A DNA stretch of 64,000 bases, taken from positions 1 through 64,000 of the IMG/VR virus record IMGVR_UViG_3300028030_000009; one strand, written 5' to 3'. This document shows, one piece after another, positions 1 through 64,000 of the stretch (positions are counted from its first letter, which is position 1; the number at the start of each line of letters is the position of its first letter). The notes beneath the pieces were generated by a model. It searched no databases. It had not been told where the DNA came from and saw only the letters and a program-made list of their open reading frames with translations. A program made the translations under genes and the position numbers. Source of the stretch: a virus.

Positions 1-86
1 GTATACGACACAGCATCATAGGACAGCACAGAACATATATCTTCTGTTGGCCTAACAAATACATAATCCAAATCTACATACGCCAT
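1..86 (-). CDS. hypothetical protein, 5' part only (runs off window edge)
   Basis: ATG at 86 with AAGGA RBS; open frame MAYVDLDYVFVRPTEDICSV... to the window start. Confidence 0.55.
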   Translation of the reverse strand, partial: MAYVDLDYVFVRPTEDICSVLSYDAVSY

Positions 87-99
87 CTTGAAATCCTTG

Positions 100-1290
100 T
101 CAATATGTCACTACTATCGATTTTATCCAAACTATCCCATCTTCTGCAAACTTGATTTTTCTTTGGCCCGTATAGTCGATAACAACTTTATCTGCACCAC
201 TGTATGGACCAAGCTCTTTCACGAGTACATCATCTATATACAGATACGCTCTCCCGGAATACCAGTTTCCCCACTCTATCTCTATTGTTTTTGCGAATCC
301 CTCTTCCGGTATGTCAAACTCAATCCATCCAATCGGATAAGAGCTATAAAACAAAGACATATACCCTTCTATTCTGGGGTAGAATCTGTTGTTTATGTCT
401 GTTGCATAGTATCTGATTCCAGAAGAATCAAGGTCACTTTTTGATGAGAAAAAATTCTCTACAATTATATCCTCATCTTTCTGTATTTCTAATGCTTTAG
501 TTTTGTCATGAAGCGTTGCGTTGTACAGCTCTTTTATTTCTCTTTCTGACAGAGGAGCGTCGTGGATAACCATATCACTAAGAAGCGCGATAGTTCTTTG
601 GTTATAGTCAAAGCATCCTCCCCTGCAATCCTGCTCTTGCCCAACAATTATGTTTGTAACATCAAGATTTCCAGATGGAAGATGAACGACACCAAGAGGC
701 TCTCCATCAACATACACATAGTTAAGTTCCCAGTTTCTGACATATGCTATGTGGTGCCAGTCTCCGTTCTTGAAGTCTGAAGGCAGAGGAAGGTCTGCCC
801 ATGGACCCTTTACATGAGGCGTGGCTTTGTCATATTTTATCCAAGCCAAAAACTCATTATCACTACTATATCCAGCAGATGATATTAGGCCTTGTGAAGC
901 CGCTTTCGTTGTGACTACCCATGTGGAGAACGTAAAGTATCCTCTTCCATTCAGCACTTCTCTTGGAACAACTGCATACTGGCTTGTATTTGTTGTTCTA
1001 AAATCTCCGACAAATCCTCTCTTGCTGTCGAATACGGTGTTTACATTCACAGCCTTAGCATGCCTTGCGTTTGGGCTTGAGTCAATGATTGAGTACTGAT
1101 TATTCTCCCATGACTCTTCATTCATTTTATAATGAGCTATCTCTGCAGGAATCATTCCATCTGATAACTTGTAGATTACTTTTCTACCAGCGATTATCTT
1201 CTCAAAAAACTCTTTAGCAAATAGATGCTTTCCGTAAAATTCGTTGTCATTGACTATTGACCCAGCTATTCTCCTTATGTAATCAAGCAT
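100..1290 (-). CDS. LamG/pentraxin-like (concanavalin-A fold) domain protein, probable virion/tail-associated
   Basis: FTFSTWV...DWHHIAYV...VYVDG LamG pattern plus IIVGQEQDCRGGCFD, resembling the pentraxin Ca-binding loop. Confidence 0.8.
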   Translation of the reverse strand: MLDYIRRIAGSIVNDNEFYGKHLFAKEFFEKIIAGRKVIYKLSDGMIPAEIAHYKMNEESWENNQYSIIDSSPNARHAKAVNVNTVFDSKRGFVGDFRTTNTSQYAVVPREVLNGRGYFTFSTWVVTTKAASQGLISSAGYSSDNEFLAWIKYDKATPHVKGPWADLPLPSDFKNGDWHHIAYVRNWELNYVYVDGEPLGVVHLPSGNLDVTNIIVGQEQDCRGGCFDYNQRTIALLSDMVIHDAPLSEREIKELYNATLHDKTKALEIQKDEDIIVENFFSSKSDLDSSGIRYYATDINNRFYPRIEGYMSLFYSSYPIGWIEFDIPEEGFAKTIEIEWGNWYSGRAYLYIDDVLVKELGPYSGADKVVIDYTGQRKIKFAEDGIVWIKSIVVTY

Positions 1291-1296
1291 CTATTT

Positions 1297-1725
1297 TTAT
1301 TCCTTTTCTGCAATCTCTTTTTCAAGCTCGTCTAAGTACTCCTTAACGTCATTTATCGACCTGGCTACAATGTACCTAGCTCCTGCTTTGTCCATCTTTT
1401 TGTGCATGAGCTTCTGGTCTTTTGTTAGTCGCCCGGTTGGAGTCTTTACCTCTATCCCAACATATACACCCTTGTATACAACTGTTATGTCAGGGAGTCC
1501 GCTTTCGCTCGTACACTTATAATGCCCTACCGCGCGCTTCACTGCTGCAGTTATCGCATGCTTTTTTCTGCCGAGACCAAATTTGTCTAGAACTGCGGCT
1601 ATGGCTCTTATTGCGGGGGCTGTGAATGAGCCTGAGTTTTGCCTCCAGAACACTATATTTCTTCTTGTTGCCAAATAAGCCAAGATAGCTCGTTGTATAT
1701 CAGCCTCTGACGCTTTTTTAATCAT
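1297..1725 (-). CDS. VRR-NUC family PD-(D/E)xK nuclease (resolvase-like)
   Basis: SEADIQRAI...GLPDI...GIEVKTPTGRLTKDQ...YIVARS. Confidence 0.85.
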   Translation of the reverse strand: MIKKASEADIQRAILAYLATRRNIVFWRQNSGSFTAPAIRAIAAVLDKFGLGRKKHAITAAVKRAVGHYKCTSESGLPDITVVYKGVYVGIEVKTPTGRLTKDQKLMHKKMDKAGARYIVARSINDVKEYLDELEKEIAEKE

Positions 1726-2606
1726 GATTCCCCGCCAATAGATGCTGGGTATTCACGAATAAGGTCAATATACTCTTCTGCTAGCTCGGCAATCGTATTC
1801 ACAGCCGCATCTCCAAAACCTACAGATACCGCGCCAAAAAATCCGCCATGAAATGCGAACACGATTGGTTTTTCTACATGAAAGCTGCCATCCGCACTTG
1901 AAAAATCAAACCCAATTTTTACATCCTGCAAGGCAAGGTTCTCATCTCTTACCGCAACAGATGCAATATTGCATGCTTGGCCATTTAAGACTCCTCTGCC
2001 AACAAAGCATTCGCAATATAGCCCATCTGTGTATTGCCTAATATTGCTCTTACTTCCAGCATAACCACTGTCTACATCGCCTTCTACTGCAGTGTTGACA
2101 TAATAAAAGTCACTATCCCTGTACATAATCGCAAGTGAGTATATCTCGTTACTTTCGTAAGGGTCGTAGAATCCAAGCACTGCCTCGCTTGCCTGCGACG
2201 ATTTGTACAGACTCATGAAGCCTCTAATCATTGCGCCTTCTGAAATCTCAAGTGTGCCATCATCCATTTCAATAGTTTTTGCTTCGCTTGCTGATGCATT
2301 GTGCTTTTCGTAAAAATTTTCATCATAAAACAAGGGGTAGTCCGCTGCAGTAATCTTTATAACTGTATCGTTTTCGAGGCCACTGTTTCTTATCATATCA
2401 GTAAGTCCACCATCGTCGCCGCTTGTAGCTTCTTCAACCGAGAAGTCGCCCTCGGTCCATGCCACATTTGGGAAAATTTCCATAAAGGCTGCTTTGGAGT
2501 CTACCTCAAGAAAAGGTGGTGTTTTTATTGTTATATCATGCTTCCCGTAGCACAATACGCCTGATTTGAGTGCCTTAGGCAGAGCCTTTGGTGTGCATAG
2601 TTCCAT
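1722..2606 (-). CDS. hypothetical acidic protein (virion cluster)
   Basis: 294 aa ORF, tightly coupled to neighbours. Confidence 0.7.
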   Translation of the reverse strand: MELCTPKALPKALKSGVLCYGKHDITIKTPPFLEVDSKAAFMEIFPNVAWTEGDFSVEEATSGDDGGLTDMIRNSGLENDTVIKITAADYPLFYDENFYEKHNASASEAKTIEMDDGTLEISEGAMIRGFMSLYKSSQASEAVLGFYDPYESNEIYSLAIMYRDSDFYYVNTAVEGDVDSGYAGSKSNIRQYTDGLYCECFVGRGVLNGQACNIASVAVRDENLALQDVKIGFDFSSADGSFHVEKPIVFAFHGGFFGAVSVGFGDAAVNTIAELAEEYIDLIREYPASIGGES

Positions 2607-2607
2607 G

Positions 2608-3567
2608 TCAATTCCTTTTCACCAGAAGATAGTCAGTATATCCGTAGTTGCAGTTGTAATCATTCCACCAGACAACATTGCCATCGTCGTCATAATCAAT
2701 CCTGAGATAGCATCCTCCGGTGTAGTCTCCGTTCGGCTCGCTTACATTCGTGAGGTCGCTTGCCCACCAAGTATCACTGCCGTCCTGAACCTTCCATCCG
2801 CAATCAGCGCCTAGGCTATCGCTTCTTAGAGCCTTATACCTGCACGAGTAGCTTCCTCCGCTGGTTGGCTTATAGATTCCAAGAGGCCCCATTTTTTTAG
2901 GGTGTCCTATCGAAACCAGCCAATCTCGTGCTTCTTCATATTCTTCTTTTGAATGAGGAGAGAATAACGTATAGCCTGCAAGGATATATTCAATAGGTAT
3001 TTCATCACGAATAGATGATATCTTAGGGCCTCCGATAATCAACGCATAGTCTTTTTCATTTATCTTCTTATGATATACCTCATCATATCTTTGCGCAAAG
3101 ATGCCGCCTACGCGGAATAGTCCGCACTCGCAGAAGCAATTGAGTGGTGTTAGCAAACGAGAGTCTGCTTTGATGTTGTAAACAACAAACCTATCTTCTC
3201 CAGTACTTACGCTGTAATCTTTGTGGTACACTATTTCTACAGTATGCTCAGCATATGGCAGCTCTATAGACAATGATGAAGACCGATACCCACCAACGAC
3301 AACATATCTTCTCCCGTCAATATATATTGAGCCTTTATCGCAGCATTCTTCTGAACTGACACGGTAATCAATCTCAAGTTTAGAGAATTTCATTTTGAAT
3401 TTAAGTCTGGCAGTAGAATTGTGACCATGATTCACTGACGAGAACCCGCCCTCGTCTACCTTGAACATTGAGCATTCGACATCGTCTACAGACACAAGCT
3501 TGGCTAACATGTGTTTTGGCAAGAACCTAAGTCCAGATAGAAGTATTCCAATAAACTCTGTGTTCAT
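2608..3567 (-). CDS. protein with C-terminal C-type-lectin-like domain
   Basis: C-terminus WW...SEPNGDYTGGCYL...WWNDYNC has EPN and WND motifs with flanking Cys; N-terminal beta-rich YRVSSEECCDKGSIYIDG segment. Confidence 0.65.
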   Translation of the reverse strand: MNTEFIGILLSGLRFLPKHMLAKLVSVDDVECSMFKVDEGGFSSVNHGHNSTARLKFKMKFSKLEIDYRVSSEECCDKGSIYIDGRRYVVVGGYRSSSLSIELPYAEHTVEIVYHKDYSVSTGEDRFVVYNIKADSRLLTPLNCFCECGLFRVGGIFAQRYDEVYHKKINEKDYALIIGGPKISSIRDEIPIEYILAGYTLFSPHSKEEYEEARDWLVSIGHPKKMGPLGIYKPTSGGSYSCRYKALRSDSLGADCGWKVQDGSDTWWASDLTNVSEPNGDYTGGCYLRIDYDDDGNVVWWNDYNCNYGYTDYLLVKRN

Positions 3568-3571
3568 TTTT

Positions 3572-4555
3572 TCATTCCTTTTCTTTTTTGAAGCAGTCTG
3601 GTATATCAGAGTATGGACAGTAATAGATATACGCAGACTCAGAGCCGCAACACCCGTTCGATACTGAATCTATGATTCCACGGATGCCATTCTCAAATTC
3701 TATCACTCCTCCAATAGCCGAATATGCATCTACTCCATTATTGATAAACCAATTGTGACCACCCATATAGTTGTATCCGGTCTCCTTCCTGAAACCGCTA
3801 TGATAGAAACAATAGTGTCCATTGCTTGTCCTGAGGATAGGCTTTCCTTCAAGCATATTCTCAGTAGAGCCCCTCTCGTATATTCCTGTTACTGCAACGC
3901 CATAGCCTGCACCATACGACCTGCTTGACGCAAACTCGTCTGCAACACACTCTGAGCGGCTATACAGCTCTTCTTCTCTGGCGTTATCCTTATACACAAG
4001 CTCTATGCTTCGCAGCCATCTTCTCGTGTATGGGTAGCTTTGGTATGATGCCATGGCAAACTCAAGTGTCTTTGACCCAAACACTTTTACATAGTCTTCC
4101 CTATCGACAATGTCTACCATGCTTCTGTTGAACACAGATTTTCTATTTACAACAAGAGATTGGCCAGATGAATAGCTGTCCCATGCATCTGTCGAGGCAA
4201 AGTTGTTTCGACCGTCGTCAGCTCTTATGTAAAACTGCCCAAGTCCTCCAGATGGATTGTTATATGAGCCACTCCATACAATTCTCACACCAAGAAGCTT
4301 TTCGTCAACCGGTAGAACAATCTTTTGCGAGGCGTTATTCCAGTCGTTTGTACCCCAGCTTATCCCATGCTCCCCAACAACAACATGGTCATTCATTGAT
4401 GATATGTCTGCACCAAGTTCTACAAGAGCCTCCAGGCCGCCATCTAGCATATCGAACTTATATACGGCAACGTCTGGCATCAGATGTTTTGAGTAAAACT
4501 CAACATCGCTTTCTTTTGTGCTCTTATACAGGCGCTTTCTATCAAACAATGACAC
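3572..4555 (-). CDS. hypothetical beta-rich, probably virion-associated protein
   Basis: 327 aa ORF, aromatic/Gly-rich, in operon with the lectin-like genes. Confidence 0.7.
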   Translation of the reverse strand: MSLFDRKRLYKSTKESDVEFYSKHLMPDVAVYKFDMLDGGLEALVELGADISSMNDHVVVGEHGISWGTNDWNNASQKIVLPVDEKLLGVRIVWSGSYNNPSGGLGQFYIRADDGRNNFASTDAWDSYSSGQSLVVNRKSVFNRSMVDIVDREDYVKVFGSKTLEFAMASYQSYPYTRRWLRSIELVYKDNAREEELYSRSECVADEFASSRSYGAGYGVAVTGIYERGSTENMLEGKPILRTSNGHYCFYHSGFRKETGYNYMGGHNWFINNGVDAYSAIGGVIEFENGIRGIIDSVSNGCCGSESAYIYYCPYSDIPDCFKKEKE

Positions 4556-4561
4556 TTTGAA

Positions 4562-4723
4562 TCACCTTTGTTTTGCTACTGTTTTCTTTTTGATGCTTTT
4601 CTTCCACTTGCCGCCAGCAGCTCTAACGTATCCTGTACTTGTTGTGCATATCGCATACGCAGAGCTCTTGTCTTTGCCTTTTGCCATGACGTCTTTAACG
4701 CATCTGTCGAGAATAGCTGGCAT
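4562..4723 (-). CDS. small basic protein (53 aa; not in ORF track)
   Basis: MPAILDRCVKDVMAKGKDKSSAYAICTTSTGYVRAAGGKWKKSIKKKTVAKQR fills the gap between two - strand genes exactly. Confidence 0.7.
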   Translation of the reverse strand: MPAILDRCVKDVMAKGKDKSSAYAICTTSTGYVRAAGGKWKKSIKKKTVAKQR

Positions 4724-4724
4724 A

Positions 4725-5405
4725 CTACTTCTTCTTTAGTGCTTTCTTGACAATCTTGTCGCCACCGACTGCTGCAGCGGCGTTCGCAAGATAGCTGAGC
4801 TGAGACCCAATTAGTGCAGGTGCTCCTGACTTGAGGGCTTCTTTCCCGCCAACACGGTGAAGGGCTTTTGCAGCTTGGACATTTGCTCGTGTCTCTTCTG
4901 CTAGCTGTGGAAGAGCTAGTGCAGCCGCAAGGAAGCGTTGTTTCTTCGAGAGCTCCTTTCCTTTCAGTCCTTTACTGAGCGCCACGCTGGACATGATAGA
5001 ACTTCCGGTATTTGATACTCCATACAGTGCTGAGCCCTTCCAGTCGCCTCCAATTGGCCCTTTTGCATGTGCAATCTCATGGGCGTTCATAGCAGGGTTT
5101 CCTTTTGCTGTATGGACAACATTTTCTGGTCCAAGTGCACCCTTTGAGATTTTGTGCAGAATTTCACCAGGAACCATCCTTGGCGAAGTTTTTCTGAGAA
5201 GAAGGTTTTTGAATGTGCCCTCGGCACCTTCCTCGTATGAGATTTTTCTTCCTTTTGCTCCACTTACAGCCTTCTCAAGTTCTTCGAGTGGAATGTCTAG
5301 TCCCTTCTTTTTGAAGCTCTTTGAAGATGCATGCATTAGAGCTTTTGGAATGACCTCAAGTCCACCTGCTAACGCAACCATTTTTGCTATATCTTTTTTG
5401 TTCAT
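4725..5405 (-). CDS. basic protein with putative zinc metallopeptidase motif
   Basis: AHEIAH (HExxH) followed by hydrophobic helices and LPQLAEETRAN (third-ligand Glu-like). Confidence 0.6.
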   Translation of the reverse strand: MNKKDIAKMVALAGGLEVIPKALMHASSKSFKKKGLDIPLEELEKAVSGAKGRKISYEEGAEGTFKNLLLRKTSPRMVPGEILHKISKGALGPENVVHTAKGNPAMNAHEIAHAKGPIGGDWKGSALYGVSNTGSSIMSSVALSKGLKGKELSKKQRFLAAALALPQLAEETRANVQAAKALHRVGGKEALKSGAPALIGSQLSYLANAAAAVGGDKIVKKALKKK

Positions 5406-5408
5406 GAT

Positions 5409-6122
5409 TTAATCCTTTTCAAAATGTGATTTTTCTGGGAATAGCGACTTTACGTACTCAAAAATACCGCTTCCCTTGCCTTTTTCATCGAAGTTGATGA
5501 ACTTTTTACCTTTGGCCTCTTCTGGGTTGAATGGCCTTTCGTCATATCTTGCTGCACGAACATTCTTGCAAGAGCCGTTAGCCTCTCCTACTCCCATGTA
5601 GTTGTACAGGAAGTTCTCCTCGCCACCAAGTGGATTGTTCTGTATGTCAGCCATACGGTAAATCTCCATCCAAGCTTTTGAGTTCACCCAGTGAGGAATG
5701 TGTGACACGTAGTTATATGCGCTTAGGCCAAGTGATTCGAGAATCTCTTTTCCTTTTCGCAAGTCTTGCTGGAACTTCCTAGGTCCGAAATTCTTTATCT
5801 TTGACAGGTCTTCAAGATAGTAAATCTTTCTCAGCTCGTCGTCATACAGGTCTGTTATCGCAAACATATCATCATGCCAAACAACAAACTCATCAAACAT
5901 GAATGCACCAATATTGAATGCATTGATTATGTTTCTCGCTTTGATATCAGAGCATTGCTGTAGCGGCAAAAAGCTCACATTGGTCAACCACTCAGGCTTT
6001 TCTCCGACAACGAGTATCTCTTCTTTATTTACTACATGCTTTTCTATTGAGCGCAAAGCATATCTAAGCTCGTCTGTTCCCTGGTGCTTCGGTGGAATCT
6101 TGTACGGAATTACTATATTCAT
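5409..6122 (-). CDS. Stealth-like sugar-phosphotransferase
   Basis: IVIPY...DELRYALRSIEKH...PEWL...FVVWHDDMF...SHIPH resembles Stealth conserved regions (ELRYSLRS, NDD, HxP). Confidence 0.7.
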   Translation of the reverse strand: MNIVIPYKIPPKHQGTDELRYALRSIEKHVVNKEEILVVGEKPEWLTNVSFLPLQQCSDIKARNIINAFNIGAFMFDEFVVWHDDMFAITDLYDDELRKIYYLEDLSKIKNFGPRKFQQDLRKGKEILESLGLSAYNYVSHIPHWVNSKAWMEIYRMADIQNNPLGGEENFLYNYMGVGEANGSCKNVRAARYDERPFNPEEAKGKKFINFDEKGKGSGIFEYVKSLFPEKSHFEKD

Positions 6123-6137
6123 TGGCTCTCCTAATAA

Positions 6138-6175
6138 TGCTTATCGAGAGGGCGAGAAGGCCCTCTCTGTAAGCA
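6138..6175 (-). terminator. stem-loop after the Ser/Gly/Ala-rich gene
   Basis: TGCTTA-TC-GAGAGGGC-GAGAAG-GCCCTCTC-TG-TAAGCA inverted repeat. Confidence 0.55.
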
Positions 6176-6178
6176 CTA

Positions 6179-7249
6179 TTATGACAATTCGCCCTCTCCA
6201 GAGCCGCTTCCAGAACCAGAACCAGAAGCAGATGCGGAACCAGAAGCAGATGCACTTCCGCTCCCACTTGCAGAGCCTGATGCAGAACCACTGGCTGATG
6301 CAGAGCCGCTGGCTGAAGCTGAACCTGATGCTGAACCACTACCAGACGCAGAGGCGCTTCCACTTGCGGAACCGCTACCACTAGCAGAAGCAGAGCCACT
6401 ACCTGACGAGCTTCCATCGCTAGAACCGCTACCAGAGGCAGACGCAGAACCAGATGCGGACGCAGAACCTGATGCAGAACCAGAGCCTGACGTAGATGCT
6501 TCTCCATCAGCAGAGCCGCTACCAGAAGCGGATGCCGAGCCAGATGCGGAAGCAGAGCCGCTGCCACTAGCGCTACCTTCTCCTGAACCAGAAGCCGAAG
6601 CGCTTCCACTTGATGAGCCGCTACCAGAAGCAGAGCCTTCTGAGCTGCCATCACCAGAAGCTGAGCCGCTACCGCTTGCGCTGCCTGAACCGGATGTGCT
6701 TCCATCAGAAGAGCCTTCTCCGCTTCCAGACGATGATGTCTCTGCATCAACAACCGTTTCATCAACAACAACATACACAGGGTTTCCAAGTGCATCGTAC
6801 CATGTTGAGTCATAGTAGCACAGTGTTTTGTTTGTGGCGATATCGAACACCGCAAGGATTGTGTCACCTGGAAGGTCGCCACTTCCTACATAGAAATTTT
6901 CACCTTTGATGTCTTTTGCCAGAAGCTGTCCTTTAACATCGGAAGCTGCTCCGACAGCAGCAGAATACGACAGCGATTCTTCGTTAGAAAGTAGCTGCGA
7001 AACAAGCTCGTCGAGCCTAAACTCTGTCTCCTCAATAGCGTCGTAAAGAGTAACTGCACCCTCACCAGCAGGAGGAAGTTTGAAAAGCTTTGACTCTGTG
7101 TCGCTTTTTGCGAGAAGCAAATTTGCCAGCAACTTCAGAATGGCCATATTCTGGTCCATTTCATTGATTGTTAATGGTTCTTCTTTGTCTGTCCTAAATG
7201 TTACATTGCTGATTGCAAGATAATCTGATTGTGGTCCTGATGCTGCCAT
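6179..7249 (-). CDS. Ser/Gly/Ala-repeat fibre/decoration-like protein
   Basis: N-terminal TFRTDKEEPLTINEMDQN resembles a phage fibre N-terminal motif; ~180 C-terminal residues of SGSASA-type repeats. Confidence 0.75.
   Translation of the reverse strand: MAASGPQSDYLAISNVTFRTDKEEPLTINEMDQNMAILKLLANLLLAKSDTESKLFKLPPAGEGAVTLYDAIEETEFRLDELVSQLLSNEESLSYSAAVGAASDVKGQLLAKDIKGENFYVGSGDLPGDTILAVFDIATNKTLCYYDSTWYDALGNPVYVVVDETVVDAETSSSGSGEGSSDGSTSGSGSASGSGSASGDGSSEGSASGSGSSSGSASASGSGEGSASGSGSASASGSASASGSGSADGEASTSGSGSASGSASASGSASASGSGSSDGSSSGSGSASASGSGSASGSASASGSGSASGSASASGSASASGSASGSASGSGSASASGSASASGSGSGSGSGEGELS
6190..6740 (-). repeat. coding low-complexity (SGSGSASASG)n repeat
   Basis: protein-level repeat with diversified synonymous codons. 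Confidence 0.9.
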
Positions 7250-7318
7250 ATTGTTTTCCTTTTAGATTTATTGCGTATATTGAAATTTTACCAGAAAAGG
7301 CATAAAAGCGAATGGCTT

Positions 7319-9130
7319 TTACTGACCGCCTCTTGCCTCATATTTGAGCTCCGTGACTTGCTTTTGCTCAAGGAACTCCATCCTATCCTTAACAGCAGCG
7401 TACAGTAACCAGTCTTCCTTCTGCAGCCTATCAAGCTCGGAGCGTCGTTGCCCTTGCTGGAGCTGCAGCAATTGCTGGGCGATAGAGTCTGCCTCTTGCA
7501 TGATTGCCTGCTGGTTGACCTGCTTTGTAGAGCTCTGAGATAGCATAGCCTCTGTTTTTGCTTTCTCTTCGAGGTTCTGGGTAATCTCTTGCTGGAACTG
7601 CTGGAGCTCCGACTGCTCTCTGATTCCTCTCTTTTGCTCTTCGAGAATACGCTCTCTCTCCATTTGAGAGTCGAGTTTGAACATAGCAGAGACTGTACTG
7701 TCAGAGATTTTACCTTCGTCAAGAAGTTTAAGAACGATTTGTTTCTCGGCGATGTCGTCAACAAGCCTAAACGGAGTAATTGTAATAGTTACCGGCTCTT
7801 TGTCTTTGTACTCTGCAACTTTTCTTGCGATGAAGTTCAAAGCTTTCTCCATTGCATGAGTAAGTCCCATTAGCTGGTTTTCAAGAACACGAATGGATGC
7901 TCCAGCAGCTGTATAACCAAGGCCTCCCTTTACAAACTCAACCGGAACGCCAATTGCGTTCATTACCATTGTTGATATCTGGTCAATCTCATTCGCAAGA
8001 TTGAGCTGCTTGCCTTCACCAAATGCTGTGATTGCCTGAAGAGGGATAGGGAAGTATTTAATTCCCGTAGGATTGTTTTTGTACGAAGCAAGAATTGACT
8101 CAATTTTCTTTGATACCTCTGAGCCTTGCATATAGTTATAGATTGCTTGGCCATCCTGTCCGACGCTTGAGGGAGAAAGACCCCTTAGTGGGAAAATCAT
8201 ATCGGAAAGGATTCTCTCCTGCGCCTTTCTTGTAAGAAGCAGAGAAATCATATCCGGGATAGCGGAAGTCAGGATTGGCATACCCCATCCAGTGTTTGTG
8301 CCATACATCTTCTTGCGCTTAAGATGGAGGATTTTTGACTCATCGAACTTTACAGGAGTCCCTTTGACTGCTGCAAGTATGATGTCTTGAGGAAGATGGA
8401 AGAGCATATCGAGGTAGCCATTGTTGATTAGCTTCTTCTGGGAGTTTGGGATTCTATGGTAGTACGTAGAGCGACCAGTGATGTAATCAGTGACAAACTC
8501 CATTGTTGTCACGGGCCACGAAACGATGTTGATTGCCTCATCGTTTTTCACGCTAATGTCATGCAGAGTAAAGAGCGACTGCTTTCTACACACAGGACAT
8601 GCACCCTTGAAGACAAGGATTTCCTCCTGGTCCCCTCTTTTGTTCTTGTCATCCTTGTCTTTTCCTAGACGCCTTACATTTCTTACTGTTTCTGAGGATG
8701 GCTTCAAGTCTGACTTGTTAGCGAAGTTGTTTTGTCTGAGTTTTGCCCCACATGCCGCGCACTGAACCTGTCTCTCAACTGGGAAGAATACGGACAAGAA
8801 TACGTTTCCAGAGAGCATATAGTTGTAACCAATCTCCTGAAGCCTGTCTATGACTTCAAGTGAGTTCTCCATAATATTCTTCCACGAGCGTCTCTTCTCT
8901 GTCGCCAACTCACTTAAATCCTCTGTGTGGTAATTCAGGTTTGTGATTGACACGGAGGACATTTTCTCAATTGCGCTCGCAACAAGGGGCACATTCGCAA
9001 CAATGAACTCAGACCACTGAATAACTTCCTTGATGTCGTTAGGCAGAACATCAGCATAAACGCTGCTTAGGTTGTTGTACCTTGTCAAGAATCTTCTATC
9101 GTATAACTTTCCACTAAATGTCGAAGCCAT
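7319..9130 (-). CDS. probable portal protein
   Basis: 603 aa; ILHLKR...TGWGMPILTSAI...RKAQERI portal-like segment, IGVPVEFV, Gln-rich coiled-coil C-terminus; CxxC...CxxC insert. Confidence 0.6.
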   Translation of the reverse strand: MASTFSGKLYDRRFLTRYNNLSSVYADVLPNDIKEVIQWSEFIVANVPLVASAIEKMSSVSITNLNYHTEDLSELATEKRRSWKNIMENSLEVIDRLQEIGYNYMLSGNVFLSVFFPVERQVQCAACGAKLRQNNFANKSDLKPSSETVRNVRRLGKDKDDKNKRGDQEEILVFKGACPVCRKQSLFTLHDISVKNDEAINIVSWPVTTMEFVTDYITGRSTYYHRIPNSQKKLINNGYLDMLFHLPQDIILAAVKGTPVKFDESKILHLKRKKMYGTNTGWGMPILTSAIPDMISLLLTRKAQERILSDMIFPLRGLSPSSVGQDGQAIYNYMQGSEVSKKIESILASYKNNPTGIKYFPIPLQAITAFGEGKQLNLANEIDQISTMVMNAIGVPVEFVKGGLGYTAAGASIRVLENQLMGLTHAMEKALNFIARKVAEYKDKEPVTITITPFRLVDDIAEKQIVLKLLDEGKISDSTVSAMFKLDSQMERERILEEQKRGIREQSELQQFQQEITQNLEEKAKTEAMLSQSSTKQVNQQAIMQEADSIAQQLLQLQQGQRRSELDRLQKEDWLLYAAVKDRMEFLEQKQVTELKYEARGGQ

Positions 9131-9966
9131 TATTCTTTCTCCTCTTCTTTCTCTTCTGGTTGCTCATCTTCTTCCTCTTTGTGCTCAAGTGCTATATATT
9201 CTCCCAAATCTTCAACGCTGTTTGCTGGAACCTCTATGATTTCCTCATGAGCAGGGTCAAAGACCGGAACATCAACATCATTAGAAATTGCCCCCTGCTT
9301 AGATATCTCCTCAATGACAGACACAAGTCTTTGGATGTCATTTTTGGCGCTATCTGCAGACTTAGGAACAGATTTATCGATTGTTGTAATTATAGCATTG
9401 TTGGCGTTCATTCTATTAGAGAACGTCTCGTAGTCGCCTGTTCGTCTAAGCATCTTATAGTCATACATAGCACGCTTTGCTGCGAACCGTCTGTATGCGT
9501 TGTCATCATATCCGTTTGTGTCTATATTGAAGTTGTCAAGCACAACATCTGGGCCGCCGATATGAGCTTCTTCCAGCATCTTCCCGAATTCATACTCTTC
9601 AGAGCCTATTGGGTTGTTTCGCTGCAACTCAATATAGAATGCGGTCTTCCCAAGTTCTCCCATAAGCCTACTGGTATCGAAAAACAGCTCTTTGTAAACA
9701 GAAATAAGCTCTTTATCGAGACCAGTTGCCATATGTATGTATTCTATTGCGTCAACGCCAGGCTTATCGGTAATCAGCATCAGCTTGAAGAATCTTGAGA
9801 ACACAGGGTTCTGCTCTATCTCAAGCAACTTCTTTGCATCATCCGATACCGATTCTATTTTCCCCTGGAGGTATGAGCTTATCTCAAGAGCCAGGTCGAA
9901 CGCCTTGTCCGACTCTGGTTCCCATGACAAAGAAAATTCCTCATTGAAAATCGTCAGCCTGTGCAT
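9130..9966 (-). CDS. hypothetical protein (head cluster)
   Basis: 278 aa, acidic tail, coupled to the portal candidate. Confidence 0.7.
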   Translation of the reverse strand: MHRLTIFNEEFSLSWEPESDKAFDLALEISSYLQGKIESVSDDAKKLLEIEQNPVFSRFFKLMLITDKPGVDAIEYIHMATGLDKELISVYKELFFDTSRLMGELGKTAFYIELQRNNPIGSEEYEFGKMLEEAHIGGPDVVLDNFNIDTNGYDDNAYRRFAAKRAMYDYKMLRRTGDYETFSNRMNANNAIITTIDKSVPKSADSAKNDIQRLVSVIEEISKQGAISNDVDVPVFDPAHEEIIEVPANSVEDLGEYIALEHKEEEDEQPEEKEEEKE

Positions 9967-9976
9967 TTATGTCCTA

Positions 9977-12403
9977 TCAGTCGATAACTGCTACGTCAAC
10001 AGCAAAGTCTGTCAGTCTATTAAGAAGAGTCTTTCCTTTCGCAAGGAACTGTGCAATCTTCTTGTCCCCGACTTGCTCCGAGAACTTGTTTCTTTGAATC
10101 TCAATCATAAGCAGTGTTCTCGCAAGTCCATTGACGCCGGTAAGAATGTCGTCAATATACTTCATCGCAATGCTCCTCGTATCGTCAGTGTCTACGAGAT
10201 ACGAGATAATTGCGGCTGTCAAGACATCCTTATCGGCAATCTGAGACAGCTGCGCAAGAACATTAGGGTCAACATTCAGATTGTACCCCTCGCCTGCAAG
10301 ATTGGCTGCCTCTTCTTGTTGGGCCACAATATCACCATTCTGGGCACCGATTCCAGTGTCCGTTCCATCATTCTGCGGCGAAGCTGCAGTAGCATCACCA
10401 GCAGGAACTCCCGCATCTTGCTCTGCTGGCGCTTGTTGTTGAGCAGCAGCCTGGCCCTGTGCCTGTTGTAGTTGCGCTATCTCCGCTTGTAGTTGCTGAA
10501 GGATTTGGGCAGGAGCCATTCCTTGTGCTTGCCCGGCTGCGAGTACATCTGCTCCGTTGATGCCCACTGAAGCAGCCAGTTGGTTAATCTGGTCAATGAT
10601 TGCTTGGTCATCTCCCTGAGCTCCTTGAGTAGTGGCTTCAGGCTGACCTCCTTCTCCCACCACTCCTTGTCCTCCTGCAGCCGATACCATCCCAGCTCGT
10701 CCGCTCTCAGTTTCTCCTTCTTCAGGTGCAGTCCCCGCATCTTGTCCTCCTTGTATCCGTAACATAGCAGCACGCAGGTCAGCAAGTGCAATCTTGTTCT
10801 CTGCAAGCTGCGCAAGTATTGCACGAAGTGTATCACTCAGAACTTTAAAATCCACTGGGAAGCCAGCTGAGTCTTCTGCTGTCTTGATGATTTTAGACAC
10901 ATCCTCTCCATTGAACCCGTCTTCTGCAAGCTTCTTAAGAATCTGTTCTCTTGTGAATCTTGCTCCATCGTACTCAAACATACCAGCTGAATACCTAACG
11001 TCAAATGAAGCAGTCTTGATGAAAGTCTCATCAAAACCGTCAAGAGTCATCAGCTCAGAGAATGGGTCAATATCATTTGTATGTTCTTTTTTGGCTGACG
11101 ACAATGCAAATGCGTTTCCTTTACCGAGGAATAGAACATGGTTTGGGTTGACGTAAATCTCTTTACCTCTTCTCGTATACCCATAATCCTCTCCAACAAT
11201 AATCTGACGATTGTCATCGTCGCCGTACACTTCTACGACAAGTTTATTCCCGACTTTCGTAACTGCAACAATCTCATAAAACTCAATGTCGTTTTTGGAT
11301 GCGGTAACAAACAGGTATCTTGCCTTTTTCGGGTCAACCTCGCCACCAAAGATTGCAGCGATGTGTGCACGTGGGTCATCGTTAACAGCAGCGGCTTCAA
11401 GTCCAACATATGGAGGTCTTTCTGGATTCGGGTTATACCACGCTTCTTTTCTGCCTGCGTGTTGAGCGATGTCATGCACAATCTTGCTTCTTCCTTTGTA
11501 GAACATCACATTCTGGGTAGAGCCACCTTTTGTAGCAACGACAACAGGTCTAAGGTCAAGGTCACGAGTAAGCGCGTTGTAAATTCCGGGCTCCGTGAGA
11601 ATCTCAAGGTTTGACTTGGCCTTCATTAGCATTTCGCCAAGAAGAGGAACCTGCATAACGACACGCTTTGTCTTTATTTTTTCCGCATCCTTAGCTGCGT
11701 GCTTGTAGAACCCATTGGTTGCAATTTGCTTTGCCGCATCAGTCCTGACACTCTCAGGAAGCTCTTTCAGCTCGGCAATCTTCGTATACACTTTGCCGTC
11801 ATGCTTCTCTCTTGTCGCTGTCGCAATCTTATGCATGGTGACAGTCTGCTTTGCCTTCTTGAACAACTCATCTGGATAGTTGCTGTGCAGCACCTCTCCC
11901 ATCTCACTGTCATTTGCAAGCTTGACAAACTGCTCAGCGAAAGCAGGGTTTTCAACAAGAGCGCTGATTACAGTATAGTTGTCCTCTGCCACCTTTGGCG
12001 AAAGAGTTTGTGGCGTTGCAAACAGTCTACCGATGATTCCCTGGTCAACCGTGATTCTGTCTGCCTCTGCCTTATCGACTACTTCTCCAAAGCTTGCAAC
12101 CTTCGATGCATTGATTAGCTTCTTGTACATCTTTTTTGTCATACCGTATAGACGCTCTGTATCTGTGTCTCCAATATAGGAGATTGCGTCTACCGCACCA
12201 TTTCTGTAGATGATTGGACAGAACAGAACTCTTCCATTGATGACGAAGTAGATGGCGCCGACAGCATATGACAGGTCATCTTCTACATGGTCAACGTCAA
12301 CCTTTACGATTTTAGGCAGCAGTTCGTGATAGTTGCTTGCAATTTGCTTTGTTGCCTCATCAACAATAAGGTCTGTGAGCTTTTTTAGTACTTGTGATTT
12401 CAT
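9977..12403 (-). CDS. large head-associated protein with many K-x-A motifs and a Gln/Ala-rich linker
   Basis: 808 aa; SKVAS, PKVAE, VKLAN, HKIAT, YKHAA, IKTAS, IKTAE. Confidence 0.7.
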   Translation of the reverse strand: MKSQVLKKLTDLIVDEATKQIASNYHELLPKIVKVDVDHVEDDLSYAVGAIYFVINGRVLFCPIIYRNGAVDAISYIGDTDTERLYGMTKKMYKKLINASKVASFGEVVDKAEADRITVDQGIIGRLFATPQTLSPKVAEDNYTVISALVENPAFAEQFVKLANDSEMGEVLHSNYPDELFKKAKQTVTMHKIATATREKHDGKVYTKIAELKELPESVRTDAAKQIATNGFYKHAAKDAEKIKTKRVVMQVPLLGEMLMKAKSNLEILTEPGIYNALTRDLDLRPVVVATKGGSTQNVMFYKGRSKIVHDIAQHAGRKEAWYNPNPERPPYVGLEAAAVNDDPRAHIAAIFGGEVDPKKARYLFVTASKNDIEFYEIVAVTKVGNKLVVEVYGDDDNRQIIVGEDYGYTRRGKEIYVNPNHVLFLGKGNAFALSSAKKEHTNDIDPFSELMTLDGFDETFIKTASFDVRYSAGMFEYDGARFTREQILKKLAEDGFNGEDVSKIIKTAEDSAGFPVDFKVLSDTLRAILAQLAENKIALADLRAAMLRIQGGQDAGTAPEEGETESGRAGMVSAAGGQGVVGEGGQPEATTQGAQGDDQAIIDQINQLAASVGINGADVLAAGQAQGMAPAQILQQLQAEIAQLQQAQGQAAAQQQAPAEQDAGVPAGDATAASPQNDGTDTGIGAQNGDIVAQQEEAANLAGEGYNLNVDPNVLAQLSQIADKDVLTAAIISYLVDTDDTRSIAMKYIDDILTGVNGLARTLLMIEIQRNKFSEQVGDKKIAQFLAKGKTLLNRLTDFAVDVAVID

Positions 12404-12648
12404 TACGCACCTCGTAGTTTGTCTTTAATGAAAAGCAGATTTCTATCTGCACCATACGACAGGCCAGTTGATTTACGCACCGACTTGTTTACCTTCTTGA
12501 TGTTCTTTGCAGCAAGCACACGAGATGGTGTGATTTTCCCACCATCTTTAGCGATTTCACTATTGATTCGTCTAGTGATTCTTGCTGAGTCGCTATATTT
12601 CCCAGACATCAGTCTCTTTACGACTTCTTTTTCCCATCTTGCAGACAT
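12403..12648 (-). CDS. small basic protein
   Basis: 81 aa, Lys/Arg-rich, overlapping stop/start with neighbours. Confidence 0.65.
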   Translation of the reverse strand: MSARWEKEVVKRLMSGKYSDSARITRRINSEIAKDGGKITPSRVLAAKNIKKVNKSVRKSTGLSYGADRNLLFIKDKLRGA

Positions 12649-13691
12649 CAGAATACCCTTTTTGTCAGGAAATGCTTTGGACCAAGTCCTGCAGCTAGGA
12701 TTCGAAGGGGCTTGAGCATGCTGTTGCCGCCCTCAATGAATTGCTTCTTCCAAATATCATTCGCTTTTCTCTTTGCGATTGTCTTCCGCATATTTTGTGT
12801 TGCTTTGTCAACAGAAGTTATTCTCCCACTTGACGACTTGAATGTTGTGCCGGTACTCTTTCTTATGCTCTTTTTTGGCTCAGTCATTGTCCTGGCATCG
12901 ATTGGGCCATTAAGATAGGCTGCTCCGCTTACTGCAATCTTTTCTTCGGCAGTCCTCTCGCTCAGGTCTCCGTAACCAAGTCTTCTTTTTAAGTATGCTT
13001 TCTGCAGTCTCTCCGGTGTAGGTCTAAGGATAGCTCTCTCGATTGCTCCTCCTGCATAGCCTGCTCCTCCTCCATACACCAATCCAGAGCCTGCGTTCCA
13101 TAGAGCTTTAATGGCTTTTTTCTTCGGAGTTCCTTTTGCGTTTGCATACCCATAAGCAAGGGCAGCGATTGCGCCAGCCTTGGCTCCGTCTTTCGCTCTC
13201 TTCTTTGCATTCCCTGCGATTGTCATCTCTTCCTGAGCCTTTCTTAGTGACTCTTCCGAAGACTCTCCTCCTGCGTCCTTCTCAAGGTCGGCTTTCAACC
13301 TCGCAGAAAACAGCGATGCATAACTCTCGTCCTCAGCCGTCTTCAGTAATGTTCTTCGGTGCTCACCGAAGCGCAACCCAGCTGAAATGTTTGCTGCTGT
13401 TCCAAGTATGTCCTTTTTCTTGATGCTACGACCTGCTTTTCTTCCAAAATCTTTTTTTCTGACAGAGTCTCTGAGATATTGGTACTTCTTGATAGCCTCT
13501 GGGCTCCTCTCTCCACTTTTTATCAGCCTTTCAAGCGCTGCTCTCATCTTGTCCGGTGACACTCCGGCTGTTTTGTCCGCGTCCTGTGTTTGTTCTCTCT
13601 GAATACCGTTGTCGTCAGCTAAGGCTTGTGCCATTTTTGAAATGAGCTCTTCGCTGCCAGTAATCTTCGAGAAGTCAAATGTTTTATTCAT
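12648..13691 (-). CDS. basic modular protein, putative internal head protein
   Basis: 347 aa; acidic linkers ending in K-x-A separate basic and Gly/Ala modules. Confidence 0.7.
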   Translation of the reverse strand: MNKTFDFSKITGSEELISKMAQALADDNGIQREQTQDADKTAGVSPDKMRAALERLIKSGERSPEAIKKYQYLRDSVRKKDFGRKAGRSIKKKDILGTAANISAGLRFGEHRRTLLKTAEDESYASLFSARLKADLEKDAGGESSEESLRKAQEEMTIAGNAKKRAKDGAKAGAIAALAYGYANAKGTPKKKAIKALWNAGSGLVYGGGAGYAGGAIERAILRPTPERLQKAYLKRRLGYGDLSERTAEEKIAVSGAAYLNGPIDARTMTEPKKSIRKSTGTTFKSSSGRITSVDKATQNMRKTIAKRKANDIWKKQFIEGGNSMLKPLRILAAGLGPKHFLTKRVF

Positions 13692-13751
13692 TCTCTAATC
13701 CTTGCGCAAGTTTTATGAAAGTGTAGTATATTGGCCAATACACTTGATGGT

Positions 13752-13760
13752 ATTATAACA
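13752..13760 (-). promoter_or_regulatory. extended -10 promoter (TGTTATAAT) for the virion block
   Basis: TGnTATAAT 61 bp upstream of the 13691 start. Confidence 0.6.
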
Positions 13761-13777
13761 AAGAAGGGTTATTTTTC

Positions 13778-14059
13778 TTACGGAAGATTGAAGTGTGCTG
13801 GAGACATGTATTCTGTTCCCGGCTCTTCAAATAGGACAAGTTCGCCGCCAGGGAGGACAATTCCTGTTATATCCAAGTGTGTGACCCCGGTTGTCTCTAT
13901 CCTATTAAGTTCACTTATTGCAAGCCTTATGAACTCTGGTGAGTTCTGGTACATTCTGTCAACATGGATTGGTGGTGTCACAGCATATGGAGCATTTTTA
14001 TCGTTGACTATTGTCAGGAAGATGAGCGGAGTTGGATATTGTGATGTTGTACCAGTCAT
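13778..14059 (-). CDS. hypothetical protein
   Basis: start re-assigned to MTGTTSQ, with ATGA overlap with the upstream small ORF. Confidence 0.6.
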   Translation of the reverse strand: MTGTTSQYPTPLIFLTIVNDKNAPYAVTPPIHVDRMYQNSPEFIRLAISELNRIETTGVTHLDITGIVLPGGELVLFEEPGTEYMSPAHFNLP

Positions 14060-14160
14060 AGTCCAGCACCACACGACATGCAAACAACTGTAGTGGCAAA
14101 TGCCATCACAGCCACACCTATGAGTATGTACGCTACTAGCATTGGGTCATCAGTAAACAA
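14056..14160 (-). CDS. small membrane peptide (34 aa)
   Basis: GGAGG RBS, TTG start, hydrophobic LVAYILIGVAVMAFATTVV; TATAAT upstream. Confidence 0.45.
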   Translation of the reverse strand: MFTDDPMLVAYILIGVAVMAFATTVVCMSCGAGL

Positions 14161-14271
14161 GATTGCACCTCCGGCAAAGCGTTTTTGGTATTATACAACA
14201 CAAAGGTGAAGGCTTATTTTTTTACACTCTTTTGGATATAATTCGAATGAATATGCACACAAGGCGCAAAG

Positions 14272-14523
14272 ATGTCAAAAAAAACCATCAAAAAGAAAAA
14301 AAGCATTAAAAAGTGTGGGCTCGTTGTCACTGATTTAGATAGAGACATTGCCTCTGTTTCACCAGATAGCGCCCAGGTTATTGACAAGGTCAGCGCTACT
14401 TGGAACGACATTCAGAAGAAGAAAATGAGCAGGACACAAAGGTATTTAACCTATGTCAAGAGACCGAAGAGGCCAACATCCAGGATTGGACTACCAAAGA
14501 CACCAAGAGTAAAAAAGATTTAA
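14272..14523 (+). CDS. small basic protein
   Basis: 83 aa; TATAAT at 14237-14242 and AAGG RBS. Confidence 0.6.
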   Translation: MSKKTIKKKKSIKKCGLVVTDLDRDIASVSPDSAQVIDKVSATWNDIQKKKMSRTQRYLTYVKRPKRPTSRIGLPKTPRVKKI

Positions 14524-14526
14524 CAC

Positions 14527-14694
14527 ATGACACTATCAGAAAGCGCATACATCCCGATACTGATTTTTTTTGTGCTGATTTCGGCAGGGGTATCAATAGT
14601 AACTGCAGTAATCGGTGTCACAATATACGTAGCCTACTACCTAAAAAAAAGAGTCGCAGCCAGAAGCGACAGCAGCGACGCAGCTGGACAATAA
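14527..14694 (+). CDS. small single-pass membrane protein (55 aa; not in ORF track)
   Basis: MTLSESAYIPILIFFVLISAGVSIVTAVIGVTIYVAYYLKKR...; TM helix followed by KKR. Confidence 0.55.
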   Translation: MTLSESAYIPILIFFVLISAGVSIVTAVIGVTIYVAYYLKKRVAARSDSSDAAGQ

Positions 14695-14998
14695 CTACCA
14701 CTCCACTACACCATCAATATAGACAACAAAACATCGTGAATCCATGATTGCTTGACAATCAAATGGATATCGGTGTACAATGACATTGCTACTTTTTATG
14801 TCAGGGCCTCACTGCCCTGTCTCTTCTTTTTTACTCCAAAAGAAAGAACTCGCTCCAACATAATTGCAGTCGCAATAATAACTTGTTGGGGCTTTCTGTC
14901 TCACCCCAATCAAACTTGCTTTTTAATGCTGTACATCTTTATGCTAATCAAAGCAAAATACTGTACAATACGGTATTCTTAGCAAAAAGGAGTGGCTT

Positions 14999-15880
14999 AT
15001 GAGGATACCTGTGTTTTCAACTGGGGATATAACAATCGGCTCAATTGACAAAGAGTGGCTGAAGAATAACAACCCACTCATAAAATCATCTACAGGGGAA
15101 AGTGGAGCTCGAATTCCAGCTGTCGCTGTTGCGTATAAGCCTGATATCTTATATGATGACGGGGAAATAATTGTTCCAGGTGATTCGTTCTTCTTGATGT
15201 ACAGGTTTGACTTGTCGCATTTTAGGGGCGAGAAGGTGCCAATCGAAATTATCCCATATGAGCGTGATTCTGATATGGCATGGGTTCTTGTCGAGTATAC
15301 AAGATGCTTCAAGCATAGGGACAAGGTGCTCTCTGAAATTTTTGACGAAATCGTAGGCTCAAGACCGTTGTTTCTTAGTGAGTACAGGCGTGTTCGCATA
15401 GAAGAGCTTGTAAACACTATGTGGTCAGACACAGAGTCACCATTGTTTAGGAAAATCAGCCTCACTCCCGGAGACGACGGAGAAATAACATGGTCTGGAG
15501 CACACAACTCACTAAGAAAACATCTGTTCTTTGATGCGGCATCCCCGTTCGTGGAAAGATTCACATTTGAGCAGCAGGCCAAAATCCTTATCTCATCTCT
15601 TACTGTCGCCAAAAGCATTAGTGGCTTCAAGGATGTACTCTGTGCACAGCTTGGGTTTGATGCAGTCATGATTGCAATTGAAGCTGCTCTGCAAAAGGTT
15701 CGTGATGTTATGTACTTTGACGAAATATACAACTACACCAAAGAGAGTATTCTTGTTCTTGGGGAAATCGACTGGAAAGAGAAGGACAGGTATAGAGGAG
15801 TATCTGGAAGGTCTACTCTATTTGAAGACATTCGGGAACATAGCGATAGATTTCACGACAAGCACTCTTCACATTCTTGA
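14999..15880 (+). CDS. hypothetical protein
   Basis: 293 aa, AAGGAG RBS. Confidence 0.75.
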   Translation: MRIPVFSTGDITIGSIDKEWLKNNNPLIKSSTGESGARIPAVAVAYKPDILYDDGEIIVPGDSFFLMYRFDLSHFRGEKVPIEIIPYERDSDMAWVLVEYTRCFKHRDKVLSEIFDEIVGSRPLFLSEYRRVRIEELVNTMWSDTESPLFRKISLTPGDDGEITWSGAHNSLRKHLFFDAASPFVERFTFEQQAKILISSLTVAKSISGFKDVLCAQLGFDAVMIAIEAALQKVRDVMYFDEIYNYTKESILVLGEIDWKEKDRYRGVSGRSTLFEDIREHSDRFHDKHSSHS

Positions 15881-15888
15881 AATAATAG

Positions 15889-15897
15889 TGCTATAAT
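15889..15897 (+). promoter_or_regulatory. extended -10 promoter (TGCTATAAT) facing the non-coding region
   Basis: exact TGnTATAAT with no credible ORF downstream for ~890 bp. Confidence 0.6.
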
Positions 15898-15903
15898 ACT
15901 CCC

Positions 15904-16100
15904 AAGGATGGTGGACGCCCACTAGTGTTCCTATCCCAGCCACTACTCCAATGGCGGTTGAGCTGAAACCTTGACTTATAGCCTATCGGCTAGGTTAAGG
16001 TTCGGTTCAGCCGCTACGGAAAAGCGCCGCCCACCGCTTAGAAAGTGGCTATCGTAGGGGGTTTGCGTGTTGTACGACCACACCCAAAAACCCCCAAAAC
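15904..16100 (+). ncRNA. candidate structured non-coding RNA
   Basis: ~28 bp hairpin 15952-16016 with six G:U pairs, closing stem AGCCACT/AGTGGCT, side hairpin AAGCG/CGCTT, 3' GGGGGTTT/AAACCCCC stem; boundaries approximate. Confidence 0.55.
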
Positions 16101-16242
16101 CCCAAAACAAAACAACAACACTTCTTCTCAATACTACTATTCCTTTCCTATCTATACTCACTATATGATTCTTTGGCTGTTAGTACTCCTTTAATGGGGT
16201 TTGGTTTGCTTTGTATGTATATGGGTTGGGGTGGCTCCATAT

Positions 16243-16455
16243 GTCCAGAACACTTAGGCCAGAGCACCTATGTTATACGGAACACCAAAAATCGTACTAC
16301 AACCCGTAGTAAGCGTTTTTTTAGCAAAAATGAGTTTTCTACACCTTGGTGTCAAAAATATGTGTGGGCTTTTGTTGGTTATGCTCTGCTATGTTATACC
16401 TCTATACCTATTTTGGTCCGGAGCACCTGTCTTTTTCCCTATGATAGGGCACATT
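16243..16455 (+). repeat. dispersed ~13 bp repeat GTCCRGARCACYT
   Basis: GTCCAGAACACTT 16243, GGCCAGAGCACCT 16257, GTCCGGAGCACCT 16416; weaker copies at 16275 and 16443. Confidence 0.55.
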
Positions 16456-16770
16456 GGGCTTTTCTACCAATCAATTCTCGCTTAGTGTTTGCAAGAAACA
16501 ATACAGTACTACGGGTTGTAGAAAGTACTTGCGTATTGTTTTTTCTACGGGTTGTAGAACGCTTCTCTTGACAACCTTTTCTACGGGTTGTAGAAAATAC
16601 ATACAATCCTATCTGCTCTCTTGCAGCAAAGGTGATATCTCAACTTTTTACTACGGGTTGTAGAAAACAAAAATCATACTATTGTCTACGGGGTGTAGTA
16701 ATGGTATAATTGCAATACTGACTACGGGGTGTAGAAAGCTAGCTTTTAAATACTTTACTACGGGTCGTAG
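16297..16770 (+). repeat. CTAC-N5-GTAG repeat array (7 direct copies, 35-36 bp period) plus one inverted copy
   Basis: direct copies start at 16509, 16545, 16581, 16651, 16686, 16722, 16758; inverted CTACAACCCGTAG at 16297. Confidence 0.9.
16682..16710 (+). promoter_or_regulatory. sigma70-type promoter TTGTCT-17-TATAAT (extended -10) overlapped by a repeat
   Basis: -35 at 16682-16687, TGGTATAAT at 16702-16710; repeat 16686-16698 lies mostly between them. Confidence 0.65.
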
Positions 16771-16790
16771 AAAAAAATAAGGATTGAAAA

Positions 16791-17027
16791 ATGGAAGCTC
16801 TTGTTGATGTAGATGGTAGAGAGATAAACGTTGGAGACATTGTAGAGGAAGATGGGCATCTCTTTGAGATAGTGTGGCACAATGGAGAGTACATGGCTAA
16901 GTACTTCTATCCTGATGAGAGTAGAATCGGGAGCCTTGCTGATGTAACTTCAGAAGGTATCTGGCATAATTATGGATTGAAGGTTGTATCTTCCTGCAAC
17001 GAAAACATCGATAGGATTCTCAAATGA
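16791..17027 (+). CDS. YopX-like protein
   Basis: LVDVDGREINVGDIV...EIVW resembles the YopX DxxGxEIxxGDIV motif. Confidence 0.65.
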   Translation: MEALVDVDGREINVGDIVEEDGHLFEIVWHNGEYMAKYFYPDESRIGSLADVTSEGIWHNYGLKVVSSCNENIDRILK

Positions 17028-17668
17028 CATTCTCAGAGTTGAAGAGGAAAGCATATAATGAGGGCATGACTCTTGTTCCGTTGTATATACTTGTTGAAGA
17101 TTGGGGCGGGAGGCTATTCGGGAAAGAGCGGCTGTACAGAAAGAAGGATTTGATTGAAGGACCAATCCGTGTTCTGTCTTCCGATGAGATACGGTACAAC
17201 TTTGCTTTCCCGAACCCATTGATTGAGCCAGCTACAGTTAAGTACTCACCTACTATTCTCAAAAGACAGATTCTTACATCACGCTGCATCATCTTTCCAG
17301 GAAGAAAGACGTTCAATGGTGTTGCTTGGTATGCGCAGACTGACAGGAAGATTACAGTTCCACCATTCCACTCTTTTGTTGTTGACCCGAAAGGAGTTGA
17401 GCGCTCTGTGAGACTAATGCTTTGGTTTAACAGGAGAGATGTCATTGATGCAATCAATACAGAAATGCCGAAGAATGGAATGACAATATCTTTTATGAGA
17501 GAGCTGCCTGTGCCAGTAAATGAAACACCGAACGATGTGGTCGAAGAGTTTGTGGATTTAAACAACAAGAGGATGCAGCTTCTCTCTGGTGTTGAGATGA
17601 CATCGTCTAACATAAGAAAGCTTATTGAAAGATACGACAGGGCTGGGGAGGGGAATGCCCCAGCCTGA
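17024..17668 (+). CDS. hypothetical protein
   Basis: 214 aa, ATGA overlap with the upstream gene. Confidence 0.75.
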   Translation: MTFSELKRKAYNEGMTLVPLYILVEDWGGRLFGKERLYRKKDLIEGPIRVLSSDEIRYNFAFPNPLIEPATVKYSPTILKRQILTSRCIIFPGRKTFNGVAWYAQTDRKITVPPFHSFVVDPKGVERSVRLMLWFNRRDVIDAINTEMPKNGMTISFMRELPVPVNETPNDVVEEFVDLNNKRMQLLSGVEMTSSNIRKLIERYDRAGEGNAPA

Positions 17669-17824
17669 AAGGAGGTATGAGTGGCAAAAAAATCGTGCGA
17701 CTCCGTACGGACTGCCCGGCACTTACACGCCCTTTTTAGGACGGCGGTTTTTTACCGCAAACGAATAGTAACAAAAAAATTTACATAGGTCAACATAGGA
17801 ACACTATAGAACAAAGAGTTGATG

Positions 17825-17833
17825 TGGTATAAT
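17825..17833 (+). promoter_or_regulatory. extended -10 promoter TGGTATAAT
   Basis: upstream of the 17865 start. Confidence 0.55.
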
Positions 17834-17864
17834 TTTCCAAATAAAAGTTCCACGGAGGATAACG

Positions 17865-18056
17865 ATGAGTCTCATCCTTGTAGTATGGGCAATCATTACA
17901 GTAGCGTTACTGGTTGCAATAAAATCAAGAGACGAAGAGCTTGGAGTGTATGGGGTTATCGCGGTTTGTTTTTGGCCAATGGCGCTAATAGCATATATCA
18001 TTCATATTGCAACACATACACTGTTTTTTAAGCAGCAGCACACACCGGCACTATAG
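17865..18056 (+). CDS. small two-TM membrane protein
   Basis: GGAGG RBS; two hydrophobic stretches. Confidence 0.6.
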   Translation: MSLILVVWAIITVALLVAIKSRDEELGVYGVIAVCFWPMALIAYIIHIATHTLFFKQQHTPAL

Positions 18057-18158
18057 AAGCACTCGAAGCATTATCCCCAGAAAATGGGAATCTTGTTATG
18101 TTTTTAACTTTTTTAGTGTAGAATACTGTCTATAAAATACAACATTAGGACGGGGCAG

Positions 18159-18773
18159 TTGTTTAGCATACAAAATGCGTATTCATCAGCGATATCAGCT
18201 CTCTATGGGTTAAAGAGAAAAGACCCGTGCCCTTATACTTTCAGACTGTTTGGCCCTGCGCACAACAAAAGAGTTGTATTTGGCCCAGCTCAGTGGGGAA
18301 TATCTGTTTCTGAAATAGAAAATAGAATGTGGCTAAAGTCGCATGGGTTTGATATGAACGATATAGACAGGATTGAGAAAATATTGATGCTTGGGTCAAT
18401 AAGGAGCGATGACAAATTATTTTTGTCTTCTATGAACAGGCGACTAAAAGAAAAACAGCTTCCAATAGACCTTGAGACAAAAAAATGGTGTGGACTTGAA
18501 CTTAAAAGAATCTCCTCAATACAAGGGCTTGATTTCGCAAAAAGCTCGAACCTCATTGGCGCTCTTACTCTATGGCACAACATAAAATACCGTATCGAAG
18601 AAGGCTCACAGTTTCACGATAGATGGGCTTATGTTTCTGGCAAAAAAACAGACGGTGGCGCCAGGTTTGTTGCAGAGTTTTTGCATTGGAAACTGCAGAG
18701 AGAAGTGGCCGACGAGGACATGCAAGATATTGTCAAACGCTATGGTATAATCTTAGACAGAGTAAAATTCTAA
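18159..18773 (+). CDS. hypothetical protein
   Basis: 204 aa ORF. Confidence 0.65.
   Translation: MFSIQNAYSSAISALYGLKRKDPCPYTFRLFGPAHNKRVVFGPAQWGISVSEIENRMWLKSHGFDMNDIDRIEKILMLGSIRSDDKLFLSSMNRRLKEKQLPIDLETKKWCGLELKRISSIQGLDFAKSSNLIGALTLWHNIKYRIEEGSQFHDRWAYVSGKKTDGGARFVAEFLHWKLQREVADEDMQDIVKRYGIILDRVKF
18743..18751 (+). promoter_or_regulatory. extended -10 promoter TGGTATAAT
   Basis: within the 3' end of the previous gene, upstream of 18788. Confidence 0.5.
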
Positions 18774-18787
18774 GCAGTAGGTAAACC

Positions 18788-19678
18788 ATGGCAACACAAC
18801 CAGATGAACTATTATCAAAAGGACCTAGGGTCGTCCCCCATGATGCATCAGTAAGAGTTGCGACACAAGACAGTTCAGACCCAAAAACACTATATGGATT
18901 TAACGCCCTTGGGAACATGGCGTTTGGCGCAGGGTCTCTAGTTTCTCCAGTATCAAAAAAGCTTGTTGCTGGCAGAAGGCATCCGTCGCTGTATTCCGCT
19001 GGACTGAGAACACGGAACCTTGTTCTTGGAGGACTTGCTGGAGCAGCACTATCTACTCCGTTCGACTACCTTCAGTCAAAGGCTGAAGAAAGATATAGAA
19101 ATGATAAGGATTTCAACGCAAAGCACTTTGGGGCAATCCTCCTCCCAGCACTTGCAAGCGGTACGCTTGGAACCGGCGTGATGATGAATACTATCGACAC
19201 CATGAAGCTTGGCAATCGTGTTGGGACAAAGAAGATGGTTGCTGGAATCCTTTCTCCGAAAAGAAACATTAAGAGAACACGTCGTGAAATGGGAAGCATC
19301 GCAAGAGCATTTAGGGGTAAAAATATAGGTGGAGCCCTGCTGGGCGCATTGATGTTGGGCTCAAGCCTTATAGGTCCAGCACAGTACGCATATAGGACGC
19401 TCAGAGGGAAAAAAGACGAAGAGCTTAAAAAAGAGGCGTCTGCTCGAAACACAAATGACATTCTTCGCTCGCTTAGGGCAATTAAAAACAAGCTTGGAAA
19501 ATCAGCGGCAGGCATTGACAAGAAAAAGTTTGACACTGGACTTGGGTACTTTATTCTTGCCAGTGGAGGACTTGCAGCAGGTGAAAGCTTGCGAAGAAAA
19601 CTAAGAAAGCAAGAGACGGTTTATCCAGACCAAGCTGTGTCGAAAAGCATGTTTGAGGGCGTAAGAGTATATACATAA
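18788..19678 (+). CDS. basic Gly/Ala-rich protein, putative internal/ejection protein
   Basis: 296 aa; Gly-rich hydrophobic helices, KKEA|S motif. Confidence 0.7.
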   Translation: MATQPDELLSKGPRVVPHDASVRVATQDSSDPKTLYGFNALGNMAFGAGSLVSPVSKKLVAGRRHPSLYSAGLRTRNLVLGGLAGAALSTPFDYLQSKAEERYRNDKDFNAKHFGAILLPALASGTLGTGVMMNTIDTMKLGNRVGTKKMVAGILSPKRNIKRTRREMGSIARAFRGKNIGGALLGALMLGSSLIGPAQYAYRTLRGKKDEELKKEASARNTNDILRSLRAIKNKLGKSAAGIDKKKFDTGLGYFILASGGLAAGESLRRKLRKQETVYPDQAVSKSMFEGVRVYT

Positions 19679-19687
19679 AGGACGAAT

Positions 19688-20665
19688 ATGGCTGAAAATA
19701 TAACTTTTGAGGATTTGAATACTTTTGCAGACGCACTAAAATATGCAGACACATTGCTTCGGACTGCTGAGAGTGGGGTAGAGCTTTCATATGATTTCAT
19801 CAGGTCTTATGACTACTATGGAACAGTTAGAATGGCTATCCCAAATGGCACTCCTCTTGAGGCTCCTACAGTCGTATTGAAGAATTACGATGTGTCAAAA
19901 TTTTATCAATATACTCCACAGAGCATGTCAAACTTCTTCTATCCGAAGTCTTCTGGAGCAATCCCAGGTGTTGTTGTTGAGGATGCTTCAGCAGAAACTG
20001 ATATGTCACTTCTAACAAAGCAGTACATCGAATCAAACTCAATCCTTGTTGACGGACAGTTCTACGCAGACTACTGTTCGTATTCAAGCAATGTTGCTGT
20101 TGATGAAAACAGCGACGATGCAACAGCTGCAAAACTATCCATCCTTGATACAATGTGCTACAAAGTTAATGAGACGATTCCTGTTGATTCTGACGACTGG
20201 AACGTTTCAATTAAAACATCAATGGCTATGATTTCAAAAGCCAAGGGTTCAAATGTTTTTGTGTTTAGGCTCGCATCAATCCCAAGCATAAGGGCCAGAA
20301 ATATTAATGTGGCGTCATCTACGTACACAATTGACTGGCTCACAAACGGCTACATCCAGACAGATGGAATTATTGCGCAGGACGCAGAGATAACAGAAGA
20401 AGCGTATGAGAGCTCAAACGTGGCAACAATAAAAGCACTATATGACAGCAGTCTGAAGACAGCTGGCTCAACACTTGAGCTTCACCTTGAAGCCCCAATA
20501 GGCATTGCTGCTGCAAAACAAAAAGTTAATGATTTTATGGAGATTTCTGGAGCAAACTGTGTATACGAAGGAGAGGACGCATTCCTCACAAGAGAAGAAG
20601 GGGTTGAGCTCGCTAAGTATTTGATTAGAAAGTTAGCTGGAATCAAGCTCGGAATCCAGGTGTAA
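19688..20665 (+). CDS. hypothetical acidic protein, possibly structural
   Basis: 325 aa, AAGGA RBS. Confidence 0.75.
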   Translation: MAENITFEDLNTFADALKYADTLLRTAESGVELSYDFIRSYDYYGTVRMAIPNGTPLEAPTVVLKNYDVSKFYQYTPQSMSNFFYPKSSGAIPGVVVEDASAETDMSLLTKQYIESNSILVDGQFYADYCSYSSNVAVDENSDDATAAKLSILDTMCYKVNETIPVDSDDWNVSIKTSMAMISKAKGSNVFVFRLASIPSIRARNINVASSTYTIDWLTNGYIQTDGIIAQDAEITEEAYESSNVATIKALYDSSLKTAGSTLELHLEAPIGIAAAKQKVNDFMEISGANCVYEGEDAFLTREEGVELAKYLIRKLAGIKLGIQV

Positions 20666-20691
20666 TCTAAAAAAAAATACAGCCACAAACA

Positions 20692-20708
20692 GCGGGCGAA
20701 TAGCCCGC
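20692..20708. terminator. terminator hairpin between convergent blocks
   Basis: GCGGGC-GAATA-GCCCGC; T-rich tail on the - strand. Confidence 0.6.
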
Positions 20709-20717
20709 GTCAAGACG

Positions 20718-21299
20718 TTACTTTCCGAAAATCTCTTCCAGCAGTTCGTCGATGTCTTTTTTGTCTTTTTTGGCTTGTACACCCTTGATGATGTCCACAA
20801 TAATCTGCATTACAGCACCGGGAATATCATCGCTGTCGTCGTTTTCGACAACCTTTCGCTCTGAGTGCTTTTTGATTTCTTCGACCTCTTTTACTTTTTC
20901 GATGCCCTTTTGAGAAAGCTCCCCAACTCCATAGTACAGAAGAGTCGCATTCTTTGACTTATCAATGAGCTCAATAAACTGTTTGGCCTCTTCTTCTGTT
21001 TCAAAGACGAAAGATTCGGTGTCCTCTTCAAAAAAGTTTACGACTTTGACGATATGATACTGCCGCTCATATTCTTCGTCTCTGCCGATAGGTTCTCCGT
21101 TTGCCTCAACCACTGTGTATTCCTCGGCGTCCTCTTTGTTGCATGCCTTCAGTTCAGATTTGCAAATCTTGATTCCATAGGGCTTTCCGTCTTCGTTTTC
21201 GCCTACACATACATAGTGACTGTCATCAACTTTTGTCACGACAAGCTCTTCCCCGTTTTTTACTTTGAAAATTGTGCCTTTTTTGAATTCGTTTTTCAT
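20718..21299 (-). CDS. hypothetical protein
   Basis: 193 aa acidic ORF. Confidence 0.7.
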   Translation of the reverse strand: MKNEFKKGTIFKVKNGEELVVTKVDDSHYVCVGENEDGKPYGIKICKSELKACNKEDAEEYTVVEANGEPIGRDEEYERQYHIVKVVNFFEEDTESFVFETEEEAKQFIELIDKSKNATLLYYGVGELSQKGIEKVKEVEEIKKHSERKVVENDDSDDIPGAVMQIIVDIIKGVQAKKDKKDIDELLEEIFGK

Positions 21300-21390
21300 C
21301 TTAATCCCCTTATATTTTGTTTTCGTTTTTTATATAAGCGCATTTATGCGCACCTTTTCCTGTACCTCGAACAATAATTGTTAAGTCAGC

Positions 21391-21588
21391 TCATTTTCTC
21401 ACCTCCTTGTGTTCTTTGTATTCAATTATCTTAGTGGTCATGAAGCCACGTCCATTCTTAACCCAGTTGTGGGCCTGTTTTCCGCTCCACGCCCAGAAGT
21501 CAGCCCACTCTTCATCACGAACGCCAAGAGACATATATAGCCTCTTGACGCCACCGGATATCTCTCCTTCTGGGCTTACTCCTTTGGG
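21391..21588 (-). CDS. -1 frame extension of the 21576..22436 gene (or an independent 47 aa ORF)
   Basis: open -1 frame starts at slippery C CCA AAG; VKRLYMSLGVRDEEWADF repeats VKNRLVSLGLNEEDFEEF. Confidence 0.5.
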   Translation of the reverse strand, partial: PKGVSPEGEISGGVKRLYMSLGVRDEEWADFWAWSGKQAHNWVKNGRGFMTTKIIEYKEHKEVRK

Positions 21589-22436
21589 AATTGAGTGTAA
21601 TACCCCTCGATGTCCTCCTTGATTACACTTTCTTCATCCTCTAGGTATGAATCTGGTTCAACATCAAAGCTGATTTTCATGTGCTCAATGAACTCTTCAA
21701 AATCTTCTTCGTTCAAGCCAAGCGAGACAAGCCTATTTTTTACCTGTGTCATCTTGTCACCAACATCGTCCTTTTGCAAGGCAGTATTCTCGCTGCTCTT
21801 GCTCTGAGACAAATCTTCGGTTACGTCGAAAGGGGGCTCTTCGCCGACCTCCTCATCAGTAGAAACATCTTCTTTTTCGCTCATTCCAACAGCATTCGCA
21901 ACGCACGAACCAGCGTCGATGACATCTTCTTGTTCATTATGCTCCTCCTGATTTGCCATTGGCTTCTCTGGCTTAGTCAAGTGTTCCTCCTCACAAGAAC
22001 TACTTTCCGACTGAGTGTCAACCTCTTTGTCTTCTTTTTTTTCGTTGGCGGCTTCGCTCTTGTTCTTTCGCTTTCTTCGAACAGGCTTTTTGCCTTCGGC
22101 AACAATAATCTCTTTTGCATCGTCAAGTGTCATTGGAACATACTCGCTAATAGTTCCGTTCTTGATTGCTTCCTCGGCTTCAGCCTTATCGACAACGACT
22201 GGGTCTCCAAAAGCTTTGGCCAGCACAAACTTGACTTCCCCTGAAATAAGCTTGTCGTACCATTTTGGAAGGCTTTTGCATACCCATCCTTCTTCCATCA
22301 GGTCTTTCATTTCCATAGGCTTTTTTGACTTCTTGTTTACGACGGCACCGTTAAGTAGTACGAACTCTGATTTTCCGTGAATAAGAATATCGCATTCTCC
22401 AGCAATAAGTTTTTCTACAGCGCTAAGCTTTGTCAT
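21576..22436 (-). CDS. hypothetical protein with acidic disordered linker
   Basis: start re-assigned to MTKLSAVEK (ATGA overlap). Confidence 0.7.
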   Translation of the reverse strand: MTKLSAVEKLIAGECDILIHGKSEFVLLNGAVVNKKSKKPMEMKDLMEEGWVCKSLPKWYDKLISGEVKFVLAKAFGDPVVVDKAEAEEAIKNGTISEYVPMTLDDAKEIIVAEGKKPVRRKRKNKSEAANEKKEDKEVDTQSESSSCEEEHLTKPEKPMANQEEHNEQEDVIDAGSCVANAVGMSEKEDVSTDEEVGEEPPFDVTEDLSQSKSSENTALQKDDVGDKMTQVKNRLVSLGLNEEDFEEFIEHMKISFDVEPDSYLEDEESVIKEDIEGYYTQFPKE

Positions 22437-22903
22437 CTTTTCCCCTTTTCTGTTATTTTTTTGTTTTTGTTGCAAATGCAATCGCTAGGCTTTGCGTCTG
22501 CGCATATTTGCGCACTGCATATATATCTTACAAGCCTATTTGCAAACCTAAGAGAGCCGAAATTGTCTGACGTGTTCCACATCATATTTTTCAGCTCGAC
22601 CATATGCCTCTTGCTTGCGTTTGTCTCTTCAAACTCACACCCGTAAACTGTAAGCATTGTAAGAAGAACCACACCTACGTTTATGTTGTCAATTGCAATA
22701 CCTGCTTCGGCAGATGCAAACTTGATTGCTTCTTTGGCAAAAGCAACACACTGCGTTGGCTCACCCACAGACGAATTCACCTCTTCAAGAACATCTTTTT
22801 TAAGAGCCTTGAACAGCGCCTTCTTCACTCTTTTGGCACTTCCATCTGGAGCGTTTATCGCATCAACAAGCATAAACGCAGCCGCAGACATCATGAACTT
22901 CAT
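22433..22903 (-). CDS. hypothetical protein
   Basis: 156 aa ORF. Confidence 0.65.
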   Translation of the reverse strand: MKFMMSAAAFMLVDAINAPDGSAKRVKKALFKALKKDVLEEVNSSVGEPTQCVAFAKEAIKFASAEAGIAIDNINVGVVLLTMLTVYGCEFEETNASKRHMVELKNMMWNTSDNFGSLRFANRLVRYICSAQICADAKPSDCICNKNKKITEKGKR

Positions 22904-22905
22904 GG

Positions 22906-23364
22906 TTAAAACGGAATTTCTTCTTCGTCTATATCGATTTCTGGATACTCAGGCTCGGCTGGCTGCTGGCTCTGTTGTTGCTGCTGTGGTTGGCTGCGTC
23001 CTCCATAGCCAGAGCTGCCACCTGTGCCACCGGAAGAATCTTTGCATGAAAGCATCTTGAACTCAGACACAACAATTGTGTGCTTTGAGCGCTTTGTGCC
23101 ATCGTTTGCAGTCCATTGGTCCTGATTTAGTCTACCAGAAATAAGAATCCGTGACCCCTTGCTGAGGTATTGGTTTGCTACCTCTGCGTTTCTTCCAAAA
23201 AACGTAATGTCAATGAATGTAGTTTCCTCCTTCTGTGTACCAGTGTTGTCTTTCCACTTTCTAGTCATGGCAATTGCTGAGTTTCCGATTGCGGTTCCGC
23301 TTGGTGTGTACTTGATTTCTACATCTCTTGTTAGATTTCCCATACCTATGAATTGGTTGAACAT
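22906..23364 (-). CDS. ssb: single-stranded DNA-binding protein
   Basis: GNLTRDVEIKYTPSG...AEVANQYLSKGSRILISGRL; acidic tail IDIDEEEIPF. Confidence 0.97.
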   Translation of the reverse strand: MFNQFIGMGNLTRDVEIKYTPSGTAIGNSAIAMTRKWKDNTGTQKEETTFIDITFFGRNAEVANQYLSKGSRILISGRLNQDQWTANDGTKRSKHTIVVSEFKMLSCKDSSGGTGGSSGYGGRSQPQQQQQSQQPAEPEYPEIDIDEEEIPF

Positions 23365-23392
23365 ATTATTTTACCTCCTTAGTTGGATTGAG

Positions 23393-23401
23393 AGTATACC
23401 A
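23393..23401 (-). promoter_or_regulatory. extended -10 promoter TGGTATACT for ssb
   Basis: upstream of the AAGGAGG RBS of ssb. Confidence 0.5.
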
Positions 23402-23425
23402 TATTTTACCTACGATAGGCAAACT

Positions 23426-23683
23426 TTACGGCAATTTCTCAATTTTTTTCACGTCATCTTTTTCGAATTGGTTGTCCGACGTTGCAATGATTGCATCATC
23501 ACCTATTTCCCCATTTGCCCATTTGGTTGCCGTATCAAAGTCCTTAAATAAGTAAAAACTAACCCCCTTATAATTGTATTCCGCTGGGCCTCCAGGCCAA
23601 ATCTCTTCAACCGTAATATTTGGCCGAATATACAAAACCTTCAGCTCATCAGTCTTCGTAGAAGTCGAACAGTGTTGCATCAC
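23426..23683 (-). CDS. hypothetical protein
   Basis: 85 aa ORF in array. Confidence 0.5.
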   Translation of the reverse strand: MMQHCSTSTKTDELKVLYIRPNITVEEIWPGGPAEYNYKGVSFYLFKDFDTATKWANGEIGDDAIIATSDNQFEKDDVKKIEKLP

Positions 23684-24047
23684 CTTCTCCTTTTTTGCAT
23701 TTTGATATTACAAGCTTTGCCTCTTTACTTTTCGCCCCATGCTGCAGAACAGCAGCGTAGAACTCTCGCTGGCATTTGTCGGAAAACTTTACCGCAACTT
23801 CTCGTATTGTCTTTATGCCAACAAGCTTCTTCTCAAGGCACAATTCCTTAACGACAGGAGTCTCATTTATTGCGATATCCTCAAGGTCCTCAAGGATATC
23901 CTTTACGCTCCTGATTCCCCTTGTTACGACCATCTTAAACAAGATAGCCTTCCATTCTGGCGGGACAAGTAGTCCATTTATGTCTGCAGCAATCCTTTGC
24001 AGTCGAAGCTGTTCGTGGTGCAGCTCCCTATTAAGATTATCTTCCAT
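23649..24047 (-). CDS. hypothetical protein
   Basis: 132 aa, AAGGAGG RBS. Confidence 0.65.
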   Translation of the reverse strand: MEDNLNRELHHEQLRLQRIAADINGLLVPPEWKAILFKMVVTRGIRSVKDILEDLEDIAINETPVVKELCLEKKLVGIKTIREVAVKFSDKCQREFYAAVLQHGAKSKEAKLVISKCKKGEGDATLFDFYED

Positions 24048-24061
24048 TGTTGTTCCTCCTT

Positions 24062-25660
24062 TTACAATAATTGGTGTTTTGCCGATTGTCTCTTTATTGC
24101 ATGGATTACTGCACGCTTTACAAAGCTGGAGTTTTCCATTGCAAGTAGCACGTCTCCACGAACTCCACCGATTCTGCTTCTATCAATCCCGTGCTTGCGG
24201 GTAAACTCAAGCGTCCCTGGCATACAGTTTCCACTCTCTACGCTATCGTCTATTCCAACGAATACGTGTGAAGCTCTTCGCATAAGCGCAGACTCTTCCT
24301 TTTTTTGCTTAGCCCGATTCTCAAGCTTCTTCTTGATTGTGTCGTAAAAGTCCTTAGGGCTTGACGAAAGTAGTTCTGCAAGCTCGAAGTGATATTCTTC
24401 ATCTTCGCATTTTACCGCAAACCTCTCTGCCGACAACGTTCCAAGGACAGGCGTTCTAACTAGCGAGCATCCGTCCTCCTCTGCCAGCTTTTTGATTATC
24501 TGCAGGTGCTTATATCTTCCAAAGATAACCAAGCTTTCGTCAGTATTGTCATAAATCAGTTTTTCAACAGCGTCCCTAACGGCATCCTCTGCGTCAATTG
24601 TGTACGACTCTATATTGTCCGCTATTGCCCGTTCAAGCTCATAAGAATCTTCGAACATTTTCCGCAAGGCCAACGGAGCTCCATTTTCTGCATCAAAGGC
24701 ATACCTTTCTGTCTCTCCAGCCACATCAAGAGAGTTTTTCGTGTCAATCAGAATCTCAACAGCTTTTTCTTGGGCCTTCTTGTCCTCAATGATATAGTAG
24801 ATATAGATAGGGTCTTCCTCTATTTCCCTCTCCCCGTCATCGTCGTATACCCACGAGATATATACCTCTTCCATTATGACGCTAAAGCCGACATACCAGT
24901 CCTTGCCTTTTCTTGCATAAATAGCGAGTCTCTCTTCGGTGTCGATGCTTTTGATTTCATCAATCATACAGTCAACGCCGCCAAGCTGCCAGAAATCATC
25001 AAGCACGCTCTCTGTTGCATTATAGACTCTGCCATCAACATATTCGGTGAACTCGCACGATTCATTAGTAACAAGTGAGTCGCCATAGAACAGATGATAG
25101 TCTCCGTCCCACTCGTTCTTGAAATACCCTGTACATTCCGGGTCGTCATAATCAGAATCCAATACATCCAACAGGCGCATCTGATTTCCTGCGGCTGTCT
25201 CCGCAAAGTGCATTGCATCAACAATCATCTCCTGCTGGCCGTCGAAATCTGTATCATACTCTCCGAAATCAAACTCTCCGAGATACTGAGGGACGCCACG
25301 AAAAGAAATATCATACAACTTATCAATGATTTCGTAAATCTTTTCTTCTGAGTCAAACTTGCCCAAAGAAGTTTCAAAGCTGTCGTATCCAAAATCATAG
25401 CTCTTGATTTTTTCGTCTTCCTCTACTGTCATAGAAGATACATACACATCTTTTCCGAGCCTATATGATGCCAGGAATTTCTTTATTCTATCTACAGCCT
25501 CTTCAGAATAGTCGTCCTCCTTGTGGTACTCGCTTTTTACTCTGAAATATGCCGGATAGATATCCTTGGTAGCGTATAGGTCAACAGCCTTATCGTTTCC
25601 ATTGTCACGAACAACAAACACCTCACCAAGATTTGAAATCTTTACCTCTCTATCAGTCAT
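24062..25660 (-). CDS. hypothetical acidic protein
   Basis: start MTDREVK with GGAGGAG RBS; C-terminal DSVESGNCMPGT motif. Confidence 0.75.
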   Translation of the reverse strand: MTDREVKISNLGEVFVVRDNGNDKAVDLYATKDIYPAYFRVKSEYHKEDDYSEEAVDRIKKFLASYRLGKDVYVSSMTVEEDEKIKSYDFGYDSFETSLGKFDSEEKIYEIIDKLYDISFRGVPQYLGEFDFGEYDTDFDGQQEMIVDAMHFAETAAGNQMRLLDVLDSDYDDPECTGYFKNEWDGDYHLFYGDSLVTNESCEFTEYVDGRVYNATESVLDDFWQLGGVDCMIDEIKSIDTEERLAIYARKGKDWYVGFSVIMEEVYISWVYDDDGEREIEEDPIYIYYIIEDKKAQEKAVEILIDTKNSLDVAGETERYAFDAENGAPLALRKMFEDSYELERAIADNIESYTIDAEDAVRDAVEKLIYDNTDESLVIFGRYKHLQIIKKLAEEDGCSLVRTPVLGTLSAERFAVKCEDEEYHFELAELLSSSPKDFYDTIKKKLENRAKQKKEESALMRRASHVFVGIDDSVESGNCMPGTLEFTRKHGIDRSRIGGVRGDVLLAMENSSFVKRAVIHAIKRQSAKHQLL

Positions 25661-26105
25661 TTTCTCCTCCGCAATCAATATCGTCAGGCAGAAGCTCTTT
25701 GGCTTCTTCACAGCTAATGCCAAATGTTTTTACTACTTTGTGTTCGACATCGATAAACCCATTTTCCTTCAGCCTCTTAACAACCTTATCAATATGGTGT
25801 TTTGCTGCCTCTGGAAATACCAAAGAAATCTTTTGGTCGGTAAGCTTGTTGACTCCGTCCTGCTTTACAAGCTTTGCCTCTTCCATGATATAGACAAGAT
25901 TGCTCTCGTCATCAACCCAATAGATATCTTCATCAAACGCATCTCTTGTAGAAAAGCTGTTTGCCAGATTTGCGATATGCTTAATACCGCTATCTCCATA
26001 TCCGAATCGCCTAATGTTTACGAGTATCCCATCTTCTCCGATGTGCATCATTCCATTCAGCCATCTCCCGTAGTAGTCATACGAATCCTCAACCAAAATA
26101 TACAT
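25653..26105 (-). CDS. hypothetical protein
   Basis: MYILVEDS start with GGAGG RBS. Confidence 0.65.
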   Translation of the reverse strand: MYILVEDSYDYYGRWLNGMMHIGEDGILVNIRRFGYGDSGIKHIANLANSFSTRDAFDEDIYWVDDESNLVYIMEEAKLVKQDGVNKLTDQKISLVFPEAAKHHIDKVVKRLKENGFIDVEHKVVKTFGISCEEAKELLPDDIDCGGEND

Positions 26106-26599
26106 TACAAATCCTCCATGCATGCTTCTTCGTCAGTTATGTTCTTAAACTTTGCAGCACAATCAGTGCATAGCACCTCGCCCTTCAGTCCAGAATCTTC
26201 GATTATTTTCTCACGACCCGCTGAAATATCCGATGTTTTTACAAACGCTGATGTAATCTTTCTGCATAGGCTACATTGTGCCTCATTTGTGTTGTCATCA
26301 GCTGGATTGACAACCGGATATGTGAGGCTTGGAACATCACTCCAGTCAACAAGAGCAAGGTCTGTATACCCAACAACATTTTCAAGATGTTTCAAAAGCG
26401 AGCCATGGCAATCAATTGCCGATTTTGTTGGGATTGTCTTGTCTCTGACAAACTCCCATGACGCAGCACTATGTTGCCCGACAAACTCATATGCCGTGAT
26501 AAAGCTAGAGCTTTCGTCATATTTGTCGTCAACAAAAATCGCCATAACATCACCCTTCAGCGGCTCCTCAATGTTTCTCACAAATAGCACACGTGTCAT
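26105..26599 (-). CDS. hypothetical protein with CxxC pairs
   Basis: YEFVGQHSAAS motif; CSLC/CTDC. Confidence 0.65.
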   Translation of the reverse strand: MTRVLFVRNIEEPLKGDVMAIFVDDKYDESSSFITAYEFVGQHSAASWEFVRDKTIPTKSAIDCHGSLLKHLENVVGYTDLALVDWSDVPSLTYPVVNPADDNTNEAQCSLCRKITSAFVKTSDISAGREKIIEDSGLKGEVLCTDCAAKFKNITDEEACMEDL

Positions 26600-27447
26600 T
26601 CTTTCTCCTTGTTTTTCAGTTTGTATGTTTTTCTGATTACCTCTTTGCCTTTTCCCTTCCAGTAAGGGTCTATCCATTTCGGCTTATGTATGCCTTCTTT
26701 GGAATACCACTGGTTTCTCCAGTGTCCTCGCACAATCCACGCCTTCGAATAATTTTTGGATTGCCCTTCTATAATTTCCGTATTTTCCGTATGTGCTTCC
26801 ATAGAGAGGGTAATGATTCTCTCTACATGCTTTGGTATTGCACGCTTTTTAGACGCCTTAACTCTTCGTGTCTTCTCGACGATTCGGCTCCTGTCGTTTT
26901 TGAACAGTGAGATGTACATGATTGCCGATAGGACTTTGTAGTACAATGCGTTCATTTCAGGATTTTTTACATTGGCTGTTGCATCGCCAAATGTCTTTGC
27001 TTCATAACTCGTATAGATAGTGTGGAGGCCGTCTTGCTCTTTCACGCACACAACGATGCCGTCATTAGGAATAACACCTTCTCTCTTCGCCTCTTCTGCC
27101 CAGTCTCCACGAAAGTCTCTAAGACGACCAACGAGCACTGTCTTGTTGTCTATGCTCATACTGAACGCTCTAAACGGCAGCTTAATGTCAGATGGCTTTA
27201 GCTTCTCGATTGTTTTTGCTGAGATGTCGCTACCCCAGTCTTCCTCATTTGCAATAACAAGTACATTCCCGCTCTTCTCAATAAGCGTTATTAGCTTTGC
27301 TGCTACAATGAGTGAGAAAATGTAGGCGGCTGAATCACCAAGCATGCTTTCGGCTACCGCGCTCATATCAGACACCGCCATTTCCTCGTCCATGCGGAAC
27401 ACGTTAAGCAAGGGAGCCGGTACGATTTTGTACATCGGATTAGCCAT
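26596..27447 (-). CDS. conserved-type phage protein (VRGHWRNQ motif)
   Basis: WIVRGHWRNQWY...KWIDPYWKG. Confidence 0.75.
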   Translation of the reverse strand: MANPMYKIVPAPLLNVFRMDEEMAVSDMSAVAESMLGDSAAYIFSLIVAAKLITLIEKSGNVLVIANEEDWGSDISAKTIEKLKPSDIKLPFRAFSMSIDNKTVLVGRLRDFRGDWAEEAKREGVIPNDGIVVCVKEQDGLHTIYTSYEAKTFGDATANVKNPEMNALYYKVLSAIMYISLFKNDRSRIVEKTRRVKASKKRAIPKHVERIITLSMEAHTENTEIIEGQSKNYSKAWIVRGHWRNQWYSKEGIHKPKWIDPYWKGKGKEVIRKTYKLKNKEKE

Positions 27448-27703
27448 CGCCGCCTACCTTTACGCGCTCAAGCATGCCATCCGTTTCTTTGTTGACAAAC
27501 TCAATCAGCTCCTCGCGAGATGCGAACAGAAGGCTCTCTTTTCTTTCGTAACCCATATCGTCGTCATCCACGACATAGTAACTTATGCTTGGGCGACCAT
27601 CCTTGATGTTTATGTTCACGGATTCCACTCTTACCACATCATACCCATAGGCGGTAATTGTGATAACAACATCGCCTGTGTTGTATTTTGTTTCTATTTT
27701 CAT
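27440..27703 (-). CDS. hypothetical protein
   Basis: MKIETKYNTGD...LFASREEL. Confidence 0.65.
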   Translation of the reverse strand: MKIETKYNTGDVVITITAYGYDVVRVESVNINIKDGRPSISYYVVDDDDMGYERKESLLFASREELIEFVNKETDGMLERVKVGGDG

Positions 27704-28176
27704 TACTTTCCCCCTATTCTTGAAAGTCGAATGTCCTCGGCTACACGCCTCGTGACACCTAACACATAATTAAGGTCTGCCGGGTTGATTTGAATGTCTT
27801 CTATCATCCCTCGAAACTCATTAAAGTACCGATGCCGCCGACCGGAATCACTGCCAAGCCAATTCGCGAACATAATAGCAGAGTCCATAAGAAGATTTTC
27901 AAGCCCATGCTTATCTATGAATGCGTTGACAGAGCCTCCTCCATGATGAACCCAGTAATGTTCCTTGGAGCTAATGCAGCACACGAAATAGTCATTATGC
28001 CTAATTCTGCTCTTTGGTAGCCAGTGATGAACCTCCTCTCCTCCGTTAAACGGCATCCACTCATTATGAAGCCAAGCAATGTAGTCTTTTATTATCAAGG
28101 TGCCCTTCTTCATCTCCTTGTTTTTTATTCTTTTTTCTTTTGCTCTTTCGAGCCTTAGCCTAATATCATTGTCCAT
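27703..28176 (-). CDS. HNH-like (His-Me finger) protein
   Basis: EEVHHWLPKS...NDYFVCCISSKEHYWVH. Confidence 0.55.
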   Translation of the reverse strand: MDNDIRLRLERAKEKRIKNKEMKKGTLIIKDYIAWLHNEWMPFNGGEEVHHWLPKSRIRHNDYFVCCISSKEHYWVHHGGGSVNAFIDKHGLENLLMDSAIMFANWLGSDSGRRHRYFNEFRGMIEDIQINPADLNYVLGVTRRVAEDIRLSRIGGK

Positions 28177-28579
28177 CTGCCGTCCTAATCCATATAAGTG
28201 TGTTGACTCTCTCTATAACTGAGCGCACAAAATCTGCATGTTGGTTCTTTATCGGTCTTCCGTCAACCTTTCTTCCAACATCTGTCGATGCTTCAGTTTC
28301 ATAGTACATAGAGAGGGCAGCACGGATAACTCTCAGCTCTTCAACTCCGACATCGAGAGTATTCTTCCCAAAAACATCAGAGTGCACAGTTGCCTCAATC
28401 TCTCTTGCAAGGCTGTCTCCAACAACTTTTGCAATATCTATTGACGATGCAGTCGCCTCCTGTTGACTGATAGCCCTTTCTGCCTTAACACAATAAGAGG
28501 CGGATACTATATCGAACACGCCGTCTTTTTTGTGATGCAGAACTACTTTATCACGCACAGACATCTTTCGCATCCTCAA
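28166..28579 (-). CDS. hypothetical protein
   Basis: ORF in array. Confidence 0.6.
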   Translation of the reverse strand: MRMRKMSVRDKVVLHHKKDGVFDIVSASYCVKAERAISQQEATASSIDIAKVVGDSLAREIEATVHSDVFGKNTLDVGVEELRVIRAALSMYYETEASTDVGRKVDGRPIKNQHADFVRSVIERVNTLIWIRTADGQ

Positions 28580-28775
28580 ACTTTTTCTTTAGCCACGCGT
28601 ATTGGCTAGAATCATAGTCTTCGCAGCTAATCTCTCCGCTATCGACAAGGTCTACTGGCTCCTCTTCTTCGTACAGGACTGGCCCTGAGCATTCGTCATC
28701 TGCACCTTCTTCAACCTCAACAATTCTATATACCCTATAAACTCTTTCTTCCCACGAAACAACAACCTTTTTCAT
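28551..28775 (-). CDS. hypothetical protein
   Basis: 74 aa acidic ORF. Confidence 0.6.
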   Translation of the reverse strand: MKKVVVSWEERVYRVYRIVEVEEGADDECSGPVLYEEEEPVDLVDSGEISCEDYDSSQYAWLKKKFEDAKDVCA

Positions 28776-29071
28776 TGAAAACCTCCAGAATAACGCTCTT
28801 CAATTTCCTCAAGCAACCTGTCGTCGCTATACCCAATAGTCACCCTATCTGCCCCCCAGTACCCTCTCACAAAATCTTTATCAACAAAGATGTTTGGCCC
28901 TCCAAATGAGCACAGGACCTCAAAGTCAACAACATCTCCATAAGAGGGCGAGAAACATACCTTTTCCACAGAAAGTTGCTGGTCTAACCATTCCTGGATA
29001 TCGGTCTCTTCGTTTTCTAGCTCATCAGCGATTGACTCACACATTCGCTTTAATTCCTCTTTTGTGTCCAT
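28772..29071 (-). CDS. hypothetical protein (GGPNI motif)
   Basis: VLCSFGGPNIFVD...VRGYWG; AAGGAGG RBS. Confidence 0.65.
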   Translation of the reverse strand: MDTKEELKRMCESIADELENEETDIQEWLDQQLSVEKVCFSPSYGDVVDFEVLCSFGGPNIFVDKDFVRGYWGADRVTIGYSDDRLLEEIEERYSGGFQ

Positions 29072-29084
29072 TATGTCGTCCTCC

Positions 29085-29279
29085 TTAGGCATCAAAATAT
29101 TCTTGGCAAGACTGGACGAGCTCCTCGTCACCGCTTTCTGTATTGTATATGTCTACTGACACACCAATGTCGTTGTGTTTTACGACAATCCGAATATTCC
29201 CAGAAGAGATAAGAATTGAATCGTCCTCTTCTGTGGAAACGTCAAGCACGCAAAGTTCCTTGTCTTCTTTTACAACCAT
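29085..29279 (-). CDS. hypothetical protein
   Basis: 64 aa ORF. Confidence 0.55.
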   Translation of the reverse strand: MVVKEDKELCVLDVSTEEDDSILISSGNIRIVVKHNDIGVSVDIYNTESGDEELVQSCQEYFDA

Positions 29280-29290
29280 TTCATTCTCCT

Positions 29291-29557
29291 TTATTCAATT
29301 ACATGATTAAAAGTAAACACACAGCCGTCCTCATCTGTTGTCAACAAGCACATGTGCAAACTATCAAATCCTAGCCTTCCAACATCAATTTCTGTTTTGA
29401 TGTATTTCAGGCACTCTTCACATATGTCCTCAATGACTGTCCAGGAGCCAATCTCATCGCGTATATACTGTGATGCTTTCTCGGATACACTAAAGATTGC
29501 TCCGTCAGTCTCATCTCTTCCACACTCATCCATATCGCATACCCTAATACAACTCAT
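29291..29557 (-). CDS. hypothetical Cys-containing protein
   Basis: CDMDEC...DICEEC. Confidence 0.6.
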   Translation of the reverse strand: MSCIRVCDMDECGRDETDGAIFSVSEKASQYIRDEIGSWTVIEDICEECLKYIKTEIDVGRLGFDSLHMCLLTTDEDGCVFTFNHVIE

Positions 29558-29577
29558 GCTTTATCCTTTCCGCATTA

Positions 29578-29845
29578 TCAATCTTCGCAATACATGATTA
29601 CGTAGTCAAGAGGTGTTGGGTCTCCTTTTAGGTTCAGGCTATTCCAAACCTCAACCATATTCTCAACATCCTCCACCGCAAAAATAAGTTCCTCTCCATA
29701 ATCCTCGCCGTCATCACCAATCTTAATGTATGATGAGTATGGGCCCTTTTTTTGACGACAAGAACTCCTTCAATTCGTTCCACTCAAGTCCTGTAAGGCT
29801 ATAATCAACAAACTCCACAAGACTTCCTATTTTTTTATCACTCAT
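29578..29845 (-). pseudogene. gene broken by one extra base in an A7 run
   Basis: 268 nt (3n+1); removing one A at 29747-29753 gives an 88 aa ORF MSDKKIG...KKGPYSSYIKIGDDGEDYGEE...CED. Confidence 0.55.
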
Positions 29846-29869
29846 GACTTCTGCCGTTGTGTTTTTGTT

Positions 29870-29878
29870 TGTTATAAT
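29870..29878 (+). promoter_or_regulatory. extended -10 promoter TGTTATAAT
   Basis: just upstream of the AAGGA RBS and ATG 29898. Confidence 0.6.
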
Positions 29879-29897
29879 TCTAAAAAAAAGGATATTT

Positions 29898-30899
29898 ATG
29901 CGACATATCGAAAAAAGGGCCTCAGGGTTGCTGATGTCTGGTCTCGCCGCAGGGCTTGTCCATGGTACACAAAATGCCGCCCTCCTAAGAAAGCTGCATA
30001 ACAACACGCTTCACGAAACGGTGCTAAAGACGCTAAGGAATAGAGCCTCTGGCGCAAATGCAAATGTCCTTGATGGAGTAAAAAACTCGCTGATTCCAGA
30101 AATCGGTGTACTTGCCGACCACACATATTCAGAGGGTAATCGCATTAGAAATATGAGAAACAGGGACAGAGTTATTGCAGTCAACATGCTAAAAGGGAAC
30201 CTCTCAAGAGTTCTTGGTAGTAAAAATATTAGAAAAAGGGCTATCGGGCTGCTAAAACAAAACCCAAAAACAAAAGACTATGCAGATATGGTTTCAAGCC
30301 TTGAGCGGCTCGGGCTGCTTGACGATAAGAAATCACTGCATGCGCTTGAAAAACTATACAAAAGCGACCCACTCACAAGAAACATTGCAAAGCTTACTGA
30401 TGCAGTAAGTGGAAAACACATTCAAACACTAGCAAAAGGGTCTCCGACAACAAAAAAAGAGGGAGCTGGCGAGATAGCTGGAAACCTATTGTTTGCAGCC
30501 GCCGAACCTGTTGCTGCTGGCATGAATGTTACCAAAAGACTAATTGCCGACCATGAATCTGGAAAAAGTTTCGGCCCTGCAATATACAACCTTCTGAACA
30601 AAGCGCGCGAAGGAAGCAATTCTATCTTCATTAAGAAGCCAGTTAAAAAATCGTTTCTCGCAGGCTTAGGTGGCAAATACCAAAAGGGAGCAGTTGCAAA
30701 GAACAACGCATTAAAAATTAGCGGCAACGCCATCCTTGCCTCTGGCGCTGATTTTGCAGGTAAAGTCGGGCGGCTCGCAAGAGAAGAGGCCGCAAGAATA
30801 GGTGGAGCCAGCGGCCTAAAAGCAGTTGATGTTGCCGCAGCAGCTGCAGAGGCTGCTGAAAAGAAAAAGAAACGTTCGCTTTTCAAAAGAAAGTCGTAA
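29898..30899 (+). CDS. basic Ala/Gly-rich protein, putative internal head protein (lone + strand gene)
   Basis: MRHIEKRA|S N-terminal K-x-A; 333 aa, Lys-rich. Confidence 0.75.
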   Translation: MRHIEKRASGLLMSGLAAGLVHGTQNAALLRKLHNNTLHETVLKTLRNRASGANANVLDGVKNSLIPEIGVLADHTYSEGNRIRNMRNRDRVIAVNMLKGNLSRVLGSKNIRKRAIGLLKQNPKTKDYADMVSSLERLGLLDDKKSLHALEKLYKSDPLTRNIAKLTDAVSGKHIQTLAKGSPTTKKEGAGEIAGNLLFAAAEPVAAGMNVTKRLIADHESGKSFGPAIYNLLNKAREGSNSIFIKKPVKKSFLAGLGGKYQKGAVAKNNALKISGNAILASGADFAGKVGRLAREEAARIGGASGLKAVDVAAAAAEAAEKKKKRSLFKRKS

Positions 30900-31265
30900 T
30901 TAAACATTCTCAACAACAAAAGATGCGCCTTTAAAAAGGTCCCTGAATTTTGAGTCAAGCTTTAGCTTCTCAATCACTTTGTCAACGAGTGCCTTCATCC
31001 ACGGCCTCGTGGCATCAACACTTTCTGCACTAAGTGTTAGGACGCCATTGTTGTCATTAACCTTCACCCCTTTTATGACGACTTCGTCACTTTTTGTTTC
31101 TCCGTTAAGAGTTAAATCAATAGTCATATCTGACACTACGCCATTCTTCTTTCCAAGTTTCACACTGTTAATCGTAACAATGTCTCCGTATGCGCCGTTG
31201 ACATACTCTCGAATAAAGCCTTCCACAAATCTGTCTTTAACTCCACCAAGAATTTTATTTAGCAT
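30900..31265 (-). CDS. hypothetical protein
   Basis: MLNKILGG start with AAGGAGG RBS. Confidence 0.65.
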   Translation of the reverse strand: MLNKILGGVKDRFVEGFIREYVNGAYGDIVTINSVKLGKKNGVVSDMTIDLTLNGETKSDEVVIKGVKVNDNNGVLTLSAESVDATRPWMKALVDKVIEKLKLDSKFRDLFKGASFVVENV

Positions 31266-31875
31266 TTTTGGCCTCCTTAAGTTTGTTTTCAATTGCAATT
31301 GCAGCCTCCGCCGCTAAGTTTACTTGTTCTACATCAAAGTCTGCCAACCAAATCCATGTACCGTCGCGCTGCTTTCTGTACAAGCCAATCATGTCTGCCT
31401 CTGCAATTCCTGCTTCTTCAAACTCCTCCTCTCCATCGCCTGAATATACTTTTTTTACAGGTCTAAACTGAACATGTTCAAGTGAATTGAGCTTATCGGC
31501 ATGATTGTCGTAGTCATGAATTCTGATAAGTTTTTTTACCTCATCGGCAGACGGAAATGCAATTGATATAGACAGCACATCGTTTTTGTACACACCGAAA
31601 CTATCGCAATTTGAGCCAACCCGCTCTTCTGTTTTTACAAGCGACACCTCATCAGCATATGGAATCATTTTTTCAGCATAAATGCATTCTTCTCCTTCCT
31701 TGCTTTTGATTGAGTCAATGTTGGCAATATATTCTCCGTCTTCGATATCCCCAATAACCGTTACATTTGCTTCGGCGCCATCGTATGTTGCGATTGCATT
31801 TCCGTTATCAACGCTGATGATTGCTACGACGCCAGTGTCGTAAAGGTTTTTTGTTGAAATTGTCTTTGTTTCCAT
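31255..31875 (-). CDS. hypothetical protein
   Basis: 206 aa ORF. Confidence 0.7.
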   Translation of the reverse strand: METKTISTKNLYDTGVVAIISVDNGNAIATYDGAEANVTVIGDIEDGEYIANIDSIKSKEGEECIYAEKMIPYADEVSLVKTEERVGSNCDSFGVYKNDVLSISIAFPSADEVKKLIRIHDYDNHADKLNSLEHVQFRPVKKVYSGDGEEEFEEAGIAEADMIGLYRKQRDGTWIWLADFDVEQVNLAAEAAIAIENKLKEAKNAK

Positions 31876-31903
31876 AGTGTTCCTTATATTTGTTTGTTTT
31901 TTA

Positions 31904-32467
31904 TTACGACTTGCATGTTCCGAGTGTAAGTTCTGTTAATGTGTCAAAGTCTATTTTGCCTGACAAGAATGTCTCAAAAACTTTACACGGAATGTCGGGA
32001 GAGTACAGCCCACCACCCATGGCTTTTCTGAGCTCGTCTTTTACTATAGCTATAGCAAATTTATCAAGCTTTTCATCGGAAAGCTTGACGAGCTTGGAGT
32101 AGTGATGAATCAGGGATACTGACTCTGGATAACAATATCCGTCCTCACAATAACCGGAAACATCAAACGAGAATCCGATGGTATTTTTTGGATTTGACCT
32201 CATATAGTCAACTGCCTCAAAAAGTTCATCGATTTCGTACTTATCAAGCATAACGCCTTGCGCAGACGGAAATGATGCAACCTCACTCTCGGCACGGTCT
32301 ATGAGCATCGTTTTGATTCTTTTTTTTCTGTCATCTTCCTCTTTTCTGATATTGCTTAGGACATTGTTCAAAACTCCATCTTTTTCAGCTTGAGCAAGCG
32401 ATGCATGCACCTCTGCGATTTCTTTTTTTGCTTCTTCAATCTTTTTAAGCACCTCTTTGTTAGTCAT
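31904..32467 (-). CDS. hypothetical protein
   Basis: 187 aa, N-terminal coiled coil. Confidence 0.7.
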   Translation of the reverse strand: MTNKEVLKKIEEAKKEIAEVHASLAQAEKDGVLNNVLSNIRKEEDDRKKRIKTMLIDRAESEVASFPSAQGVMLDKYEIDELFEAVDYMRSNPKNTIGFSFDVSGYCEDGYCYPESVSLIHHYSKLVKLSDEKLDKFAIAIVKDELRKAMGGGLYSPDIPCKVFETFLSGKIDFDTLTELTLGTCKS

Positions 32468-32481
32468 GTCAATCCTCCTTT

Positions 32482-33213
32482 TTATACATATTGTTCTAGT
32501 GTGTACCTCAGGTCTTCACTCATGTCGCTGATATTCTCAAGCATCCATTGCAAATACCCTGGGTTTTCAGAAGCAACATCGCTTATGCGTTGCCCTTTGT
32601 ATTTTCCAAACGGAAACTCTTTTACCTTAACTGGCTGTTTTGTCAACCTTAGAAGTGTAGCCACATGCCCGTCAACCTTGTCAAGCAAGTGCATCGCTAA
32701 CAAATATAGCATCATTGTGTCATACATTGCATTATGGGCGCCAAGACAAGAAGTGTCTATTTTTAGCTTGCTTGCTAGGTCATCCATTTTTCTGTTGAGC
32801 CCATATTGGTAATATAGCACGCCAAGAGAATAGCCCTCTGCATCTTCAAGCAAGTGCTTTGAGCACCTTAGGGTGTCTACTACTGGGTATTCTGGAGACG
32901 CTCCATTTCTGCTGAGCATCTTGATATCAAAATCTGCGTTATGCGCAAAGCCGACACACCTTGTCATGCCTCTCTTTTTGAATCGACTCACCATCTCAAT
33001 AGAGTCTGAGAGCATAGGCTTGTCGGCAAGATATTCGTTTGTTAATCCATGAATTGCCATTGCCTTAAACCCAACTGGCTTCGACGGCTTGAATTCTTTC
33101 ACGAACGGAGTTAGCTTTTCTCCAGCCATATCAATATACGCAAGCTGGACCACCTCATCGTCTTCATCAAAACCTGTAGTCTCTGTGTCAAAAAAAGTGA
33201 ACCTCATCCTCAT
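32482..33213 (-). CDS. DEDDh 3'-5' exonuclease, exonuclease X-like
   Basis: FDTETTG, AHNADFD, AHNAMYD motifs plus C-terminal FPFGKYKG...PGYLQWML domain. Confidence 0.9.
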   Translation of the reverse strand: MRMRFTFFDTETTGFDEDDEVVQLAYIDMAGEKLTPFVKEFKPSKPVGFKAMAIHGLTNEYLADKPMLSDSIEMVSRFKKRGMTRCVGFAHNADFDIKMLSRNGASPEYPVVDTLRCSKHLLEDAEGYSLGVLYYQYGLNRKMDDLASKLKIDTSCLGAHNAMYDTMMLYLLAMHLLDKVDGHVATLLRLTKQPVKVKEFPFGKYKGQRISDVASENPGYLQWMLENISDMSEDLRYTLEQYV

Positions 33214-33634
33214 CCTTCATTGAAAATTTCGCTATCCACTCTGGCCCCCAAGACTCAAAATCGTCATCTAGGCTTACCTTGTCATACATTTCACAGTACC
33301 ATTTATCACACTCACCACCTATCTCGAACTTTAGAGCAATTTCTCTTGTTCTTTTCATTAGAAAAACGTACAGCTCAGCAGTCCCATCTGGAGCAATATT
33401 TGTTTTTGTCCTAGTGATGGAACATGCCATGCGCTCATGAGCAATTCTATGCTTTGCCACTTGCTTGCCTTTGGCTGATAGAGCACATGTAAAGTGCTTA
33501 CAGTTGTCAATTTCGACCGAAAGAGAATATTGCTCGCCGCCAATTTTTACCTCAAATGTAGCACTTTTATCTGAAGCATTTGCGATGACTGCATGTGTCG
33601 CCATGCAATCTCTCATTGGAATCTCGTATCGCAT
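33188..33634 (-). CDS. hypothetical protein, paralog of 33678..34076
   Basis: shares SDK.A.F, YSL, NC, HE..AC.IT, FE.GG, YC, DDFE.W. Confidence 0.7.
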   Translation of the reverse strand: MRYEIPMRDCMATHAVIANASDKSATFEVKIGGEQYSLSVEIDNCKHFTCALSAKGKQVAKHRIAHERMACSITRTKTNIAPDGTAELYVFLMKRTREIALKFEIGGECDKWYCEMYDKVSLDDDFESWGPEWIAKFSMKDEDEVHFF

Positions 33635-33677
33635 TTTAAAAATCCTTTCTTTGCAAGAAAATACCGTTTCTTTGCAT

Positions 33678-34076
33678 TTAGGCTAGTCTGAACTGATGCT
33701 CGCTGGAAAGTTTCCACGCCTCGAAATCGTCATTTTCTTCAGCATGGTAAACGCTGCAGTATCCAATCACACCGTGACCTCCGACCTCAAACCTTACAAC
33801 AATCTTGTTTTTCTTCTTCAGGAGATGAATATACATAAACACTTCTCCATCATCCTCGTGTACGACCGCATCGGTTATCTTGCATGCTACAGACTCGTGG
33901 AGCACCCTATTTTCAAGTACTTTTTTTTCGCAGCACCTGAATTCATACACAAACGAGTTACAGTTTTCAACATCGATAGTTAGTGAATACTTGTTGCCAG
34001 AAAGCTCAAAATTGAATACAGCATGCTTATCTGAACACAGTACAACCTCCGCATTAGATGCGCTATAATTGTCCAT
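33678..34076 (-). CDS. hypothetical protein, paralog of 33188..33634
   Basis: same motifs as its neighbour. Confidence 0.7.
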   Translation of the reverse strand: MDNYSASNAEVVLCSDKHAVFNFELSGNKYSLTIDVENCNSFVYEFRCCEKKVLENRVLHESVACKITDAVVHEDDGEVFMYIHLLKKKNKIVVRFEVGGHGVIGYCSVYHAEENDDFEAWKLSSEHQFRLA

Positions 34077-34078
34077 GT

Positions 34079-34675
34079 CTACTCCTCATCATCATACGGT
34101 TCGTACCAAGGCGACTCTGAATACTCGCCTTCGTATTCGCTGATAATTTCTCCATTTTCAGCCTCAACCTTTCTGTAATAGAACATCCCTGAGTCTCCAT
34201 CTTCAAATACACCAGAGAGCCCATACTCCTTCACTATCGTCACAAACCACTCATAAGGCCCATTCCATGGCGACATAAACGAGAAGAACGCCCAGCATTC
34301 GTCTTTGTTGTGGCTGCACGAAATATCGTGCGCCAAGTCGTCTTTGTCGATGTTCCATTTTGTTCCCCAGTTTTTTAGAGCCCAATCATACCAGTCGTTA
34401 GCCCCGCACCTGTTTACGACAGAGTCTTTTATCTTTGAAAGACCGAATCTGCACGGGCTGTTTTCATTGTCTTTTTTGTACTTTCTGCACTCTTTGGCAT
34501 ACTCTCTCCACTCTTCTTTCGACACAACATCACAAGGAGCAGTGTACACTTTTAGTGGGGCTGGCATTTTTGTTTTTCCCCAGTCATAGCCATGCTCTAC
34601 TGTGTTTTCATACACCTCCTTGACCGCATCTTTTTTCCCACGAATTTCAATGTTTACGTCTGCCCAATTTGGCAT
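34079..34675 (-). CDS. DUF1281/YubB-like ferredoxin-fold protein
   Basis: MPNW...DWYDWALKNWGTKWN...FMSPWNGP. Confidence 0.75.
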   Translation of the reverse strand: MPNWADVNIEIRGKKDAVKEVYENTVEHGYDWGKTKMPAPLKVYTAPCDVVSKEEWREYAKECRKYKKDNENSPCRFGLSKIKDSVVNRCGANDWYDWALKNWGTKWNIDKDDLAHDISCSHNKDECWAFFSFMSPWNGPYEWFVTIVKEYGLSGVFEDGDSGMFYYRKVEAENGEIISEYEGEYSESPWYEPYDDEE

Positions 34676-34688
34676 GTCTCACCCCCTA

Positions 34689-34931
34689 TTATTTAGAAAA
34701 AATTTTCTCATCATCACTGTTGTAGATGTCAATTACATCGGCCTCGAAATTTACCCACACAATGTCGTCTTCTTTGCTTACAGACACCACTGGGCCAGAA
34801 ATAAAGTGCCTATCGCCAACAGATTTGCACAGAACATCGTCGTCTAGCTCAAAGTTGTCTAGCATAAAAAGCACAAGCTCTTTTACTGTCACGTTTTCCT
34901 CCTTTTTGCCATAACTGCAAAATAGCAGCAA
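34689..34931 (-). CDS. hypothetical protein
   Basis: ORF in array; start uncertain. Confidence 0.5.
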   Translation of the reverse strand: MLLFCSYGKKEENVTVKELVLFMLDNFELDDDVLCKSVGDRHFISGPVVSVSKEDDIVWVNFEADVIDIYNSDDEKIFSK

Positions 34932-34934
34932 GAA

Positions 34935-35156
34935 CTATTCTGCGCTATCTGTATTGCAGAGCTGCTCTTCGTCAAAGAAGAAATCGATATCTTCATCGTT
35001 TTCTCCACCAGCGCACCCAGCAGGGATATAGGAGTCCCCGTCTATTTTTCCGTTGTTCCTGATTGCTTCAAGAACCTTTTTGCCATCATCAATCATGTCT
35101 TTATCAATCTCGAAACTTACTCCAAGACGAATCCATGCTTTTACCTTTTTACTCAT
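34935..35156 (-). CDS. hypothetical protein
   Basis: KAWIRLGVS...IDGDSYIP. Confidence 0.6.
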   Translation of the reverse strand: MSKKVKAWIRLGVSFEIDKDMIDDGKKVLEAIRNNGKIDGDSYIPAGCAGGENDEDIDFFFDEEQLCNTDSAE

Positions 35157-35727
35157 CCTCGCACGCTCCTTCTTCTTCAATGTCATCAAACTCAAACTCA
35201 AGCTCGCCAACTTCTTTCATATCTGAGGCTGTACACTCGTCAGCAATTTTGATTGCCTCATCTTCGCTATTTGCGCATACCTCGACAACAAAAGTCTCTG
35301 TTTGCTTGTAATACACTCGGTATTTTTTCATTTTCCCCTCCTTGTTTTCTGTTTTTAGTTCTACCTTCTTTTCGAAAATTGCATAGTCTTTCTCTGCGTC
35401 AACGTTGTATACAACAACACTGAATGTTTTAGAGTTTTTATCAAAAACACCTGTGACTGTATGTATATCGCCGCCACTCTCAAAGACACCTTTGTTTATG
35501 ATTTTTGTTCCACTGTCATCATCGTCTGCTACGGCACGCAGTACTTTCTTAAACCCTTTTGGCACTTCGATGTTTTCATCAAACAAGACGCTGTTGTTCT
35601 TAACCAACGACAAATACACGAAAGCATCGTTTTGCCATCCAAAATAGAATTTATACTCATCTGCGCCATCCGTAAAAACAAACTTGGCATACCTGTCTTT
35701 TATCTCAGACCCAAAAAAACTAATCAC
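35149..35727 (-). CDS. hypothetical protein fused in frame to a DpnD/PcfM-like module
   Basis: internal AAGGAGGGG RBS and ATG at 35331: MKKYRVYYKQTETFVVEVCANSEDEA. Confidence 0.6.
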   Translation of the reverse strand: MISFFGSEIKDRYAKFVFTDGADEYKFYFGWQNDAFVYLSLVKNNSVLFDENIEVPKGFKKVLRAVADDDDSGTKIINKGVFESGGDIHTVTGVFDKNSKTFSVVVYNVDAEKDYAIFEKKVELKTENKEGKMKKYRVYYKQTETFVVEVCANSEDEAIKIADECTASDMKEVGELEFEFDDIEEEGACEDE

Positions 35728-35752
35728 ACCGCTAACCTCCTATTTGTCTATG

Positions 35753-35761
35753 TGTTATAAT
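35753..35761 (+). promoter_or_regulatory. extended -10 promoter TGTTATAAT
   Basis: upstream of the AAGGA RBS and ATG 35780. Confidence 0.6.
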
Positions 35762-35779
35762 TATGAAAAAAGGACATAT

Positions 35780-36079
35780 ATGACACTGCTATCAAAAATG
35801 GCCTCAGGTCAGAATCCGTATTCGCCTAAATCTTTGAAGTTTGGAGTAACGCTGAAGAAAAAAATCCACAAGCAGAGCACGCGCTCAAAACTTGCAGAGA
35901 AGTTTGGCAACAAGGCTTTCTTGATGCCTCAAGAGAAAAAATTTCCGATAATCAACCCAAACACTGGAAAAGTTAGCTGCAAGCTCCTAAAAGCAGCCAA
36001 AATTCGTGCATCACAGCATGGGTATTCCGATGTTATTAGCAAGGCAGATAAGCTTCTACAAGAGCACGGCTGCATGTAG
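35780..36079 (+). CDS. small basic protein (lone + strand gene)
   Basis: MTLLSKMA|S; AFLMPQEKKFPI...AAKIRASQ. Confidence 0.7.
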   Translation: MTLLSKMASGQNPYSPKSLKFGVTLKKKIHKQSTRSKLAEKFGNKAFLMPQEKKFPIINPNTGKVSCKLLKAAKIRASQHGYSDVISKADKLLQEHGCM

Positions 36080-36081
36080 GA

Positions 36082-36459
36082 TTACCCGAACTCCTCCCAT
36101 GCAACAATCTTTGCTCCCAGAGAATTGAGTGGCTCTGGAAGAGAGAAGTTTTGGATTGTAAAAAAACCATCCTCAACAATCTCTCCTATATCAGGGTCAT
36201 CTTGCTCTGTGTATGAATAAGAGATTCCTAGGTCGTACCCGGTCTTGTTTAGGAAGCACTCTGCAAGCTCAATCCATGCATCACGAATCGGCTTTGACTC
36301 AGGCATATCTTCATAGTCTACAACATATTCTCGTAGCGAAACTCCCTTGTCTTCTAAGGCCGTGATAAACCTATCATACTGCTCTTTACACATTTTCTCT
36401 ACACTATCAGATGGAATGTAAACATCCCATGCACCATAAGACATCATCCCCATTTTCAA
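36082..36459 (-). CDS. hypothetical protein
   Basis: 125 aa ORF. Confidence 0.65.
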   Translation of the reverse strand: MKMGMMSYGAWDVYIPSDSVEKMCKEQYDRFITALEDKGVSLREYVVDYEDMPESKPIRDAWIELAECFLNKTGYDLGISYSYTEQDDPDIGEIVEDGFFTIQNFSLPEPLNSLGAKIVAWEEFG

Positions 36460-36671
36460 TCCTTACAAAATTTATCCAACAGAGCAATCAACGTAATACC
36501 AAATAAAAAAGACACTGATGACATCGTTGCCCCTCGCAGCACTACCCAATCAGTACCATCAACAACAATTCTTACGATACAAAAAATTGAAAGCAGGCCG
36601 GACAGGACAAAGAAGCCAAGCATAAACCCAAAGACTATCTGACACAGAACTTCTCTTGCATTTTTGCTCAT
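36456..36671 (-). CDS. small two-TM membrane protein
   Basis: two hydrophobic helices. Confidence 0.6.
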   Translation of the reverse strand: MSKNAREVLCQIVFGFMLGFFVLSGLLSIFCIVRIVVDGTDWVVLRGATMSSVSFLFGITLIALLDKFCKD

Positions 36672-36901
36672 TTTTTGTCCTTACACTCGTAAACCCCAGT
36701 AAGCGTTTCCTCTGTTGTCTCTGACGTATCAATAATAGATTCGTCAACAACCACGAATTCAGCAAATACTTCCCCGATGCCGTCGTTCATTGCACTCTCT
36801 ACTTTTTTGATAGCCTCCTCTTTGTTGTCTGCTTCAATTTCGATTGTGTATTCATTGACAGCCGTTTCAACACACTCTATTGTCGCGCAATATTTCGCCA
36901 T
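36668..36901 (-). CDS. DpnD/PcfM-like small protein
   Basis: YTIEIEADNKEEAIKKV. Confidence 0.6.
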   Translation of the reverse strand: MAKYCATIECVETAVNEYTIEIEADNKEEAIKKVESAMNDGIGEVFAEFVVVDESIIDTSETTEETLTGVYECKDKK

Positions 36902-36904
36902 AGT

Positions 36905-37168
36905 TTACCCCTTGTAGTTTGTTTGATTGATTTTTTCAATGATTCTGTCAAATAAAAACTTCTCATCACGAGCAACGATGAACATCAACGGATTCTTTTT
37001 GAAGTGCTCAAACTTCTCCATCAGATACCCCTCGTCCTCATAGACATCCTGCATCAACTCTTTGAATATGTCAAAATTAACACGATTCCATGTGTATTTT
37101 GCAAACAGTCTTGCACACTCATATAACTCATCTTTGTTCTCAAGCATGTTACCTCCTTTTGCTATCAC
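36905..37168 (-). CDS. hypothetical protein
   Basis: ORF in array. Confidence 0.6.
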   Translation of the reverse strand: MIAKGGNMLENKDELYECARLFAKYTWNRVNFDIFKELMQDVYEDEGYLMEKFEHFKKNPLMFIVARDEKFLFDRIIEKINQTNYKG

Positions 37169-37331
37169 CTACAATACCGCTTCCGTCAACATAGTCAACA
37201 ATTTGCATGTCGCTTCTTCTTACAATAGCTGATTCGCCATATTTGTTGACAACCTCATCAAAATGTTCTCTTGAGAAGAACGAGCCGCTAGTGCCTCTTA
37301 TCATCCTACGCCTTGAGAACCTTTTGTGCAT
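37149..37331 (-). CDS. hypothetical protein
   Basis: fills gap; start uncertain. Confidence 0.4.
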   Translation of the reverse strand: MHKRFSRRRMIRGTSGSFFSREHFDEVVNKYGESAIVRRSDMQIVDYVDGSGIVGDSKRR

Positions 37332-37332
37332 C

Positions 37333-37662
37333 TCAGCAACCCCCAATGTGCGGGATGACGTTGACTCTTTCCCCGCACCCATCACATTCAATGACTGTGC
37401 AACCTTCTCCATAAACGTAGTCACTAATTTCACAAGCTCCCTCATTTGCTACCTCCTGCCTCTCTATATCAAATCCTAGCGCCTCACCAGCTTTTTTTCT
37501 GATGTTTTCGTCGTAAATGTAGACACAGTCATCAACACCAAGTTCTTTTGCAATATCGTCATCGCAGATTTCGAATCCGTTATGGTGACATTTCGAGCAA
37601 TCCCAACTACGACTAACAATCATTGCTTCAGAACCGCACTTTCCACACACTATTTTTTCCAT
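37333..37662 (-). CDS. zinc-ribbon protein
   Basis: CGKCG, CSKC, CDGCG. Confidence 0.65.
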   Translation of the reverse strand: MEKIVCGKCGSEAMIVSRSWDCSKCHHNGFEICDDDIAKELGVDDCVYIYDENIRKKAGEALGFDIERQEVANEGACEISDYVYGEGCTVIECDGCGERVNVIPHIGGC

Positions 37663-37665
37663 TTC

Positions 37666-38547
37666 TTACCCCCAAACAAGCTTTATAGCTGAGCCGTCGC
37701 TAACAAATTGAAACTTATCTGGCGCCTTGGCAGTTCCATTCATAATGTCGTCTGTTGTAATGATAATTGCAGGGTCTCTCATTTTTTCACCAAATATTGT
37801 CAAAATTGGCAAGCTGTCCCCCTTCTTAAGGGCTCTCGCAATGGTTCTTCTTGGTGTGAGCGAGCAATAGCACATTCTGTTGAATGCGTCTGCGTCTTGA
37901 AATTTTTTTTCAATCACAGCATAGTATTCCTCCACTACTCCTGGCAGCTTGTCGGTACTTCTCTTTACTGGCTTTTTACACCGTCCGTCAATGAGAAGCT
38001 CTTCCATATCCTCAACAGATGAACTCTCCAGCAGTTTTACAACCTCTTCATACTCCTCTTTCGTTGCCTTGTCTAGAAAAACAGGAGACATTTCTCTTAG
38101 GACGTTTTCGGATATGACATTTTTTTTGCGAGAAAAAATCTCATCGTCAGATACATCTGTGCTACGCTTATTGTTCAATTTTTTATCAATAGAAAGACTC
38201 ATATATCCGTCTCTCGAATAGAACATCGACGCAGCATGTACATCTTCAGTGACAACGATAACAGCCCCGCCACCCACAGAGCCAAACACACTTGATATTT
38301 TTAATCTGACAGCGCTTATCTTCGCCGTCCCCTTTCCAACAGTGTAGTTCTTTCCTATAAAAAAGAACTCAGTTGCATCCTCCTCTAGTAGCAGCTCCGT
38401 GGCAACCTGTCCCCTTACAGCCGCTGCCTGCTCCCAGCTTTTCCCGTGTAGCATTTTATTTATTTTGTTACCGCATTTTGAACAGAACTTGATAATCTCA
38501 TCATCAGAGAATTCAACATAGTTTCCGCAGTTGCACTTTACTTTCAT
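37666..38547 (-). CDS. hypothetical protein with N-terminal zinc ribbon
   Basis: CNCG...CSKCG. Confidence 0.7.
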   Translation of the reverse strand: MKVKCNCGNYVEFSDDEIIKFCSKCGNKINKMLHGKSWEQAAAVRGQVATELLLEEDATEFFFIGKNYTVGKGTAKISAVRLKISSVFGSVGGGAVIVVTEDVHAASMFYSRDGYMSLSIDKKLNNKRSTDVSDDEIFSRKKNVISENVLREMSPVFLDKATKEEYEEVVKLLESSSVEDMEELLIDGRCKKPVKRSTDKLPGVVEEYYAVIEKKFQDADAFNRMCYCSLTPRRTIARALKKGDSLPILTIFGEKMRDPAIIITTDDIMNGTAKAPDKFQFVSDGSAIKLVWG

Positions 38548-38549
38548 TG

Positions 38550-39065
38550 TTACCTCCCAAAAGTCATTGTCCTTCCAACCACACCAATCAGCTCATACTC
38601 AGCGAAAACGTTTTCATAGAATTCGATAAGTGAGTCGTCATGATATGACGCCGTCAGGAATACAGAAAACCCATCCGTTTGGGTCTCCAGCCATCTCAAC
38701 ATCATTGTCCCATATCCCTTTCCGCGAAACTGCGGCTCAATTTCTATTGACTGAAGATATATATCGCCTGGGCAAAACACATCAACAAGCGAGTTTTCTG
38801 CAGCCTCTAGAGCCTCAATGTCGCATGAAAACATGTCTATCAGTTCAGAGCGGCTCCTTTCCTCGTCTTCAATCCTGTAAGACATTGTTCCTATTTTTAT
38901 ATTTTCACATCCAGATGATAAAAACAATGTTGATTCTTTGATATCTAGCTGACCGTCATCAACGCATGTTGTTGACATAATATGGTCTTCATCTATTTTT
39001 TCAACACGAAACACTTTGGCAATCCTTATTTGGTTTTTTGGGCCAATTCTACCAAAGCATTTCAA
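38550..39065 (-). CDS. GNAT-family acetyltransferase
   Basis: IYLQSIEIEPQFRGKGYGTMML (motif A), LIEFYE. Confidence 0.8.
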   Translation of the reverse strand: MKCFGRIGPKNQIRIAKVFRVEKIDEDHIMSTTCVDDGQLDIKESTLFLSSGCENIKIGTMSYRIEDEERSRSELIDMFSCDIEALEAAENSLVDVFCPGDIYLQSIEIEPQFRGKGYGTMMLRWLETQTDGFSVFLTASYHDDSLIEFYENVFAEYELIGVVGRTMTFGR

Positions 39066-39074
39066 TTACTCAAA

Positions 39075-39551
39075 CTATTTGCTTTCGTCCTCCTGTCCAG
39101 AGCCAACGATTTCATTCATAACAAAATCAATTGTCTCCTTAATCTCTTCGGTTGTCAAATCATCATTGTCAACGATACTCTTCTTTCCTGCAAGCCTGAT
39201 TTCATCGTCGATTTCGGGCATTGTAACAAGCGCCATCATTAGAAAGTTATCATAATCTTCTTCTGGCAGCACATTGGCATGCCCCTCGCCAGTATATACC
39301 TTTCCGTACTTTATCTTTGCAATAGGGTATTTTCCAAGGACAATGGTGCCAGTATCGTCAAACTCCTTGTTCTCTTCATCAAGACCTACATCAAATTTGT
39401 ACTTGCTGTATTTTTCAACTGCATCCTTGAATCCGTCAGCCGACATAAGCATTGGCATCAATTCTGCTCCATCTCTTGGTCTAACCTCAATAACAACACC
39501 GAAATCAAGATTGATATTTTTATTCATAGTTTTCTCCTTTTTATGCGTCAA
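39075..39551 (-). CDS. hypothetical protein
   Basis: ORF in array. Confidence 0.65.
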   Translation of the reverse strand: MTHKKEKTMNKNINLDFGVVIEVRPRDGAELMPMLMSADGFKDAVEKYSKYKFDVGLDEENKEFDDTGTIVLGKYPIAKIKYGKVYTGEGHANVLPEEDYDNFLMMALVTMPEIDDEIRLAGKKSIVDNDDLTTEEIKETIDFVMNEIVGSGQEDESK

Positions 39552-39789
39552 ATGTCATTGCATCAACTTCTTCTTCAGAATAGCCTTCTGTATCAACATA
39601 GAAACCATACTCTGCGCCTATTGCTTTCTCTACCGTCTCAAGTCGTCCGTCAAAATCAAACCCGCCACAAGAAATACATGACTCATTCTCGTACCAATTG
39701 ATTCTTCCGCACTTTTCACACACCTTGAAATCTGTCGGCTTCATTAGAACCTGGTCAAATCTGAATTCCATCTTACTCATCCTCCTCAA
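39541..39789 (-). CDS. zinc-finger protein
   Basis: CEKCG...NWYENESCISCG. Confidence 0.6.
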   Translation of the reverse strand: MRRMSKMEFRFDQVLMKPTDFKVCEKCGRINWYENESCISCGGFDFDGRLETVEKAIGAEYGFYVDTEGYSEEEVDAMTFDA

Positions 39790-40321
39790 AGAAAAATTTT
39801 TTATAGTTTGAATATCCGCCTGTCTCTTGCTGTACCCGCATCCTAATCAGCGCATTTTCTTCATATTCGCTGAGGTTTTCAATCCTCTGCGCTCGCACTG
39901 GCGATTTGCCATCGATGATATAGTACGCCAATTCAATAGCATCGTCTAGGTATGCTCCGTTTTTTGCTTCCGCTATCACAGAACAATTAAGTTCTGCGAT
40001 GTAAATTATAGATATGCCTCTTGCATGCCTAAGAACCGCGGCAACCTCGTCTTTCCCAACATCTTTTTTTTGCAGAATATGCACAAGATTGCTTTTTGGC
40101 CTAAATCTATTGAATAGATTCTCCGAAGCTGTTGTGTCGGTATACTCTTCGATTGCGTCAAGAACATGCTCATAGTTGTATCTATTCTTCTCATACCACT
40201 CAACAAAGTCCTCGGAGGACTCTACAATTTCAGCGGCAGAGCAGAACACCTCAAGCGACCTATTAACATAGTGGCACCCATGTTGCTTCGCAAAGAATGG
40301 GTATGTAATGGTATACGCCAT
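39773..40321 (-). CDS. hypothetical protein
   Basis: 182 aa ORF. Confidence 0.7.
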   Translation of the reverse strand: MAYTITYPFFAKQHGCHYVNRSLEVFCSAAEIVESSEDFVEWYEKNRYNYEHVLDAIEEYTDTTASENLFNRFRPKSNLVHILQKKDVGKDEVAAVLRHARGISIIYIAELNCSVIAEAKNGAYLDDAIELAYYIIDGKSPVRAQRIENLSEYEENALIRMRVQQETGGYSNYKKFFFEEDE

Positions 40322-40333
40322 TGCTTCTCCTCC

Positions 40334-41476
40334 TTATTTTTTTGGTATGCTGATTTTCATATATTTTGTCATGTCAGACAGAACATCAATGCTAAGTTCC
40401 ACATCGTCTCCGTCATCTTTTGCATAAATATAAATGTCCTCAGAGTCAGTCATAAAGTTTGCTTTTTTCTGGGCTGAGTCAGAGTCATACAGGTCGGCTG
40501 TACCGTCAGTTGGCACGAACACAATATCTGTTTCTTCATCAACATCAACTCTAGTCACACGGATGCCTGAGTCTTCACACATTGGTACAGAATACGCCCT
40601 GATTCTGAACGGCTCAACCATATTCGCTTTTACTTTTGTTGCCCATATCTCTATTGCATTATCAGCGACATGAGATGTCAATGGGCCTTTTTTCTTTATT
40701 TCGTATGGCGTAGGTGCTGACCACTCATCCTGCTTCACATAGATTTTGATTCCGTTTATGCAGTCCGGGTCGTCATATTTGTTCTCACACTCAACAAGAA
40801 GATATTCCGTAACCTGCCATGTCTTTGTTATGACATCTATGATGTTTTGGACATCTTTATATTTGAAATCAAGCTCTTCTGTGAACGGCCTTCCAAATGG
40901 AACCCATCCGAAACTCTCTGGGTCGCCGACAAGCATTGCAACCTTTTCGGTGTTTGAAGCATTCTCATAGTAATCATGCTCGTTTCCTTTGATTGGAATG
41001 ATTTCTCCATCCAAGTAAAACCATGACGGCCTCCACCACACTGAACTTGCCTGTGTTCTGTATGCCTTGCCGTCACTCGCAATAATCCACTCGTCATGCC
41101 ATTCAGGGTTGTATCCCATATTCTCAAGTAGTTCAAAAAAGCAATTTCCTGTCATGTTCCAATTTCCGAGTAGCACAAGCCCTTCTTCATGGTATCCAGG
41201 CTCTCCGTACTCTTCTGCATAGTCATATACAAATTGATTATCTGTGCTTCCTTGAACACTGTCCATGATTAGCTTATATACTGAGTCTTCGAGAGACCAA
41301 TTTTTTCCAACAGCTTCGATAGCCTTGTCAACAGACAGTTCCTCATCCTCAACAAGCATGTCAATCTTGACTCCGAACATGCTTTCGATGACGTGTTTTG
41401 CCTCATCAATTTCCCCGCGTCCATTCACGCAGTCGAAAAACTCTGATACCCTCTCTTTGTCTGCTTTATTCATCAT
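40334..41476 (-). CDS. hypothetical protein
   Basis: 380 aa; YGEPGY...GNWN...EWHDEW...GKAYRT. Confidence 0.75.
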   Translation of the reverse strand: MMNKADKERVSEFFDCVNGRGEIDEAKHVIESMFGVKIDMLVEDEELSVDKAIEAVGKNWSLEDSVYKLIMDSVQGSTDNQFVYDYAEEYGEPGYHEEGLVLLGNWNMTGNCFFELLENMGYNPEWHDEWIIASDGKAYRTQASSVWWRPSWFYLDGEIIPIKGNEHDYYENASNTEKVAMLVGDPESFGWVPFGRPFTEELDFKYKDVQNIIDVITKTWQVTEYLLVECENKYDDPDCINGIKIYVKQDEWSAPTPYEIKKKGPLTSHVADNAIEIWATKVKANMVEPFRIRAYSVPMCEDSGIRVTRVDVDEETDIVFVPTDGTADLYDSDSAQKKANFMTDSEDIYIYAKDDGDDVELSIDVLSDMTKYMKISIPKK

Positions 41477-42020
41477 ACGCTCCGTTTCTTGCTTCTATTG
41501 CTTCTTCAAGCGCAACTTCACCGATTACCATTTCTGCTATTTCTTTGTCTTTTTCTGAGATACAATCTGCTTCTGCAAGATATGTCTCTACAATATACGG
41601 GTCCCAGTATTCGACATTGTCATATCTTTCGAGAATATCATTGGTTAGAACTTCTGACAGTCCTCCTTCGCTATTTTCGCAAACTCCAACAAGGTCGCAC
41701 ATGTCAACCTCACCATCTTCGACGGCAACATCAAGTAGCTTGTCAGAATATTCAGTAAGTAGCATTCCTATGTTTTCGATGCACTGCTCCTCCTCTATTT
41801 CTTGCGCACTAGCACCTTTCAGGTACAAGAACTCTACATCATAATCAATGTCTGTGTACGGAACAGCTCCAGCAAAGTCATCATCATAATGTGCAATCGA
41901 GCCAGTAATAATAGCGCGCGTCGCACAGGACGGCATGATATGTTTATTTAGTTCATAAGAAACTGATTCTGCACATTCTCCTGTTACCGTGATAGTAAAT
42001 GTCCCACTTTTTACACTCAT
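41466..42020 (-). CDS. hypothetical acidic protein
   Basis: 184 aa ORF. Confidence 0.65.
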   Translation of the reverse strand: MSVKSGTFTITVTGECAESVSYELNKHIMPSCATRAIITGSIAHYDDDFAGAVPYTDIDYDVEFLYLKGASAQEIEEEQCIENIGMLLTEYSDKLLDVAVEDGEVDMCDLVGVCENSEGGLSEVLTNDILERYDNVEYWDPYIVETYLAEADCISEKDKEIAEMVIGEVALEEAIEARNGAYDE

Positions 42021-42031
42021 GCTATCCTCCT

Positions 42032-42358
42032 CTACCAGTTAAATTTTTCTAAAAACGACACCTCGTCTGCACAGCCCCTAATCACGAGCCATCTAACCCC
42101 CATATCAAAGAACGCATACCGGCACAGCTTGATAAAGGCATCACTCATTCCTATCTTAGGAGCATTTTCCAGTATAAGCTCCATGTCGTTATATAGGATG
42201 AAACCTGTATCAATCATGCTGAGCACAGGAAGCCTAAAATCCATTCCAGTAGCATCAAGCTCTAGTTTATTTGCGTCCTGCTCTGTTATATGGGCAGTGC
42301 TTACATCTAGAAATGTATTTATTGCGCTCACGGCTAATCCTCCTCGTACATCAAGCAT
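42032..42358 (-). CDS. DUF5983-like protein
   Basis: FLDVSTAHITEQD motif. Confidence 0.55.
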   Translation of the reverse strand: MLDVRGGLAVSAINTFLDVSTAHITEQDANKLELDATGMDFRLPVLSMIDTGFILYNDMELILENAPKIGMSDAFIKLCRYAFFDMGVRWLVIRGCADEVSFLEKFNW

Positions 42359-42663
42359 ATACTTCCATCTCCCTCAAGAACAGACACATAAAACCTATTG
42401 TCATCGAGTTCTTCGCTGGCAATGTCGGAAAGTTTGTCCATAAGCTCATTGACCATTATGTCCTTGCCTTCAAAATCCAGGCTCCTGAACTCTTCAAGCT
42501 TTTCATGGAAGTATTCCTCAACAAAAATTTCATCCATATACACGCCATGATGCGAATCAACGAGCGTATCAACCACAATCGGCATTCCATCGACATACCA
42601 CTTCTCGTTTTTAACGTCGTTTATTGTCTTGAAATACCTATCTTTATTTTGAATGAAAAACAT
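42334..42663 (-). CDS. hypothetical protein
   Basis: LVDSHHGVY motif. Confidence 0.6.
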   Translation of the reverse strand: MFFIQNKDRYFKTINDVKNEKWYVDGMPIVVDTLVDSHHGVYMDEIFVEEYFHEKLEEFRSLDFEGKDIMVNELMDKLSDIASEELDDNRFYVSVLEGDGSICLMYEED

Positions 42664-42682
42664 TCTTTGCCATCCTTTCTTT

Positions 42683-42913
42683 TTAGTCTATTGCCAGGAA
42701 GTTGTTGTGACCATTTCTTGTGCATGCCGTTGATTTTACATAATCAACGTTTTTTGACGCAGCTTTTTTGTCACCAACCTCAGCAAGTCTCTCTTTGTGC
42801 TTTTTGTACCGCAGGCATGTGTCTTTGATAGAGCATCTATAGCCAGTACAGTACACAAACTTAACAATCTCCATCGGCTCCTCCTGTTGCAGCAAAATAT
42901 TCGTCAAGCCCAT
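42683..42913 (-). CDS. small Cys-rich protein
   Basis: CTGYRCSIKDTCLRY; start likely MEIVKF. Confidence 0.55.
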   Translation of the reverse strand: MGLTNILLQQEEPMEIVKFVYCTGYRCSIKDTCLRYKKHKERLAEVGDKKAASKNVDYVKSTACTRNGHNNFLAID

Positions 42914-43220
42914 GCTTTTCTAGCACAGAGCTGCATGCGTCCATTAAGTCCTTTATGACATCTTCTGTCTTAATTCCCTTCTTCTTCGCATCAGCATCCA
43001 TTTCTGAAAGCAGCTCCTCGTTGAAATCCCTTGCATTCACAAGTGTACTCAACTTATAGCTGTCAACATCAACCATCTGCTTCTCAAGCATCTTTGCGAT
43101 TTCTGATTTCGCTTTCTCCTTTTTTGCTGATGTGGCAACATAATATGGAAGAAACATCCAATACACAGGTGAATCTCCATATAGGCTATAACTGTCCTTT
43201 AATCTCTTCTTCGGATTCAT
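42861..43220 (-). CDS. hypothetical protein
   Basis: 119 aa, coupled to the dUTPase. Confidence 0.6.
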   Translation of the reverse strand: MNPKKRLKDSYSLYGDSPVYWMFLPYYVATSAKKEKAKSEIAKMLEKQMVDVDSYKLSTLVNARDFNEELLSEMDADAKKKGIKTEDVIKDLMDACSSVLEKHGLDEYFAATGGADGDC

Positions 43221-43900
43221 TATCGCGCCTTTTCTTCCTCTACGTACTTGTTGTACTCTCTATACTTTTCTTCTAGTGCCTTGTACAGGTCGTCTTCGAA
43301 TGTCTGAGAAATTTCAAGATTCGCTGCCGCCTCCTGTGCATATACATTGTCCTCTTTGCCAAACCACAACTTGGAATAGAATCCCTCCTTGTAGCCATTC
43401 TTCTGGCGAAACTCATTGAGTACATTTTTTGCAAAATATGCTTTATACACATCCTCGTATGACATGCCAAGCATTTTTGCGAGCGCCATAACTTTCAAAT
43501 AGATATCAACTGTTTGTGCGTCAGATGTTTTTCCTGCCGTAAATGTCATCAGGATGATTTCGTCAATAGTATCCTCAATCTTCTCAACGAGGATATCATC
43601 AGAGTATGGATACTCCTGGCGCATAGCATCACGAACTCTTTCGTCAATCCAATCCCACATGAAATACTCTTCCTGGAGCAGAATCGACATTGCAAAGTGG
43701 ACCATGTCAACAGCCTCAACTCGAAGGTTTTCTTTGTCAAGCTCTCCACTCTTCCACCACTTCCATGGAGTTGAATCCATTGCTTCTGATGCTTCTTGGC
43801 GAAGCGCTCGTCTAAAATTTAGCCCCTTGTTTTTCCATCCTTTAACTGTGAGCTCGTTCAGATTGTCCTGCTTTTCTGCAATTTTCTTTGTGAGGTTCAT
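43220..43900 (-). CDS. dut: dimeric (all-alpha) dUTPase
   Basis: QEASEAMDSTPWKWWK...VEAVDMVHF...YFAKNVLNEFRQKNGYKEG.Y.K.W.GKEDN. Confidence 0.92.
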   Translation of the reverse strand: MNLTKKIAEKQDNLNELTVKGWKNKGLNFRRALRQEASEAMDSTPWKWWKSGELDKENLRVEAVDMVHFAMSILLQEEYFMWDWIDERVRDAMRQEYPYSDDILVEKIEDTIDEIILMTFTAGKTSDAQTVDIYLKVMALAKMLGMSYEDVYKAYFAKNVLNEFRQKNGYKEGFYSKLWFGKEDNVYAQEAAANLEISQTFEDDLYKALEEKYREYNKYVEEEKAR

Positions 43901-43948
43901 AGTTGTTCCTTTTTTGTGTTTTTGTATTTAATAGTGTAAAGATTGTCT

Positions 43949-44188
43949 CTATCGATTTCGACAAATCTCGTCACTTGCCATTGCATCGATTACTTTTCTC
44001 TCAAACCATACTATCGCATCAGAGTAAGAAGAGAACTCTCTTGACTCATTAGCGACAACAGCTATCCACCCGTGTCCGTCATCATGTATTACAAGCTTCA
44101 ACTCCGCAACAACACCGTTTATGATGATGTGCTTAACTGTTTCCATCTTCTCCTCCAAGGTATTTGCCAAGCATAGGGTACTTTTCAT
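43949..44188 (-). CDS. hypothetical protein
   Basis: ORF in array. Confidence 0.5.
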   Translation of the reverse strand: MKSTLCLANTLEEKMETVKHIIINGVVAELKLVIHDDGHGWIAVVANESREFSSYSDAIVWFERKVIDAMASDEICRNR

Positions 44189-44390
44189 CAGTTGCTACAA
44201 CCCACCCATATGCTACTGCGTTTTCAAATCCGACTACACTTTTTTCTCCGCAACATGAGCATTGATAATTTACAGCATCGGGCTCACACGGACCTTCCTC
44301 TATATGCCCACACTCAATACAGTACCCCATTGAGTGCTCAAGATACTTGTCAACAAGTTTCCTGTTTACCATTACACCATCTACTACCAT
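44133..44390 (-). CDS. zinc-finger protein
   Basis: GYCIECG...EPDAVNYQCSCCG. Confidence 0.65.
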   Translation of the reverse strand: MVVDGVMVNRKLVDKYLEHSMGYCIECGHIEEGPCEPDAVNYQCSCCGEKSVVGFENAVAYGWVVATDEKYPMLGKYLGGEDGNS

Positions 44391-44713
44391 CAGAGCTCCT
44401 CAATTCCCAAAATTTCCATCGCCTGCTTCATATGCTCATCTGTAAGCTCGATATCCTCAGGGATGCCATATAGCCACTCTTCAAGCTGTTTCATTTCTTT
44501 GTCACCAAACCACTCTGCCGTATCAATTTCAATTTCATCGTCAGTATAGTCGTCAATACCATATATCGTGCTAGGGATATCGCCGGACATGGTGATTGTG
44601 TTCCACAGCAGCTCGAAGACCTCTTCGTCGTCAGCGATAAGCTCGCATTCGTTTACATATCCAAGGTGGGGCTCACCTGGAATAGTCATATACTTTTCGC
44701 ACTTAAGATACAT
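44390..44713 (-). CDS. hypothetical acidic protein
   Basis: 107 aa ORF. Confidence 0.6.
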   Translation of the reverse strand: MYLKCEKYMTIPGEPHLGYVNECELIADDEEVFELLWNTITMSGDIPSTIYGIDDYTDDEIEIDTAEWFGDKEMKQLEEWLYGIPEDIELTDEHMKQAMEILGIEEL

Positions 44714-45002
44714 TCTCTTTCCTTTTTTTATTTTCAGAAATTGCAGCAGCGTATAGCTTCAATTGGCGTTGCAGCTCTTTGTGCTTGTCCATTATTCGCT
44801 GAAGCATTCGCTCTGTGTCGTATACAAATTCCACAGACTTCATTACTTCTTTTGCGTCATTACTCTGAACCCATCCGGCAACACCATCAACATACAGGTC
44901 TCCATTTATGTCAAACCAGAAGCAATCTCCTTCTTGTATTGTCCCACAGTCGCTGCCTTTAAGCGCTATTTTTGGCGCCGACATTAGGCTTACTGCGTTC
45001 AT
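44703..45002 (-). CDS. hypothetical protein
   Basis: 99 aa ORF. Confidence 0.6.
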   Translation of the reverse strand: MNAVSLMSAPKIALKGSDCGTIQEGDCFWFDINGDLYVDGVAGWVQSNDAKEVMKSVEFVYDTERMLQRIMDKHKELQRQLKLYAAAISENKKRKENVS

Positions 45003-45280
45003 TTTGACCCCCTAAGGAAATAGTCTGAGATTTCCGGCCTAGGAATATGTGGAGTTGATGTTACAAGATGTGACATTGGCATTGCAACAACCACCGAGCA
45101 AAGTTCGACATCATCAAGGCTTCTGCCGGAAAATACCTCAGAGTCATATACATACTCTCCGGTATCCTCGTCCTCATAAATCGCATGAACTTCGCTGTCA
45201 ACATAAGGAGTGTCCTTTATAAGAACAACATAGCCCATGTCAAAATACAGCTCAAGGGCCTTTGCTTCTTTTCTTGTCAT
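44999..45280 (-). CDS. hypothetical protein
   Basis: 93 aa ORF. Confidence 0.6.
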   Translation of the reverse strand: MTRKEAKALELYFDMGYVVLIKDTPYVDSEVHAIYEDEDTGEYVYDSEVFSGRSLDDVELCSVVVAMPMSHLVTSTPHIPRPEISDYFLRGSK

Positions 45281-45289
45281 ACTCTCTCC

Positions 45290-45766
45290 TTACCAACTTG
45301 AATGATATTCCCACTCTGCGTAGAACCCGTCTGGTACACTATCAGCCCATTCGAACTCCTCCTCAAGTTTTTTCTTAGTGTATTCAAGGTCATCCCAATA
45401 GTATTCATCGTACTCAGTGTCTCCAAAAAAGAATCCGGCTTGGGTTGGAAGCAACTCTTCAGCAGTTTCTTCCGAGCGACTCTCAAGAACCTTTTTAACT
45501 GTTTTGTATAGCTCCTCAAGCGCCTCCCTAGGCACATAATATGTTCCACAATTGTCCTCTCCGTCCTGAATGTTATCGACGAACCACTTGTGGATTTGAT
45601 TCGATTTTCTCCAGTAGATTCCCTCGATTACAACATATGACACATTGTTGCACTCAAATTCGTTGCCGTCAATTTTAAACTTGCACCCGCCTTCTACACC
45701 TCTATGGTCGTACTGCTGTCCTACAAACACCTTCCTATTCAAAAACATATCAAGTCCCATTTTCAT
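45290..45766 (-). CDS. conserved-type phage protein (MGLDM...YWRK.N.IH.WF)
   Basis: YWRKSNQIHKWF, LLPTQAGFFFG, Y.SSW end. Confidence 0.75.
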   Translation of the reverse strand: MKMGLDMFLNRKVFVGQQYDHRGVEGGCKFKIDGNEFECNNVSYVVIEGIYWRKSNQIHKWFVDNIQDGEDNCGTYYVPREALEELYKTVKKVLESRSEETAEELLPTQAGFFFGDTEYDEYYWDDLEYTKKKLEEEFEWADSVPDGFYAEWEYHSSW

Positions 45767-45772
45767 CTCCTT

Positions 45773-45979
45773 CTATTTTGTTGTATTTTCTGCCAGAAAT
45801 ACTTTGTATAGGCCTTCTGCATCTGCAAAGGCAACTCCACCATGTTCACATTCAAGCTGGGCACAAATGCGATTTCCATCACACTCATACACAGCTGTTA
45901 CTGTCATTTTTTCTCCAGAAAGCAAGTCATAGAAGCTTTCACACGTTATTGTGTCAGCAATCTCTATCAGCTTGTTCAT
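45773..45979 (-). CDS. hypothetical protein
   Basis: 68 aa ORF. Confidence 0.5.
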   Translation of the reverse strand: MNKLIEIADTITCESFYDLLSGEKMTVTAVYECDGNRICAQLECEHGGVAFADAEGLYKVFLAENTTK

Positions 45980-46227
45980 CTTTCTTTCTCTCGCAAGCGC
46001 TCTCCATGCGTAGCAATTTTAACCACATCAATCATTTCTCGCTCAATAAGCTCTTTTGTTGCCTCCATGGTGTCAGCAAGCTCATCGTATCCTACGTCTT
46101 CTAATGGCTCCCAGACGATTGTTTTTTCAGGCTCATTCATGAAGTCATCGTATGTTCCATCGCTCAGGTAGCAGCCTGCTGCAAGTCTTTTTGCTTTTTC
46201 TTTGATTATGTATTTCAAGTCGTTCAT
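45976..46227 (-). CDS. hypothetical protein
   Basis: 83 aa; IVWEPLE. Confidence 0.6.
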   Translation of the reverse strand: MNDLKYIIKEKAKRLAAGCYLSDGTYDDFMNEPEKTIVWEPLEDVGYDELADTMEATKELIEREMIDVVKIATHGERLREKER

Positions 46228-47603
46228 TGCTTACCTCCTTCATATTTTACATTCGCAGAAACAAGTGCCTTGGCAACCTGAGGAACAACACTGTTTCCAC
46301 ACATCCGAACTTGTGCGCTTCTCGTGAGCTTTCTCCCGCGAGGGTTTCCAGTCTTTGAATCATACACATTATCTATCGCATACGAATCAGGGAAACCTTG
46401 CGCCCTAAATAGTTCCCTAGGTGTGAACATCCTCATGCACACATCTGTAATAACGTAATCGTCACCATTTACATTTACCACTCCGAACCGCTCTTTTGTT
46501 GTAACTGTGTGCAATGGAGAATCAACTGGATGGGACGTTCCGTTCCCATAATATTTCATCAGGAATGTTCTAACCTCTCCATGATGAGAGCCGCTGCTTG
46601 TAATTGTGTGCATTGGCTCATCCATCTTTGAGCCATAGTTGTTGTTTCTCATTTTCACAACATGGCTTAGTACAAGTTGTTGCTGGCTTCCAGTCCTGGT
46701 TACTGTTGACATTGGCGTGTCAACCGCCCTGCCGACATTTCCAAGGTTGTGCTGCGCAACAAACAATGCAGCCTTGTCAACATGCATAGAATTGCATTCA
46801 ACCGGTGCTACAAATGGCTTATCATTATCAATTACAAATTTTCTTATCCCTGTTGCTATTCTGTGCATTGTCTTCTCTGCGAGCGGTCGCTTGACACCGT
46901 ACTGCTTTCCCTCTTCCTTGCTCAGAAAAATTGAGTATGCTGGTGTGTCCCAATCAATGCAGTCAGCAGCAGTTTTCCATGGAAGTCTATCTGGATATTT
47001 TCTTGGGTCTCCATGCGTCGGCTCTGGCCAAACGATTGGCTTTCCATCACATCTGGCCACCATGAATAATCGCTTTCTTGTAGTTGGCGCGCCATAGTCC
47101 GACGCTACGAGCTCTTTCCATTCGACCTTGTACCCTATATGCTCAAGCTCTTTTACAAAAATATTGAACGTCATGCCAGCCTTGTCTTTGATTGGCATTC
47201 CGTTATCGTCAAGAGGCCCCCATGTCTGGAACTCTTCGACGTTTTCAAGGATAATCACATCTGGCCTAACATCGTTAGCCCACCTTACTGCAACCCATGC
47301 AAGGCTTCTTATATTGCAGTCTAGAGGCTTCCCGCCTTTTGCTTTTGAGAAATGCTTACAATCCGGCGAGAGCCATAGCAATGCTACACCATGTCTAACA
47401 GCACCGCATACCTTCTTTGGGTCAACGTCAAATACATCCTCTTTGTAGTGAATCGTGTTCCTGTGGTTAGCAGCATGCATAGCAATTGCTTCATCGTCAT
47501 GGTTGACCGCAATATCTGGAGACACTCCAAGAGCCCACTCTATCCCAAGGCTTGCGCCACCTCCTCCAGCAAATAGGTCAACTATTAATTTACCGTTAAA
47601 CAC
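46224..47603 (-). CDS. C5-cytosine DNA methyltransferase (orphan)
   Basis: DLFAGGGG (I), SPDCKHFS (IV), ENVEEF (VI), TRKRLF (VIII), RAQGFP/GNSV (IX-X). Confidence 0.95.
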   Translation of the reverse strand: MFNGKLIVDLFAGGGGASLGIEWALGVSPDIAVNHDDEAIAMHAANHRNTIHYKEDVFDVDPKKVCGAVRHGVALLWLSPDCKHFSKAKGGKPLDCNIRSLAWVAVRWANDVRPDVIILENVEEFQTWGPLDDNGMPIKDKAGMTFNIFVKELEHIGYKVEWKELVASDYGAPTTRKRLFMVARCDGKPIVWPEPTHGDPRKYPDRLPWKTAADCIDWDTPAYSIFLSKEEGKQYGVKRPLAEKTMHRIATGIRKFVIDNDKPFVAPVECNSMHVDKAALFVAQHNLGNVGRAVDTPMSTVTRTGSQQQLVLSHVVKMRNNNYGSKMDEPMHTITSSGSHHGEVRTFLMKYYGNGTSHPVDSPLHTVTTKERFGVVNVNGDDYVITDVCMRMFTPRELFRAQGFPDSYAIDNVYDSKTGNPRGRKLTRSAQVRMCGNSVVPQVAKALVSANVKYEGGKQ

Positions 47604-47612
47604 GCTTCCTCC

Positions 47613-48740
47613 TTACCATCCGACACCAAAAGGCCCTGACTTTGCAAGTTCTGCCAATCCTTTGATGTCGTCATCTATTGATTTTTCGAGGTCACTAATA
47701 GACCCTGCATCTCCTGCTTCCGAGCTTTTAGGCTCACCTGTTTTGTAGAATGGGTCAAACTTGATAACCTTTAAGCCCAAATCTTTTGCAGCATCCATCA
47801 CAGCTTTTCTTACATCGTCAAGCGGCAACGAATGGCATCCGATTTTCAGCTTTCTGCTGCTAAAGCCTCCGTATACATACCCTCCAATATTGGCGCCTGG
47901 CTTAATCTTTCCGAGGCCTATTGCGTTGTATGCCATTACAGCTGTATCTGCCTTGACATAAAGTCCGCTCGTTGCCTCTATCTTCCCATTCCTGTATCTT
48001 ACACGCTTCTCTTCCATGACATCGGTATAGAGTTTTACGTCTTCTCCATTGAGCCATTTCTGAAGATATTTCTTGTTGTGCTCACGCTTCTTTTTGCTTG
48101 ATGTGCTTGCTGCAAGATATCTATCTTCTGGAAATTGAGACTTTATTTTTTCTATGAATTCTTTTGATGCCTCTGTTATGCTTGTTCCCATCTCTTTCTT
48201 GAAGAAAGACTTGAACCGCCTGCATTCTTTATGCCTTCCAAGCTTGAAATATTTAAAATAGTATGCGCTCTCAAGCAGCGTGTCTTCTGCTAGTCTTTTC
48301 CAGCGTGTAAAAGAACTGTTTTTCCTTGCACGCAACGCCTTCAGAGCATATTTGTTGTATTTTTTCTTGAACCACTCAATATTCTTGCAATGCGTACTTA
48401 GCGGCCAGTCATCATCGTGGAAGTCTAGCTCAATGACATGCATTACTGGCAGGTGTGACGCAGCAGACTCAACAGCCCATTTGTGTTTCTTTGTAGTGTT
48501 TGAGTAGTCAATATCGGTTATGAAAACGGCTGGTCCGTGTTTCTTCTTCATGGGCTCCATCATTACCGCAATCGGTGTGTTGTATGAGCTCACATAATTT
48601 CCAGTTACGCTCATTCTGCCTCCAGCAGTTGACCTGAACCCATAATTGTAAATCCACCAGTGCGCTAGCCCACTGTAGTCATACGAGCCGACTCCTATGT
48701 TTTTGTTTTCTCTTTCTTTTATGCTCATGCATTGCTCCAT
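47613..48740 (-). CDS. hypothetical basic protein
   Basis: 375 aa; SYNTPIA...YSNTTKKH...KIGCH. Confidence 0.75.
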   Translation of the reverse strand: MEQCMSIKERENKNIGVGSYDYSGLAHWWIYNYGFRSTAGGRMSVTGNYVSSYNTPIAVMMEPMKKKHGPAVFITDIDYSNTTKKHKWAVESAASHLPVMHVIELDFHDDDWPLSTHCKNIEWFKKKYNKYALKALRARKNSSFTRWKRLAEDTLLESAYYFKYFKLGRHKECRRFKSFFKKEMGTSITEASKEFIEKIKSQFPEDRYLAASTSSKKKREHNKKYLQKWLNGEDVKLYTDVMEEKRVRYRNGKIEATSGLYVKADTAVMAYNAIGLGKIKPGANIGGYVYGGFSSRKLKIGCHSLPLDDVRKAVMDAAKDLGLKVIKFDPFYKTGEPKSSEAGDAGSISDLEKSIDDDIKGLAELAKSGPFGVGW

Positions 48741-48965
48741 TTAGTTGATTTCAACATAGTCAATATCTGCAGACTTTAACTGCTCCATAGTCTTGACATC
48801 TTCTTCGTCCCCGTATACCTTAACCATGGCTTCTAGCCCATTGTCAACAACGAACTGCGCTCCATAATCAGACGGGTTTACCATTGATGGCTCAAGCTCT
48901 TCGGCAATCTTTTCTTTTAGTCGCTGTGAAAATGGCGGTTCATATGCAACTTTGAAAATTGTCAT
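48741..48965 (-). CDS. hypothetical protein
   Basis: 74 aa ORF. Confidence 0.55.
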   Translation of the reverse strand: MTIFKVAYEPPFSQRLKEKIAEELEPSMVNPSDYGAQFVVDNGLEAMVKVYGDEEDVKTMEQLKSADIDYVEIN

Positions 48966-48966
48966 G

Positions 48967-49620
48967 TCACCCTCCTATTTTTTTTAGTTCGCTGATAATG
49001 TCTTTCCCCGTTCTTCTTCTGCAAACAAGTCGTGCATAGTTTGCGAGGTCGAGCCATGTATCAGTGTTTGCTGTGCTGGTGTCCGTGACACTTCTTGTAA
49101 CCTTAAGCATAAGTATTGTGTATTCAGTAACCTGCTTGCTGGTGAGACCAACACCGTGAGTCTTCGTCTTAAGCTCATCCAGCACGTCAACAATTGCAGA
49201 AATTGCATCAACCTGGTCCTCAAATTTTCCATAGATTTTCTCTTTATTTTCAATCAAATCATCAATTTTGTTCTCGTCATCATCCTCAGCCTCGTAGCAT
49301 TCTGTTGCAACAATGTCCAGCTTTTTTCGCTCGCGCTCCTCCACCATTTCAAGGCTAAGCCCATCTCTGTCAACTACATATTTTCCAAATACTCCTGGTT
49401 CATCTGCCAGGTATACAACAATCAAAGCCGAATCATTTCCGGCTCCGCTTTCGTTAAACTCCCCGGCCTCAACAGCAACCATTTCTTTGAACTCGTTTTT
49501 TGCCCTTGCTGCAGCCATGTCACACGAGCAGGCAGATACAAATGTCTCGTAATACAAAGGTGTGCCGTTGATTCCCATTGCGACAAAAAATGTCTTTTCA
49601 CTCATCATCTTCCTCCTCAA
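48967..49620 (-). CDS. two-domain protein with C-terminal DUF6378-like domain
   Basis: YGKFED...LMLKVTR...DTWLDLANYARL. Confidence 0.6.
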   Translation of the reverse strand: MRRKMMSEKTFFVAMGINGTPLYYETFVSACSCDMAAARAKNEFKEMVAVEAGEFNESGAGNDSALIVVYLADEPGVFGKYVVDRDGLSLEMVEERERKKLDIVATECYEAEDDDENKIDDLIENKEKIYGKFEDQVDAISAIVDVLDELKTKTHGVGLTSKQVTEYTILMLKVTRSVTDTSTANTDTWLDLANYARLVCRRRTGKDIISELKKIGG

Positions 49621-49801
49621 CGCTTAGTGCGCATGTGCTTATGTTCATAGAAACAATATCTTCTGCCTCAACCTCTGCTTCATCTTTGTTCTCTGCTATA
49701 ACCTCTACAGGAACAACGAACGACGCATCTCTAAATCTGATTTCAACATCAACGTTAAACGTTTTCACTCTTATACTCCCATCTTCCAACTTTTTTTGCA
49801 C
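49598..49801 (-). CDS. DpnD/PcfM-like small protein
   Basis: VEVIAENKDEAEVEA. Confidence 0.5.
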   Translation of the reverse strand: MQKKLEDGSIRVKTFNVDVEIRFRDASFVVPVEVIAENKDEAEVEAEDIVSMNISTCALSVEEEDDE

Positions 49802-49946
49802 TACTAGGCCTAACCCTGATATTCTTCTTTACAAGCTTCTTTGCAAGCTTCTTTGCTTCTTCCTCACTCTCAGCAGCAATATCAACAATTACAACCATCA
49901 AGTTAGTCTCAGTAGAGACAACCACATCAACCTTGTACTGATTCAT
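49755..49946 (-). CDS. DpnD/PcfM-like small protein
   Basis: YKVDV...VDIAAESEEEAKKLA. Confidence 0.55.
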   Translation of the reverse strand: MNQYKVDVVVSTETNLMVVIVDIAAESEEEAKKLAKKLVKKNIRVRPSSAKKVGRWEYKSENV

Positions 49947-50212
49947 TGATTTTCCTCCTTGAACTCTTCATTGTAATGTTCCATATAGAGATTTTGTGCA
50001 GCGGAAAGTATTTCGTCCTTTCCGTCTTCGTCAATATTTCCAAATATGTCAAGCACAATGTCTGCTGCAGTTGTTTCATCATGTATTTTTCTTACTTCAT
50101 CTGCAGCCGCCTCAAGCAAATCTGTCCACGGTAACGAGACCATTATTGTTAGCAGTTTTTCTGACTTACTCATCACTTCTCCTTTAAGATATTTGACATA
50201 CACCACGCGCAC
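49943..50212 (-). CDS. hypothetical protein
   Basis: ORF in array; start likely MSKSEK. Confidence 0.55.
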   Translation of the reverse strand: MRVVYVKYLKGEVMSKSEKLLTIMVSLPWTDLLEAAADEVRKIHDETTAADIVLDIFGNIDEDGKDEILSAAQNLYMEHYNEEFKEENQ

Positions 50213-50661
50213 ACAAATGATTCCGACAGTGGGTCCATTTTTTCTTTGGCTTTTCCGCTGCCTATAAGCTCAAGCTCGTCAATCCTATCTTGTGTGAGCT
50301 TTCTGTCTGAAATGGCACCACAGTTTGAGCATACAACACCAACGATGCCACCATCTCTATAAGCAATTCTTGCCGTATAGCTTGTTGCATTTGCGGCTCC
50401 ATAGTCCCTTGAAGAGAACAAGTCGCTCTTCATACCTCTTTTTATCGCCATCTTTTTTATAAACATTAAGTGGCGAAGGAAGTCTTTCGGCTCAATATCT
50501 CTTATGCTAACTGGTTCACCACTCACATCAGTTGGGAAGTCTGGGTCTATTTTTTTCACATAAGAGCTGAACTCTTTTTGCTTTACCCACGGGTATTGCT
50601 CGGTTCTTATCTCTTCTAGAAGCTTCCTGTAGAATTTGTTTTGCTTTTCAGTTATCTTCAC
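50173..50661 (-). CDS. hypothetical protein with C-terminal CxxC pairs
   Basis: CSNCG...CAWC. Confidence 0.65.
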   Translation of the reverse strand: MKITEKQNKFYRKLLEEIRTEQYPWVKQKEFSSYVKKIDPDFPTDVSGEPVSIRDIEPKDFLRHLMFIKKMAIKRGMKSDLFSSRDYGAANATSYTARIAYRDGGIVGVVCSNCGAISDRKLTQDRIDELELIGSGKAKEKMDPLSESFVCAWCMSNILKEK

Positions 50662-51362
50662 TGCACATCTACCTCCTCTTCAACAACAATTTTCACAGAG
50701 TAGTTGTTTGCGAGCTTCAGTACCCCGATTCTTTTTAGTTCACTAACAATAGCTTCACCAACCTCCATATCGCTTGCTTCTATCACGAATCTCTTTTTTT
50801 CTGTTGTGTTTTCATCAATAATCTTCTTGATGACAACCTCAATTGGTTCTTCAACCAACTCTTTTACGATAAGGTTGCCGTTGTGCGCAATAATCACACC
50901 GACGTCATCGGGGTCTTCCCCGTGCCAGACGATGTTGCCATCAACAAGCTTCCCGCCATATTTTTCAATGATTTTTTTAATGTAAAACATCCATTCTACA
51001 TAGTTGTAGAACTTTTCACCTCCTGTCCATGAAATGTATGCAACCTTGTCGTCATAGTCGTCTGGCTGCAATTGCCAATCAAGCCACAAGCTTGGCTGTG
51101 TGCTTGGCGGGCTGTTGTAGTCCACGACACTTTCGTCTGTTGTTTGGCCGAAGTTGTCCAAATCGTCTTCGTTGAAGTAGAATTCGCCTTCAACTCCATA
51201 TTCATCAATTGGCTTGTCAAGCCTATCTTTGATTCTTGCAAGATTCCTTTTCACTCTACGCGTCTGCGATAGTCCGTTTATAATCCTTACGGCCTCGTCT
51301 CTTCCACTTTTGTCTTTAAATACGACTTCGATTTCGCCGCTAAAATCAGTAGTGTAGCCCAT
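50658..51362 (-). CDS. conserved-type phage protein (MGYTTDF)
   Basis: MGYTTDFSG...QPSLWLDW...GGEKFYNYVEWM...WHGEDPDD. Confidence 0.75.
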   Translation of the reverse strand: MGYTTDFSGEIEVVFKDKSGRDEAVRIINGLSQTRRVKRNLARIKDRLDKPIDEYGVEGEFYFNEDDLDNFGQTTDESVVDYNSPPSTQPSLWLDWQLQPDDYDDKVAYISWTGGEKFYNYVEWMFYIKKIIEKYGGKLVDGNIVWHGEDPDDVGVIIAHNGNLIVKELVEEPIEVVIKKIIDENTTEKKRFVIEASDMEVGEAIVSELKRIGVLKLANNYSVKIVVEEEVDVQ

Positions 51363-51363
51363 G

Positions 51364-51585
51364 TCATTCTCCTTTTTTTGGTTCATAAACAAGTTTTGCA
51401 GAATTATCCAAAAGAAGCCCGTCTTTATCTTGGCTTTCTGGCCATTCGTACAAAACATAGTCTCCGTCTTCATCTGGAATAGCCCAGGTTGAGTTTGGTG
51501 CGTCCATAATGAAAATTGCACCATCTTCATCCATAATATCTTGGCTGTCAGGCCATTGAAGAACAGTGTATCTTTCTCCTGTCAT
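51364..51585 (-). CDS. hypothetical protein with internal WP(D/E)SQD repeat
   Basis: QWPDSQD and EWPESQD. Confidence 0.6.
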   Translation of the reverse strand: MTGERYTVLQWPDSQDIMDEDGAIFIMDAPNSTWAIPDEDGDYVLYEWPESQDKDGLLLDNSAKLVYEPKKGE

Positions 51586-51700
51586 CGCTTAACTTCCTTT
51601 CTATTGTTATGTGCGGCGCCTTTTTTAGGCGCCTTTCATGTTATTTGAAATTATTTGTAGCTGAGGTGTGCTGTTGAGGTATTTGCTATAGAAGGTACTA

Positions 51701-51721
51701 CTGTGCCCATCACGGGCACAG
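51701..51721 (-). terminator. hairpin downstream of thyX
   Basis: CTGTGCCC-ATCAC-GGGCACAG immediately after the stop; second hairpin GGCGCCT/AGGCGCC at 51615-51633. Confidence 0.45.
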
Positions 51722-51723
51722 CG

Positions 51724-52599
51724 TCACAAGTGCTTATCTGTTAGTGTTTTCATAGCTTTCGCAATCTCACGTATTTCATCCTGAGCTTTCGACTCAGTCC
51801 TTAATGAATAGAAATTGCTTAGCGACTCAAGGTTCCTTGCCGACCAGACTTCTGTCTTTAACCCAATCGGAAGCACCCTTCTTGCGTCCTGAGCCTTTAC
51901 TCCATTCTTAAGCAGCTCGTTGTACATTTCGATTGAAATATCAACTACATCTTGAGCGCTTAGCTCTCTGTCTCCTACCACAATCTTTGCGCCTGAGTGC
52001 TCAATGCTGGAGTCCAGATATACTTCTACCGGGACTTTTTTCCCTGTGGTATATCTGCGCGACAATTCCTGCCACGAGTCGCGGTGCCTCATATACTGAC
52101 GAGCAGTTGCTATATCAAGCTTATGTTTCGTCACAACGAAATTCTTCCTGATGATGCTTTGCTCTGTGCTTGTTTTATTGAATGCACCGTTTATCCACTT
52201 TTCTTTATCTGCGCCTGACATTTCAATGTCATACAGAAGCGCACGATAGTTTGTCAGGATATATTCATCCTGTCCATCCTTGATTAGCGTCCCGTACTTC
52301 ATGAAATGAGGAATTGCACCCTCACTGACAAGTTCGTCAAAGGGGCACAGCTCTGAGTTGAGTTTCAATAAAACCGGTACGAACTCAAAAGAGCTAGAAG
52401 GGAGCCCTATTGATTCAGCAGCAAGTTTGTTGTACAGCTTGTCGCTGCCTATTGCCTTGTTGCTACCGAAGCATATCGATGCAACTGCTGTGACGGCCTC
52501 AACTCTTGCTTCATGTGACTCATTTGCCCTTGAGAAGTCCCATAGCTCAACATAGCCTCCTGGCGTGTCTGCTCTTTCGATAAGCTTAATCACATTCAT
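51724..52599 (-). CDS. thyX: flavin-dependent thymidylate synthase
   Basis: RQYMRHRDSWQELSRRY, AQDARRVLP, LRTESKAQDEIR. Confidence 0.9.
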   Translation of the reverse strand: MNVIKLIERADTPGGYVELWDFSRANESHEARVEAVTAVASICFGSNKAIGSDKLYNKLAAESIGLPSSSFEFVPVLLKLNSELCPFDELVSEGAIPHFMKYGTLIKDGQDEYILTNYRALLYDIEMSGADKEKWINGAFNKTSTEQSIIRKNFVVTKHKLDIATARQYMRHRDSWQELSRRYTTGKKVPVEVYLDSSIEHSGAKIVVGDRELSAQDVVDISIEMYNELLKNGVKAQDARRVLPIGLKTEVWSARNLESLSNFYSLRTESKAQDEIREIAKAMKTLTDKHL

Positions 52600-53017
52600 C
52601 TTGTTTGTCCTTGTCGTCATAGCCAAGCTCTTCGCGGAAGAATCGCAATGCACTCTCTTCGCTTACTCCGCAATTCATGAACTCATTGAACCATTTGTCA
52701 TCAAAAAAGCTATCTAGATAGTTTGTATAGATGTCTGGCGAATAGCTAAAAATCTCGCCTTCTATATCAATGCCTTTGACGTCCGCAATGGCAGCAAGCT
52801 TCTCTTTGATGTCGGCCTCGATAATACTAAAAGCAGAATGCACGTATGAATTGAAGTCGAGATATACTTCTGGGCTATCTTCTTTACTTCCGCACGAGCT
52901 CTCAATCTCGTCAATGACATCATCTGGTAAAATGTCATTATCCTTCATGAGATTAGCCAGGAACTCGTAGTCCATAGAACCACATCCTGTAATTAGCTGA
53001 AAAAACTCACTTCCCAT
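52586..53017 (-). CDS. hypothetical acidic protein
   Basis: IYTNYLDS motif. Confidence 0.65.
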   Translation of the reverse strand: MGSEFFQLITGCGSMDYEFLANLMKDNDILPDDVIDEIESSCGSKEDSPEVYLDFNSYVHSAFSIIEADIKEKLAAIADVKGIDIEGEIFSYSPDIYTNYLDSFFDDKWFNEFMNCGVSEESALRFFREELGYDDKDKQDECD

Positions 53018-53139
53018 ATTTCCTCCTTGATTGCAGCACCTGCGCTGCCTTTTTTACATCTACAGAATTTTTTTCAGCACACTTGAAATACCTCTTTGCA
53101 ATCTCAACAGCAAGTGTGGTTGCAAAGACAATTGCTACC

Positions 53140-53361
53140 TCAGCTACTTCCTTCTTCATCTTTAAGCACCTCCCTAACAACAGTACATGCCCTTCCGACA
53201 TATACTGTTCCATATTTTTCTTCGTCGCTTCTTAGCGCGACAGTTTTTCCATCTTTTTCAACCTTTACGGTTATTCCGTCGTTGTCTGCAGCCATAATCA
53301 CAACAGCGTACCCTTTGTGTACAAGCGCAACAATTGAATCCATGCAACTGTTTGGTGTCAT
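53140..53361 (-). CDS. hypothetical protein
   Basis: 73 aa, ATGA overlap with dnaG. Confidence 0.5.
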   Translation of the reverse strand: MTPNSCMDSIVALVHKGYAVVIMAADNDGITVKVEKDGKTVALRSDEEKYGTVYVGRACTVVREVLKDEEGSS

Positions 53362-54965
53362 GCATCTCCTTTCATTTTCTGCTTCATCTCGTCTATTTTG
53401 ACCTGAGCCTCTCTTGTTTTCCTGACCTTTTCCTCAAAGCTCATTGTCTTGCTGCTTCTTACAGCTGCTATGTACCTAGTAAGGCAGGCTATTTTGATTG
53501 ACATCAGGTCATGCACAAAATCCTTCGACCTACCGATTGTCTCATCTAGATAAATTTCTGTCAAAGATTCGTCATCTAGTTCCTCCTTTGCAAGTTTTTC
53601 GATTTCTTCTTTTAGCCTAAAGCACTTTCGTGCTTCATACAGAAGCGCTCTTTTCTCCTCAGAGTCCATTGCTGCCTTGATTAGCTCTTTCTCTCTGAGC
53701 AGAATGCTGCCTGAGTGACGTCCTCTGTCTTTGCTTTTTGACTCAACCTTTCTTACAACACCAAGAATTTTTGTTGCATATTCAAGCATTGATTGCCTGA
53801 CTACAGCATGCATCCTTGATGCTTCTTTCAGGATTGCGTCGTAAGCTTTTTGTTTTTGGAATGGGTCAGATGTGTCGTACTCAGAAGCAATTGAATTTAC
53901 ACAAAACTCAACAGCTGGCACGCCCATCCCTAGCTTGGTCCTTAGTTCGTCTATTCTGCCTTCTGCAATTATGTCCGCTGGGTCTTCTCCATAATCAAAC
54001 GTGACAATCTTTGTGCTGATTGCCCGCTCGCTGAACATGCATGCTGCCTTTAGTGCAGCTCTAACGCCTGCACTGTCTCCATCGTATGCTATTGTCCCGG
54101 AGATTGCATGCCGTCCTATTAGCTTCACATGCTCTTCAGTAAGCGATGTGCCCATGCTGGCGAAAGCGTTCTCAAAACCAGCCTGATGCATCAATACAAC
54201 ATCCATCTGTCCTTCACACAGCAAAAAAGACTTTGTTTTTGCAACGTTGGTTTTTGCTATGTTGAAGCCGTAAAGAAGTTTGGATTTTTTGAAAATCGGC
54301 GTGTCTGGAGTATTTACATACTTAGCAGGATGGTTTGAAAATGTTCTTCCGCTAAAGCCGCAGAGCTTGCCTGTATGGTCACGGACAGGGAACATTATCC
54401 TGTCAATAAACCTGGCGTAAAGCCCTCTACTTCCCTCGTCAATAATTCCTAGGACTTTGGCTTCCTCCGCATTAAGGTTTTCTAATACAAATCTGACAGT
54501 CTCTCTGCTTGCTGGAGCAAAACCTATTTCAAATTTCTCTATTGAGCTGCGACTTACTCCCCTATCCGTCAGATACGCTATAACGTCTTTTCTTTTTTTT
54601 AGGTTTAGGATGCACCACTCATTGTACTCTTCAAGTGCCGATGAAGAATATTTCTTTTGCGATTGGTAGTTTTTTTCATATTCTACCTCTATGCCGAACA
54701 TCTCACAGAGCTTCTCAACTGCCTCAGCAAAAGACAGGCGCTCCATGTCCATCACAAGCTTTATCGCATCTCCACCAACACCAGCGCTGAAATCGTGCCA
54801 GATATTTTTTTGTTCAGAGACAACAAAACTAGGAGTCTTCTCTTCGTTGAACGGAGAGAAACCCTTGTATACGGACCCTGCTTTTTTCAGGTCTCTTACA
54901 TACAGCTCTGCGACATCTAGTACCGGCAGCGACCTTACGGATTCGAGTGTTCGTTCTGAGAACAT
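53358..54965 (-). CDS. dnaG: DnaG-type DNA primase
   Basis: EKTPSF, RFIDRIMFP, KYVNTPDT, CEGQMDV, YDGDSAG, EDPAD (TOPRIM). Confidence 0.95.
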   Translation of the reverse strand: MFSERTLESVRSLPVLDVAELYVRDLKKAGSVYKGFSPFNEEKTPSFVVSEQKNIWHDFSAGVGGDAIKLVMDMERLSFAEAVEKLCEMFGIEVEYEKNYQSQKKYSSSALEEYNEWCILNLKKRKDVIAYLTDRGVSRSSIEKFEIGFAPASRETVRFVLENLNAEEAKVLGIIDEGSRGLYARFIDRIMFPVRDHTGKLCGFSGRTFSNHPAKYVNTPDTPIFKKSKLLYGFNIAKTNVAKTKSFLLCEGQMDVVLMHQAGFENAFASMGTSLTEEHVKLIGRHAISGTIAYDGDSAGVRAALKAACMFSERAISTKIVTFDYGEDPADIIAEGRIDELRTKLGMGVPAVEFCVNSIASEYDTSDPFQKQKAYDAILKEASRMHAVVRQSMLEYATKILGVVRKVESKSKDRGRHSGSILLREKELIKAAMDSEEKRALLYEARKCFRLKEEIEKLAKEELDDESLTEIYLDETIGRSKDFVHDLMSIKIACLTRYIAAVRSSKTMSFEEKVRKTREAQVKIDEMKQKMKGDA

Positions 54966-55162
54966 GCGTCTTCTCCTTCCGGCAGAACACTCTCTATCTC
55001 TTCACCAAGCTCGGCTACATCAGTAACCTCAACTATATTGGATTCGAGAACGTCACCAGAAAGCGCCTTGGCCACAGCTTCTTCTGAGTTTGACGCCAAA
55101 ACTATGACCTCCTCGATTGATAGAGTCAGCATGTTTCTGGCGACAACAACTTTGTATCTCAT
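54935..55162 (-). CDS. DpnD/PcfM-like small protein
   Basis: MRYKVVV...VIVLASNSEEAVAKA. Confidence 0.5.
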   Translation of the reverse strand: MRYKVVVARNMLTLSIEEVIVLASNSEEAVAKALSGDVLESNIVEVTDVAELGEEIESVLPEGEDACSQNEHSNP

Positions 55163-55190
55163 GTTGCCCTCCTACAACTGGAGGCTATGG

Positions 55191-55562
55191 TTAGAACTTT
55201 CTTCTAAATCCGTCGGCTACGACTGTCTTGCCTCCACTTTTAATCTGGTTTGCGACAGCCACGACGTCTTTCCTCGTGTTATTTAGTGCGTTTAGCACCT
55301 GAGCTGATACGACATATAGTGTGTTTTTCTCTGGAGCAGGAAGCCCAAAAACATCACCGTATGTGTCACGGAATATGTTGAATTCACCAAAAGACTCTAC
55401 ATCTTTTCCTGTCTTCTCAACCCTCGCAACAATCCCACTTTGTGGAATCCTGACTGTCTTTGGGATATCGCCGGATGTTAACACATATATGTCATGGTTA
55501 CATAGGTTTACAACCTTCTTACCGTTCGATTCGTACGCTTTGACATCAACGTCCATAATCAT
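55191..55562 (-). CDS. conserved-type phage protein
   Basis: VNLCNHDI...SGIVARV...GLPAPEKNTLYVVS. Confidence 0.7.
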   Translation of the reverse strand: MIMDVDVKAYESNGKKVVNLCNHDIYVLTSGDIPKTVRIPQSGIVARVEKTGKDVESFGEFNIFRDTYGDVFGLPAPEKNTLYVVSAQVLNALNNTRKDVVAVANQIKSGGKTVVADGFRRKF

Positions 55563-55930
55563 ACCTCCGTAACAACTCGCTCGATATCGTCCCGCTCCTC
55601 AACAATCTTTATATTCTCTGGTGTTGGTTTCATTGAAATAATGACACCGTCACCATTTTTTTTGATTGCAAAAATCTTGCCTTCTTTCCTTGTGGCTTCG
55701 AAGTTATCTTTTAGCCACTTTGAGTACACCTCCTTATATGCCTCTTCGTTGATTATATCCCGAAGTGCATCCATCCCAATTTCCTCTGCAGCTTTTCTTG
55801 ATGTTTCGGTAACAAGCTCAACAACAAGCTCGTCGCCGTCAACTCTAAAGCTACCACATTTCCTGTTTTTATATCTGATGTCTCCGCTGTAATTTTCGAC
55901 ATCAACATTTGCAACTGTAAAATCACTCAT
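55559..55930 (-). CDS. hypothetical protein
   Basis: MSDFTVAN start with AGGGGG RBS. Confidence 0.6.
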   Translation of the reverse strand: MSDFTVANVDVENYSGDIRYKNRKCGSFRVDGDELVVELVTETSRKAAEEIGMDALRDIINEEAYKEVYSKWLKDNFEATRKEGKIFAIKKNGDGVIISMKPTPENIKIVEERDDIERVVTEV

Positions 55931-55996
55931 GTATACCCCCTTTGTTTTTGTGTGTGTTTTGCGGCACAAAACGGTATGTGCCGCCAAGTAAATATC

Positions 55997-57046
55997 CTAC
56001 AGATACCCCTCTGTTGACAGTGTTGTGTGAGAGTAAGCCTTCGGCCTATCTTCAAAAAAGTTTGTCCGCGTGTCGTTTGGCTTGTCGTACTTCTTCTCAT
56101 ACGCAAGCAGTGGACTAACTGGCTTGTTATACATTGGCTCAAACCCAAGCCCTACAAGCATCTCATCACCCTTCCCGCAAATATACCGACCAACTGTTTC
56201 TCGATTGATTTCAGGGAACTCTTCTCCAGTGACAGCGAGAGCCCATTCAATCTCAAGGTTTACAGCACCATCAATCAGCTCTCTTGCCATCTGTTCGACA
56301 ACCTTGATGTCGATGCCAGGATAAGCTTTTAGCGTGCTGGTGAGCATTTGGCGAAACAGTAGTACGTGAGTGCGCTCGTCACGTGCAATGTATGAAATCA
56401 TGCTTGCGGAGCCCTTCATCTTGTGGCCAAGCCACCAGAAGAAGATGAATCCTCCATAGAACATAATGTTCTCAAGAACATTGTTTGCAAGCATAGCCTT
56501 TACGATTGCTCTCATTGGAACGCCTTCATCGTTATATCTCAACTCTGAATACATTTTGTCAAGAAACGCGTCTCGCTCTCTAAGCATGGCATCTGTTTTG
56601 TATAGGTCATAAATCTTGTCTCTATTCGGAGAAACATCTTTGACCATTACGTCATAGCTCTTGCTGTGCAGAGCCTCCTCGTATGTTTGCCTTGCAAGAC
56701 ACGCCTTGATTGCACCGTCTGTAATCCACGGCATCATATTTGACGCTAGGTTCGACGTTTGCGCTGAATCATTGAAGATAAGGCCAGCCAGAACTCGGTC
56801 ATATGCAGAACGCTCGATATCTGATAGCTCCATATACACTTTTCTGTCGCCAGTCATATCAACATCTTCTGGGAACCATGTGTTCCCAAGCATCACGTTA
56901 AACAGCCTGTCTGCCCACTGGTATGGACTACCAGTAAAGTCGATGATTCCATCTACATCGCTTCCGACTGGCGCCGCATTTGTCCTGTGCACCTCTGGCT
57001 CAGGATTGAACAACTTTGCTGGTTTTACAATCGAATCCAAATTCAT
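55997..57046 (-). CDS. nrdB: class Ia ribonucleotide reductase beta subunit
   Basis: WFPED, FNDSAQ, EEALHSKSY, LENIMFYGGF, DERTH, NFFE. Confidence 0.95.
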   Translation of the reverse strand: MNLDSIVKPAKLFNPEPEVHRTNAAPVGSDVDGIIDFTGSPYQWADRLFNVMLGNTWFPEDVDMTGDRKVYMELSDIERSAYDRVLAGLIFNDSAQTSNLASNMMPWITDGAIKACLARQTYEEALHSKSYDVMVKDVSPNRDKIYDLYKTDAMLRERDAFLDKMYSELRYNDEGVPMRAIVKAMLANNVLENIMFYGGFIFFWWLGHKMKGSASMISYIARDERTHVLLFRQMLTSTLKAYPGIDIKVVEQMARELIDGAVNLEIEWALAVTGEEFPEINRETVGRYICGKGDEMLVGLGFEPMYNKPVSPLLAYEKKYDKPNDTRTNFFEDRPKAYSHTTLSTEGYL

Positions 57047-57063
57047 ACGCCATCCTCCTTTTC

Positions 57064-59481
57064 TTATTGGCATCCGCTACATTCGAACGAGCGGTCAATT
57101 GTTGTCTCGTCCGGTGCTTGAGACCGTACATAATAGACAGACTTAAGCCCATTCATCCAAGCAGACCTATACAGGTTTGCGAGTTGTGATACATGCGTAA
57201 CCTTGGTTGGGTCTATAAACAGGTTGAAAGAAATTCCTTGGTCTATGTATTTAGACCTAAGGCCATTCATCCTTACGGAATCCTCTTGGTCAACGCCATA
57301 AGCAGTAACATAGTATTTGTAGTTTTCCACATCAATCTTTGGAGCCGTTACTGGGATTGAGCCTCCAGCGTTCTCCTCATTCCACTTGCGCTTATACACA
57401 GGCTCTATCGTCGATGTTGTCCCTGTAATCAAAGCAATGGATGATGTAGGAGCAATCGCATTGATATACGCATTGCGCATTGGCTTTTCCCATTCCGACC
57501 CATTGTACTCTGGATATGCGCCTTTTTCCTCTGCAAGAAGTTGAGACGCCTTTACAGATGCGTCTCTAAATTTTGAGTACACCTCATTAATGTAGTCCTC
57601 ATGCTCCTTTGAGCCAAACATGATATGCCTTGTTGCAATGTCCTCTGCTTCTCCCATTACTCCAAGGCCTATTGCCCTTGTAAGCTTTGCCGTCCTTTCG
57701 ACCTTTTTGAGAGGATACAAATTGCAATCAATTACGTTATCAAGCATTCTGATTGCAGTATATACAACATCGTAAAACTCGTCATCTGTAAGCCGCGTAA
57801 CTTTAGGTAGGTTAATGGACGCAAGGTTGCATATAGCAGTCCTACCTTCTTTTCTGTACGATTCTATTCTCGTAACCTTCTTGCCGTCTACGACATCGCC
57901 AAGCTCGACGTATTTAGACATCTTTTTGCCAGAATCGGTTTCAATGTATTCGAACTCGCTTAACTGAATCTGCGGGTCTTCTTTGTCATCTAGATAGATG
58001 TCCACCATATTTCTATCTGGCTCAGTTGTTTGGAAAATCTCTGTGCACAAATTGCTTGAGCGGATTACGCCTGTATGCTTGTTCTTGTTCTCCCTGTTTG
58101 CTGTATCCTTAAATCCAACAAACGGCACTCCATGTCGTGCTGCATATATCATCATCTGAGAGAAGATTTCTCTTGCTCTCACTCTAGACTTTCTTATGGA
58201 TGGGTCTTTTTCTGCCTTAATATACGCTTCTGTAAATTCGTCGCCATAAAGCTCATTGAGATGAGGGACATCATATGGGTCAAATAGCGTCCACATCTCG
58301 TCATTAGCTTCTCGGCGCATGAACTCGTCTGAAACCCAGATTGCAGGGAAGATATCGAATGCCTTGTTTCTCTCTTCTCCTCCAGCGTCTCTGGTTTGCA
58401 GAAATTTTGAGATATCAAGGTGCCAATCCTGAATATAATCAGCGAACGCGCCTTTCCGTGTGCCTAGCTGGTCCACGGCTAGCGCTGTATCGTTATCAAT
58501 CTTTATGAATGGCACAACACCTCTAGCCACATCCTTGTATCTGTCAATTGATGAGCCAGTAGCTCGGACCTGTGACCAGTCCCACCCTACGCCGCCTCCA
58601 AATTTTGACAAGAAGGCTTTCTCTTTGTATCCATCGAAAATTCCTTCAAGCGAGTCATCATTTGAGCCAACAAAACAGCTTGACAGTTGATGCCTCTTGG
58701 TTCTTGCATTCGACAATGTTGGTGTGGCTGCCATTACGTAGAATTTTGACAGCATTTCATAGAACTTCAGCGCCCACTTCATTTTGTCATGCTCTTTGTG
58801 CGCAAGGAACATTGCAACAGCCATGAACATATGCTGTGGAAGCTCTACGATTTTATTGTCGCTTGAGCGAAGAAGGTATCTGTCCTCAAGCATTTTTATT
58901 CCAAGATACGTAAATTGATTGTCTCTCTCTGGTGCAATATGCTTATCGATTTCGTCGATGTCATAGTCTTTCCAGAAATCGTGAAACTTCCCTGTAGATT
59001 CAGCCATTTCTACGTATTGACGGAACGAAGGGTATTTCTGGCCCTTCTTGTTCATATACAGCTTTCCAACATTGTGATACAGTTCCATTAACTCCAATCG
59101 CGCAGCCACAAATGTCCAGTTGGGTGCCACCACATCGATTTTGTCCTCTGCCGCCTTCTTCATTGTGGCATGGACAGCAGTGGTTGGCATCCCGTTTGTC
59201 CATGAGATTTTAGAATCGAGAATCAGCTCATACGGATTTACATTGTCTATGCCATCGCATGCATCCTTTGCTTTTTCGAGTGCCTTCTCAACGAGCATAG
59301 GCTCTTTGTTACCATCCCTTTTTGTAACAGACAGTTCACCACCGCTATACTCTTTCCTTCCAGCCGCGACAGCAATGTAGTCCATAATGAACTCATTTGC
59401 TGCCTTGTAGTCACCTAACTCTCTTCGAATATACTCTCCAACCTTTATTGCTTTTTCAACCAAATCAACATTTTTGCTCAT
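57064..59481 (-). CDS. nrdA: class Ia ribonucleotide reductase alpha subunit with ATP cone
   Basis: VTKRDG ATP cone, ATPT, SSCF, SNLCTEI, CNLAS, APTSS, YYVR, C-terminal CSGC. Confidence 0.97.
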   Translation of the reverse strand: MSKNVDLVEKAIKVGEYIRRELGDYKAANEFIMDYIAVAAGRKEYSGGELSVTKRDGNKEPMLVEKALEKAKDACDGIDNVNPYELILDSKISWTNGMPTTAVHATMKKAAEDKIDVVAPNWTFVAARLELMELYHNVGKLYMNKKGQKYPSFRQYVEMAESTGKFHDFWKDYDIDEIDKHIAPERDNQFTYLGIKMLEDRYLLRSSDNKIVELPQHMFMAVAMFLAHKEHDKMKWALKFYEMLSKFYVMAATPTLSNARTKRHQLSSCFVGSNDDSLEGIFDGYKEKAFLSKFGGGVGWDWSQVRATGSSIDRYKDVARGVVPFIKIDNDTALAVDQLGTRKGAFADYIQDWHLDISKFLQTRDAGGEERNKAFDIFPAIWVSDEFMRREANDEMWTLFDPYDVPHLNELYGDEFTEAYIKAEKDPSIRKSRVRAREIFSQMMIYAARHGVPFVGFKDTANRENKNKHTGVIRSSNLCTEIFQTTEPDRNMVDIYLDDKEDPQIQLSEFEYIETDSGKKMSKYVELGDVVDGKKVTRIESYRKEGRTAICNLASINLPKVTRLTDDEFYDVVYTAIRMLDNVIDCNLYPLKKVERTAKLTRAIGLGVMGEAEDIATRHIMFGSKEHEDYINEVYSKFRDASVKASQLLAEEKGAYPEYNGSEWEKPMRNAYINAIAPTSSIALITGTTSTIEPVYKRKWNEENAGGSIPVTAPKIDVENYKYYVTAYGVDQEDSVRMNGLRSKYIDQGISFNLFIDPTKVTHVSQLANLYRSAWMNGLKSVYYVRSQAPDETTIDRSFECSGCQ

Positions 59482-59921
59482 CGATGTTTCTCCTTTTTGC
59501 CTTTTCTAGGCATTTTAAGCTTGACGAACGGAATTATATCATCATTGGAATAATTCCCCTCTGTAATCTCGCCCATAATTGATGATGCAAACTGGTCATT
59601 AACAACGCTTCCGTAATGCTCCTTGAATAGGTCATTTACCATTGCTGTAGCCTCAGTCATCGTGTCTTTGGAGTACTCCATAGCATCCATATAATCACGT
59701 GCTGAGGTAACGCTGTCAGGGTACATGTTTTTGCCAACTGCCGCCTTCTGGTACAACATTGACATCATGCAGTAGAGTTCGAGCATCTTCTCCAGGTCCT
59801 CTCTGGCTGTTGTTGAATACAACTCCTTCATATAGTCAGACATTCTTTTTACAATGTCGTCAGGAGATATGGCTTGGAACTCTACTCCTGATACGGCTAC
59901 TCTTGAATAGTAATTTTTCAT
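59478..59921 (-). CDS. hypothetical protein
   Basis: 147 aa ORF. Confidence 0.65.
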   Translation of the reverse strand: MKNYYSRVAVSGVEFQAISPDDIVKRMSDYMKELYSTTAREDLEKMLELYCMMSMLYQKAAVGKNMYPDSVTSARDYMDAMEYSKDTMTEATAMVNDLFKEHYGSVVNDQFASSIMGEITEGNYSNDDIIPFVKLKMPRKGKKEKHR

Positions 59922-59948
59922 CTTCTTTTCCTTTTGTAGGGTTTTTTT

Positions 59949-59957
59949 TGATATAAT
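59949..59957 (+). promoter_or_regulatory. extended -10 promoter TGATATAAT
   Basis: upstream of the HU gene. Confidence 0.55.
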
Positions 59958-59995
59958 GACGCTGCTTGACGCAAAATCTAAACAAGGAGTTAAAT

Positions 59996-60256
59996 ATGAG
60001 TCAGCAGCTTATCACAGAGGTTCAGAGCAAACTTGGATGCTCAAAGACTGAAGCGGCAAAGGCCGTAAAAGCAGTCACAGATTCCATCAAAGAGATTGCA
60101 TCAAAGAAAGGCTCCGTGACAATCGTCAATTTTGGAAGCTTTACAGTGAAGCCATTCAACAGAACAAGCAAACTGCATGGCAAAGAGTACAAAGTCTCAA
60201 AAAACATTGTCCGCTTCAAGCCTGGTAAAGGTTTTGACGAGCTTATCAACAGCTAA
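59996..60256 (+). CDS. hup: HU/IHF-family DNA-binding protein
   Basis: SKTEAAKAVKAV...VTIVNFGSF...VRFKPGK; AAGGAG RBS. Confidence 0.9.
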   Translation: MSQQLITEVQSKLGCSKTEAAKAVKAVTDSIKEIASKKGSVTIVNFGSFTVKPFNRTSKLHGKEYKVSKNIVRFKPGKGFDELINS

Positions 60257-60497
60257 ACGCATTGGGCGTCACAATGACGCTCATGCCATCAACCTTCTTC
60301 AACTCGCCACCTTTCTTTTTAATTCTACTGCTGTCAAATGTCGATATTGTTTCTGCCTGCTCCTCTGTTACAACAAGATAATCAGGCTTCTTGCCTGTTT
60401 TTTCCGTTACAAGTTTCATGTTTCTGCCAATCACGGAATGCAGCTCCGCAAGAGACTCAATTTCGCAGTTTTCGATAGAAACTCCATTTATTTTCAT
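60246..60497 (-). CDS. hypothetical protein
   Basis: 83 aa ORF. Confidence 0.55.
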   Translation of the reverse strand: MKINGVSIENCEIESLAELHSVIGRNMKLVTEKTGKKPDYLVVTEEQAETISTFDSSRIKKKGGELKKVDGMSVIVTPNAFSC

Positions 60498-60931
60498 TCT
60501 CTTCCTTTCATGTGCTTTCTGTTTAGAAACGACAGGAACTCTAATGCAATATCTCCGTTTTTAAATACGGCCTTCTTGCATCCAACGCACCCAATCGCTT
60601 CGACTACATACACTGTCTCTCCGTTTTTGTTTCTCGCAATATACCAGGCGAGTTCGGTTGATTCGTAAAAAGACTGTAAATCGAATTTTTTAGAGAACAC
60701 ATTCTTAAACGCTTCTCTCTTTTTTTCCTCCCTATCTACTTCATTTGTTTCCTCCTTTCTTGGTTCTGCTTCGTCTTTGTTTTTGTTGTGGTCTTCATTC
60801 TCTCCGTACATAAATACGGAGGCCGCTTTTTCTATGTCGTCAGCAAACTCCTTATGATTGCTGAGCCACTCTTTGAATTCGTTAACCTTGTATAGCGGCA
60901 CATACAATTCATACTGAACCATCAGAAGCAC
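60494..60931 (-). CDS. hypothetical protein
   Basis: 145 aa ORF. Confidence 0.6.
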   Translation of the reverse strand: MLLMVQYELYVPLYKVNEFKEWLSNHKEFADDIEKAASVFMYGENEDHNKNKDEAEPRKEETNEVDREEKKREAFKNVFSKKFDLQSFYESTELAWYIARNKNGETVYVVEAIGCVGCKKAVFKNGDIALEFLSFLNRKHMKGRE

Positions 60932-62266
60932 CTATACAACAGGCATGTCAATCATGACATCATCAAGAGTATCCTCTGTGTACGTCACAACATCAACTGG
61001 GTATGACGATGCTGGCCTATCTGTGAACTTGACGCTAGGCGACACAAAATGTGTATGAGCTGTCCCGGTCATACCGTCCCTGTTTTTCAACACGATAAGC
61101 TCTGCGTCATTCACTGGCGGCTCTTTTTCGCCGGTTTCCCTTGATTTGTAATACGATGGCCTGTAGAGGCCAATTACAACATCGGCATCCTCTTCTATCG
61201 CCCCAGACTCCCTGAGGTCAGATAGCTGAGGTCTTTTATTCGGCCTACTCTCTATTGAGCGGCTCAGCTGAGACAGTAGCCATACTTTGACGTCAAGTTC
61301 CTTTGCCAGTCGCTTGAGAGTCTTTGTGACGCCGCTAACCCACAAATGCATATTCTTGTCTGCAGTTGAACTCTTCTTGATGTATGTCAAGTGGTCAACA
61401 AAAATGTTTTTAACACTTGGGTGCTCACGCTTTATCGCCATGGATAGGTTGAAGATGTCAGTCTCAGTAACACTGCTGTCAACGATAAAATAGTTGCTGG
61501 CATTCGCTATCTTATCCCTTGCCCGCTTATAGGCATCAAAGTCGCTTATTTCGCCTCTTTTTATTTCTGATACTGGGATTTCTGCCTCGTTAGCTATCAA
61601 TCTTGTCATGATTGCTTCAGATGGCATTTCAAGCGAGAAGAACAATGAGCCCTCTCTTTTTTTAAGAAGGTGCCATTGGACTGTGGCAATGAATCCCGTC
61701 TTCCCCATAGATGGCCTTGCAGCAACCACAATTAGTGAGCCTGGCGCTATGTTAACCATATTGTCAAGTTCGGCTATTCCTGTGCCGTGGTCAATGATTG
61801 GATTTTGTATCATCTTCTCCATTCTCTCCACAATCTCCATGTTGGATTCTATTGGAGTTTTTGTGGATATATCTGGAACCTTCAGTTCGTCTGCTGTTAC
61901 GTCTTCGCCGTTCATGAGCTTTTGCTTGACTTCATCCAGACGCTTTATTGCTTCGCGCCTTCCGAACGACTCTATCACGACCTCTGCAGCAGACACCATC
62001 GCATCCCTTGATAGCGGCGGGTTGTTTGCGGTTATGTCAAGAACAACTGCCTCTGGCAGCCCGCTTTTTGCTACTGCTACAAGCTCGTTGAACGGTTGTT
62101 TTGAGGCATACGCTGTGATTGCCTCCTCATATATTTTTCTACAGTTATCATCGAAAAAGTGATTTGGCATCAACTTTCCCATGACATCTGCCACTCGTCT
62201 GACATCGAACATTACGGTAGACGCAATTGAATGTTCAATTGCTGTCGGTGCCAGCTTGCCACTCAT
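60932..62266 (-). CDS. dnaB: replicative DNA helicase
   Basis: AARPSMGKT, FSLEM, FVDHL, LSQLSR, DLRESGAIEEDAD, KNRDG. Confidence 0.96.
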   Translation of the reverse strand: MSGKLAPTAIEHSIASTVMFDVRRVADVMGKLMPNHFFDDNCRKIYEEAITAYASKQPFNELVAVAKSGLPEAVVLDITANNPPLSRDAMVSAAEVVIESFGRREAIKRLDEVKQKLMNGEDVTADELKVPDISTKTPIESNMEIVERMEKMIQNPIIDHGTGIAELDNMVNIAPGSLIVVAARPSMGKTGFIATVQWHLLKKREGSLFFSLEMPSEAIMTRLIANEAEIPVSEIKRGEISDFDAYKRARDKIANASNYFIVDSSVTETDIFNLSMAIKREHPSVKNIFVDHLTYIKKSSTADKNMHLWVSGVTKTLKRLAKELDVKVWLLSQLSRSIESRPNKRPQLSDLRESGAIEEDADVVIGLYRPSYYKSRETGEKEPPVNDAELIVLKNRDGMTGTAHTHFVSPSVKFTDRPASSYPVDVVTYTEDTLDDVMIDMPVV

Positions 62267-62640
62267 ATCTTATTCACCATTGCGCACTTTGTAAGAGTAG
62301 CAGTAACAAGTGCATCGACGAGCCGCTGGATGTTTCTAGTAGCATCCTTGCCTATTTTGACAACCATACTTTTTGAGTCGTCTGACAAGATTACGTTTGC
62401 TCCCTCGACGATTGATACGTTTGCCTTTGCTTTCTCAAGCTCCACATCTCCACCCCTGGACGATGCAATTAGTGTTGATATTGTCATGATGTCATTCTGG
62501 CTCAAATAGAACTTTACGCCATCATACTCAAGCAGGTACGCATCAAGAGCCTGTGCCGCCTTTACAGATATGATTCCTGTAATAACAAGATGCTTTCCAT
62601 TTGATGCAGGAATCCTTATTGAGGGACCTTTTATTGCCAT
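62263..62640 (-). CDS. hypothetical protein
   Basis: 125 aa, upstream of dnaB. Confidence 0.6.
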   Translation of the reverse strand: MAIKGPSIRIPASNGKHLVITGIISVKAAQALDAYLLEYDGVKFYLSQNDIMTISTLIASSRGGDVELEKAKANVSIVEGANVILSDDSKSMVVKIGKDATRNIQRLVDALVTATLTKCAMVNKI

Positions 62641-63008
62641 TATGCTTCCTCCTTTCCGCAGTTAACAAAAACTTTCTCGATTGAAGCCCACGTTCCACTG
62701 TCAAACTCAACGAATGTGGTGCAGTCAACACTGCTTGGTCTTAGGATTATATCAGCAATCTCTTTCTCTGCTGTACTCCTAACAACCTCGTCTTCATCAG
62801 AGAAAAATTTACACCTTTCTCCATCAATGTATACATGCCCTATAGTGACGCTTTCCTCGTTCTCAATGGCGTGCTCGATGATTTCGCTAGCAGCATCGCG
62901 TGCCGAGTCTTTTACAATGTGGCTATGTATCCCGTTTCTATAGGAAAAGAACATTGACACCTTTTTCATATAAGCCTTTCTGTTCTTGCCTTGATTAGCA
63001 TTTGCCAT
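62640..63008 (-). CDS. hypothetical protein
   Basis: ORF between the initiator and dnaB; start may be MKKVSM. Confidence 0.55.
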   Translation of the reverse strand: MANANQGKNRKAYMKKVSMFFSYRNGIHSHIVKDSARDAASEIIEHAIENEESVTIGHVYIDGERCKFFSDEDEVVRSTAEKEIADIILRPSSVDCTTFVEFDSGTWASIEKVFVNCGKEEA

Positions 63009-63991
63009 ACTATCTTTGCCTCCTTTCCGTCTATCTTGTTTCCTCTCTCGTAATCATACAGTAGCGGTGGCTCTCCATGTAGACATAGAGACACGACCTC
63101 GCCAGTGTTTTTTCTTTTGTACCTAAAGAATGGTTGGTCTTTTCCATACTTGTGCAACAGAAAGTCAACCATTTCGCTTCTTGTAGGCTCCTCAGAACGC
63201 TTCATCTCCTCCCATAGCCTTGGGAAATGTTGCCGCAGCTTTTTGCCGCTTTGTATGTTTGGCCTCCAGAACATCCCTGCTGGGTTTGTAAAAATCCACT
63301 CAAGGATTCTGTTTACGTCATCTGGAGATACGCCGTCAATTCTGATTAGTCGCTCTATTTCTACAACCCATTTTAAAAATGATGCCTCTGATGGTTTTCT
63401 GTGTCTTTCTAGACTTGTCTCTATATACTCTCTCAGCTTTTCAGCTAATGCAAGAGCATCTTTATATTTTTCATCAGAGTACACCTTTTCTTTTAGACTT
63501 CCTCTTTCCTCCTCTCCTGCTTGCGTTGGCCCAGAAGGGTCAACACTATTTGTACTTTTATTATATATATTACTTTTATGTGTGCCGTTAGGCGATATCG
63601 CCTTTTGGCACATCGGGTCTGAACCCGTTTGCTCGTTTTGGCACATCGGGTCTTCGCAAGTGTCATCAGGAAACTGCAGGCTCAAGCTATCCCGTAGATG
63701 ATACTCATACCAAAGATTCTGCTGTTCTGCGGTTCTTTGGAGTTTCACCTTTTTAACATACCCTGCCTCAATCAACTCATCAAGTGCAGAGTTTACAGAT
63801 TTTTTACCTCCTTTTGTTCCTTTAACGAGACCTTCGATTGTTATGTATCCGTTATCTATATTAGATAGCATCCAGATACGCAAAAACAATCCGCGAGCCT
63901 TGTCAGTGATTGAGTTGTCCCTGATGATGTCGTTGTGAACCATTGTGAAGTTTGCCGTATAAGGCGACTTCACAAACCTAACCTGTGCCAT
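62966..63991 (-). CDS. phage replication initiator (N-terminal winged HTH, lambda-O/replisome-organizer-like)
   Basis: NFTMVHNDIIRDNSITDKARGL...ALDELIEAGYV; C-terminal FWRPNIQSGKKLRQHF.RL; upstream of dnaB. Confidence 0.8.
   Translation of the reverse strand: MAQVRFVKSPYTANFTMVHNDIIRDNSITDKARGLFLRIWMLSNIDNGYITIEGLVKGTKGGKKSVNSALDELIEAGYVKKVKLQRTAEQQNLWYEYHLRDSLSLQFPDDTCEDPMCQNEQTGSDPMCQKAISPNGTHKSNIYNKSTNSVDPSGPTQAGEEERGSLKEKVYSDEKYKDALALAEKLREYIETSLERHRKPSEASFLKWVVEIERLIRIDGVSPDDVNRILEWIFTNPAGMFWRPNIQSGKKLRQHFPRLWEEMKRSEEPTRSEMVDFLLHKYGKDQPFFRYKRKNTGEVVSLCLHGEPPLLYDYERGNKIDGKEAKIVWQMLIKARTERLI
63547..63653. repeat. putative replication origin inside the initiator gene (iterons, palindrome, AT-rich tract)
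   Basis: TTTTGGCACATCGGGTCT x2 (63603, 63636); palindrome 63581-63612; AT-rich 63547-63580. Confidence 0.6.
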
Positions 63992-64000
63992 TATTTCCCC

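Follow-up and report, generated by a model that had tools for sequence, protein, structure and literature searches.

Eight phased bipartite repeats in front of a half-HsdS-like phage gene: a candidate operator array

A phage sequence of 64,000 nt (positions 1 to 64,000 of the IMG/VR record IMGVR_UViG_3300028030_000009; this whole stretch is termed the window) contains a 910-nt non-coding gap (15881-16790) that holds a promoter, a folding RNA, and one inverted and seven direct copies of the palindrome CTAC-N5-GTAG. Downstream of the gap are a 78-aa gene and then a 214-aa gene. The repeats are most likely not a guide-RNA array but eight DNA sites for a protein encoded downstream. The 214-aa product is predicted to be a solitary half-size relative of the HsdS specificity subunits, and we think it probable, though well short of certain, that it is a homodimeric DNA binder that represses its own operon via an expanded operator array.

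The repeat array and its promoters

The gap is the sole stretch of at least 350 nt in the window without an ORF supported by codon usage, which bears out its description in the first-pass annotation as the only large non-coding stretch; small ORFs within it were ruled out, also by codon usage. Every sequence feature named in that annotation was found where it had been placed. No tRNA or tmRNA was found in the window, and a BLAST comparison with 50,697 phage records gave no match for the DNA or for the 214-aa protein.

The seven direct copies (16509..16770, + strand), which are proposed operators, are bipartite palindromes of the form (T)(T/A)CTAC-N5-GTAG(AA). They start at 16509, 16545, 16581, 16651, 16686, 16722 and 16758, with spacings of 36, 36, 70, 35, 36 and 36, and the 70-bp gap contains a degenerate CTGC-N6-GCAG (16613-16626). 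An upstream inverted copy (16297..16309, - strand), an exact match to CTACGGGTTGTAG, is followed by a run of seven Ts; the annotation's count of one inverted and seven direct repeats is thus correct. These eight occurrences of CTAC-N5-GTAG compare with 0.48 chance matches expected with up to two mismatches, and the motif is found nowhere else in the 77-kb record. Aligned column by column, the seven 36-nt units share a single conserved block, CTACGGGTTGTAGAAA, and positions 17-33 are unconserved; the spacers of the array are mutually unrelated and AT-rich (71% A+T). The eight copies contain three variant bases, all of them within N5; CTAC and GTAG are invariant. Variation confined to N5, together with one inverted copy, is expected for a symmetric dimer on DNA. 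The N5 centre GGGTT, however, is kept in five of the eight copies, together with the orientation of the whole unit and despite randomised flanking spacers, and a purely symmetric reader of half-sites does not explain this.

Two promoters are predicted. The distal one, P1 (15868..15897, + strand), is TTCACA-18-TATAAT with an upstream TG and 11 of 12 consensus matches; the promoter claimed earlier, TGCTATAAT at 15889-15897, lies within it, and the aligned position in related phages carries GCTATAAT or CTACAAT. The proximal one, P2 (16682..16710, + strand), is TTGTCT-17-TATAAT with a TG (10 of 12 matches) and is inside the array: copy 5 (16686-16698) sits between its -35 and -10 elements, and copies 6 and 7 are downstream of the start. 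The array is probably transcribed from P1, because a scan found no strong terminator.

Does the array encode guide RNAs? The layout had been likened to a system of scaffold, anti-repeat and guide array, whereby the array would be transcribed and processed to ~36-nt guide RNAs, the structured RNA would be the scaffold and the inverted copy the anti-repeat. The probable transcription from P1 would agree with this, as would the 36-nt period, which is the length of a tigRNA (PMC12045711), and the inverted copy, which is a perfect complement of copies 1 and 4 over 15-16 nt. We nevertheless consider the proposal highly improbable. TIGR arrays alternate two kinds of 8-12-nt repeat, edge and loop, with two spacers of ~9 nt between them, and are accompanied by a Nop-domain Tas protein (PMC12045711). 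The present array resembles them in its period, its short repeats and its occurrence in a phage, but each unit has one repeat block and a 22-nt unconserved spacer in place of dual repeats, and the array is not conserved in relatives. CRISPR arrays are defined by direct repeats of ~23-47 nt, spacers of similar size and cas genes nearby; the repeat here, at 13-17 nt, is too short, and neighbouring proteins gave no PADLOC or Pfam match to Cas proteins. A Pfam search of ten neighbouring proteins at E <= 0.01, five of them also at E <= 10, found no family, Nop included (the 293-, 204-, 296- and 325-aa proteins were compared by sequence only), and the neighbouring genes had no Pfam, PHROG or PADLOC match to a known family, those of guide-RNA effectors among them. 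The one conserved neighbour has a predicted DNA-reading HsdS fold. As RNA, the repeats form hairpins of only -2.5 to -6.8 kcal/mol, no better than shuffles (just -5.4 kcal/mol for the inverted copy), and the spacers have no targets in the genome above shuffle level. The earlier suggestion was to check whether repeats are fixed and spacers variable across related phages; the relatives instead have two or three sites of differing sequence. The flanking proteins had likewise been expected to accompany a guide array; in part they do not, as the 293-aa and 78-aa genes are absent from the related records. A tempting false lead is removed here: a 36-nt period is insufficient for calling a guide-RNA array.

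Searches of IMG/VR with the exact repeat found single chance matches only, and a search for three phased CTAC-N5-GTAG sites found only collagen-like and other coding tandem repeats and an unrelated operator cluster on contig L016. A type III toxin-antitoxin locus with ToxI-like 36-nt repeats was considered and rejected, only 16 of the 36 nt being conserved.

The 214-aa half-HsdS-like protein

The 214-aa protein (17024..17668, + strand) is basic (pI 9.4) and is the proposed binder of the array. An AF2 model built from a five-sequence alignment has a pLDDT of 86.7 and a pTM of 0.80 (a two-sequence alignment gave a pLDDT of 32), and consists of a globular domain with one target-recognition domain (TRD) and then a C-terminal helix of ~40 residues (170-210). 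The structure prediction and Foldseek comparison that the first-pass annotation had proposed for this ORF gave an HsdS-type fold and a match to Esub1 (8vsq_A, E 1.3e-6). VIA comparisons gave Z scores of 13.7 with Esub1, 13.1 with PacII S, 11.1 with BsaXI S and 10.0 with HsdS 1yf2, over alignments of 168-194 residues; the model matches TRD-containing proteins only. An Atlas feature score of 0.96 for Methylase_S (TM 0.65) points the same way. At the sequence level, none of eight family members matches any Pfam family at E <= 1, Methylase_S (PF01420) included, P0001 and P0002 have no Pfam match at E <= 10, and sequence searches of the PDB found nothing. The label 'orphan' for this ORF no longer applies, as it belongs to a small family with the HsdS-type fold, which has metagenomic members (P0002-P0010).

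Which class of S-like protein does the model represent? The TRD fold and the conserved-region helix of type I S subunits appear to be present; the arrangement of two TRDs per chain beside hsdM and hsdR does not. A PF02384/N6_Mtase (hsdM) gene was found neither in the 77-kb record nor in four related records, a complete 188-kb genome included, and the real genes of the 77-kb record contain no N6-adenine methyltransferase motifs. With a single TRD-like head, one putative dimerisation helix and no linked hsdM, the protein is, as judged from the model, a half-HsdS of the Esub1 type.

Esub1 (SpyM3_0890) of Streptococcus pyogenes (PDB 8VSQ/8VSR) is a homodimer and the solved example of a half-S protein, and its authors describe its arrangement as 'characteristic of a transcription factor or repressor' (PMC11754733). 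It is the best structural match of the 214-aa protein (Z 13.7 over 187 residues), and the two have in common a single HsdS-type globular domain and a long C-terminal helix within ~200 aa, encoded apart from any hsdM. The two also differ. Sequence identity is just ~11%, and Esub1, which carries a Prx-binding insertion helix, is the product of a bacterial chromosomal gene (PMC11754733), whereas the protein described here is encoded by a phage and has a candidate target in front of its gene that co-varies with the protein across relatives. DNA binding by Esub1 and its target are also unproven (PMC11754733), which counts against an operator function for its phage counterpart.

Half-size S subunits offer a second comparison. 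In the truncations of EcoDXXI and EcoR124I, and in NgoAV, a unit of one TRD and a helix forms dimers that recognise a symmetric bipartite target; the N-terminal truncation of EcoDXXI reads GAAY-N5-RTTC, whose 4+N5+4 format is that of CTAC-N5-GTAG (PMC3874165). These subunits act only in M2S (or R2M2S) enzymes encoded alongside, and their sites are methylated or restricted genome-wide (PMC3874165), while here there is no hsdM or hsdR and the sites are clustered solely at the protein's own gene.

Might the protein, then, be an orphan specificity subunit with HsdM, and perhaps also HsdR, of a host type I system as recruited partners? In that case a hybrid M2S2 complex would bind or methylate the sites, either to control the operon epigenetically or to interfere with host restriction, whose subunits would be diverted or titrated. 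Orphan hsdS genes carried by plasmids have been described in lactococci and work with chromosomal hsdM and hsdR. Site spacings of 36-42 bp in four phages would fit a side-by-side packing of bulky complexes. Classical S subunits require M for DNA binding, and each half-site here resembles type I targets in carrying an A on both strands, at a distance of 8 bp (PMC3874165). Yet no N6_Mtase gene was found in the phage records, and Esub1, the closest structural relative, had no convincing HsdM binding (PMC11754733). The family is too diverged for a Methylase_S sequence match, so the surface that binds M may be lost. If HsdR were recruited, unmethylated sites on incoming phage DNA would be dangerous. 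We regard the recruitment of host subunits as unlikely.

Related phages and the leader RNA

Direct searches for loci encoding the 293-aa or 214-aa protein, and for distant homologues, were empty in viral, metagenome and genome collections. Four related phage records, found through their portal proteins (58-65% identical), were compared. Three of them (G001, G002 and G003) carry the 214-aa gene (E 8.6e-49, 3.4e-42 and 8e-26), and each of the three has two or three bipartite inverted repeats within ~110 nt upstream of its start codon: two of ATACC-N6-GGTAT in G001, three of GATAC-N6-GTAC in G002 and two of TTCGT-N7-ACGGA in G003. These motifs have no other copies in 188 kb and 165 kb and one other copy in 62 kb. 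In each of the four phages the centres of the half-sites lie 9-12 bp apart and the sites are spaced at 36-42 bp. In G001, TGATATAAT lies between the two sites, and in G003 the sites are just upstream of a TATAAT; a promoter scan called no consensus promoter at the G002 sites. Each phage has a bipartite motif of its own, clustered at the homologous gene and unique or nearly so in its record.

Who reads these sites? Another phage or host factor might bind the repeats, the half-HsdS-like neighbour being unrelated; the asymmetric conserved GGGTT centre could indicate an asymmetric reader, and binding by the 214-aa protein is something that we infer. But in four phages the gene is accompanied by a bipartite repeat close by, whose sequence changes each time, and the array's only other adjoining ORFs, of 293 and 78 aa, are missing in relatives. 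A repeat that changes with an equally divergent adjacent protein is hard to explain unless that protein is the reader, and an unconnected binder seems to us quite improbable.

The same comparison bears on a possible role of the array in replication (as an origin), partition or packaging, with the repeats as iterons or boxes and the half-S protein as their binder or not. Eight phased sites with AT-rich spacers look like an iteron or centromere array, they lie in the window's only large non-coding stretch, and the start of the head and packaging operon is ~3 kb away (portal at 7319-9130). In relatives, however, there are two or three sites set tightly at the gene start, which is how operators are laid out and not origins or pac sites. 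Replication genes, at 46-64 kb, are 30-47 kb distant, and neighbouring genes have no ParA-type Walker motif. The ends of G001 carry direct terminal repeats, which places the terminus of that genome elsewhere. A role in replication, partition or packaging is given a low probability.

Upstream of the array is a structured leader RNA (15904..16095, + strand), recognised by its fold energy and by two parts that are kept in relatives. The first-pass claim of a structured RNA holds: the stretch 15895-16110 folds at -92.5 kcal/mol, with a z of -7.8 on the + strand compared with -2.1 on the - strand. Box 1, a single-stranded GCCCAC, occupies 15917-15922 (+ strand). Three hairpins follow on the same strand, namely a long one at 15952-16016, that of box 2 at 16022-16039, whose loop is CCGCCCAC, and a 3' one at 16056-16095. 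G001 and G002 have kept box 1 and the hairpin of box 2; the long hairpin is an insertion specific to this phage and is absent from relatives. The box 2 stem is supported by covariation, with 15 of 15 cells paired and all five pairs changing on both sides, a result reached by none of 500 shuffles; the GCCCAC-loop hairpin of the leader is kept in two relatives with covariation support. Directly 3' of the leader RNA is a C/A-rich tract of 90 nt that is free of G (16077..16166, + strand); relatives have shorter G-free runs of 28-46 nt at this position.

No Rfam family was found: chance matches to microRNAs and snoRNAs were all that came from a search of the window at gathering thresholds and from one of 15700-16900 by E-value. 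The lambda nut boxA/boxB and HK022 put elements are leader-RNA signals just downstream of early phage promoters. By analogy, the present leader would resemble them in having a conserved short hairpin with an invariant loop and a single-stranded box in the first ~150 nt, before a long leader. It differs in that the sequences are unrelated, the loop here being NNGCCCAC (8 nt), with no Rfam match and no N-like protein identified. A retron was considered for this RNA and rejected: neighbouring proteins scanned had no Pfam match, the hairpin order is wrong and the long hairpin is missing in relatives.

On sequence comparison, the conserved unit appears to consist of a leader-RNA element, a short cluster of bipartite repeats at the gene promoter and a solitary half-HsdS-like gene. 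The grouping of RNA element, repeats and 214-aa gene as one unit, as first proposed, is upheld by the presence of all three in two relatives and of repeats and gene in the third. The other two genes of the locus stand outside it. The 293-aa ORF (14999..15880, + strand) is real coding sequence (codon-usage LLR 0.28), has no Pfam, PHROG or PADLOC match and is a singleton in a search of 5.8 billion proteins; weak Atlas matches to ParB/DndB-like families (0.77, TM 0.48) are the sole leads. The acidic 78-aa ORF (16791..17027, + strand; pI 4.4, codon LLR 0.42), whose stop overlaps the start of the 214-aa gene (ATGA), is also a singleton with no Pfam or PHROG match, and its earlier label of 'YopX-like' is not sustained. 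As all four related records, the complete 188-kb genome among them, lack both genes, the 293-aa and 78-aa ORFs are specific to this phage.

A possible operator array and its significance

The evidence favours a reading close to the 'master operator region' that the first-pass annotation had listed as an alternative. In the proposed mechanism, which draws on Esub1 and on the truncated S subunits of type I enzymes as analogues, the 214-aa protein would pair via its long helix to form a homodimer. Each of the two identical domains would read one half-site of CTAC-N5-GTAG, the half-sites being about one helical turn apart. The site would have been multiplied in this phage to eight copies over 470 bp, one of them between the -35 and -10 elements of P2, two just downstream, and the rest in the leader transcribed from the strong upstream P1. 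With rising amounts of the protein the array would become occupied, P2 would be blocked and transcription coming through from P1 impeded, so that the protein would switch off its own operon (genes for the 78-aa and 214-aa products) sharply and cooperatively.

Autoregulated repressor-operator clusters have a classical form in phage lambda, where CI and Cro act at OR1-3. Both this system and contig L016, which has four CTACA-N3-TGTAG sites before a gene for a helix-turn-helix-like 87-aa protein, resemble the present locus in that multiple inverted repeats overlap the promoter of the regulator's own gene. Here, however, the proposed reader has a restriction-enzyme TRD fold and not a helix-turn-helix or ribbon-helix-helix, a long non-specific spacer separates the half-sites, and there are eight sites at a regular 36-bp spacing. 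Repeated inverted-repeat sites overlap the own-gene promoter in this phage and in G001, and those of G003 adjoin a TATAAT. The site sequence changes together with the protein across relatives, a co-variation that comes from four phages only. The basic charge of the protein is in keeping with operator binding, and a 4+N5+4 inverted repeat is the exact format read by half-S homodimers (PMC3874165). Against it, neither S nor M alone binds DNA in classical type I enzymes (PMC3874165). Autoregulation would also need far fewer than eight sites. What the analysis establishes is the fold, as modelled, the statistics of the sites, their position at the promoter, and a gene that is conserved while its site differs from relative to relative; dimerisation, direct binding without an M subunit and repression are what we infer.

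Is self-repression all that the protein does? As the sites are found solely at the protein's own gene in four phages, self-repression cannot be its whole purpose. A broader and more tentative idea is that TRDs have been recruited in a ~190-kb vent phage lineage as stand-alone transcription factors of swappable specificity, acting as homodimers on bipartite sites one helical turn apart, and that in this phage the operator was amplified to an eight-site array phased at 36 bp. Protein and DNA could assemble on such an array into a higher-order filament, and the array might serve as an all-or-none switch for early genes or, via the half-S protein, as a sink for the type I restriction subunits of the host.

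The analysis defines a small conserved leader-RNA hairpin in these phages. Solitary half-size HsdS-like proteins are frequent in genome annotations, where they have no assigned role, and if TRDs do serve here as swappable transcription factors, the array would be the first cognate DNA site for the Esub1-like solitary half-S class. With four versions of a protein-site pair, the phage family makes the idea of a half-HsdS regulator directly testable by binding and swap experiments, and these pairs could reveal how half-site specificity depends on TRD sequence in proteins other than restriction enzymes.

Layout of the locus and its repeat array

The window covers the first 64 kb of an IMG/VR virus record of 77,081 bp, for which CheckV estimates 41% completeness. 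The minus strand carries most genes, and a plus-strand island extends from about 14.27 to 20.67 kb. Because four of the seven plus-strand matches of the 77-kb record to the extended -10 sequence TGnTATAAT (at 15889, 16702, 17825 and 18743) cluster within 3 kb of this island, it is suggested to be a densely promoted gene block, probably of early genes.

All elements listed by the first-pass annotation are present: a 293-aa ORF (14999-15880, +), a promoter sequence, a folding RNA and one inverted plus seven direct repeats. The repeats, CTAC-N5-GTAG, lie in 15881-16790, the sole stretch of at least 350 nt in the window where codon usage supports no ORF. The 13-mer, with up to two mismatches allowed, gives eight matches against 0.48 expected, and the generic palindrome was not found elsewhere in the 77 kb. 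Repeat start-to-start spacings are 36, 36, 70, 35, 36 and 36 nt; the array spacers share no common sequence and are 71% A+T. Differences among the eight copies are confined to the N5 spacer, whose asymmetric centre, GGGTT, is conserved in the array. The sequence TGCTATAAT (15889-15897) is inside a TTCACA-18-TATAAT promoter match (P1, the distal promoter). A second match with an extended -10, TTGTCT-17-TATAAT (P2, the proximal promoter), falls within the array; copy 5 sits between its -35 and -10 elements. From the end of the last copy it is 20 nt to a 78-aa ORF (16791-17027, +), the stop of which overlaps the start of a 214-aa ORF (17024-17668, +).

Do these repeats form a guide array with scaffold RNA and anti-repeat, as was initially proposed? 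The 36-nt unit of TIGR arrays consists of two alternating 8-12-nt repeats and two 9-nt spacers, with a Nop-domain protein encoded adjacently (PMC12045711), whereas the array here has one conserved block of about 16 nt per unit. As RNA, the repeats give hairpins of 4-8 bp (-2.5 to -6.8 kcal/mol), not better than shuffled sequence. Array spacers have no matches above chance in the rest of the genome, neighbouring proteins show no Pfam, PHROG or PADLOC family match suggestive of a guide-RNA effector, and an Rfam search of the region gave no family. On these grounds a guide-RNA array is not supported.

Elsewhere in the record, a 193-aa ORF (20718-21299, -) weakly matches the PADLOC SduA/DUF4263 model (E 2.2e-4) and also a PHROG of unknown function. 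Past the window end, locus L013 (8126-11317; 72126-75317 of the whole record, G000) holds a ten-gene tRNA cluster (Pro, Ser, Leu, Asp, Arg, Thr, Gln, Asn, Met, Ala). About 280 nt ahead of tRNA-Met (L013 about 10880-11160) are non-coding; by eye, a tRNA-like stretch with a TTCAAAT loop is among them, uncalled by ARAGORN and Rfam. The word (A/G)GAGCACCT(A/G)T occurs at 16261-16272 and 16420-16431, in the non-coding gap, and once in the non-coding DNA before the tRNA-Met gene (G000 74996-75007); since an 8-mer is expected about twice in 77 kb, its occurrence at non-coding sites is no more than suggestive.

The half-HsdS-like protein and its relatives

Sequence searches with the 214-aa protein return only a few metagenomic relatives and no Pfam match; the ESM Atlas groups it with Methylase_S clusters (feature score 0.96; TM 0.65). 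An AlphaFold model built on a five-sequence alignment (pLDDT 86.7, pTM 0.80) predicts a globular domain and, after it, a helix of roughly 40 residues. Foldseek and VIA-align matches to this model are only target-recognition domains, from type I, IIB and IIG enzymes and gamma-class methyltransferases. The best match, to Esub1 (PDB 8VSQ), has E 1.3e-6 and a Z of 13.7 across 187 residues. Esub1 is a 'half S subunit' that forms a homodimer; its authors consider it closer to a transcription factor than to a restriction subunit, and no DNA site is known for it (PMC11754733). Dimerising half-size S subunits read symmetric bipartite sites, and that of the EcoDXXI N-terminal truncation, GAAY-N5-RTTC (PMC3874165), shares its format with CTAC-N5-GTAG.

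Neither an N6_Mtase (hsdM-type) gene in the 77-kb record nor an N6-methylase catalytic motif inside its real genes was found, and related records likewise yielded no hsdM-type gene. The sole DNA methyltransferase seen in the record is a 459-aa C-5 cytosine enzyme (46224-47603, -; Pfam E 3.9e-34). Its match stretches a 324-position model across residues 7-449, which implies a putative large insertion.

Direct searches of viral, metagenome and genome collections with the flanking proteins found no related loci; the portal protein (7319-9130) retrieved related records at 58-65% identity. One of them, G001, is a complete genome of 187,664 bp that carries terminal repeats. The family profile of the 214-aa protein matches G001 (E 8.6e-49), G002 (E 3.4e-42) and G003 (E 8e-26), and has no match in G004, a fragment. 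Followed along the direction of the gene, its surroundings are syntenic: a Lys-rich small protein (14272-14523 in this phage), a small membrane protein, a non-coding stretch of about 560-840 nt, the half-HsdS-like gene and homologues of the 204-aa and 296-aa proteins encoded here. None of the four related records has the 293-aa or the 78-aa gene, which by this comparison are insertions unique to this phage.

The relatives' half-HsdS-like proteins are 16-24% identical to the copy here. Directly upstream of each gene are short bipartite inverted repeats, different in sequence in each phage: ATACC-N6-GGTAT twice in G001 (74 and 34 nt upstream of the ATG, flanking a TGATATAAT), GATAC-N6-GTAC three times in G002 and TTCGT-N7-ACGGA twice in G003. 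In G001 and G003 the motif has no matches beyond the two at the gene; a reversed control pattern likewise has two matches in G001, and none in G003. G002 has one stray match away from the gene. In all four phages half-site centres are 9-12 bp apart, about one helical turn, and neighbouring sites 26-42 bp apart.

The leader RNA

The leader RNA folds at -92.5 kcal/mol, with z -7.8 on the plus strand versus -2.1 on the minus strand. The 28-bp hairpin dominating this fold is an insertion not present in the relatives. Taken as a whole, the RNA of G001 folds significantly (z -3.35) and that of G002 does not (z 0.03). Both of these relatives share with this phage the promoter, as GCTATAAT or CTACAAT, and a conserved 5' leader in which a GCCCAC box lies some 20 nt past the -10. 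A second GCCCAC, kept in both, occupies the 8-nt loop of a 5-bp hairpin. The three stems are wholly different, with 15 of 15 cells paired and all five pairs changing on both sides, a covariation reached in none of 500 shuffles (three sequences only). One G-U pair in the stem argues for action as RNA or a single DNA strand. The boxes are absent in G003. These three sequences define a small conserved leader-RNA motif; a role as a nut- or put-like signal or in binding a protein is conjectural.

A 90-nt G-free tract (16077-16166) begins with C3-5 A4-5 repeats and is directly followed by a G/T-rich, C-poor stretch (16166-16240); relatives have shorter G-free runs (28-46 nt) in the same place. Rho loading, an opposite-strand G-quadruplex or pairing between the two stretches are possible roles.

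Candidate operators and their reader

When a gene retains an adjacent bipartite palindrome while protein and palindrome both change, this pattern marks, as far as sequence comparison can tell, a protein that binds specific DNA sequences and has operators of its own. The modelled fold and the site format point to one reader, the 214-aa protein, and the N5-only variation, the single inverted copy and the promoter overlap fit a symmetric dimer reading DNA. From these features together, the array appears to be an expanded operator cluster of a homodimeric half-HsdS-like protein that would repress its own operon. Bound to the array, the homodimer would shut off P2 directly and hinder transcription reading through from P1; this phage, G001 and G002 show no convincing terminator between P1 and the genes. 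An operator region, one of the alternatives in the first-pass annotation, comes close to the favoured explanation. An origin, partition or packaging element is less likely, because relatives show a layout of two to three sites and the ends of G001 are located elsewhere.

Open problems stand against the operator reading. Classical S subunits depend on M for DNA binding (PMC3874165). The main rival explanation keeps the same recognition by the half-S protein, but with host HsdM as its partner. The GGGTT centre is more conserved than a symmetric reader requires, and eight sites exceed the need of autoregulation.

The 78-aa protein, specific to this phage, is acidic (pI 4.4), and its translation is coupled to that of the basic half-S protein. 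This is reminiscent of Prx, a small acidic protein that blocks the DNA-binding face of Esub1 (PMC11754733); by this analogy the 78-aa protein might be a modulator. On an unrelated GC-rich viral contig (IMGVR_UViG_3300004249_000023, L016 7799-7898), CTACA-N3-TGTAG occurs four times, spaced 34, 34 and 19 bp, flanked by genes for a 405-aa protein and for an 87-aa protein that resembles a Cro-type helix-turn-helix. The arrangement has the look of an ordinary operator cluster, with CTAC/GTAG half-sites in common by coincidence.

If operators are indeed what the array provides, a protein with sites solely at its own gene must have a further role besides self-control. Operator arrays and solitary half-S proteins are both known kinds; new is their combination, a restriction-type recognition domain that, without a methylase, apparently serves as a phage regulator with identifiable, co-varying sites.

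Follow-up and report, generated by a model that had tools for sequence, protein, structure and literature searches.

The 64,000-nt stretch of viral DNA analysed here, referred to below as the window, contains a predicted non-coding RNA gene whose product, a structured RNA of about 192 nt (15904-16095, + strand), is a genuine member of a small, rare and uncatalogued family. Three RNA lineages are known, namely the window and two related phages. The hexamer GCCCAC is invariant among them and is shown twice in each RNA, at the tip of a 5' hairpin (H1) and in the loop of a further hairpin (P3), while the stems that present it vary in sequence and yet keep pairing. An earlier note on this DNA had described a phage non-coding structured RNA of no known class, and had proposed a comparison with Rfam and a collection of homologs with covariation as checks. 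This description is upheld, as no Rfam family matches and no ORF is common to the three RNA regions. Rfam 15 gave no match over the whole window at gathering scores, and none at the loci of the two relatives (L003 and L004). A search of 15700-17100 at E <= 10 returned only microRNA-precursor and snoRNA noise (E 0.15-2.6), and microRNA-precursor models at such relaxed thresholds match any long hairpin.

The window comprises bases 1-64000 of a 77,081-bp IMG/VR virus record, which was obtained from a hydrothermal vent metagenome and is estimated to be 41% complete. The phage is large and uncultured, and the genes on its record include those for a portal protein, DnaB, DnaG, the two subunits of ribonucleotide reductase, a C5 DNA methylase and an O/DnaD-like initiator. 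No other non-coding stretch in the window is as large as that around the RNA site; this stretch lies inside a short island of + strand genes with leftward structural genes on one side and leftward replication genes on the other. ARAGORN found no tRNA or tmRNA genes in the window, and searches of the ten ORFs neighbouring the RNA against Pfam and PHROGs gave nothing significant. The ORF adjacent on the upstream side (293 aa) is a singleton with no homolog except itself among 5.8 billion proteins, an IMG/VR search with three neighbouring proteins recovered no relatives, and DNA searches of a GenBank phage collection for near and distant similarity produced no match. Among sequencing runs, three DNA runs and no RNA run are listed for the stretch 15006-17100, and one of them (X1) is the likely source. 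The stretch recurs in a 2025 run of a different study (X2), where all of it lies on an 80-kb contig at about 96% identity, with 89 substitutions, a single 1-nt deletion at 16787 and no indel within the RNA, so that close relatives of the phage recur beyond the source sample. The third DNA run (X3) contains only fragments of the stretch. On the - strand, TATAATAC boxes at window positions 13757 and 14195 are oriented leftwards to the structural genes; since these leftward boxes overlap the + strand ORF 13731-14093, that ORF may not be a real gene.

Transcription of the RNA would be driven by a sigma-70-type promoter on the + strand (15868-15897), which matches the consensus at 11 of 12 positions and consists of a -35 element TTCACA at 15868, an 18-nt spacer and a TG-extended -10 element TGCTATAAT (TATAAT) ending at 15897. 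The promoter that had been proposed ahead of the structured RNA is thereby confirmed as a consensus match whose context is kept in all three phages. The predicted transcription start is A15904 or A15905, a purine two nt 5' of the first helix. Over 15889-16100, the + strand reaches a minimum free energy (MFE) of -92.5 kcal/mol with a z-score of -7.30, and none of 200 shuffles was equally stable, whereas the - strand is much weaker (z -1.87). The core (15904-16052) behaves likewise, with z -6.9 on the + strand against -2.8 on the - strand. Because of six G:U pairs in its long arm, only the + strand folds well, in line with the earlier claim of a fold at the RNA level that pairs on this strand only. 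The fold in the window exceeds chance, as is evident from the shuffle z-scores and from the same architecture, with different stem sequences, in two related phages.

In the MFE and centroid structures, the RNA consists of a 5' hairpin, a three-way junction and a 3' hairpin, all on the + strand. The 5' hairpin H1 (15906-15936; MFE and helix table) combines GGAUGG/CUAUCC with GGACGC/GUGUUC (12/12 pairs, 3 G:U) below an apical loop CCACUA, and carries the first GCCCAC at 15917-15922. The junction is closed by P2, in which AGCCACU (15938-15944) pairs with AGUGGCU (16044-16050) at 7/7 positions of the helix table, exactly as had been suggested for an enclosing stem. Within the junction, the long arm P2a (15947-16020) has 32 pairs, only 1-2-nt irregularities and a UAUC tetraloop, and its core (15952-16016) contains the previously noticed long pairing, with 29 pairs of which six are G:U. 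P3 (16022-16039) is a 5-bp hairpin, AAGCG (16022-16026)/CGCUU (16035-16039), with an 8-nt loop CCGCCCAC that holds the second GCCCAC (16029-16034). The stem of this side hairpin had been recognised correctly by the earlier note, and its loop, given there as CGCCCACC, was off by one base. The 3' hairpin P4 (16057-16095), formed by GGGGGUUUGCGUG...CACACCCAAAAACCCCC in the MFE structure, is the stem GGGGGUUU...AAACCCCC that had been expected at this place.

A search with the portal protein identified six IMG/VR contigs at 58-65% identity. Two of the relatives, with portal identities of 63-65% to the window, bear the RNA, namely G001 (locus L003), a complete genome of 187,664 bp with direct terminal repeats, and G002 (locus L004), a 62-kb fragment. 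In a further relative, G003 (L006; 165 kb, estimated 88% complete), the flanking genes are kept and the spacer is AT-rich, with no recognisable RNA at the site, so that the RNA is dispensable in this lineage. The genomes of the relatives are broadly syntenic with the window, and their proteins are 25-65% identical. No tyrosine integrase was found in the complete relative G001, and these phages are therefore probably virulent. A search of the window with nhmmer led to L003 at the syntenic spot (E 3.5e-5), and the reciprocal search from L003 led back to the genome of the window as the sole match in 340 kb (E 1.2e-4). An nhmmer profile of the L003/L004 core detected nothing in G000, G003 or G004, and scans of viral, metagenome and genome collections with exact and degenerate patterns of the RNA returned the L003 and L004 contigs and otherwise chance or unrelated matches.

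Two further observations were made at these loci and during these scans. The interval that separates the structural module from the RNA site encodes, on the - strand of the relatives, a small lysine-rich protein, MKK...RPYRAPR... (L003 3150-2760, L004 3155-2750 and L020 2912-2680), which in L003 and L004 is followed by a short ORF of membrane-like type; in this interval, the window has different ORFs, including the 293-aa singleton. In addition, a search pattern led to L023 (7640-7800, + strand; IMGVR_UViG_3300045988_151338), an unrelated viral contig of high GC content, in which a hairpin RNA of about 100 nt lies between genes after a TACAAT box. This RNA starts with GGACGGUAGCCAGCCCAC and has a clean intrinsic terminator at its end. 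It scores just 11.6 bits against the model, contains a single GCCCAC and lacks a three-way junction; it probably represents another small RNA.

The window, L003 and L004 have in common the promoter, H1, the three-way junction, a G-poor and C-rich tail of 80-100 nt and an HsdS-like gene downstream. The three phages align without a gap over the stretch that opens with the -10 element and reaches into the beginning of H1, in the context GCTAYAATAC-N6-GGANGGT, and the promoters of the relatives have a -35 element TTGCAG or TTGCAT, a 17-nt spacer and a -10 element TATAAT or TACAAT. In L003 and L004, the order is promoter, folded RNA, G-poor tract, palindromic operators around a second promoter and a gene of about 215 aa. 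When the cores of L003 and L004 were folded singly, the MFE structures showed H1 followed by a three-way junction of P2, P2a and P3, with an 8-nt P3 loop. All listed helices pair fully in the helix table, with sequences that differ among the three phages. The upper H1 stem GGACGC/GUGUUC of the window corresponds to GGUGAGA/UUUCAUU in L003 and GGUUAA/UUAACU in L004, and P2 (AGCCACU/AGUGGCU) to GCCU/GGGC and GGAGCC(U)/(G)GGCUCC, respectively. Likewise, the P3 stem AAGCG/CGCUU corresponds to CACGUGA/UCACGUG in L003 and to UGCGU/ACGUA in L004.

The H1 loop is CCACUA in the window, CCACAAA in L003 and CCACAAC in L004; GC always stands just 5' of it, with a C-G closing pair and an adjoining pair that is G·U in the window and G·G in L003 and L004. 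The tip of H1 thus reads GC-CCAC(A/U)A in the three phages or, written more loosely, GC-CCACNNN-G. The P3 loops are CCGCCCAC in the window, ACGCCCAC in L003 and CUGCCCAC in L004, with the 8-nt consensus NNGCCCAC. The GCCCAC hexamer is not enriched genome-wide, as its counts match expectation, and a hairpin whose loop consists of 2 nt plus GCCCAC occurs in each of the three genomes in this RNA only. The proposed signature of the family, which combines the promoter context, the H1 tip, the P3 loop NNGCCCAC and the junction closed by P2, is present in the window, L003 and L004 and was not found elsewhere in five related genomes.

The comparison between the relatives provides evidence for the fold which is independent of its stability. 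A covariance model built from L003 alone recovered the L004 RNA over its full length (29.3 bits, E 4e-4) as the single significant match in 452 kb of DNA from phages both related and unrelated. In the alignment derived from this model, 52 of 52 cells pair and five pairs are changed on both sides, against 25-42% pairing and no two-sided change in slid controls, in which the 3' partners were moved by 1-3 columns; as only three lineages are known, the statistical power of this covariation is low. The cores of the relatives have unremarkable z-scores (-1.06 and -0.34) and are no more stable than shuffles, so that the support which they lend to the family lies in conservation and not in stability. 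Covariance models from L003 and from L003 together with L004 did not recover the window RNA, probably owing to the P2a expansion of about 60 nt and the different spacing of the window RNA, and the link between the window and its relatives is therefore made by nhmmer, by the ungapped alignment of promoter and H1, by the twin motifs and by synteny. MAFFT did not align P3 correctly among the three RNAs, and the structural alignment was made by hand in a script; its shuffle z-score, which is biased by construction, was not counted as evidence.

These comparisons also change the weight of the individual parts. The counterparts of the long arm to which the earlier note had drawn attention measure only 6 bp (L003) and 5 bp (L004) in the relatives, compared with 32 bp in the window. 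P2a is a unique element, which is not repeated in any of the five related genomes, and we infer that this G:U-rich arm is a lineage-specific peripheral expansion rather than part of the functional core. A pseudoknot or switch between GGUGG and CCACC, which had been considered as well, fares no better on inspection of the sequences: in L003 its counterpart is weaker and interrupted, and L004 lacks one. The counterpart of P4 in L003 is a longer hairpin of different sequence, and L004 has no strong equivalent, at most a weak one.

No U-tract follows the RNA in any of the three phages, and a terminator scan of 16057-16110 detected no intrinsic terminator; without a U-tract, P4 is not a canonical intrinsic terminator. 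In the window, P4 is followed by AAAACCCCAAAAC, and a C/A-rich tract of 90 nt that is entirely free of G starts within the 3' arm of P4 (16077-16166, + strand), forming a candidate rut region and 3' boundary zone. It is the longest such + strand run in the 77-kb record, and its best 80-nt window contains 31 C and no G. Equivalent tracts occupy the same relative place in L003 (35 C and 10 G per 100 nt) and L004 (29 C and 3 G per 80 nt). As the tract contains no G, neither an ATG, GTG or TTG start codon nor a Shine-Dalgarno sequence is possible within it. A C-rich, unstructured and untranslatable tract is the textbook signature of Rho utilisation, and since the tract is G-free, C-rich and unstructured, the 3' end of the RNA is probably Rho-dependent, as judged from base composition alone.

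Downstream of the RNA and on the same strand, all three phages carry the HsdS-like gene (17024-17668 in the window, 214 aa), whose homologs of about 215 aa in the relatives are 24-25% identical (E 4e-14), with profile matches in G001, G002 and G003. There are two further HsdS-like homologs, P0004 and P0005, of which P0005 had no match in the phage collection or among GTDB genomes, and the alignment of the four HsdS-like proteins is too divergent for a genome scan. The gene belongs to a conserved cluster of four (window 17024-20665; G001 58.9-62.1 kb; G002 9.7-13.4 kb; G003 153.1-155.5 kb), in which it is followed by genes for proteins of 204, 296 and 325 aa without detectable family; a PDB sequence search and the ESM Atlas returned nothing informative for these three. 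The 296-aa gene was detected in the two RNA-bearing relatives and has no tblastn match in G003, which is also the relative that lacks the RNA; as a lead to the partner of the RNA, this protein is weak.

Several known classes of RNA resemble the family in part. The pRNA of phi29 is phage-encoded and has a three-way junction, two arms that present loops and a dispensable 3' hairpin domain, and the RNA described here is of similar size and likewise has a three-way junction, two loop arms and a 3' hairpin. The host phage, in contrast, is a DnaB/DnaG phage of about 190 kb and not a phi29-like podovirus, the pRNA family (RF00044) is unmatched in Rfam, and the two loops are identical; as both are GCCCAC and not complementary to each other, a ring of the pRNA type could not form via loop-loop pairing. 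RNA C and RNA D of T4, a large virulent phage, are small, stable and structured and are processed from a tRNA cluster; our RNA shares with them its small size, its structure and its occurrence in a large, probably virulent phage, but has no tRNA genes nearby and a promoter of its own. A retron msr-msd was rejected, given that RVT_1 is unmatched at E <= 1 in the 77-kb record (41% complete) and that no msr model matches. A telomerase-like reading of the C4A4-like tail was equally discarded, as no reverse transcriptase was found in the same partial record.

Among explanations of function, the main rival to a stand-alone RNA, possible though doubtful, is that of a cis-acting 5' leader of the HsdS-like operon transcript, which would tune read-through as a processive antiterminator or as a Rho-dependent attenuator. 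HK022 put and lambda nut consist of two stem-loops right after an early promoter and before a termination-prone region, and the put fold begins close to the transcription start. Compared by description, the RNA has two stem-loops near its start with a termination-prone tract next, its fold begins a few nt from the predicted start as in put, each of the three phages has the rut-like tract after the fold, no intrinsic terminator lies between RNA and operon, and the HsdS-like gene keeps its orientation and its syntenic place relative to the RNA in spite of the low identity of the protein. The operon, however, has a promoter of its own flanked by palindromic operators in the three phages, the distance from RNA to gene varies from 395 to 1120 nt, with an array of seven repeats and one additional small gene intervening in the window, G003 retains the operon without the RNA, and alternative pairing of an anti-terminator with a terminator is not evident. 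An antisense RNA like c4 or CopA, whose two loops would pair with GUGGGC sites in its own downstream transcript or in phage mRNAs, block translation and trigger Rho-dependent polarity, is unlikely. The c4 RNA of P1/P7 does act with two loops on two targets in the same operon, with Rho-dependent polarity in its mechanism, and the present RNA resembles it as a small RNA upstream of an operon, on the same strand and with two candidate recognition loops; in the window, one exact GUGGGC (16363-16368) and one UUGGGC (about 16455) lie downstream on this strand. Such target sites are not conserved, as GUGGGC is missing downstream of the RNA in L003 and L004, where the best predicted duplexes form at non-equivalent places and in another register. 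Furthermore, no conserved GUGGGC exists at phage translation-initiation regions, genome-wide counts of the motif are as expected, the C4 family of Rfam (RF01695) is unmatched in the three phages, and the absence of a tyrosine integrase from G001 together with its direct terminal repeats makes a c4-like role in immunity unlikely. Antisense pairing to rRNA was rejected as well: in E. coli 16S and 23S rRNA, which may not be those of the host, complementarity is unremarkable, and the loops find GUGGG(C/U) three times, with no extended complementarity common to the three RNAs. As a separate observation, a transcript directly after the same GCTATAATAC box in G001 (about 149,279, - strand) would have at its 5' end a GUGGGC that complements the loops exactly, and a 484-aa ORF would follow 38 nt later; this start is seen in a single genome and may be due to chance.

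That the site encodes no functional RNA, its promoter-like sequence and hairpins being an intergenic by-product or remnants of DNA palindromes, is very unlikely. The small number of lineages, the relatives' cores that fold no better than shuffles and the lack of the RNA in G003 would suit such a reading, but the fold is specific to one strand owing to its six G:U pairs, and the promoter, H1, P3 and both GCCCAC are kept between phages whose proteins are 25-65% identical and whose surrounding intergenic DNA is unalignable. An origin-associated transcript that primes or opens a replication origin, either as primer or as activator, is still less likely, although a repeat array adjoins the RNA, the strand composition is extreme, and no non-coding region of the window is larger. 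The replication module (O/DnaD-like initiator, DnaB, DnaG) is about 40-48 kb away, the RNA of the tract is C-rich and not G-rich, which would disfavour a stable R-loop, and the repeats, which surround a promoter, vary among the phages in both sequence and copy number, so that operators fit them better than an origin. Least likely of all is the 6S-like decoy of RNA polymerase which the earlier note had brought up. As a class (RF00013 and relatives), 6S RNA shares with the present RNA the length of about 190 nt, the high content of structure and a promoter of its own, and such a decoy would be a plausible tool for takeover. The anatomy largely refutes it, as 6S RNA is a rod with paired ends and a large bubble, whereas here the 5' and 3' ends are unpaired, no stem closes them, a three-way junction takes the place of the central bubble, and the long arm, missing in the relatives, is almost perfectly double-stranded, with no bubble like that of an open promoter. 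In agreement with this, no 6S model matches at gathering scores over the whole window or at E <= 10 over 15700-17100.

The best explanation, which we put forward tentatively and with slightly less than even confidence, is that of an early, stand-alone, trans-acting RNA, a decoy or scaffold whose partner is recognised via the twin GCCCAC loops and whose transcription is ended by Rho. The promoter is of host type and conserved, so that expression is probably early; host RNA polymerase would synthesise a separate molecule of about 120-190 nt, and transcription would end in a Rho-dependent manner in the untranslatable, G-free and C-rich tract just downstream. The twin loops would be the working parts and would contact one partner twice, in which case the RNA might act as a decoy, sponge or scaffold during takeover, and the long G:U-rich arm of the window phage would be a peripheral addition. 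A variable scaffold that shows one hexamer twice is what is expected of recognition by a dimeric protein or of pairing with two like sites. Most simply, the partner would be a dimeric RNA-binding protein of the host or the phage; otherwise, it could be two GUGGGC-like sites on a host RNA. The conserved twin loops are thus compatible with the protein scaffold that had been named as an alternative in the earlier reading. A comparable layout is known from CsrB and RsmZ, protein-sponging small RNAs in which the short motif GGA is repeated in hairpin loops on a scaffold. The present RNA also combines an invariant motif in its loops with variable stems, a layout that implies a multivalent or dimeric partner, and differs in that the motif is GCCCAC instead of GGA, that it has two copies only and that the Csr/Rsm models of Rfam are unmatched.

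A more specific version of the trans-acting RNA, and a doubtful one, is a decoy for takeover in which the loops would mimic a paired recognition element of host RNA, such as two identical sites bound by a dimeric protein of RNA modification, RNA cleavage or defence, and the RNA would titrate this protein at an early stage of infection; in that case, Rho might also be engaged by the conserved G-free tail. If true, this would represent a new class of RNA-based phage factor for counter-defence or host shutoff. To our knowledge, phage structured RNAs with a known role are few and comprise pRNA, c4, RNA anti-CRISPRs and a handful of sRNAs.

Independently of its function, the RNA adds a new family to a poorly known clade of phages of about 165-190 kb from hydrothermal and other environmental metagenomes. 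The family is rare, with three lineages, and for the present constitutes a solid catalogue entry rather than a surprise. The lead of interest lies in the conserved twin GCCCAC loops, while the arm that first drew attention is peripheral. The signature of the family is clear and testable, with six bases shown twice on stems and arms of variable length, and points to a specific molecular partner.

Follow-up and report, generated by a model that had tools for sequence, protein, structure and literature searches.

A promoter-embedded palindrome array ahead of a half-HsdS-like phage gene as a candidate autoregulatory operator set

Organization of the locus

The window analyzed here is a 64-kb stretch (64,000 nucleotides) of a phage contig from IMG/VR (77,081 bp; CheckV estimate 41% complete). 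It is mostly transcribed on the − strand, including genes for DnaB, primase, ribonucleotide reductase, and a C5 methylase, and carries a + strand block from ~14000 to 20665. The only long non-coding stretch of this block (15881–16790) holds an array of palindromic repeats, which directly precedes a 78-aa orphan gene (16791–17027) followed by the gene of a 214-aa protein (17024–17668). The features of the locus, in order, are:

15868–15897, + strand: distal promoter TTCACA-18-TATAAT (TGCTATAAT), a consensus match
16295–16311, − strand: site 0, the inverted copy (TACTACGGGTTGTAGTA on the − strand), 212 bp upstream of site 1
16507–16523, + strand: site 1, TACTACGGGTTGTAGAA
16543–16559, + strand: site 2, TTCTACGGGTTGTAGAA, with perfect arms of 6 nt
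16579–16595, + strand: site 3, TTCTACGGGTTGTAGAA; with its flanks TTTTCTAC-GGGTT-GTAGAAAA, arms of 8 nt
16613–16626: degenerate variant palindrome CTGC-N6-GCAG (read from the sequence), in the double-length gap at about the position expected of a missing unit
16649–16665, + strand: site 4, TACTACGGGTTGTAGAA
16682–16710, + strand: proximal sigma-70-like promoter TTGTCT-17-TATAAT with TG before the −10 box (10/12 matches), predicted start at ~16717
16684–16700, + strand: site 5, GTCTACGGGGTGTAGTA, which overlaps the proximal promoter at its −35 box and spacer
16720–16736, + strand: site 6, GACTACGGGGTGTAGAA, at ~+3 to +19 of the proximal promoter
16756–16772, + strand: site 7, TACTACGGGTCGTAGAA, in the 5′ UTR just ahead of the ribosome-binding site AAGGA (16779–16783)
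16791–17027, + strand: 78-aa orphan, the first gene after the array; acidic (pI 4.4), modelled as all-beta
17024–17668, + strand: 214-aa half-HsdS-like protein with one TRD and a 40-residue C-terminal helix, the proposed binder of the sites
17865–20665, + strand: remainder of the operon, a 63-aa membrane protein and proteins of 204, 296, and 325 aa

Both promoters are consensus matches from a promoter scan. The distal promoter and ~40 nt downstream of it are conserved in two related phages (contigs L010 and L011, described below), and transcripts that start there would have to cross the array. The 204-, 296-, and 325-aa proteins of the operon are likewise conserved in relatives. Searches of the ten neighboring proteins against PHROGs and Pfam gave no useful match, and neither an HTH-like nor another recognizable DNA-binding protein was found in the block with these databases. 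ESM Atlas was uninformative for the 204-aa and 325-aa proteins, and no tRNAs were found in the region. No relatives of the 78-aa orphan were found; its model is all-beta at low confidence, and as the protein is also acidic, a role in DNA binding is not obvious. Two small proteins encoded at the head of the + strand block (14272–14694) are conserved in all relatives; one is very basic (83 aa, pI 10.7) and the other is a single-pass membrane protein (55 aa).

The non-coding stretch contains further features upstream of the array. A conserved promoter and leader or non-coding RNA occurs upstream of the operators in three phages (window: 15868–16250; L010: ~5300–5710, − strand; L011: ~5270–5640, − strand), with the motif GCTAYAATAC followed by GGAnGG...GCCCAC...GCCCAC; positions 15890–15929 of the window match the start of this leader. 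This segment may serve the operon as a long structured 5′ leader or give rise to a small RNA of its own; Rfam returned no family match for it. A C/A-rich run (CCCAAAAACCCCCAAAACCCCAAAACAAAACAACAACAC) lies at 16078–16120, on the strand of the would-be leader transcript. Between leader and array (16254–16278, 16383–16399, and 16413–16433) there are short repeats, including GGnCnGAGCACCTrT twice and CTATGTTATAC twice, and CAGAGCA (16260) is complementary to TGCTCTG (16383).

Structure of the palindrome array

Eight copies of CTACNNNNNGTAG are present in the window (starting at 16297, 16509, 16545, 16581, 16651, 16686, 16722, and 16758), compared to 0.50 ± 0.73 copies in dinucleotide shuffles, where eight were reached in 0/100 cases. 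All eight CTAC-N5-GTAG copies fall within 474 bp, seven in direct and one in inverted orientation, and the scan of the whole record that the earlier note had proposed (pattern search, 77,081 bp) found no copy outside the array. An exact 17-mer scan of IMG/VR returned a single other contig, a chance match inside a coding region. Start-to-start intervals of the direct copies are 36, 36, 70, 35, 36, and 36 bp, with the variant palindrome CTGC-N6-GCAG at 16613 in the double-length gap, and the inverted copy (16297–16312) is a perfect 16-nt complement of 16648–16663. In all of these positions and intervals our analysis agrees with the earlier note. The same holds for the promoter with a repeat inside it, which the scan recovered at 16682–16710 with site 5 in the −35/spacer region, and for the last repeat abutting the ribosome-binding site (6 nt separate site 7 from the AAGGA that serves the ATG at 16791). 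The repeat unit had been taken to be 13 bp; its CTAC-N5-GTAG core stands, whereas its length has to be revised, as the conserved site spans ~21 bp.

Based on column counts of the eight copies (consensus tTTaCTACGGGTTGTAGAAA), the full site reads TTTnCTAC-GGGTT-GTAGAAA. The best copies are TTTTCTAC-GGGTT-GTAGAAAA, i.e., sites of 21 bp with half-sites TTCTAC/GTAGAA around a 5-bp center and inverted arms of up to 8 nt (TTTTCTAC/GTAGAAAA). The center, GGG[T/G][T/C], is kept in a single orientation in 8/8 copies. The 19-nt spacers are unrelated to each other, as had been noted before, with a pairwise identity of 29.6% compared to 30.1% expected from composition. A strict 36-bp pitch combined with randomized spacers implies selection on spacing. 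Since 36 bp corresponds to ~3.4 helical turns, dimers bound to adjacent sites would lie on nearly opposite faces of the DNA, and the pitch may represent the closest packing of such elongated dimers. The repeats are thus a real, non-random, promoter-embedded array at one spot in the record. At 16334–16354, 40 bp from the inverted site 0, there is also a half-site-only copy on the − strand (...GGTGTAGAAAAC), with a perfect GTAGAAAA arm and no matching left arm.

The array has the look of repeats and spacers, a unit of 36 nt, and, upstream, an inverted copy that resembles an anti-repeat, features that would also fit transcription into a hairpin-repeat RNA, either a CRISPR/TIGR-like guide array or a processed small-RNA array. 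The region folds more stably than shuffled sequence does (+ strand, z −2.9; − strand, z −5.8), a result that any run of palindromes gives, but single hairpins are only 4–6 bp long (−2.1 to −4.9 kcal/mol). A guide or hairpin array is not supported by the position of the −35 box, the −10 box, and the ribosome-binding site, all of which lie in the presumed spacers. Rfam gave no match for the window region (E ≤ 1) or for L021, no cas-, tas-, or Nop-like gene is located nearby (Pfam, PHROGs), the 17-mer recurs in one IMG/VR contig only (within coding sequence), and the relatives carry two sites instead of arrays. We regard an RNA array as extremely improbable. The earlier note had offered an operator array or a hairpin RNA as alternatives; the latter is not upheld, whereas the former is favored by the overlap with promoter and 5′ UTR, the palindromes of the relatives, and the half-HsdS protein encoded downstream, a candidate for the binding protein that the note had not named.

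The 214-aa protein has the fold of a half specificity subunit

The AF2 model of the 214-aa protein (17-sequence alignment; pLDDT 88.4, pTM 0.81) has a head of mixed alpha/beta structure and, after it, a helix of 40 residues (170–209). The best Foldseek matches were the Esub1 structures 8vsr/8vsq (E 8e-7), followed by the S subunits of EcoKI, PacII, BsaXI, T. tengcongensis, M. genitalium, and M. jannaschii (E 1e-4 to 2.5e-3). With VIA-align 2, Esub1 (8VSQ) aligned at Z 14.0 over 185/196 residues (model range 4–210), ahead of PacII S (13.1), BsaXI S (11.2), CamA (11.1), EcoKI S (10.3), EcoR124I S (9.9), and M. jannaschii S (9.8). The structural matches are type I and type IIB specificity subunits together with the TRDs of gamma-class methylases. 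In the model, the TRD fold and the coiled-coil helix of HsdS are both present; instead of the two TRDs and two conserved regions of a full HsdS, the protein aligns to one half, and its layout (~200 aa, one TRD-like head, and a C-terminal helix) is that of Esub1. Judged by its predicted fold, the 214-aa protein corresponds to one half of the specificity subunit of a type I restriction enzyme.

Sequence comparisons point in the same direction over a larger distance. A search of 1.84 billion representatives with the family profile yielded ~15 members of roughly 210 aa, and a weak match to P0032 (E 2.6e-4; 1.8e9 proteins). Pfam assigns exactly the stretch matched in P0032 to Methylase_S, which makes it a genuine HsdS protein. 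A direct alignment of the family with P0032 by hhalign gave 95% probability (E 3.7e-8, 163 columns). Pfam returned no match between the 214-aa protein and PF01420 (Methylase_S), none was found in six-frame searches of the four phage records (E ≤ 1), and a PDB sequence search with the family profile produced no meaningful match. The protein of the window is a family outlier (16–23% identity) and is basic (pI 9.4).

HsdM-type (PF02384) and Eco57I-type (PF07669) methylases were found neither in the phage's own record nor in the three relatives, one of which is 100% complete, and the only methylase in the window is the C5 enzyme (46224–47603). As no phage partner is encoded, any partner would be the host's, and the half-S protein could act with host HsdM, and perhaps HsdR, such that the sites are methylation targets, serving as an epigenetic promoter switch or redirecting a type I system of the host. 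Half-S dimers do work with HsdM on symmetric N5–N8 targets (PMC3874165, PMC6158711), and the single adenine per strand in the half-site CTAC/GTAG means that the sequence permits methylation. However, the targets occur at one promoter per genome (two sites in a complete 187-kb genome), which is unlike the distribution expected of a modification specificity, an array of type I sites would be hazardous in the phage's own DNA, and the closest structure, Esub1, did not convincingly bind HsdM (PMC11754733). We consider a host-methylase partnership distinctly unlikely.

Related phages carry different palindromes at the same position

A blastn comparison of the array region to GenBank phages gave no match, and single-protein searches with the 214-, 808-, and 325-aa proteins found no related loci. 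The 808-aa protein (9977–12403) has relatives at 40–48% identity, and their alignment retrieved contigs L010, L011, L013, L019, and L020, of which L010 (187,664 bp, with terminal repeats) is complete. Based on tblastn synteny, L010, L011, and L013 carry an opposite-strand block with homologs of the 214-, 204-, 296-, and 325-aa proteins, and none of the three has the 293-aa or the 78-aa gene of the window. Alignment-based scans for further family members returned the L010 contig alone, and no 214-aa family member was found in the other related records (L019 and L020 left out); the comparison of proteins and sites thus comprises four phages.

Each relative has its own bipartite palindrome, in two or three copies, just upstream of the gene for the 214-aa homolog. 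In L010, two copies of ATACC-N6-GGTAT, 40 bp apart, bracket a TATGATATAAT −10 box. In L011, two copies of TGTACG-N9-CGTACA lie 42 bp apart with a third partial inverted copy, and in L013 two copies of TGTTCGT-N7-ACGGACA are separated by 38 bp. Including flanks, the palindromes of the four phages each span 20–21 bp. Those of L010 and L013 were found only at this spot by pattern search (records of 187 kb and 165 kb), and the much looser L011 pattern GTAC-N11-GTAC had two other matches in a 62-kb record, about the control level. Overlap of the sites with the promoter is clear in the window and L010 and ambiguous in L011 and L013. The four phages therefore have four different palindromes at the same position (n = 4); the relatives have a site pair at the promoter, and the phage of the window carries an expanded set of eight.

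The orphan genes at 14999–15880 (293 aa) and 16791–17027 (78 aa) exist only in the window's phage and flank a non-coding region larger than its counterparts in L010, L011, and L013; array expansion and the two orphan-gene insertions may be linked.

The proteins diverged along with the sites. Pairwise identity of the 214-aa homologs among the four phages is only 20–33%, and the half-S gene is the most divergent of the block (L010 vs. L011: 33%, compared to 48–83% for its neighbors). The non-coding leader adjoining the half-S gene is 61% identical over 345 nt between L010 and L011, whereas their operators are completely different. In these four phages, the divergence pattern is what would be expected of a specificity determinant co-evolving with its site. 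In the four proteins, the length of the C-terminal helix showed no link to the half-site gap, a relation that has been described as not simple (PMC6158711).

The palindromes could instead be operators of another phage or host protein, with the half-HsdS-like gene merely regulated cargo. The sites lie over promoter elements, S subunits normally need M for DNA binding (PMC3874165), and the asymmetric conserved center hints at a reader unlike a symmetric half-S dimer. On the other hand, Pfam and PHROGs searches found no HTH-like or other recognizable DNA-binding protein in the block, the sites change completely between relatives while the only fast-diverging neighbor is the half-S gene, and lineage-specific sites in phages that are otherwise syntenic would be left unexplained by a host factor. 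We consider a different binder unlikely.

The relatives also bear on two possible roles of the array outside transcriptional control, as an iteron-type replication origin or as a parC/parS-like partition centromere. Seven direct repeats with regular 36-bp phasing, arranged as 3 + 4 around a gap, in the vicinity of an AT-rich non-coding region would fit such an element, and parC of plasmid R1 has a similar repeat-promoter-repeat layout. Nevertheless, the neighboring genes include no Rep, Par, or initiator gene (Pfam/PHROGs), and DnaB, primase, and ribonucleotide reductase are encoded 37–45 kb away. Only two sites, bracketing the −10 box, are present in relatives, and in the complete L010 genome they are not at the genome ends. 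An origin or centromere is very unlikely in our estimation, and the comparative data speak most strongly against this alternative and the RNA array. Two other candidates were rejected: a pac/cos site, because the sites of the complete relative L010 are located at ~62 kb and not in the terminal repeats, and phage-specific promoters, because the palindromes differ completely between relatives.

Repeats of other kinds occur elsewhere in related contigs. The contig end (1–500) of L019, a more distant relative, carries ~6 copies of (GTCAAC)nGCTATGTGTAAAA alternating with ~5 copies of GGGGTAAAAAA(GAGAATTGT) at distances of 60–90 bp. A gene for a 156-aa protein and that of the 808-aa homolog lie downstream of this cluster, which may represent phage-specific promoters or an origin; GCTATGT is also present in the window, at 16268 and 16389. 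A perfect 24-nt tandem repeat of ~8 copies is found in L020 (11807–12017) and L015 (1–130), within the C-terminal Gln/Pro-rich part of the 808-aa homolog, and both contigs break within it.

A probable autoregulatory operator array

Taken together, the array probably comprises the operators of an autoregulating dimer of the half-HsdS-like 214-aa protein. What the data show are unique palindromes placed over promoter elements, the fold of the encoded protein, and the fact that sites and proteins co-vary between relatives. From these we infer that the 214-aa protein dimerizes, binds DNA without a methylase, and acts as a repressor. By analogy with Esub1 and engineered half-HsdS proteins, two copies would pair through their helices, such that two identical recognition domains face two half-sites and the homodimer reads each ~21-bp bipartite palindrome. 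Repeated palindromes do lie over the promoter of the candidate regulator's own operon (sites 5–7), covering the −35/spacer region, the start region, and the 5′ UTR. Their occupancy would shut off the operon that encodes the binder, resulting in negative autoregulation. Sites 1–4 and the inverted site 212 bp upstream would raise local occupancy through cooperativity or looping, and could also block read-through from the conserved distal promoter.

Some features fit this model less well. The main caveat is that canonical S subunits do not bind DNA without M. Furthermore, the GGGTT center is conserved and oriented, which is not explained by a symmetric dimer that reads half-sites, and in the window an orphan gene separates the array from the 214-aa gene.

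A broader evolutionary scenario, to which we give about even weight, is that a lineage of large, uncultured phages turned the type I specificity fold into a free-standing, methylase-independent transcription factor. Its target would have changed fast between relatives (half-sites and gaps of N5, N6, N7, and N9), and in the window's phage the operator would have multiplied into a close-packed array of eight sites at a 36-bp pitch.

Autoregulated operator sets are ordinary, whereas regulators that use the target-recognition fold of HsdS do not form an established class; most likely, the locus combines a known regulatory logic with a DNA-binding fold that has no established role as a transcription factor. 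Among free-standing half-S dimers only Esub1 has been characterized, and neither its DNA target nor its function is known (PMC11754733). If the model is correct, Esub1-like half-S proteins would for the first time have concrete DNA targets, namely the phage sites. The TRD-plus-coiled-coil module would then be a DNA reader that is re-targeted in nature and whose half-site gap is tunable, and the proposed evolutionary link between transcription-factor-like dimers and the specificity subunits of restriction-modification (R-M) systems (PMC6158711) would gain support. With four natural protein/site pairs side by side, the targets of half-S proteins and their need for a methylase are directly testable. 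Also unusual is the eight-site array with its 36-bp pitch, which may reflect the footprint of packed half-S dimers.

Comparison with known systems

In terms of regulatory logic, the closest parallels are the C proteins and C-boxes of R-M systems and the OR/OL operators of lambda, where palindromic operators upstream of the regulator's own gene overlap its promoter. The autoregulatory arrangement is shared, and the two adjacent sites of the relatives are similar to those of these systems. C proteins and lambda repressors are helix-turn-helix proteins, whereas the phage candidate has the HsdS TRD fold, and two or three sites are usual in those systems, compared to eight at a strict 36-bp pitch in the window. 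In the ParR-parC system of plasmid R1, two blocks of direct repeats flank a promoter and are bound cooperatively by a small autoregulating dimer. The parC iterons are 11-bp direct repeats, whereas the sites in the window are 21-bp palindromes. Unlike in ParR-parC, no ParM/ParA-type partner was found near the array, and the relatives have only two sites.

In terms of protein architecture, the phage protein resembles the half-HsdS proteins of R-M systems (EcoDXXI deltaN/deltaC, EcoR124I derivatives, and the CC398-1 half-S), in which a single TRD dimerizes through its helices (PMC3874165, PMC6158711). Truncated or engineered half-HsdS proteins dimerize and, together with HsdM, read GAAY-N5-RTTC and TCA-N8-TGA (PMC3874165), and a half-HsdS with HsdM reads the symmetric bipartite target ACC-N5-GGT (PMC6158711). 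The geometry of GAAY-N5-RTTC and ACC-N5-GGT is the same as that of CTAC-N5-GTAG. These half-HsdS proteins act only with HsdM (and HsdR), as methylases or nucleases with sites spread over genomes, and neither S nor M binds DNA alone (PMC3874165). In contrast, no HsdM- or Eco57I-type methylase gene was found in the phage record, and the sites are confined to the promoter of the gene itself. For the staphylococcal hsdS_short, no regulatory role has been assigned (PMC10030836).

The nearest structural counterpart is Esub1 (SpyM3_0890) of Streptococcus pyogenes (PDB 8VSQ/8VSR), a half S subunit that forms a homodimer via its C-terminal helix and thereby presents two identical DNA-binding heads (PMC11754733). 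Binding of HsdM was not convincing, and its authors proposed that Esub1 is a transcription factor; its recognition sequence and function were stated as still to be found, and no DNA-binding assay was reported (PMC11754733). An insertion helix in the DNA-binding cleft of Esub1 is a Prx-binding motif (PMC11754733). The likeness to the phage protein extends from size and domain layout (Z 14.0, rmsd 3.9 Å) to genomic context, as both are encoded away from R-M genes, but Esub1 is bacterial and sequence identity between the two is only 11–12%. Whereas Esub1 has no known DNA target or operator, the phage gene has candidate operators alongside it.
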